Shown here: piece by piece, positions 1-20,000 of the stretch
Layout of the letters: each line of letters begins with the position of its first letter
Position numbering within the stretch: the first letter of the stretch is position 1
IMG/VR virus record: IMGVR_UViG_3300023174_000069
Length of the DNA: 20,000 bases
Direction: 5' to 3' (one strand)
From: an uncultured virus (IMG/VR IMGVR_UViG_3300023174_000069)
Lineage: Duplodnaviria > Heunggongvirae > Uroviricota > Caudoviricetes
Program-made: the position numbers and the translations under genes
The notes under the pieces: model-generated
Told to the model about the DNA's origin: nothing
What the model saw: the letters and a program-made list of their open reading frames with translations, nothing else
Databases searched by the model: none

Positions 1-2
1 CA

Positions 3-104
3 GAATTCATGGAAAATATCTTTGAGATGTTAAAAGTTGCTCACGTTACCAGCGACTCTGATTCTGATCAAGATAGAAAAGAAGAGGAAGTATTAGCCAA
101 CTAA
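3..104 (+). CDS. 3' end of a gene truncated by the window edge (..EFMENIFEMLKVAHVTSDSDSDQDRKEEEVLAN*)
   Basis: Open frame from position 3 to TAA at 102-104; acidic C-terminal tail. Confidence 0.6.
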   Translation, partial: EFMENIFEMLKVAHVTSDSDSDQDRKEEEVLAN

Positions 105-107
105 ATA
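101..107 (+). promoter_or_regulatory. Putative T4-like late promoter (CTAAATA)
   Basis: Variant of the TATAAATA late consensus, 5 nt before ATG 113; the same motif recurs upstream of structural genes in this window. Confidence 0.5.
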
Positions 108-112
108 TTTGT

Positions 113-436
113 ATGAGTTTTGATAAACAAATATTTTTAAATTATCTGTATAAGCTATCCGAGTCTTCCATGGACTACAAGTATGCTTATTCATATATGG
201 GGTCACTAGATGTTCCTAAAAAACAGTTTTCTTCAAACTGCAATAAGTTTTCGTCTGAATTGGCTAAAATATCGTCAACAAAATCTTCATATCAGAAGCA
301 AATATTAAAATCCATATCTATTAATATCAAGAATGAAAATTTGTTGTTAGCTCAAGATTTAATAGACAAATTGGATTCAGGAACAAAAAAATTAATACCC
401 ATACATATTTTGCATTTTGTTGCTAGAAATTCTTGA
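113..436 (+). CDS. Hypothetical protein (107 aa)
   Basis: ORF fills the space between the upstream gene and the tmRNA promoter; no recognisable family. Confidence 0.7.
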   Translation: MSFDKQIFLNYLYKLSESSMDYKYAYSYMGSLDVPKKQFSSNCNKFSSELAKISSTKSSYQKQILKSISINIKNENLLLAQDLIDKLDSGTKKLIPIHILHFVARNS

Positions 437-460
437 TTTTTTCTTATTTTTATATATACT
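433..460 (+). promoter_or_regulatory. Sigma70-like promoter for tmRNA
   Basis: TTGATT (433-438), 16 nt, TATACT (455-460), 9 nt upstream of the tmRNA 5' end. Confidence 0.55.
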
Positions 461-469
461 AGAAAATAC

Positions 470-866
470 GGGCCTGCGTAGTTTCGACTTAATGCTCGGA
501 GCTATTTCCCACAACACGATGATAGTCCTTGGCATCGTAATAAATGGACTAACGTTTAAGTGCAAACTTTAACGAATCTGCTTACGCCTTAGCCGCATAA
601 GCCGTGATTTATAGATGTTCTGCTAGTTACTCTATAAATTGCGTAAGTCAAACTAGCGGTGCTCACAGATAACCATCCGTTATGTGAGGTTAAAACCTAA
701 TCTTGGGTGAGAAAGCTGATTGATCAGCCCCTTGTGACTGAGAGTTGTTTGAACGGAATGTCAACAGGGTTAAGTGCCTGAAAAGCAAGAAAGTTCAAAC
801 TATTGTTGTACACGGAATAGCAAAGACATTATGGACATCGAGTGCGACTCTCGATCAGGTCCACCA
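470..866 (+). ncRNA. ssrA: tmRNA (one-piece), tag peptide ANFNESAYALAA* at 562-600
   Basis: 5' GGGCCTG (470-476) pairs with CAGGTCC (856-862) with a G.U at pair 3, then ACCA; 5' TTTCGAC motif; T-arm ATCGAG-TGCGACT-CTCGAT; resume codon GCA at 562 and tag ending YALAA-TAA. Confidence 0.97.
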
Positions 867-872
867 ATTTTT

Positions 873-1196
873 ATGACGAACACTAGATTATATATTTTGT
901 CCATATTTTTTGGACTTCTTCAAATTGCAGACGGTGTGCTAACGTATATAGGCGTTACCCGTCTAGGTATTTCAGCCGAAGGAAACCCACTGGTTGGATA
1001 TTTCATTCGACTTTTAGGACCATTTCAAGGATTATTTTTTGTTAAGACCATAGGAATAATAGTTATATTCATCATAGGTGTTCGATGCATCAGAGCCGAA
1101 GATAGAAAATGGCTACACAATTTTTTGGTGTCTATGATAGGGTTTTATGTAACTTTTGCAATTATTCCTTGGGTGTATGTTTTAAGTAGAGTCTGA
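873..1196 (+). CDS. Small multi-pass membrane protein, DUF5658-like
   Basis: About three hydrophobic helices with the D-x-x-LTYIG...EGNP motif. True start probably ATG 873, because the track's 774 start lies inside the tmRNA. Confidence 0.7.
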   Translation: MTNTRLYILSIFFGLLQIADGVLTYIGVTRLGISAEGNPLVGYFIRLLGPFQGLFFVKTIGIIVIFIIGVRCIRAEDRKWLHNFLVSMIGFYVTFAIIPWVYVLSRV

Positions 1197-1197
1197 T

Positions 1198-1524
1198 ATG
1201 ATATATGAAATTTATGGAAATACTAAGTTTGAAACAGATCTTTTAAATAGCTCTGATATAATGAATTTAGTTATGGACGAAACTTTTGCCAAAAATCTTT
1301 ATGCATCATTGTGTAATAAAATATGGGTAAAAAATGATGAGAAGTTTTCTGCATCTTGGCGTTATGCAGGAGGTTTAGTTGCAAATTTAAGAAATGTCGG
1401 CGGTGGACTAAATGAAGATTACTTGGATTTTTATCTATCTGGGAATGAGGGAGAAGTTTTCCCAGATGTGCTAGATGTTTTATCCAAATTAGGATGGACA
1501 AAAACCGATTATGTTGATTGCTAA
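1198..1524 (+). CDS. Hypothetical phage protein
   Basis: Starts 1 nt after the upstream stop; motif-like segments FAKNLYASLCN, SWRYAGGLVA, DFYLSGNEG. Confidence 0.8.
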   Translation: MIYEIYGNTKFETDLLNSSDIMNLVMDETFAKNLYASLCNKIWVKNDEKFSASWRYAGGLVANLRNVGGGLNEDYLDFYLSGNEGEVFPDVLDVLSKLGWTKTDYVDC

Positions 1525-1527
1525 ATA
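1521..1527 (+). promoter_or_regulatory. Putative late promoter (CTAAATA)
   Basis: Motif overlaps the stop codon and lies 4 nt before the start of a 13-bp closing stem. Confidence 0.55.
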
Positions 1528-1531
1528 CTAT

Positions 1532-1623
1532 TGGGTTACTTGCTAGGGAGTGTTTTTATCGTTTCCTGCTCCGAATCTGATTCTGTAGCGGAACGGTGTC
1601 AAGAGTCAGAAGCAAGTAGCCCA
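1532..1623 (+). ncRNA. Unassigned structured RNA: three-way junction with complementary loops
   Basis: P1 TGGGTTACTTGCT/AGCAAGTAGCCCA (1532-1544/1611-1623); P2 GGAGT/GCTCC (1547-1551/1568-1572); P3 TCTGATTCT/AGAGTCAGA (1576-1584/1602-1610); loop segments TATCGTTTC and GGAACGGTG can pair. The G.U pairs favour the + strand. Confidence 0.7.
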
Positions 1624-1637
1624 CTCAAAAGGATTTT

Positions 1638-1850
1638 ATGATGAAAATTTTAACATCAATTTTAACTGTTTGTTTTGTTGTTGCACTATTGATTGGTGTT
1701 GCTCTGTTAGGAAAGTATCAACACAAAAATTTAAATCTTCCTATTTGTTTAAATCAGTGTGGAGATAGTATTTGTTCGCCTATGGTTTGTAGCGGTCAAG
1801 GATGTCCTTGTCCTGAGACAAAATTTTCTTGTCCTGGTGATTGTAATTAG
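1638..1850 (+). CDS. Small membrane-anchored cysteine-rich protein
   Basis: N-terminal TM helix followed by an 8-Cys domain (CLNQCGDSIC...CPCPET...CPGDC); AAGGA upstream. Confidence 0.75.
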   Translation: MMKILTSILTVCFVVALLIGVALLGKYQHKNLNLPICLNQCGDSICSPMVCSGQGCPCPETKFSCPGDCN

Positions 1851-1851
1851 T

Positions 1852-2730
1852 ATGAAATCTTTTAATAATTTTTTGCATGAGTCTATATTAGACCCAGAAC
1901 AATCAAGTTTAAGTTCTGTGGTGTTTGATCTAAACGATGAGCCTAAACTTAAAGATTCTGTAAGAGATGAGATTTTGACTAAAATTGCACATTTAGGCAA
2001 AACAGTTGATATAATCGACTATACTCTGATAGGTAGCATTTTAACTAGACGATTTGCAAACGATTCTGATATTGACATCAATGTTTTGGTGTCAGCTTCA
2101 GATGAAAAAATGAATCAAATTAGAAAAACTGCGGTTGAACTTAGTGGAGATTTTCTTTCAAACACAACACATCCCATAAACTTACATGTTTTAAACGACA
2201 AAGCCGACTATGACAATGCCAATAATTCGGCTGACGGGGTTTTCGACATTAGCAATAATAAGTTTGTTCGCAAGCCTATAGAAAAACCATTTCATATAGA
2301 AAAATATATGAAATTATTTAAAGATGCGATTTCAAAGATTGATATTCTTAAAGACGAACTTAAAGACGATATCGTTGATTACAATGAGTTAAAACATTTT
2401 TCTAAAGACGATATGAAATCTTTACAAAAAGAAATTGAATCAAAAATTAAAGAAATAGAAAGTGATGCACAAGGTTTGGTGAATCTATACGACAACATAA
2501 AAAAACAACGTGCCGATGGGTTTGCAAGATCATTAAGTGCATCCGAAATTAGACAGTATGGTGTTAAAAATAGGCTTCCAGGAAACGTCTTGTACAAGTT
2601 GCTGGAGCGTCATTTGTACCTTAATTTTTTACACAAGATACAAGAGATTCTTGGAGATGATGAAAAACTCTCATCCAAAGAGATAGACCAACTAGATAAT
2701 CTAGTAAAAACACAAAGTTATCAACTATAA
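1852..2730 (+). CDS. Pol-beta-superfamily nucleotidyltransferase-like protein, possibly virion-packaged
   Basis: hGS-x9-DxD signature (IGSILTRRFANDSDIDINVLV) and helical/coiled-coil C-terminus. Likely start ATG 1852, 1 nt after the previous stop, giving N-terminus MKSFNNFLHE. Confidence 0.8.
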   Translation: MKSFNNFLHESILDPEQSSLSSVVFDLNDEPKLKDSVRDEILTKIAHLGKTVDIIDYTLIGSILTRRFANDSDIDINVLVSASDEKMNQIRKTAVELSGDFLSNTTHPINLHVLNDKADYDNANNSADGVFDISNNKFVRKPIEKPFHIEKYMKLFKDAISKIDILKDELKDDIVDYNELKHFSKDDMKSLQKEIESKIKEIESDAQGLVNLYDNIKKQRADGFARSLSASEIRQYGVKNRLPGNVLYKLLERHLYLNFLHKIQEILGDDEKLSSKEIDQLDNLVKTQSYQL

Positions 2731-2738
2731 AATAGTAA

Positions 2739-2767
2739 TTGACAAGACTGTTAGTGTTTGTTATCAT
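2739..2767 (+). promoter_or_regulatory. Sigma70-like early promoter
   Basis: TTGACA (2739-2744), 17 nt, TATCAT (2762-2767) with an upstream TG. Confidence 0.8.
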
Positions 2768-2774
2768 AGTAAAT

Positions 2775-3215
2775 ATGAGAACGAAACTACTATTATCCAT
2801 CATCGCATTAGGTGTTTGCACGTCCGCCAGTGCAGATCCTAGAGACATATATGATAACTATCGCAGTTTCGACAGTGATCGTTATGTTGATTCAAGAGAC
2901 TCAAGCAACTCTTCTTTGAGTTCTGATCAAGAACGCATCATCGCAAATGAGAGGTTTGAGACCGAGATGCTCAGACAAGAGGCTCAGCAAGAAACCTATA
3001 GACAGCAAATAGCCTCCAGACAAAACTCTCAAAGAATTGCGGAAAATTCCAGAGAGATTCAAGAGAATCAACGACGATATGAGAACAACTCAAACATGAT
3101 CAATAACGTAAACCAAGCAGCCAACGCAGCGACCAACGTAGCTAGACAAGCAAAGACTATTGGAACGCTGATGAATGGTGGATGGGACGCATATCGTGAT
3201 GCATTTAATTGGTAA
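2775..3215 (+). CDS. Exported protein with signal peptide, Q/R/N-rich coiled coil
   Basis: MRTKLLLSIIALGVCTSASA|DPR looks like a Sec signal with an A-S-A cleavage site; start at ATG 2775. Confidence 0.75.
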   Translation: MRTKLLLSIIALGVCTSASADPRDIYDNYRSFDSDRYVDSRDSSNSSLSSDQERIIANERFETEMLRQEAQQETYRQQIASRQNSQRIAENSREIQENQRRYENNSNMINNVNQAANAATNVARQAKTIGTLMNGGWDAYRDAFNW

Positions 3216-3250
3216 AAATTTTTAGAATAAGAGATTGGTTTTTATATATA

Positions 3251-3399
3251 GTAGTCTCATAGTAACAGCCCTATTTCGACTAACATGAAGCTGGTAGCGC
3301 ATCAAACTGCTTCTATCTTTGGAAGACTTAGGATTCTGGCTGTGAGTTTTATAAGTCGCTCTTGTGAGCGCAAGAATGGAAAAATGAGCTATGGCGCTT
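3251..3399 (+). ncRNA. Putative structured non-coding RNA upstream of the hammerhead
   Basis: GC-richer intergenic segment with several complementary pairs: TAGTCTCAT/ATGAGCTA, ACAGCC/GGCTGT, GAAGC/GCTTC, CGCTC/GAGCG, GACTTA/TAAGTC. Confidence 0.4.
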
Positions 3400-3472
3400 C
3401 TGCACCTGACGAGCCCTGAAGGGCGAAACAGTGCGTAGACACGGCAACTATCGTGTCTCGCCTGTAGTGCAG
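3400..3472 (+). ncRNA. Hammerhead ribozyme, type I
   Basis: Stem I CTGCAC/GTGCAG; core CTGACGA (3406-3412); stem II GCCC-TGAA-GGGC; GAAA (3425-3428); extended stem III ACAG.GCG.AGACACG/CGTGTCT.CGC.CTGT; cleavage triplet GTA (cut after 3466). Confidence 0.93.
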
Positions 3473-3488
3473 TTATATTAAATAATCA

Positions 3489-3517
3489 TAGACTTGTAAA
3501 AATCTCTGTGTTATTCT
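3489..3517 (+). promoter_or_regulatory. Putative sigma70-like promoter for the ligase operon
   Basis: TAGACT (3489-3494), 17 nt, TATTCT (3512-3517) with extended -10 TG. Confidence 0.45.
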
Positions 3518-3551
3518 AAAACAACCACTTGCTTGTGGTTGTTTTTTTTTT
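3518..3551 (+). terminator. Rho-independent terminator
   Basis: AAAACAACCAC-TTGCTT-GTGGTTGTTTT hairpin running into a long T tract. Confidence 0.85.
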
Positions 3552-3556
3552 ATTTT

Positions 3557-4447
3557 ATGATTACTAGACCACTTTTAGCAGCAACATTAGAAGATTTGAG
3601 CACTCTCAAGTTTCCTGTTTTAGCAACACCAAAGCTAGATGGTATTCGAGTCTTAAAAATAAACGGACAAGCAGTAACAAGAAAATTCAAACTTATACCA
3701 AATGTTCACATAAGAGAGCTGTTAGAAAAGCATTTGCCCGACGGTGTTGATGGTGAAGTTATGACACCTGGCACATTCAACGATATTCAATCAAAAGTCA
3801 TGTCATTCGATGGTGAGCCTGAGTTTACATTTTATGCATTTGATTACGTCAAAGACTCTCTGATAAAACCCTATAAAGATAGAATGCTAGACATGGTGAA
3901 CACTCTTGAGTCTGTTGTAAAAGATTCAACTTTACCATTTTCTATCAATTTATTAACACCAGTATTAGTACGCACCATGCAAGAATTGCTAGAGCTTGAA
4001 TCGCAGTGCTTAGAGCATGGGTTTGAAGGTGTGATGATTCGTCAGCCAGATGGTAAGTATAAATGCGGCCGCTCTACACCAAAAGAACAAATACTCATGA
4101 AACTCAAACGGTTCTATGATTCGGAGGCTCAAATAGTTGGCTTTGAAGAGAAGATGCACAACGAAAACAAGCAGGAAAAGGATGAATTTGGTCTATCAAA
4201 ACGTTCTACTAAAAAGGATGGATTGATACCAGCAGACACACTAGGTGCACTAATAGTTGAAGATTTAAAAACCGGTGTAAAATTTGGTTTAGGATCGGGC
4301 TTTACAGATGAGCTAAAGAAGGAAATTTGGTCACATCGCAAGAAGTACAAGAATAAAATAATCAAATATAAATATCAATCAGTTGGTGTTAAAGACGCCC
4401 CGAGATTTCCTGTATTTCTTGGGTTTAGAAGTAAATTGGATCTGTGA
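3557..4447 (+). CDS. lig: Minimal ATP-dependent DNA ligase (Chlorella virus-type)
   Basis: Motif I TPKLDGIR, III DGEV, IIIa FYAFDY, IV EGVMIR, V LMKLK, VI PRFPVFLGFR; ~296 aa from ATG 3557. Confidence 0.95.
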   Translation: MITRPLLAATLEDLSTLKFPVLATPKLDGIRVLKINGQAVTRKFKLIPNVHIRELLEKHLPDGVDGEVMTPGTFNDIQSKVMSFDGEPEFTFYAFDYVKDSLIKPYKDRMLDMVNTLESVVKDSTLPFSINLLTPVLVRTMQELLELESQCLEHGFEGVMIRQPDGKYKCGRSTPKEQILMKLKRFYDSEAQIVGFEEKMHNENKQEKDEFGLSKRSTKKDGLIPADTLGALIVEDLKTGVKFGLGSGFTDELKKEIWSHRKKYKNKIIKYKYQSVGVKDAPRFPVFLGFRSKLDL

Positions 4448-4501
4448 TTAAAAAATATATTTGAGTTCTATTTAGGAAACATAGTCTTTTGGAGGAAAGT
4501 A

Positions 4502-4735
4502 ATGAAAATTGCCTTTGCTAGTCTCGTTAGAACCAATTTGGGCTTTCCTTCAGAGTGGGAAGGAAAATCCGATGACGATCAAAAGATAAAAATTTCTTAT
4601 CGACATGGTAGAACAAAAGTTTTTTGTAATGATAAATTGATAGCAACATTATCTATAGATCAATTCGATGTTGGTGGATATATGGATGATGAAGTATTAG
4701 AAAAACTGTTAAAAGATAATGGGATGATAGCATGA
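4502..4735 (+). CDS. Hypothetical protein
   Basis: GGAGG SD upstream; ATGA overlap with the next gene. Confidence 0.75.
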   Translation: MKIAFASLVRTNLGFPSEWEGKSDDDQKIKISYRHGRTKVFCNDKLIATLSIDQFDVGGYMDDEVLEKLLKDNGMIA

Positions 4736-4959
4736 AAATTCATACACAAACTACATTTTCGCAAGAAATAGAAAAGCTCGTAAGAGAAAATAAGATTTCA
4801 TATTTTGAAGCGGTGTGTAATTATATGACAACTTATAACATTGAACCAGAATCTGTTCCTCGATTGTTGAATATAAACATTAAGCAAAAAATAGAAGCAG
4901 AAGCAACAGATTTAAATCTTATAAACAGAGGAAAGAAGTCAGCCAAATTTTTGTTGTAA
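4732..4959 (+). CDS. gp33: Late transcription co-activator gp33
   Basis: FSQEIEKLV..ISYFEAV..IEPESV..IKQKIEAEA..LNLI pattern; 33-59-32 synteny. Confidence 0.9.
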   Translation: MKIHTQTTFSQEIEKLVRENKISYFEAVCNYMTTYNIEPESVPRLLNINIKQKIEAEATDLNLINRGKKSAKFLL

Positions 4960-4962
4960 GCT

Positions 4963-5586
4963 ATGAATGCATATGAAGCGTATAAAAAATACGTTGCATT
5001 AAAATTACATTTTCAACGAGAAAATTACGACTATTTTAAATTTTCTGGTGGTGTAAAAGTCTCTCGTGATAAGTTTGAAACTCGCAGAGACAAATATTTC
5101 TTTCAAAGAATTTCCAAATTGTATACTGAAAAACAATTTGAGCAACTGCTAGTCTCAAATTTTATAGTAAATAAAAATGTTTGGGTGGGTGAACTTCTAT
5201 CAGAAGATGGTAGAAAGTTGTACATGAACTGGAAAAAAACCTATCAGAGCTTGGAGTATTCTTTTACTGAAGACCTAAATAAAATAAAAGAAATTATCGA
5301 AACTTCATATGATTTGGATAATTTAGATGATTTGTTTGTCACGAATGATAGTAATAATTGGCCAGAGATAGTCAATTTGGTTGTACAGAACACAATTACA
5401 CTAGAAACTTTTATCATAATGAATAAGATACTGAATTTTATACCAAGAATAGACAAACAAATTGATGATGGACTTGTTTGGCCAGAATTTAGAACTCTTT
5501 GTATAAAATATAGTCCATTTTTGGACATAGATGCAAAAAGATATAAGTCCATAATGAAAAAGATTTTTGTTTCAAAAAATGCTTGA
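4963..5586 (+). CDS. gp59: Helicase loader gp59
   Basis: YVALKLHF..YDYFKF, F..RRDKYFF and ITLETFII motifs; synteny. Confidence 0.93.
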   Translation: MNAYEAYKKYVALKLHFQRENYDYFKFSGGVKVSRDKFETRRDKYFFQRISKLYTEKQFEQLLVSNFIVNKNVWVGELLSEDGRKLYMNWKKTYQSLEYSFTEDLNKIKEIIETSYDLDNLDDLFVTNDSNNWPEIVNLVVQNTITLETFIIMNKILNFIPRIDKQIDDGLVWPEFRTLCIKYSPFLDIDAKRYKSIMKKIFVSKNA

Positions 5587-5591
5587 ACATC

Positions 5592-5620
5592 TTGTATAAA
5601 TCTGTTAGATTGATTATAAC
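5592..5620 (+). promoter_or_regulatory. Promoter(s) for gene 32
   Basis: TTGTAT, 17 nt, TATAAC; overlapping TATAAAT (5595-5601) late-like motif; AT-rich leader with GGAG SD at 5648-5651. Confidence 0.55.
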
Positions 5621-5657
5621 ACTATTATTAGTGAACTATTTTTAATTGGAGAAAAAT

Positions 5658-6602
5658 ATGTCATTTGCCGATCTAAAGAAAAATCAAGGAGTAGCAGGTC
5701 TAAAGAATCTTCAAGACGAACTTGAGAAGATGAATAAGAAGGATTCTGCAACTTCTAGTGACGATGATAGGTTTTGGAAGCTGGCTGTTGATAAGTCTGG
5801 AGTCGGTGCAGCAGTTATCAGATTTCTTCCTGAGTCTGAGGGCGATTCTTTGCCATGGGTTTTGATGTATGAACACGCATTCAAGGGACCTGGTGGTTGG
5901 TATATTGAGAAGTCTAGAACAAGTCTAGGAAAAGGCAACCCAGATCCTGTGTTTGAGTACAACAATCAACTCTGGAACTCTGGTATTGATGCAAACAAAG
6001 AGCTTGCTAGAAAGCAAAAGAGAACGCCTCGATACATCTCAAACATTTTAGTTCTAAAAGATCCTGCTAATCCTGAAAACGAAGGAAAGGTTTTCTTGTT
6101 TAAGTACGGTAAGAAGATCTTTCAGAAGATTCAAGAAGCTATGATTCCTGAATCTGATCCTGTAGATCAGAAAGATCCTCTAAATCCATTCTGTCCATGG
6201 AAAGGAGCAAACTTTAAGCTCAAGTGCAGAAAGGTGGATGGCTATCCTAATTATGATCAGTCAGATTTTTCAAATTCTGAGGCCATTCTTGGTGGGGATG
6301 ATAAGAGAATTGAATCTCTTTGGCAAAGTCAGCACAAGCTAACTGAGCTATTGAACCCAACTCAATTTAAGTCCTATGATGATCTAAAGAAGAGATTAGA
6401 TCGAGTTTTAGGATTGAGTGCGGGAATTAAGGTAGAAGATTCAACCGCATCCGCTTCTGCAACCAAGACCACAACTAGAGCATCAGTTGCCGAAAGCGCA
6501 GCAGATGTTGGTGAGGTTACGACACAAGAAACAACATTCTCTGATGATGAAGATATTTCGGATGATTTGTCCTATTTGCAACAGCTTGCTAATGAGGATT
6601 AA
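5658..6602 (+). CDS. gp32: Single-stranded DNA-binding protein gp32
   Basis: DDRFWK..DKSG.G.AVIRFLP, HAFKGPGGWYIE, EGKVFLFKYGKKIF, GANFKLK, acidic tail; start ATG 5658. Confidence 0.97.
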   Translation: MSFADLKKNQGVAGLKNLQDELEKMNKKDSATSSDDDRFWKLAVDKSGVGAAVIRFLPESEGDSLPWVLMYEHAFKGPGGWYIEKSRTSLGKGNPDPVFEYNNQLWNSGIDANKELARKQKRTPRYISNILVLKDPANPENEGKVFLFKYGKKIFQKIQEAMIPESDPVDQKDPLNPFCPWKGANFKLKCRKVDGYPNYDQSDFSNSEAILGGDDKRIESLWQSQHKLTELLNPTQFKSYDDLKKRLDRVLGLSAGIKVEDSTASASATKTTTRASVAESAADVGEVTTQETTFSDDEDISDDLSYLQQLANED

Positions 6603-6616
6603 TATACAATAGTCGA

Positions 6617-9280
6617 TTAGGTCTGCCAAGCTCTCTGAGCCGTAGGCCTCATCGACGAAGTTCCAACGTCATTAGGTCGACTTGCTGGAGTCTGTCCTCC
6701 ACCCGACACACTTGTTGCATTATTTGTATTATTAATTACTGTAGCTTGTGGTTGAGCGGAACTAGCAGACTTTTTATTTACCATATCATAGTTTGCAGGA
6801 ATAACCGCAGCACCACTCATGTCGGGATTAAGACTTGCAGTTACTACTGGTGCAGATGGTTGTATTTGCTCCGGTCTTAAAACACCACTGGCTGATATTT
6901 TTCCAGAAGCCATTTCTCCTTTAAGTTGCTGTGCATACTGAGCCCTTCTGAGATTTTCTTGAGCGCCACCCGCATGACCTGTAGCCTTGGCTACTTGATT
7001 TATATTCGTATAGTCAAACTTAGATTTTCTATCTGCATAATATTGAGCAGATATTTTAGCAGCTATTTGAGGATCATTAGCAAGATCTGGATTGCTAATC
7101 AGATCTACTCCTAGTTTTTTACTCATAGCTGTATAATTGTCTTTTCCGGTTAATTGAACTAGACCACGTCCTCGATATTTGTATCCTTCATCACCGGCGT
7201 TACCCATTCTTCCACCATAGATTAAATTTCCTACAGCTTCTGGACCTTTATCGACTATTGCTTGAGCTTCTTCTAAACTTCTGACTCGCACCTTATTTCC
7301 ACTTCCTGGACCATATAATTTCATAAGTGTTTTTGCGGAGTAATTTAAATTTTCGCTTTGAGCTTTAAATCCAGACTCTGCTTGTAAGTTAGCTAGAATA
7401 TTTGCTTGAGCATCTGGATCTGTTATTCCCTTTGCTTGTAGTTCTGCCAACACCGCACTCTTTGTTTCATCTTTCGATAGATTTGTTCCACCGGGTGTTA
7501 TACCTCCAGAACCTATCATAGGTGTTACAGGACTGGTTTGACTACCAACATTAGTTCCTCCGGCACTTTGAACTACCCCACGCTCTGCTTGTTTGGTTTG
7601 TCTGAGTTCCTGTCTAGCTTCTTTTGCGCTCTGTTGTTTTTGTCTTTGAGTGCTTAGATTGGCTCGTCTCTTTTGAGAATTTTCTTCTCTTTGTTGTATA
7701 CTATCATTTCTCTCCTGCATTCTGCTTTCAATTTGTTTTTTCTCTTGATCGAGAGAATCAACTACAGAATTGGCACCAGGGATCCAATCTGCAATTTTTT
7801 TGACCCATTCTATAACTGACAATTTTATAGAGTCTACAATATTTAATACTTTGTCAATCATACTTCTGGCATTTCCCCACATATCGGAGAAAAAGTTTTT
7901 CATCATATCAAACCCGTTGTTGAAATTGTCTGATATCCAATAGCCAAATTCATCGAAGAATCCCGCTATGTTTTCTCCTCCTATCCACCCCATCAATCCA
8001 CCAATCAGAGCACCAATAAGTCCTCCGATCGCAGTTCCTATAACTGGTATAAAACTTCCGATGCCGGCTCCCATGAGTGCCCATTTACCCATGTTTGCTA
8101 TGGTTCTTTTTACTTGATTGTCTCCGGTGCCACCAAAAAATCCGCCTATAAATCCTGAGATTTTACTCACACCCCAATCTTCAGATTTTAACCATCCTGT
8201 GATACCATCTACCGTAGCCCAAACCAATCCTGTGACGAGAGCTGTAGTTCCACTAAACAAAACTTTGCTTAGACTACCCATGGCTCCTTTAGCCACTCCA
8301 CCTATTCCTTTCATATCGGGCATCATCGAGCCCATTTTTCCTAAAAGACCTCCACCAGCTTTAGATGTTTGTGCTCCGGCTTGAGACGATGCTCCAGGAA
8401 AAAGACCCCCACCTTCCATCGAACCTTCTGCTCTATCAAGAGCAAGTTGGTCTTGTAAATCTGCTTGTGTTTGTGATGCTTGAACTAATTTTTGTACATC
8501 GGATGCTATATGCTCTATTGGTTTAAGCTGATCTATTATGATTAATAAAGATTCTGCGATGAAATGAACATCACTTGCTATAACACTTGAATTATTTCCA
8601 TAACTTGGTCCAGACTCTTGTACTAGAGACTCTGATAGATACCCAGATTCTCCACCAAATGGTGCCTTAGGAAGATCAAATCCTTCTGGTGCTGGAGTAT
8701 CACTCTCAGAAGGGAATCCTTCTGGTGTAGTGGATGTAGTTTGCAAAGAAGATCCGTATAAAGATCGAGCATCTCCTTTGATTATATCTTTTTGCTCTTT
8801 GCTTCTCTGCATCTTGTCTTTTACTAGCTGCGATATTTTACCACCAGCCATGACAGCAAGTTGCACAACAGGATTATTTTTAGTCATTCCTAATAGACTA
8901 TCACCCAAGTGTGGAGCTATTTTTGATATTGCTCCACTAGCCTTGCTAAGAACTTTTCTCTTTTCGTCTATGTGCTTTTGAATTGCAAACGTAACTCTTG
9001 AGATACAAGATCGCAATACACCAGATTCTTCTTGACCTAATTCGGCTTTTTCTAAATTTTTGTTTAGTTCTTCCGCTCTTTTAATTCTGTGTTTTAATCC
9101 ATCTAATGAGTCTGATTCGGCTCCATCAAGTATTTGTTTAATTACATTTAATATTGCAGAACCAACGTCACTCTGAACATCTTTGACCGACTCAATATCT
9201 TCTGTCACACCAGCGTAAGGTCTTTCATTTTTGTCTGACAGATCGTGAATATCTTTTAGTAATTTATTTTTTAAATCCAT
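6617..9280 (-). CDS. Tape-measure/baseplate-hub-like virion protein (gp29-like position) with C-terminal GH19 lysozyme/chitinase-like domain
   Basis: Helical N-terminus, Gly-rich hydrophobic stretch (GAGIGSFIPVIGTAIGGLIGALIGG), coiled coil, then ESGF..ENLNYS..YGGRMGN..DEGYKYRGRGLVQLTGKDNY; follows gp26/gp51. Confidence 0.8.
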   Translation of the reverse strand: MDLKNKLLKDIHDLSDKNERPYAGVTEDIESVKDVQSDVGSAILNVIKQILDGAESDSLDGLKHRIKRAEELNKNLEKAELGQEESGVLRSCISRVTFAIQKHIDEKRKVLSKASGAISKIAPHLGDSLLGMTKNNPVVQLAVMAGGKISQLVKDKMQRSKEQKDIIKGDARSLYGSSLQTTSTTPEGFPSESDTPAPEGFDLPKAPFGGESGYLSESLVQESGPSYGNNSSVIASDVHFIAESLLIIIDQLKPIEHIASDVQKLVQASQTQADLQDQLALDRAEGSMEGGGLFPGASSQAGAQTSKAGGGLLGKMGSMMPDMKGIGGVAKGAMGSLSKVLFSGTTALVTGLVWATVDGITGWLKSEDWGVSKISGFIGGFFGGTGDNQVKRTIANMGKWALMGAGIGSFIPVIGTAIGGLIGALIGGLMGWIGGENIAGFFDEFGYWISDNFNNGFDMMKNFFSDMWGNARSMIDKVLNIVDSIKLSVIEWVKKIADWIPGANSVVDSLDQEKKQIESRMQERNDSIQQREENSQKRRANLSTQRQKQQSAKEARQELRQTKQAERGVVQSAGGTNVGSQTSPVTPMIGSGGITPGGTNLSKDETKSAVLAELQAKGITDPDAQANILANLQAESGFKAQSENLNYSAKTLMKLYGPGSGNKVRVRSLEEAQAIVDKGPEAVGNLIYGGRMGNAGDEGYKYRGRGLVQLTGKDNYTAMSKKLGVDLISNPDLANDPQIAAKISAQYYADRKSKFDYTNINQVAKATGHAGGAQENLRRAQYAQQLKGEMASGKISASGVLRPEQIQPSAPVVTASLNPDMSGAAVIPANYDMVNKKSASSAQPQATVINNTNNATSVSGGGQTPASRPNDVGTSSMRPTAQRAWQT

Positions 9281-9387
9281 TATTCGTCAGCCTTTTTTCC
9301 ATCTTTGCACCACTTATCGTCGAGAGTAGAAAACCCAACATACGCTCCTACTATAACTTCTTTTATAGAAAGTTGACTTGTTTCCAT
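9280..9387 (-). CDS. Possible 35-aa ORF (METSQLSIKEVIVGAYVGFSTLDDKWCKDGKKADE), not in the ORF track
   Basis: Its TAA overlaps the next ATG (TAATG); in frame with gp51. Confidence 0.4.
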   Translation of the reverse strand: METSQLSIKEVIVGAYVGFSTLDDKWCKDGKKADE

Positions 9388-9411
9388 GAGCTTGCATAGA
9401 GATACACAAGT

Positions 9412-9585
9412 CTATTTAGTCTTATTTCTGGTCTCCTGATCCTTTAGAAAAGACGCTAACATATCAACATAGATATCTAATTCGTATGGAACCATGCTTT
9501 CCAATTCTGTTAGAGAATATTTGTGATGCTGAATCATACTGAATAGAGTCTGGTATAAAATAGCCAGATTTGTGTGATTCAGCAT
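9412..9585 (-). CDS. gp51: Baseplate hub assembly protein gp51-like (57 aa, not in the ORF track)
   Basis: MLNHTNLAILYQTLFSMIQHHKYSLTELESMVPYELDIYVDML matches the short QHHKYSLTE.E.M.P.E..IY family found after gp26; TAATG overlap with gp26. Confidence 0.88.
   Translation of the reverse strand: MLNHTNLAILYQTLFSMIQHHKYSLTELESMVPYELDIYVDMLASFLKDQETRNKTK
9413..9419 (-). promoter_or_regulatory. Putative late promoter (CTAAATA)
   Basis: Overlaps the gp51 stop, upstream of the tape-measure-like gene. Confidence 0.45.
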
Positions 9586-10316
9586 TAGGCGAAAAAATTT
9601 TCTAACCCCGTCAGAACAAAGTCTTGTTCAAACTCACAGCTTTTACATTTTACATTTATCTTTTGCTGCAATTTTGGCATAGATGTTAAAAATTGCTCTA
9701 TTTTGATAAACTGCTGAGAGTTCAAAGATTCCAAAAAATCTAGCCCTTCTTTAAGACTGACATCTTTGGTAGAAATTACCTTATCATCGTCGTACACACA
9801 CTCGATACAAGACCAAATGATATTAAAAAAATCATTGGGGTCAGAACTCTTTTTGGCAGTTTCTATTTTTCCCAACATCTTAGTTGTGGGATATCTTAGC
9901 ATGAGCCCAATTTTATCAGTCAACTGAACTTTTTTTTCTGGTAAATTAGAAACATCAACTGCGGCTTCTCTAAGATTGATTTCTACTTCTCGATGCTTTT
10001 TACAATCTGAGCAATTAGTGTTTTCTCTGGGCATAAATCGAATTTTTGTTGAGTCTCCCACAGAAACAATTCTAAGTTGAAGAATCAGATATTCTAAATC
10101 AAAAATTTCTAGCTTATCAATATCTATACCAGGAGTTACAATACAGTTATTTACAATCTGTTTTGTTGCTGTTGCTATATCTTCGGGATCTTCTCCGGTG
10201 AGAGCAGTCAGAAGAATTTTTTGCTCTTTTACTAGAAATGGTCGAATAGTAATTTCCTTCTTTGTCGAAGGTATTACTGCTTGGTGTGTAGCTACGTCAA
10301 TTTTTGGTAAATTCAT
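9585..10316 (-). CDS. gp26: Baseplate hub subunit gp26
   Basis: LPKI..PST....IRPFLVKEQKILL, FDLEYL.LQLR..SVG, Cys pairs, C-terminal GLENFF; GGAG SD. Confidence 0.92.
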   Translation of the reverse strand: MNLPKIDVATHQAVIPSTKKEITIRPFLVKEQKILLTALTGEDPEDIATATKQIVNNCIVTPGIDIDKLEIFDLEYLILQLRIVSVGDSTKIRFMPRENTNCSDCKKHREVEINLREAAVDVSNLPEKKVQLTDKIGLMLRYPTTKMLGKIETAKKSSDPNDFFNIIWSCIECVYDDDKVISTKDVSLKEGLDFLESLNSQQFIKIEQFLTSMPKLQQKINVKCKSCEFEQDFVLTGLENFFA

Positions 10317-10343
10317 ATAAACTCCATTGTATACGATTAATTA

Positions 10344-10354
10344 TATTTATTTAG
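10344..10354 (-). promoter_or_regulatory. Putative late promoter (CTAAATAAATA)
   Basis: Overlapping CTAAATA/ATAAATA about 28 nt upstream of gp26. Confidence 0.55.
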
Positions 10355-11022
10355 ATAATAGGAATAATAGGAGTTCTTCTAGTAATAGGGTTGGGGTTTA
10401 GTGGGTTAGTTACTCCCGGGTCTCCAGGAAATATATTATCCAATGTACAAAGCCATCTAGCATATTCAAATTCAACAGTCACTTTAAGATATTCATCTCC
10501 GCCAGAATAACTTAATTCTTGTTCTGAAATGGATTTAGGATACGCCTCTTCTAAAATGTAAGTTGCTAATACTTGACCTACTTTAGATATCGCATCATTA
10601 TCATTACTGGTTTTTTGAATAATAACTTGTCCTACATAATCTTTATAGTATTCCATGTATTGAGATGTTGGAGAAATAATAAATTGGTGCCAAACATCAA
10701 AAAAGGATCTTTCTACCATAGAGTTTGTGCATATAAAAGTGATAGAAACTGGTGCATACACCACTCCATATGGCATTTCTCTTTTTGTTCCAAACATTTT
10801 ATGAGGTGTTGTCATTAGTTGGCGACCCGGCAAAACTGCGGTTTCGGCCAATAATGATACTTGTCGTGCTGCATATAATGATAAAGCCGTTCCTATAGGT
10901 CCTAAATTTCCTGTAGGAGATACCATAGAAGATGGTGGAATAATAGAACATATGTAATGACAAGGCTGTGCTGGTCCCGCCGACTTGTTAAGTATTGATT
11001 TTATAGTTTTGATATCAGTCAT
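10351..11022 (-). CDS. gp54: Tail-tube-like baseplate subunit (gp54-like / gp19 fold)
   Basis: AVLPGRQL.T, MPYG..Y..VSITF, FFDVW, YYKDY, EAYPKSI, VTVEFEY. Start ATG 11022 overlaps the gp2 stop (ATGA). Confidence 0.75.
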   Translation of the reverse strand: MTDIKTIKSILNKSAGPAQPCHYICSIIPPSSMVSPTGNLGPIGTALSLYAARQVSLLAETAVLPGRQLMTTPHKMFGTKREMPYGVVYAPVSITFICTNSMVERSFFDVWHQFIISPTSQYMEYYKDYVGQVIIQKTSNDNDAISKVGQVLATYILEEAYPKSISEQELSYSGGDEYLKVTVEFEYARWLCTLDNIFPGDPGVTNPLNPNPITRRTPIIPII

Positions 11023-11618
11023 GGTATCTCGTTTTCGGAGTCTGTCCAAACTTTTTGTCTTTTTGCACCCACAAATTTTTCTGTAGGTAAAAATAGTGCA
11101 AAATCCCATTCCGAAGGTAAAAGAGTATAAAACATGGTTCCTATATTTCTAGTTCTATATCTTTTTATGCAAGGTTTATACATCGATAATTTACTGGTAC
11201 TTTTCAGTATTTTATATGACATATTTATTTTGAAGGTTTCGTCTTTTTTAGAGAATGTTTGATATTTGTATAGTCTATCCATAAACCAAGCACGATATTT
11301 AGGAGAAAGATAATGAAAGTTAAGACCCAAAAAACCATCGGGCAAAATCTTTAATACTAAAACCAAAGGATACAAATCATAATACGGTAGTGTGTTGGCC
11401 AATTTAGGATTATATCTGAAGGTAACTATATTACCTATCTGCGGTTTATTTGGATATCTATTCTTATCAAATAAAGTCTGAGGATCAATGTTTTTATCAC
11501 CAAACTCGGCAAAGATTTTTTTTCTGTACCACTCAAGAGCGTCTCCGGTTCTTTGTTTGAAAACATTCTTGTCAGCTATCGCTGCTATACGCTCAAATAG
11601 TGGTGCTGTATCTTTCAT
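11019..11618 (-). CDS. gp2: DNA end protector gp2
   Basis: F.YNPK...LPYYD.YPLV, GFLGLNFHYL, KPCIKRY, W..ALFLPTEKF, VW.DS. Confidence 0.93.
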   Translation of the reverse strand: MKDTAPLFERIAAIADKNVFKQRTGDALEWYRKKIFAEFGDKNIDPQTLFDKNRYPNKPQIGNIVTFRYNPKLANTLPYYDLYPLVLVLKILPDGFLGLNFHYLSPKYRAWFMDRLYKYQTFSKKDETFKINMSYKILKSTSKLSMYKPCIKRYRTRNIGTMFYTLLPSEWDFALFLPTEKFVGAKRQKVWTDSENEIP

Positions 11619-11619
11619 T

Positions 11620-11630
11620 TATTTATTTAT
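11620..11630 (-). promoter_or_regulatory. Putative late promoter (ATAAATAAATA)
   Basis: Fills almost the whole 12-nt gap between gp4 and gp2. Confidence 0.5.
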
Positions 11631-12074
11631 TCATTTTCCAAGAATCTTTATGCCTAAATCCTTTAGTGTATTTTCTGTCCATACTTGAAAGATTATATTC
11701 TTGGATTTAGCATGATCATTAGCTGCTTTCCATTTGGCTTGATTCTTTACATATTGAAACACTTCTGTGACATATCTTTTGCTGGTCTTGCTCGGTTTTT
11801 CGGGAAGTTTTGTGTATTTTTCGGGTTTTAATTCTATCCAATAGGTTTGTCCTGTTTGGAATGTAATAGTAAAATCTACGAAATAGCGATGGATAGCATT
11901 GTCGGTGGGACATAAATATGGAATGACTAATTCTTCGGAAGACCACTGTTTTATAGATGAGTTATTATCACACCACATCATGACAGAAAATTCCCACGAG
12001 GAGCGATAATATACATTAGTGATGTCACCAATGTATTTGTTTGGATTTTTAATTTTAAATCGGCCTTGATGCAT
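11631..12074 (-). CDS. gp4: Head completion protein gp4 (PD-(D/E)xK nuclease fold)
   Basis: GRF..KNP.KY.GD..YRSSWE..WCD.N..WSSEE..IPY..HRYFVDF..IELKP..NQAKWKAA. Confidence 0.95.
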   Translation of the reverse strand: MHQGRFKIKNPNKYIGDITNVYYRSSWEFSVMMWCDNNSSIKQWSSEELVIPYLCPTDNAIHRYFVDFTITFQTGQTYWIELKPEKYTKLPEKPSKTSKRYVTEVFQYVKNQAKWKAANDHAKSKNIIFQVWTENTLKDLGIKILGK

Positions 12075-12076
12075 AT

Positions 12077-13030
12077 ATGTCTAAGGGATATTTAGAGTTT
12101 ATAAAAAAGATGGCCGGTGCGGCCGATATAGTAAATAAAATTGTCGCCGCAGGCGCTGCTACAGGAAATTTAAATCCAGCGGCAGGTGCAGACATACAAG
12201 CTAATCTTGATCCTGACGCAGGAACAAAATTAGAAAGCAAGAACACAGAAGATGAGCAGTGGATGAAAGATAAGGGTGCTCTTATCTACCCACAAAATTT
12301 ATTTACCCCTGGACTGCAAGCATACATTTTATTTTTGATGAGAGATTCTAATCTTAGAAGCACCACGGTATACAAAAGAATTGGGATGTATATGCCTCCA
12401 GCCATAAAGGTTTCTTATGGTTCTAATTGGGAGGAAATTAATATGCCAGTTTCTCAAGCCGTAGATATGGGAAAAGATGTGGTTGATGCCGCAGGCAGCG
12501 CATTTGGTGGAACTTCCGCAGAAAAATCGTCGGCTGTTGATCTTGCATCAAATATCGCAACTTCAGGCGCAGCTAATATGGCTGACATGGCTACCGGGGG
12601 TGAAGCCTTCGGTAATTACCGAGATGTTCAAACTAGAAACACTACAAATCCTCATCAAGCTCTTCTTTTTAAAGGTGTCAGTTTTCGTGAATTTCAATTT
12701 AGTTTTGAGTTGTTAGCTAGAAGTCCAGAAGAAAGCGATAGCATACGACAAATAATAAAAACATTTAAGTGGGGTATGCATCCAGGAGGTGAACAAGATG
12801 CTTCATTTTGGTCTTATCCCAATACATTTGATGTTTATCTTCTAACACCTTCACACAAATATATGTTTAATATTTCTCAGTGTGTACTAACAAACATGGA
12901 AGTTGATTATGGCGGTTCTGGCGCCGCCAGTTTTTTCAAAAATACAGGAGCCCCAGTACATATAAATCTTAGTTTATCATTCAAAGAACTTTCAGTTCTT
13001 ACCAAAAAACTTATCGAAGCCGATTATTAG
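12077..13030 (+). CDS. gp48: Baseplate tail-tube cap gp48
   Basis: LIYP, MYMP, NPHQALLFKGVSFREFQFSFEL.ARS.EE...I..IIK.FK..MHP, CVLTNMEVDY, LSLSFKEL. Confidence 0.9.
   Translation: MSKGYLEFIKKMAGAADIVNKIVAAGAATGNLNPAAGADIQANLDPDAGTKLESKNTEDEQWMKDKGALIYPQNLFTPGLQAYILFLMRDSNLRSTTVYKRIGMYMPPAIKVSYGSNWEEINMPVSQAVDMGKDVVDAAGSAFGGTSAEKSSAVDLASNIATSGAANMADMATGGEAFGNYRDVQTRNTTNPHQALLFKGVSFREFQFSFELLARSPEESDSIRQIIKTFKWGMHPGGEQDASFWSYPNTFDVYLLTPSHKYMFNISQCVLTNMEVDYGGSGAASFFKNTGAPVHINLSLSFKELSVLTKKLIEADY
12089..12095 (-). promoter_or_regulatory. Putative late promoter for gp4, located inside gp48
   Basis: CTAAATA on the minus strand, 14 nt upstream of the gp4 ATG. Confidence 0.55.
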
Positions 13031-13032
13031 TT

Positions 13033-13563
13033 ATGAAGCATTTTGCATATTATCCTAAAATTGAATATGGCAACGAGTTAGCTGTCAATTTAATGATTAG
13101 AGGAAAAATTCGTGACGCCATATTAGAAAAATCCGCACTATACTATAGGTACATTATACAAGATGGTGATAGAGCCGACATAATTTCTACAAAATATTAT
13201 GGAAACCCCAGCTATACATGGGCTATATTCTATGCTAACAATATGTTTCATCCAATACATGATTGGCCTTTGTCGCAGCTTTACTTTGCAAAATATTTAG
13301 AAAGCAAGTATGGTTCCATAGATAATACATATAGAAGTCCTCCACATCACTATGAATATGTGGATCAAGAAAAAAATGTTTATGTAATAGATAAAAAAAC
13401 CTACGATCTTTATAAGACCGATCGAGATTTTCCAAAAGAAGTTAAAGAAGTATCATTTTTTGAATACGAATATCGATTAAACGAAAACAAAAGACATATT
13501 ATAGTCTTAGATAAAGCATATCTCATGAACATAACCAACGAGCTAAAAAATCTATTTAAATAA
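13033..13563 (+). CDS. gp53: Baseplate wedge subunit gp53 (LysM-like)
   Basis: F..YPKI.Y, Y.IQDGDRAD.IS.KYYG....WAI..AN, DWPL, HHYE, EYE..LNE.KR.I. Confidence 0.92.
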   Translation: MKHFAYYPKIEYGNELAVNLMIRGKIRDAILEKSALYYRYIIQDGDRADIISTKYYGNPSYTWAIFYANNMFHPIHDWPLSQLYFAKYLESKYGSIDNTYRSPPHHYEYVDQEKNVYVIDKKTYDLYKTDRDFPKEVKEVSFFEYEYRLNENKRHIIVLDKAYLMNITNELKNLFK

Positions 13564-13568
13564 GCATC

Positions 13569-15002
13569 ATGACTAATGCAGAGCTTCCTCGTAATGAAAA
13601 TGACTATATTTTAAATTATGTGAAGATAATTTCACATGATGGAAAAGAATATGATTTTTCGTCTCATTTTTTACAATTTACTTATGAAGAAGGAATTTTC
13701 AACGTTGGTGTTCACGGTTCCTTATTTGCTTTAGATGCGGTCGATTATCCCACTTTGTTACCTTTAATCGGTGAAGAAAAGATTAAAATTTCTTTTACTC
13801 GTCAAGATGAAAAAGCAGAAAATGGTGGTAAGTTAGACCCCATAGAATTTGAATTGCCCATTTATAAAATGGATGGTCAAACACAAGATGCAGGTTCAAG
13901 AAAGCGTCAGGTATATACTCTGTATTTCGGATCAAAATCTATGTTTAAGAACTTAAACACTAGAGTTTTTAAGGCTTACAAAAATATACCATATTCTGAG
14001 ATGATTGAAAAAATATATGATACTTATTTAAAAGACGATAAACCACTAAAAGGTGGTCCAGGAAATACTACCCCCGAAAAAACAAAATATCCTCAGACGT
14101 ACATAGTTCAAAATATGTCTCCAGCCAAGGCCATCTCAAAGTTGTCTGCAAGATCCATTTCAGAAGAAAAAAATGGATACTATTTTGTATTTTATGAAGA
14201 TAGAGATCAATTTAATTTTGTAACGTTGAGCAAGTTAGCCAAACAAGATCCTATTTCTACACTCAAATATAAATTAAAGAATGTTGCTGAACAGACTGAG
14301 GGTATGCAACACAAGCCAAAGAATCTTGAAGAAGATTTATACAACACAGAAACCGTCAAAAATGATAATGGCTTTGATATGCTTAAATCAGCCATGTCTG
14401 GTGAAGGTTCGTCTAGCTTGTTTTCTGTAGATCCCATCAGAAGAAAGTTTTCGTTAAAAGCATTTGATCTTCGAGGAGAAGCATCAACTTCTCAGCATAA
14501 GCTACCATTAGTATCAGAATCTAATTATGATGCCATCCCACATATGGGTAAGGGAAAACCATTCAAAGACAATAGTAGAATGTTTGTTGATCCTAGAGCA
14601 AATATGGCCATGCTTATAAGTGATAATGGGCAAGACACTCACGAGTATATTTCTACTAGAGATGCGACTGTTACACCATATAATCCTGAAGATTTCTTTT
14701 TGCAAAGAGAGTCGCAAAAAAATCAAATGTTAAAATATGTGATAAGAACCACACTATCGGGCGATCCCAGAATCAAAGCCGGATGTACTATACAGTTTGA
14801 TATACCAGAATTTTTGGGAAAAATTGGAACTCACGCTCCAGAAGAAAAGAGCAAATATATGCAAGGTAAGTATTTGGTTATTGCCGTGGCCCACATTGTG
14901 GAACGAGGCAAATATCGAATGAATATAGAGATGGTTAAAGACTCCTTCTTTAGCGACATCGAGTCCAGAAATCCCGTCGAGGAATACAAAGATACCTACT
15001 AA
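13569..15002 (+). CDS. Probable baseplate hub protein (gp27-like)
   Basis: Follows gp53; YEE.IF...G.L..LD...LPLIGEE.I.ISF, FVFYE, GD..IKAG..I, GKYLVIAVAH typical of gp27/gpD-like hubs. Confidence 0.65.
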   Translation: MTNAELPRNENDYILNYVKIISHDGKEYDFSSHFLQFTYEEGIFNVGVHGSLFALDAVDYPTLLPLIGEEKIKISFTRQDEKAENGGKLDPIEFELPIYKMDGQTQDAGSRKRQVYTLYFGSKSMFKNLNTRVFKAYKNIPYSEMIEKIYDTYLKDDKPLKGGPGNTTPEKTKYPQTYIVQNMSPAKAISKLSARSISEEKNGYYFVFYEDRDQFNFVTLSKLAKQDPISTLKYKLKNVAEQTEGMQHKPKNLEEDLYNTETVKNDNGFDMLKSAMSGEGSSSLFSVDPIRRKFSLKAFDLRGEASTSQHKLPLVSESNYDAIPHMGKGKPFKDNSRMFVDPRANMAMLISDNGQDTHEYISTRDATVTPYNPEDFFLQRESQKNQMLKYVIRTTLSGDPRIKAGCTIQFDIPEFLGKIGTHAPEEKSKYMQGKYLVIAVAHIVERGKYRMNIEMVKDSFFSDIESRNPVEEYKDTY

Positions 15003-15026
15003 TAGTTTTGTTTCTTCAAAAAATAC

Positions 15027-15066
15027 TAGATTAATTTTTCTGATGTGTTATATTAAGTATAGGAGG
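15027..15066 (+). promoter_or_regulatory. Sigma70-like promoter and SD for the right accessory operon
   Basis: TAGATT, 16 nt, TATATT with extended TG; AGGAGG at 15061-15066. Confidence 0.5.
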
Positions 15067-15079
15067 ATATTAAATCCAA

Positions 15080-15271
15080 ATGTCTAATGAGTCTAATAAA
15101 AAAGTAAAAATGGAAAAAAATAAAACTGAGCTTTCAGAAGAACAAAAAAGAAAGAAGGCTCTCAGAAAGCAGAAAAAACAGATAGAAGAACAAAATAGAT
15201 TTGAAGAAGCTCTTGATGAATTGTTAGAAGATCCTCAAATGTACGAGCTTCTAAAAAAATTGAAAGATTAA
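15080..15271 (+). CDS. Small highly charged protein
   Basis: SD upstream; tightly packed with the next gene. Confidence 0.7.
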   Translation: MSNESNKKVKMEKNKTELSEEQKRKKALRKQKKQIEEQNRFEEALDELLEDPQMYELLKKLKD

Positions 15272-15273
15272 CT

Positions 15274-15693
15274 ATGAGTTATAACACTTTATATTATTTG
15301 GCATCACCCTATACTCATTCTGATCCTGCAATAAAGAAAGCAAGAGCCGAAGCGGTGACTGAAGCTGCTGTGGATTTACTTCGTCACGGAGTATATGTTT
15401 TTGCACCTATTTCTTACAACGAGCCTTGGGAAAAATACAACCTTCCTGGTGACTGGCATTTTTGGAGTGAGTTTGACAAAACGTTCGTATCCCGCTGTGA
15501 TGGAGGAATTATAGTTTTAATGCTTGATGGTTGGGAAAAAAGTGTCGGAGTAACAGCCGAAATAGAATTTGCAAAATCTGTTGGTTTGCCAGTTTATTAT
15601 GCAACAGTAGAGCAAGTTAAAAATGGTCAGTTGTCATTTTTGAATACTGCTTCAAATCCTAAGCCGCTCTTTTGTGCATATCAAAAAATGTAA
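15274..15693 (+). CDS. DUF1937-like protein (nucleoside deoxyribosyltransferase-like fold)
   Basis: YLASPYT, VFAPI, FW..FD, VLMLDGWEKSVGVTAEIEFA...G.PV. Confidence 0.8.
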   Translation: MSYNTLYYLASPYTHSDPAIKKARAEAVTEAAVDLLRHGVYVFAPISYNEPWEKYNLPGDWHFWSEFDKTFVSRCDGGIIVLMLDGWEKSVGVTAEIEFAKSVGLPVYYATVEQVKNGQLSFLNTASNPKPLFCAYQKM

Positions 15694-15701
15694 GGAGTTA
15701 T

Positions 15702-15995
15702 ATGCCATATATAAAACAAGAAAAAAGAGAACAAGTAAATACTCAATTAGGATATTTAATTGATGCAATTACTGATGCATCAGCCGACGACGTTTCTGCA
15801 TTACCTGGTATTCTTAATTATTGCGTAACTGTAATGATTAAAGCCACATATCATGCAGTCACTGGCAAAAAGACTCTTTCATATTCAGATCACAACTCTG
15901 CCGTGGGTATGCTAGAGTGTTGCAAGATGGAATTATATCGCAGAAGTGTTGCTTCATATGAGGATGAAAAGGTGATAGAAAATGGTGATGTATGA
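15702..15995 (+). CDS. Conserved phage protein (probably DUF6899-like)
   Basis: MPYIKQ..R, G.LNY..T, G.LEC.K.E.YRR....YED.K..ENGDV; AAGGAG SD before ATG 15702. Confidence 0.75.
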   Translation: MPYIKQEKREQVNTQLGYLIDAITDASADDVSALPGILNYCVTVMIKATYHAVTGKKTLSYSDHNSAVGMLECCKMELYRRSVASYEDEKVIENGDV

Positions 15996-16267
15996 TGACT
16001 TATATAAAAGCGATTCTGTTAATAGGATCGCTTTTGATGGCTGCTCAAACAATGCTTATTCGTGAAAACGAAGAGTTGGGAATTTTATATCTAATATTAT
16101 TTACAGCATTTAGAGAACTCTGGGAGATAGATTGTGATAGACAAAGAAACAACAGAATTGGCAGAAACGATAGCCAAAAAGCTGCTAGAAATAAAAAACG
16201 CCGAGACAGAAAAGATCACATTTCAAGAAGAAATGAAACGATTGCACGAGGAAATCTCTTATCTTAA
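15992..16267 (+). CDS. Small membrane protein (two hydrophobic segments); 3' part overlaps the next gene
   Basis: ATGA overlap with the upstream stop; hydrophobic N-terminal ~45 aa. Confidence 0.5.
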   Translation: MMTYIKAILLIGSLLMAAQTMLIRENEELGILYLILFTAFRELWEIDCDRQRNNRIGRNDSQKAARNKKRRDRKDHISRRNETIARGNLLS

Positions 16268-16385
16268 AGAGCGCATAAATAAATTAGATTCTTTGATAAC
16301 CTCATCGAAGTATGAGATTACACACAAATTGCTTGAGCAGTCCCTAGGCCAATCTATGTTAAAGGTTATAAATTCTGGAGATTAA
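16134..16385 (+). CDS. Coiled-coil hypothetical protein
   Basis: GGGAG SD 7 nt before GTG; heptad pattern. Confidence 0.75.
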   Translation: MIDKETTELAETIAKKLLEIKNAETEKITFQEEMKRLHEEISYLKERINKLDSLITSSKYEITHKLLEQSLGQSMLKVINSGD

Positions 16386-16386
16386 T

Positions 16387-16602
16387 ATGAAGATGATATA
16401 TGGTACAATGTTTATTTGTTTAACTACTTTGTCCTTTACTGGGTGTGCAGCGACACGTCTAGTCACGGGAGAAGTTGCACATCAGGTTGTTTCCTGCACT
16501 AAGTCTGAAGATTGTAAGGATCGAATGGCAAAAGATTGTCCTAAGGGCGGTGTGATTCATTCTATTCGTCCATCTGTTACTGTTGAGTATTCGTGTAGCT
16601 AA
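16387..16602 (+). CDS. Small lipoprotein
   Basis: Hydrophobic signal ending in lipobox-like LSFTG|C; four further Cys; GGAG SD. Confidence 0.7.
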   Translation: MKMIYGTMFICLTTLSFTGCAATRLVTGEVAHQVVSCTKSEDCKDRMAKDCPKGGVIHSIRPSVTVEYSCS

Positions 16603-17147
16603 TGTCTTTTGTCCGTGCAATATTCGATTTTATATCTCATGTTGCAAACTTCTTTAAAGAAGATGTTGACATTATATCTAAAGATAGAGTAATTATACTT
16701 AGATCTGATGGAACTTGGATAGTATCGACTAATAAAGCTCCAAAATCTAGTGCAGCGCCGACTCCGAATTTTCCTGTTTTTCCCAGGTCTTGGCACACAC
16801 ACGATCAGGATGATGTTGGTGAAATCTTAACTCCACCCGATTTCTTTCCCAAAAAGAATAATCTGCAAGATAAATTAAATCAATGTATAGACGCCGGCGT
16901 TATATCATCATGTACGCACACCAGAACGGAAAATAATATTTACCTACTGCAAGTGGAGATTCCTTGCTCGGATAATTATGAACAGAGTTGCTCTCAATTC
17001 AAAGTTTTTGTTAAAGCCATGGAAACCACATATGATTTTAGAAGTATACAACAAGAAAGAATCATAAGCAGAATATCCAATCAAAAAATTCATCGGGTTA
17101 TTTTTGAGTACGATCCCAGAATAAAAATATTGTCGAATAAAAATTGA
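16602..17147 (+). CDS. Hypothetical protein; C-terminal half resembles the downstream small paralogs
   Basis: TAATG overlap with the upstream gene. Confidence 0.7.
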   Translation: MSFVRAIFDFISHVANFFKEDVDIISKDRVIILRSDGTWIVSTNKAPKSSAAPTPNFPVFPRSWHTHDQDDVGEILTPPDFFPKKNNLQDKLNQCIDAGVISSCTHTRTENNIYLLQVEIPCSDNYEQSCSQFKVFVKAMETTYDFRSIQQERIISRISNQKIHRVIFEYDPRIKILSNKN

Positions 17148-17171
17148 CTAATCTTTCGTCTTTGCTATAAT
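17144..17171 (+). promoter_or_regulatory. Sigma70-like early promoter
   Basis: TTGACT, 16 nt, TATAAT with extended TG. Confidence 0.8.
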
Positions 17172-17178
17172 AAACTAC

Positions 17179-17370
17179 ATGGCGAAGATATATCCATACG
17201 AAGTTTTTAAAATAAAAAGAGAGATTCAATCTCTAGAACTAGACTTACAACAGATGCTTACCAATAGCTATCTGTCTTGGGTGGATAGATATCGAGTGGA
17301 TCAAACAAGAAAAAGAATAGTTGAATTGAAAATTGAATTAAAAGCTATATTGATCGATGATCCGCAATAA
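17179..17370 (+). CDS. Small helical-hairpin hypothetical protein
   Basis: ATG 7 nt after the -10 box. Confidence 0.7.
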   Translation: MAKIYPYEVFKIKREIQSLELDLQQMLTNSYLSWVDRYRVDQTRKRIVELKIELKAILIDDPQ

Positions 17371-17659
17371 TCGCATTCTTTCGACCAAGATAGCCTCTTT
17401 TGAAAGAGAATTGAACGATGTTAAAAGTAAAGGATACATACACACAATTACACCCATTAAAAAACTTACCACTTTTTCTGGAGGAGCAGAGACTATAGGA
17501 TCAGAAATACTTTTTTTAGACACAGTAACCGACAAACAGATTAATAAAATAATAACATACATAGAAAGAGAGTATAATTTTCTTGTATTAAATTTTTTAA
17601 TAGAAGCTGGAAAAATACCCAAAATATTATTGATTCAATATAGTGAGATGGCCATATGA
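17357..17659 (+). CDS. Hypothetical protein (paralog array member)
   Basis: Overlaps neighbouring genes at both ends. Confidence 0.7.
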   Translation: MIRNNRILSTKIASFERELNDVKSKGYIHTITPIKKLTTFSGGAETIGSEILFLDTVTDKQINKIITYIEREYNFLVLNFLIEAGKIPKILLIQYSEMAI

Positions 17660-17916
17660 GCAAGAAAAAAACAAAAACAAATAAAATTCTTCCAGAAGTT
17701 GTACAGTTTGAAAAAGATATGCAACAAGTTCTTAAAGAAGGTTTGATTATCAACATAAATCATATGCCTAACAAGAAAGGTATTGAAATTAGTTTACCAA
17801 CCAACGTAAGTGTCTATCATGCCAATCAGATAGCACAGACGATCAGATCTCGATATAATCTACAGGCGCTATTTTTCGCAAAAAAACACAGTATAAACGT
17901 ATACTATGAGTGCTAA
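17656..17916 (+). CDS. Hypothetical protein (paralog array member)
   Basis: ATGA overlap with the upstream stop. Confidence 0.75.
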   Translation: MSKKKTKTNKILPEVVQFEKDMQQVLKEGLIININHMPNKKGIEISLPTNVSVYHANQIAQTIRSRYNLQALFFAKKHSINVYYEC

Positions 17917-18271
17917 AAAGATTTCTTTAAAAGAATCACATCAAAAGAAAATTATTCAGGAGCTTCTTAAAGCTCGTGATGGTGGATTTATTTTAAGAAT
18001 TGATTTAGAGTTGGATCAACCCGAAGTAAAAATCATTTACGACCCCGATAATGCGATGTATAAGAATGAATGGTCCAAAACGAACACTGTAGAAGATACT
18101 AAAAATAATGACTTGGATAATATACCCTCATGTCGCTCTATTCTTGTAAAATTTTCTGATGGAGTAAAGAAACAAACCATAAAAAAAATAGCTGAGTATG
18201 TGTCAAAATCATATTTCTGCAAACACACGATTTATGAAAATAACAGACTGACTTTTTATGACTTTAAGTAA
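17906..18271 (+). CDS. Hypothetical protein (paralog array member)
   Basis: Overlapping chain of ORFs leading into lat. Confidence 0.75.
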   Translation: MSAKKISLKESHQKKIIQELLKARDGGFILRIDLELDQPEVKIIYDPDNAMYKNEWSKTNTVEDTKNNDLDNIPSCRSILVKFSDGVKKQTIKKIAEYVSKSYFCKHTIYENNRLTFYDFK

Positions 18272-19541
18272 TATTCACTCAATAGCCAACAAGCATATTT
18301 TGGTAGATCATTTTGATGTTGTTTATGACATAGAAAAGAGTCATGACAATTTTATCGTGGATAAGATAACTGGAAAGAAATATTTGGATGTTTTTAGCTT
18401 CATTGCCAGCAATCCTATAGGACATAATCATCCTAAAATGTTTAATGCAGAATTTCAAGAAAAACTGCTTAGAGTTGCTAGAGTAAATCCCTCTAATTCT
18501 GACATACTAACTCAAGAGTATGTGGATTTCTTACAAACTTTTTTTAGTATCGCTGTGCCAAATTATTTTGTCGATTCGTTTTTTATTGCGGGTGGTACAT
18601 TAGCCGTAGAAAATGCTCTAAAAACTGCTTTCGATTGGAAATATAAGAAGTTGTTGCAAAGAGGAATAAAAGTAAACTATAACGATCTAAAAATTGTACA
18701 TTTCAAAAACGCATTTCATGGTAGATCTGGGTACTGTTTGAGTCTCACTAATACCGCAGACCCTAGAAAATATGATTTGTTCCCCAAGTTTCACAAGTGG
18801 CCAAGATTTACCGCACCCGCAGTTCACGAAAAATATACAGAATCGGAGCAATATTGGCGAGATCATAAGTTTTATAATTCCATGTTAGATGACATTGAGA
18901 GACAAGGTAACGAATGTGCAGCTATCATCATAGAGCCTATACAGGGCGAGGGTGGAGACAATCACTTTACAAAAACGTTTCATCAAAATCTTCGCAAACT
19001 CGCAGATGAAAAAGAAATGTTGTTAATTTACGACGAAGTTCAAACTGGTGTGGGTTTGACGGGAAAAATGTGGGCGCATCAAAACTATGATGTTATTCCC
19101 GACATCATCGCTTTTGGTAAAAAGATGCAGGTCTGTGGAATTTTGAGTGGGCCAAGAATTAGAGAAGTTGAAAATAATGTGTTTGTAGAAAAATCTAGAA
19201 TTAATTCTACTTGGGGTGGAAATCTAGTAGACATGATTCGAGCAGAACAGTATTTAAAAATAATACAACAAGATAATCTGATAGAAAACACTACACTTCG
19301 TGGTGAGGAAATTTTAACTGGAATGAAAAGTCTAGGTTTAGAAAACGTTCGTGGTAAAGGATTGATGTGTGCATTCGATATGCCTGACAGTAATTCCAGA
19401 GATGAATTAATTAAAAGATGTTTGAAAAATGGATTATTCATTCTTGGATGTGGAACCAAATCTGTTCGCATTCGACCTTCTCTTACTTTTTCCAAAGATG
19501 ATGTAAAATTATTTTTGGAATTACTATCCAAAAATTTGTGA
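18258..19541 (+). CDS. lat: L-lysine epsilon(6)-aminotransferase, class III PLP-dependent
   Basis: AVENALKTAFDWK, AFHGRSGY.LSLTNT, IIEPIQGEGGDNHF, DEVQTG.GLTG..WA, FGKKMQVCG, SRINSTWGGN: Lat-type motifs. Confidence 0.92.
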   Translation: MTLSNIHSIANKHILVDHFDVVYDIEKSHDNFIVDKITGKKYLDVFSFIASNPIGHNHPKMFNAEFQEKLLRVARVNPSNSDILTQEYVDFLQTFFSIAVPNYFVDSFFIAGGTLAVENALKTAFDWKYKKLLQRGIKVNYNDLKIVHFKNAFHGRSGYCLSLTNTADPRKYDLFPKFHKWPRFTAPAVHEKYTESEQYWRDHKFYNSMLDDIERQGNECAAIIIEPIQGEGGDNHFTKTFHQNLRKLADEKEMLLIYDEVQTGVGLTGKMWAHQNYDVIPDIIAFGKKMQVCGILSGPRIREVENNVFVEKSRINSTWGGNLVDMIRAEQYLKIIQQDNLIENTTLRGEEILTGMKSLGLENVRGKGLMCAFDMPDSNSRDELIKRCLKNGLFILGCGTKSVRIRPSLTFSKDDVKLFLELLSKNL

Positions 19542-19543
19542 GT

Positions 19544-19573
19544 TTGACTTGTGTGCGATGGTTTTGCTATAAT
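19544..19573 (+). promoter_or_regulatory. Sigma70-like early promoter
   Basis: TTGACT, 18 nt, TATAAT with extended TG. Confidence 0.75.
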
Positions 19574-19609
19574 GGATAGTATAACTTATAGCAAAATTAA
19601 TTCGTTCGC

Positions 19610-20000
19610 ATGAAAACAAATCATTTCCAAAAAAATATCTCGTTTTTCATTCAAATTTCATTCTTTCTAGTGAAAATATTAGTTTGTTTTCTGCCTCTGT
19701 CGGCTCTATGTCAGAGTACAGATATTGTTTCTATGCATCATATCAATCAATATGTTAAGGTTCGTGGTGCAGGAAACGTACATATTAAATTAACAAAACA
19801 AAGACTATTTGACTCAAATAGCTCAGCCAAATATTTTCAGGGTTATGTAAAAATTGGTCGCAATACATTTCCTACCGCAGCCAACCAAATAAACAACACA
19901 CTTTCTATTACATTTCCTGGTCGAGTAACTGGTTCTAGAAAATCAAGACAACGATTATACACAGTAAAATATTCTAATAAAAATATTAGAATTGCTAGTG
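19610..20000 (+). CDS. 5' part of a gene running off the window; possibly exported
   Basis: Open frame from ATG 19610 (MKTNHFQKNISFFIQISFFLVKILVCFLPLSALCQS...) to the window end; hydrophobic N-terminus. Confidence 0.7.
   Translation, partial: MKTNHFQKNISFFIQISFFLVKILVCFLPLSALCQSTDIVSMHHINQYVKVRGAGNVHIKLTKQRLFDSNSSAKYFQGYVKIGRNTFPTAANQINNTLSITFPGRVTGSRKSRQRLYTVKYSNKNIRIAS

Follow-up and report, generated by a model that had tools for sequence, protein, structure and literature searches.

A T4-like phage carries a copy of the CyVA-1 RNA with a conserved loop-loop helix behind a late-promoter-like box

Introduction

In a stretch of 20,000 nucleotides from an uncultured virus (IMG/VR IMGVR_UViG_3300023174_000069), referred to throughout as the window, two open reading frames on the + strand (1198-1524 and 1638-1850) are separated by a spacer of 113 nt that contains a folded RNA. 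The question raised by this locus is what the RNA is, how it would be transcribed, and whether it acts in its own right or as part of the message that follows it. A preliminary description of the locus had treated it as an unassigned and possibly novel RNA. The family is in fact already known: the window holds a further copy of CyVA-1, in a T4-like phage.

Results

The phage and the genes around the RNA

The source of the window is a T4-like marine phage. A gp33-like late regulator (4732-4959), gp59, gp32 and DNA ligase are encoded together with baseplate and head genes; a gp55 gene was not seen within the 20-kb window. The gp32 protein is around 51% identical to gp32 of the five closest named cyanomyoviruses. 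Megablast of positions 1-6000 gave no named-phage match, and a distant blastn search of the same region against named phages matched gp32 alone, at 66-77%. The viral locus L012 (individual copies are given by their L numbers) is a close relative of the window, with the same gene order and with neighbouring proteins 86-91% identical.

Upstream of the folded RNA lies a one-piece tmRNA gene (470-866, +), which matches the full model of Rfam RF00023 (74.8 bits, E 1e-27), encodes CCA at its 3' end and has a tag reading frame at 562-600 that reads ANFNESAYALAA and then stops. ARAGORN reported neither tRNA nor tmRNA in the window, and thus misses the gene detected by Rfam. The tmRNA gene is about 666-670 nt upstream of the folded RNA, and the same spacing is found in L012. 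A DUF5658 ORF (831-1196, +; Pfam E 2e-8) has a listed start that falls within the tmRNA 3' end; its likelier start is the ATG in the same frame at position 873, directly past the tmRNA CCA.

On the 3' side of the RNA, a ribosome-binding-like AAGGA (1629-1633, +) and the ATG of a 70-amino acid ORF (1638-1850, +) both lie within 15 nt of the RNA 3' end, and there is no terminator between the RNA and the ORF. The product of this ORF has a hydrophobic N-terminal segment and a Cys-rich C-terminal half with 10 cysteines. Its counterpart in L012 shows 86% identity, and neither Pfam nor PHROG gave a family for the product, which could be a short peptide that is secreted or sits in a membrane late in infection.

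The fold

The RNA occupies 1532-1623 on the + strand and forms a three-way junction. In a constrained fold, the closing stem P1 (1532-1544 with 1611-1623) has 13 bp, including one U.G pair, and P2, the stem of hairpin 1 (1547-1551 with 1568-1572), which is also given by the Rfam model described below, has 5 bp and a 16-nt loop. P3, the stem of hairpin 2 (1576-1584 with 1602-1610), has 9 bp and a 17-nt loop, and the three junctions of the constrained fold are 2, 3 and 0 nt. The 13-bp closing stem, the two hairpins and the short junctions of the preliminary description are therefore all present where it had placed them. Loop 1 (1552-1567, +; GTTTTTATCGTTTCCT) contains, at 1557-1563 (TATCGTT), the 5' strand of a loop-loop helix whose 3' strand, at 1592-1598 (AACGGTG), lies in loop 2 (1585-1601, +; GTAGCGGAACGGTGTCA). 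Over slightly longer segments, TATCGTTTC (1557-1565) and GGAACGGTG (1590-1598) are complementary at 9 positions, three of them as G.U.

For the + strand the folding energy is -39.3 kcal/mol (z = -3.67) and none of 200 shuffled sequences folds as well; for the - strand z = -1.98, with 7 of the 200 shuffles as good. Between the window and L012, P1 carries pair-preserving changes from G-C to A-U, from U.G to C-G and from G-C to G.U. When the loops were held open the three-way junction fold was obtained for 21 of 22 viral copies, and the homologues thus agree with the original proposal of a structured + strand RNA with a three-way junction and pairing loops.

Assignment to the CyVA-1 family

At curated thresholds, cmscan with Rfam 15 gave two matches in the window, the tmRNA and CyVA-1 (RF02965). 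The CyVA-1 match (1540-1615, +) covers model positions 1-77 of 77 and scores 43.4 bits, which exceeds the Rfam gathering score (41.4) by a margin of only 2 bits, with E 5.3e-7 for the whole window. Since this match passes the curated cut-off, the RNA at 1532-1623 is not unassigned. The preliminary description had itself proposed a cmscan search, and had named a match to a known Rfam family as the result that would speak against a novel RNA; that is the result the search gave, and the claim of novelty is given up.

The CyVA-1 consensus structure, a closing stem with two hairpins, is formed in the window, with P1, P2 and P3 all present, and of P1 the Rfam model spans only the inner 6 bp. The consensus loops of the model are GUUUUaCCGUU (loop 1) and GAAGGAGAaCGACGUCA (loop 2); the corresponding window segments, UUUUUAUCGUUU and GUAGCGGAACGGUGUCA, align to them with high posterior probability. 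The same loop sequences occur in viral copies that score 62 bits (the L002 group) and in bacterial copies at 57-85 bits. Judged by its sequence, the window RNA is a member of the CyVA-1 family. The source organism forms no part of the membership criteria of the RF02965 model, so a phage carrier does not bar membership.

The Rfam type of RF02965 is "Gene; sRNA". CyVA-1 has been described as a motif averaging 78 nt, among large intergenic regions (Weinberg et al. 2017, PMC5737381), and a listing in a second paper records its detection in halite cyanobacteria. The parts of this literature that name CyVA-1 give no function for it, the accession RF02965 was in none of the papers covered by full-text search, and those that such a search gave for cyanophage non-coding RNA and late promoters were not relevant by title or abstract.

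A permissive Rfam scan of 1400-1750 (E up to 10) gave no pRNA, SRP, riboswitch or tRNA family and added solely chance-level matches to snoRNAs and leaders; the Rfam tRNA clan likewise gave no match at 1521-1623. The likeness to phi29 pRNA, to the SRP Alu domain and to purine riboswitches that had been proposed is accordingly not borne out by any such Rfam match, even at E up to 10.

Viral copies and the loop-loop helix

Viral contigs were scanned with patterns built on the conserved loop bases, giving 19 and then 38 loci. Together with the window, the viral loci comprise 27 distinct cores, 21 of which were judged to be true and six false; 13 of the first 19 loci passed the Rfam CyVA-1 cut-off. 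A covariance model, R1, was built from 20 viral copies. With an E limit of 1e-4 it matched 23 of the 48 sources searched and no suspected false core; the matches of the 20 training sequences arise by construction. L003, which was outside the training set, scored 34.4 bits.

Pairs were counted for P3 and the loop-loop helix on a MAFFT alignment of the 20 distinct copies. Each of the 8 aligned pairs of P3 varies on both strands, and the share of paired cells in P3 is 90.6%. In the loop-loop helix, the pair 34-81 is CG in 13 copies, UA in 6 and UG in 1, and the pair 35-80 is CG in 10, UA in 9 and GC in 1, with no unpaired cell in either. For P3 and the loop-loop helix together 89.7% of cells are paired, compared to 68.5% in shuffles (none of 500 reaches the observed level) and at most 46% in slid registers. 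Since the search pattern left both sides of the two varying loop-loop pairs free, their complementarity was not imposed by the search. The other five of the seven core pairs were fixed by the search patterns, so that they never vary in the sets found with these and are uninformative; GTTTTTA and GTTTC of loop 1 are also invariant, in 20/20 aligned copies, at bases fixed by the search pattern.

All 21 of the 21 distinct viral copies retain the loop-loop helix of 7 bp (1557-1563 with 1592-1598). Kissing loops of 9 bp had been described for this RNA. The 7-bp core of that helix is conserved and covaries; the eighth pair (U.G) can form in 17 of the 20 copies, the ninth (C-G) in only 3 of them, and because these two pairs are unconserved the conserved helix is one of 7 bp and not 9. 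Covariation among homologues, the loop-loop pairing included, had been put forward as a check on the structure, and it is seen at two loop-loop pairs and at 8/8 pairs of P3. This covariation fits a fold in which the loops would pair within one molecule, as an intramolecular pseudoknot. In the alignment to R1, P1 and P2 remain out of register between some subgroups, so the support for these two stems comes from the folds of the individual sequences and from the Rfam model.

Further searches were made around this set. A pattern that freed GUU/AAC gave 86 loci, of which 60 were new, with no new true copy and three duplicates; one of its matches, L197 (30.1 bits), was a weak candidate whose loops are not complementary, and it was rejected. 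A pattern that freed loop positions 35-36/79-80 gave mostly false loci among the matches listed. Distant blastn of the window, L002 and L013 elements gave no match in 50,697 phage records, and an R1 search did not find CyVA-1 in the five closest named Kyanoviridae (cyanomyovirus) records.

The alternative hairpin

It had also been noted that the sequence can form a long hairpin in place of the three-way junction, which raises the alternative of a ligand-sensing, riboswitch-like switch between the two forms. The long hairpin is indeed the minimum-energy fold computed by RNAfold for the window, and the architecture recalls that of aptamers that combine a junction with kissing loops, as a resemblance only. 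The preference of RNAfold for this form arises because pseudoknots are not drawable in it and the loop-loop helix is used instead as a nested stem. For the inner helix that only the long hairpin contains, 50% of cells are paired, compared to 46.9% in shuffles, and the helix does no better than slid registers; the switch that had been proposed on the strength of this helix thus lacks conservation of the helix itself. Furthermore, the junctions are 0-3 nt long and variable, the conserved bases being in the loops, and there is neither an expression platform nor a downstream gene class shared between copies. We consider a switch highly unlikely.

The late-promoter-like box and the 3' ends

T4-type late promoters have a TATAAATA-like box a few bases before the transcription start, and are used by phages with gp33/gp55-type late transcription. 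In the window, a late-promoter-like CTAAATA (1521-1527, +; TAAATA at 1522-1527) shares bases with the stop codon of the ORF on its 5' side (1198-1524, +). Five distinct copies (the window, L012, L001, L013, which is identical to L016, and L015) have the junction GCUAGGG in common, and they are termed T4-type here because they share this junction and the box; T4-likeness was established for the window, of which L012 is a close relative. In 5/5 T4-type copies the distance from the end of the TAAATA box to the G of GTTTTTA is 24-25 nt and the box lies 4-6 nt before the first P1 pair, with flanks that are otherwise dissimilar. The case for a promoter thus draws on five sequences, two of which (window and L012) are close relatives. 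The preliminary description had placed the RNA behind a late-promoter motif, and a late-promoter-like box at a fixed distance in the T4-type copies agrees with this.

TAAATA is not enriched in the window as a whole (34 found, 32.4 expected). It is found directly upstream of baseplate and head late genes, for example at 10344-10353 (-) before a baseplate hub gene, and further occurrences upstream of late genes are at 11620-11629 (-), 12089-12094 (-) and 13557-13562 (+). When metagenomes were scanned for the junction motif of the T4-type copies, 7 loci were obtained, and the only phage-like one was the contig of L012 itself.

In the window the 3' strand of P1 (1611-1623) is not followed by a U-run, and the same is true of L012. 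No terminator-like site was found in positions 1-3500 of the window and therefore the RNA probably heads a late message. Four other viral subtypes (the L002 group, L004, L013 and L015) have a U-run straight after P1, and from their sequences they look like stand-alone genes in which the closing stem would double as the stem of a terminator.

Bacterial copies

A prokaryote scan, with one genome per species, gave at least 120 loci. Full loop motifs are present in 76 of the 120 loci listed, nearly all of them in Acidobacteriota MAGs on contigs of up to 3.2 Mb. At the free positions of the loop-loop helix, the 76 chromosomal copies listed have CC/GG in 38, UC/GA in 36, CG/CG in 1 and GC/GG in 1, and the helix is kept in 75/76 of these copies among the matches listed. 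The RF02965 model gave one match per genome in the five genomes tested (two Acidobacteriota, Microcoleus, Verrucomicrobiia and Gemmataceae); the match in the Gemmataceae genome, at 40.3 bits, is just below the cut-off.

The same model matched 16 of 151 sampled Cyanobacteriota, 15 of them above the cut-off. The matched genomes range from 3.5 to 8.4 Mb, and the 10 genomes listed with less than 3 Mb were all without a match. In the acidobacterial class that was sampled, matches were found in at least 7 of 121 genomes, a tally that is a lower bound because few of the first-look candidates were scored. Seven cyanobacterial copies were found by the Rfam model and not by the pattern; in these each core loop-loop pair is kept in 5-7 of the seven, A-U being replaced by G.U or G-C, and two copies have a C-A mismatch.

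In Acidobacteriota the RNA is flanked by ordinary cell genes, for example those for ArgJ, transaldolase, MarC and an ABC-F ATPase, and no neighbour gene shared between the acidobacterial loci was found. Some bacterial copies, L353, L236 and L318 for example, have a U-run directly after P1. CyVA-1 is thus a cellular RNA that is also carried by phages.

Several features of the cyanobacterial loci may be recorded here. In L357-L359, L362 and L364-L367 a second element that scores 23-39 bits with R1 lies 30-60 nt downstream of CyVA-1, and cyanobacteria therefore have tandem CyVA-1-like RNAs; loop 1 of the second element is phage-like, and its loop 2 is interrupted by an additional hairpin. The genome G149 (L356) has two full CyVA-1 copies 726 nt apart. 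Of 12 cyanobacterial loci, 8 (L358-L361, L364-L367) have a gene upstream of CyVA-1, in the same orientation, for a conserved protein of around 230 amino acids; its copies are 51-95% identical and have several hydrophobic segments by eye, and no significant Pfam or NCBIfam match was obtained.

The GCUAGGG junction between P1 and P2 is absent from the acidobacterial and cyanobacterial copies. It was also seen in the high-GC metagenome contigs L373 and L375-L379, and GCCAGGG was seen in L235, a Gemmataceae MAG; its occurrence in these high-GC copies may hint at the origin of the phage RNA lineage.

The neighbours of the viral copies

The proteins encoded downstream of the viral subgroups have no mutual similarity in an all-against-all blastp comparison and no common Pfam or PHROG family, which argues against a regulator of one gene class. 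From the sequences we infer that the RNA is not a regulator of one particular downstream gene.

These data also bear on the alternative that the RNA is a cis-acting leader, in which the folded 5' end would stabilise the late message or tune translation of the 70-amino acid ORF, with no function in trans. The arrangement at the 3' end would suit such a leader, as neither the window nor L012 has a U-run or terminator after P1 and AAGGA and the ATG follow within 15 nt; in other viral copies (L144, L018, L162 and L004) a gene start on the same strand also lies within around 20 nt. Nevertheless, the genes that would be served are unrelated between the viral subgroups, the ribosome-binding site is unpaired in the predicted fold, and four viral subtypes as well as bacterial copies such as L353, L236 and L318 have the U-run directly after P1. 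Further, the loops are invariant over several phyla, which goes beyond the needs of a stabilising hairpin. A leader without further function is a possibility that we think improbable.

A number of the viral copies outside the T4-type are placed within modules for the head and for packaging. A large terminase gene lies downstream of the RNA in L098, L142 and L003 and just upstream of it in L004; in L158 the RNA comes after a major capsid gene, and in L002 and L017 after a weak capsid match. The complementary loops would make pairing between molecules chemically possible, and these positions by terminase and capsid genes could be taken to favour a packaging or virion-associated RNA that forms multimers in the manner of phi29 pRNA, the loops pairing from one molecule to the next. 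Such an RNA is hard to reconcile with the lack of a pRNA family match at E up to 10, with the bacterial copies, where the gene is chromosomal, sits among ordinary metabolic genes and nothing is packaged, and with the five closest named cyanomyoviruses, which are without CyVA-1. In addition, a junction of two hairpins with short linkers favours pairing within one molecule. We give very little credence to this alternative.

Other elements were seen near some of the viral copies. A tRNA lies within the flanks of 2/21 viral loci (L143 and L015), so that tRNA linkage is no general rule; in L143 it is a tRNA-Trp 23 nt upstream of the R1 match, a distance read from a model that includes around 6 nt of flank. 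The large terminase beside the L004 copy (356-2926) contains an intein with a LAGLIDADG domain, and group I introns are found within 3 kb of CyVA-1 copies in L018 (134-337) and L019 (4904-5085).

Discussion

The explanation that we favour is that of a phage-borne CyVA-1 gene with a kissing-loop fold, transcribed late and acting through its shape, and we consider this account, taken as a whole, to be quite probable. The comparisons show a three-way junction in which a kissing helix of 7 bp within the molecule (UAYNGUU with AACNRUG) ties the two large, highly conserved loops together. It would be transcribed late by T4-type machinery from CTAAATA, with a start that the usual geometry of such promoters would place at around 1533, in the first bases of P1. 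It would form the 5' end of a late message for the 70-amino acid ORF and the genes that follow, and may or may not be cut out of it. Its action would be through shape: the kissing-loop module, together with the invariant single-stranded GUUUU, UC, RAG and UCA, could present a surface for a protein or ligand. The RNA does not appear to offer an antisense seed, since the best-conserved bases are used in the internal helix.

CyVA-1 has been a catalogued orphan RNA since 2017. The window adds to this that the 7-bp loop-loop pseudoknot is, as covariation indicates, the conserved core of the CyVA-1 fold, that the RNA is common to the chromosomes of several bacterial phyla and to differing types of phage, and that in T4-like phages it stands behind a late-promoter-like box near a phage tmRNA gene. 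Together these three points ease the design of a functional test.

The carriers include T4-like myoviruses as well as phages with other terminase and capsid types. It is conceivable that a cellular CyVA-1 has been captured repeatedly by several kinds of phage and put under the control of late or structural modules, a suggestion that we make tentatively and regard as doubtful. Were it true, the kissing-loop module would bind a factor conserved across Acidobacteriota, cyanobacteria, Verrucomicrobiota and phage-infected cells, and phages would supply CyVA-1 late, as they do tRNA and tmRNA genes, possibly to hosts that are without it.

The closest known system is CyVA-1 (RF02965) itself, with which the window RNA shares the layout of P1, P2 and P3, a loop 1 like GUUUU.aCCGUU and a loop 2 like GAAG..GAaCG..GUCA. 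It differs in its T4-like phage carrier and late-promoter-like box, in a P1 of 13 bp compared to the 6 modelled, and in being without a terminator. Its loop bases are nearer to the acidobacterial type (GUUUUUAYCGUUUCC) than to the cyanobacterial copies.

The purine riboswitch aptamer is similar in architecture only, with a closing stem and two hairpins that make contact through their loops. In the window RNA this contact is a Watson-Crick helix of 7 bp and conservation falls on the loops rather than on the junction, and there is no Rfam match to such a riboswitch, no expression platform and no shared downstream gene. In phi29 pRNA, loop pairing joins separate molecules into a ring on the packaging motor. 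CyVA-1 resembles pRNA in being a phage-encoded structured RNA with complementary loops, some copies of which adjoin terminase genes, but it has no pRNA match in Rfam and its family is also found in bacterial chromosomes. Finally, the tRNA gene cluster of phage T4 encodes small stable RNAs of unknown function; the likeness to these is one of context only, in that the tmRNA gene of the window lies 666 nt upstream of CyVA-1.

Follow-up and report, generated by a model that had tools for sequence, protein, structure and literature searches.

Phage genomes are known to place small self-cleaving ribozymes beside other genes. Theta ribozymes, which are HDV-like, adjoin phage tRNAs, as set out by Kienbeck et al. 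(2024, PMC10879173), and type I hammerheads (Rfam clan CL00010) are found in phages as well as prophages (Perreault et al. 2011, PMC3088659). The latter study describes the biological roles of bacterial and phage hammerheads as largely unclear, and states that a loop-loop or pseudoknot contact normally aligns stems I and II of the ribozyme (PMC3088659). As for the signals from which phages of the T4 type express their late genes, the late promoter is given as TATAAATA in T4 and KVP40 and as NATAAATA in cyanomyoviruses (reviewed in PMC2984593).

The locus presented here lies in a stretch of 20,000 nucleotides from an uncultured virus, called the window below. Positions 3256-3466 of its + strand are a conserved stand-alone non-coding RNA gene, found in a small group of uncultured T4-like phages. 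What is new here is a structured RNA class without an Rfam family, carrying a phage hammerhead as a fixed 3' cap. Transcription, RNA ends and cleavage of the element we infer from its sequence, and we put at roughly 0.7 the probability that it is a stand-alone phage RNA of about 211 nt, with its own late-type promoter and capped by its own self-cutting hammerhead.

The phage of the window is T4-like, with Pfam matches to a gp33-type late-transcription coactivator, gp59, gp32, a T4 baseplate protein and a tail tube protein. Its gp32 shares at most about 52% identity with the proteins of the phage collection, the top matches being an unannotated marine virus record and Synechococcus myoviruses, and cultured phages gave no DNA match either to 3200-3570 (blastn) or to the whole window (megablast). 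Upstream of the element lie two further RNA genes and a protein gene:

470-866, + strand: one-piece, phage-encoded tmRNA (Rfam, 74.8 bits; missed by ARAGORN)
1540-1615, + strand: CyVA-1 RNA (Rfam, 43.4 bits, just above the gathering score of 41.4)
1759-2730, + strand: nucleotidyltransferase of about 287 aa, Pol-beta superfamily, with a GS...DSDVD motif and a helical C-terminal half

The gene order in nine contigs runs from the Pol-beta-type nucleotidyltransferase through a small variable ORF, the RNA, a set of variable genes (often on the opposite strand, or coding for HSP20) and an ATP-dependent DNA ligase to gp59; in L108 it was covered only up to the DNA ligase. The gene just past the predicted cut lies on the opposite strand and differs in L080, L082, L083, L089, L091 and L081 (phrog_22045, phrog_2496 or no family), and the interval that separates the DNA ligase from the RNA has the look of a hot-spot for insertions. 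A functional pairing of the nucleotidyltransferase with the RNA was considered and is not supported, as the gene is absent from the 8 kb upstream in L158, stands in opposite orientation in L116 and has a generic fold: its structural model (pLDDT 71) gave weak generic Foldseek matches to Pol-beta, MNT and aminoglycoside nucleotidyltransferases (best E 0.004), and tblastn found no homologue of it in cultured phages.

The tag encoded by the tmRNA is ANFNESAYALAA (562-600). A tmRNA gene lies about 0.6-2.4 kb from the element in all eight contigs examined (the window, five others and a further two); this linkage, which persists through two rearrangements, may be simple synteny within a narrow clade. 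Duplex prediction between the element RNA and the phage tmRNA was uninformative, since any long pair of sequences yields full-length duplexes. In L272 and L273, two divergent contigs, Rfam reported no CyVA-1 at gathering level; in the window a late-promoter-like box, CTAAATA (1521-1527), stands 13 nt before it.

Exact and degenerate pattern scans of viral contigs, together with one scan of metagenome contigs, place the element in 12 distinct phage or metagenome contigs, counting the window. The metagenome scan gained only two new members, and distant relatives may be missed since the scans required exact words. A covariance model trained on ten of the 12 members gives all 12 copies 73-180 bits; of 73 loci searched with it, the 71 others contained no further match at E<=1. 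One pattern scan of prokaryotes (one genome per species) returned 40 loci, none matching the model at E<=1 (best match 7.1 bits, E 3.8); 11 of these loci were read and set aside as chance matches, nine of them falling in one conserved coding region, presumably that of release factor 3.

The original prediction had suggested a homologue search with covariation analysis, and had allowed that the segment might turn out to be unconserved. Both analyses were run: the element (3256-3466) is kept in the 12 contigs, with compensatory changes and a mean column identity of 77%. Its remark that the segment before the ribozyme is GC-richer also holds, the GC content of 3251-3399 being 0.43 against 0.353 for the whole window, a value equalled in 11% of 149-nt windows. 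With permissive filters, Rfam 15 has no family overlapping 3251-3399 at E<=10, so that the cmscan proposed at the outset leaves the 5' domain without a family and sees the hammerhead below its gathering score. A lexical literature search found no description of the 5' domain, which does not prove that there is none.

Directly before the element stands a promoter-like box:

3243-3250, + strand: box TATATATA, one mismatch from the T4 late promoter TATAAATA

That such a box precedes both the element and the tmRNA had been noticed from the window alone, and is correct: the 20 kb contain TATATATA at exactly two places, each on the + strand, namely 3243-3250 and 451-458, the latter 12 nt before the 5' end of the tmRNA. 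Shuffling gave at least two matches of this kind in 40 of 200 trials; the number of boxes therefore proves nothing by itself, and it is the conserved position in the homologues that matters. There the homologues have TATATATA, CTAAATA or the exact TATAAATA (in L158, which diverges most), and in 12 of 12 copies the box lies 7-8 nt before the CAUAG or CAAAG of helix P1. The late box of T4 spans -13 to -6, a spacing at which transcription would begin near 3256, on the first base of P1. The gp33-type coactivator encoded in the window is in keeping with such a promoter. CTAAATA is also found on the minus strand at 9413-9419, 10348-10354 and 12089-12095, 15-133 nt upstream of minus-strand genes including a baseplate gene; this placement is consistent with late promoters, and the count of YTAAATA (18 against 17.8 expected) is not above chance.

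The part of the element lying 5' of the ribozyme consists of the following features:

3256-3346, + strand: rod-like hairpin domain of about 90 nt (P1-P4) with conserved internal loops, from the RNAalifold consensus and pair counts
3256-3263 with 3339-3346, + strand: P1, covaries
3266-3268 with 3336-3338, + strand: P1b
3270-3273 with 3329-3332, + strand: P2
3276-3277 with 3325-3326, + strand: P2b
3280-3283 with 3319-3322, + strand: P3
3287-3293 with 3307-3313, + strand: P4, strong covariation, closes the 13-nt loop
3294-3306, + strand: apical loop GUAGCGCAUCAAA, 13 nt, from the alignments
3357-3370, + strand: P5, small hairpin CGCUC-UUGU-GAGCG, changed on both sides in 3 of 5 pairs
3371-3385, + strand: A-rich linker with conserved GG(A), AAUGGAAAAAU-like, from the alignments
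3386-3399, + strand: invariant block GAGCUAUGGCGC (3386-3397) plus UU, directly 5' of stem I, from the alignments

RNAalifold on eight sequences and pair counts on ten (MAFFT) and on twelve (an alignment fitted to the covariance model) all agree on the rod. In the 12-sequence alignment its 33 pairs are standard in 95.6% of 385 cells; shifting the 3' partners by 1-3 columns lowers this to 27-47%. Changes on both sides occur in 14 of the 33 pairs (1-6 after such a shift), and the observed covariation score was reached by none of 500 shuffles; the 12 copies being close relatives, this signal comes in part from few events. The independent ten-row MAFFT alignment agrees, with 96.0% paired and 11 pairs showing double changes. 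Folding energy is not unusual for the 5' domain alone (z -0.56) and not significantly better than that of shuffles for the whole element (z -1.95), so that the case for the structure comes from the comparison between copies. The 5' domain and the hammerhead form separate domains in the minimum-energy structure of the window, and a covariation scan of all columns against all, run to look for further long-range pairs and too noisy given how closely the 12 copies are related, returned only the known pairs of stems I and III.

This structure sorts the helices proposed earlier from the letters of the window. The helix CTCATAGT/GCTGTGAG is real, being the covarying P1. ACAGCC/GGCTGT stands for its CAG/CUG portion (3266-3268 with 3336-3338) and fails for the remainder, and GAAGC/GCTTC, placed at two sites, is found at just one of them, where it forms the strongly covarying P4. 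Good pairing of 3252-3260 with 3384-3391 is confined to the window and its closest relative, and the pairing of the supposed pseudoknot GACTTA/TAAGTC is not kept by the homologues.

Two blocks of this domain do not vary: the first eight bases of the apical loop, GUAGCGCA, and UAUGGCGC within the tail block are identical in 12 of 12 copies. Between them, GGA in an A-rich context is seen by eye in 11 of 12 copies, and a P5-type hairpin is likewise present in 11, being absent from L158; some homologues have an extra hairpin here. L158 (409-560, - strand), the member that diverges furthest, pairs its 5' end with bases immediately ahead of the tail (GUCCACAGU with ACUGUAGGAU), so that the rod is enclosed by a long-range helix and there is no separate P5. 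Loop and tail can pair as GCGC/GCGC in all copies and as AGCGC/GCGCU in seven of the 12, and the loop GCGC is unpaired at >=0.88 (that is, at least 0.88) in 10 of 12 predicted ensembles. The loop sequence GUAGCGCA is a candidate pseudoknot partner of 3393-3397, or else a candidate recognition site. As for the pseudoknot AGCGC/GCGCT, also proposed originally, it joins two unvarying blocks, and covariation therefore neither supports nor refutes it.

A search of the window for possible targets, using the complements of the two unvarying sequences, returned only the element itself. ARAGORN found no tRNA in the window, and no tRNA or tmRNA model matched within 3150-3600. Local likenesses may be seen between a D arm, in its two halves, and GGUAGCGCA with UAUGGCGC, and between UUCRAC and either a T-loop or the 5' region of tmRNA, but no model supports them. 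The rod, invariant loop and tail could be imagined as a recognition module locked to a retained, competent hammerhead, partly mimicking the D-arm and elbow of tRNA or tmRNA, in an effector RNA whose partner would be the phage tmRNA next to it or the host translation or RNA-repair machinery. We hold this to be distinctly improbable; if true, the RNA would serve as a decoy or a tag, or would provide a cyclic-phosphate end open to ligation, and the hammerhead would have a job beyond trimming. SRP, 6S, Y RNA, k-turn, CsrA-sponge and permuted-tRNA readings were weighed by eye and dropped; the 5' domain has no Rfam family at E<=10.

The remainder of the element, together with the first bases past its end, is a hammerhead:

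3400-3472, + strand: type I hammerhead, from direct reading, an Rfam HH9 match and the 12-copy comparison
3400-3405 with 3467-3472, + strand: stem I, CUGCAC with GUGCAG, 6 bp
3406-3412, + strand: core CUGACGA
3413-3424, + strand: stem II, GCCC-UGAA-GGGC
3425-3428, + strand: GAAA
3428-3465, + strand: stem III, long hairpin
3464-3466, + strand: cleavage triplet GUA, predicted cut between 3466 and 3467

Segment 3251-3399 thus does adjoin stem I of a hammerhead (core region 3400-3472), as had been claimed, and the cut predicted after A3466 coincides with the end coordinate then given for the RNA. Stem I is open and stems II and III are closed, which makes the ribozyme type I and leaves nearly all of it on the upstream product. 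All 12 copies have the core CUGANGA...GAAA (as CUGACGA or CUGAAGA), the three stems and an NUH triplet (GUA in five, GUC in six and GUU in one), with U16.1 paired to A15.1. Compensatory changes are found in stem I of L158 (UUGCAC/GUGCAA) and at the base of stem III in L116. The match to Rfam HH9 (21.4 bits, E 0.0073) is below the gathering score of 52, probably owing to the long stem III insert, and no hammerhead was found at Rfam gathering level in the window, L272 or L273. The predicted probability of stem I is low (0.10-0.30) in four of 12 full-length ensembles.

The distal part of stem III (3432-3461; compared in L086, L080, L108 and L158) is one of two unrelated conserved modules, a short one with the loop GCAACUAU and a long one, of whose four copies three contain a pair of GCUUCC-like (CUUCC) blocks. 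Between the window and L086 the rods are near-identical and the stem III modules differ, which suggests module swapping inside the ribozyme.

With a variable stem II tetraloop and a plain 6-bp stem I, the usual contact between stems I and II is not evident within the ribozyme. A pairing of the GCGC loop with the GCGC tail beside stem I would supply such a brace, and the 5' domain could then serve to brace the hammerhead or, as the original prediction had also envisaged, to control it. Cleavage would in that case be fast only once the rod had folded or had bound a ligand or protein, the hammerhead being the business end and the rod the sensor. The two invariant blocks are indeed complementary, with stem I at a distance of 2 nt from one of them, and the loop GCGC is predicted to be free in most ensembles. 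However, neither block ever varies, so that no covariation can be obtained for the pairing, there is no conserved downstream gene to be switched, and the 5' domain resembles none of the riboswitches or ribozymes in Rfam at E<=10. Moreover, a domain of 145 nt with its own promoter is large for a brace, and no pairing that competes with the core is predicted in the window. These points decide neither for nor against control of the ribozyme by the 5' domain, a role that seems to us rather unlikely.

The DNA beyond the predicted cut is unrelated between loci, mostly running into the end of a convergent gene whose identity varies. A hairpin followed by a T run, of the kind found in terminators, occurs within 110 nt of the cut in four of 12 copies, one of them weak. 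The window has such a feature:

3518-3555, + strand: intrinsic-terminator-like hairpin plus T run, 52 nt past the cut, not conserved with the element

This good terminator is a counterpoint to an end made by the ribozyme. As terminators are found in few copies and the downstream sequences are unrelated, the hammerhead is nevertheless the sole 3'-end signal common to all of them.

Conservation of the element could have a different origin, in a small protein or in an intergenic signal at the DNA level. The window has an open frame of 44 codons at 3285-3419, which the original prediction had named as what might be translated instead, as well as a GGA-N5-AUG arrangement at 3378-3386 before a mini-ORF starting at AUG 3384. 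The longer frame is broken in 11 of 11 homologues (a stop at codon 7 in five; one without a start codon). The start of the mini-ORF is AUG in six copies, UUG in three and absent from three, yet its first codons are invariant even at third positions, and the changes elsewhere are compensatory in helices. A protein or DNA-level signal is thus hardly credible as the source of the conservation.

The idea of a stand-alone non-coding RNA, with a 3' end formed by hammerhead self-cleavage, is supported by the conservation, the covariation, the fixed box, the complete ribozyme and the unconserved downstream DNA. On this preferred reading, transcription would start from the T4-late-type box at 3243-3250. 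The 5' two-thirds of the RNA would fold into the rod, with its conserved internal loops and invariant apical loop, followed by the small hairpin, the A-rich linker and the UAUGGCGC block, and the last third would form the hammerhead and cut itself after A3466. The mature RNA would retain the ribozyme as a compact cap at its 3' end, which would bear a 2',3'-cyclic phosphate; the unconserved read-through, often antisense to the convergent gene, would be released with a 5'-OH. In forming the 3' end, the hammerhead would take the place of a terminator. The invariant GCGC loop and GCGC tail may pair, the rod bracing stem I, or may offer a surface for a protein or RNA partner.

Most likely, then, the hammerhead trims the RNA to an exact 3' end. 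As the predicted cut is at the 3' edge of the ribozyme, the mature RNA would include the ribozyme itself. In HDV-like ribozymes the cut falls at the 5' edge of the ribozyme, leaving the tRNA free, and a ribozyme of that kind would be the better choice for a clean 3' end, so the hammerhead may do more than trim. This suggests that the hammerhead fold and the cyclic phosphate might also protect or mark the end of the RNA.

A more active part can be conceived for the retained hammerhead, which would keep its core, the 2',3'-cyclic phosphate and a free 6-nt guide (CUGCAC) after the cut: by reverse cleavage it could join the RNA to another with a 5'-OH and a GUGCAG-like sequence, in a tagging or splicing-like role. 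As PMC3088659 notes, type I is the only architecture in which most of the ribozyme and the cyclic phosphate end up on one product; the hammerhead is retained on the predicted mature RNA in 12 of 12 copies, and stem III has conserved modules beyond catalytic need. On the other hand, no candidate acceptor was found: the tmRNA resume-codon sequence GUGCAA matches at five of six positions in most members, but its flanks mismatch by eye. Nothing here indicates a source of 5'-OH ends either, and ligation of this kind, being pure conjecture, is very improbable.

Circularisation, as originally written, is unlikely as well. The Rfam scan shows no second ribozyme at the 5' end, where there is no GUGCAG either. 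A primary transcript starts with a 5'-triphosphate, and such a start, together with the lack of a second 5' ribozyme, argues against a circle.

The anatomy of this element makes the role of a hammerhead readable, as the built-in 3' end of one small RNA gene. It also offers a compact, testable system beside a phage tmRNA, namely a 211-nt RNA with one cut and two invariant blocks, and raises the question of why a phage caps an RNA with a ribozyme and a cyclic phosphate.

Compared with the phage and prophage type I hammerheads of Perreault et al. (PMC3088659), the one described here has the same core, three-stem layout, NUH site and kind of genome. Those hammerheads flank genes in long phage transcripts, whereas this one is the fixed 3' third of a small non-coding RNA with its own promoter; here, furthermore, the tertiary contact between stems I and II is not evident and stem III is long, with one of two conserved modules. 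The theta ribozymes (PMC10879173) are likewise small self-cleaving ribozymes beside a phage non-coding RNA gene, making its 3' end without protein enzymes. In contrast to them, our element uses another ribozyme class, has its predicted cut at the 3' edge, so that the ribozyme would stay on the product, and serves an RNA that is not a tRNA. Closest at hand are the tmRNA and CyVA-1 of the window itself, which are likewise short structured RNA genes with a late-type box just upstream, in the same region of the genome. The element has no sequence or model match to either of them (E<=10), and among the three it alone ends with a ribozyme.
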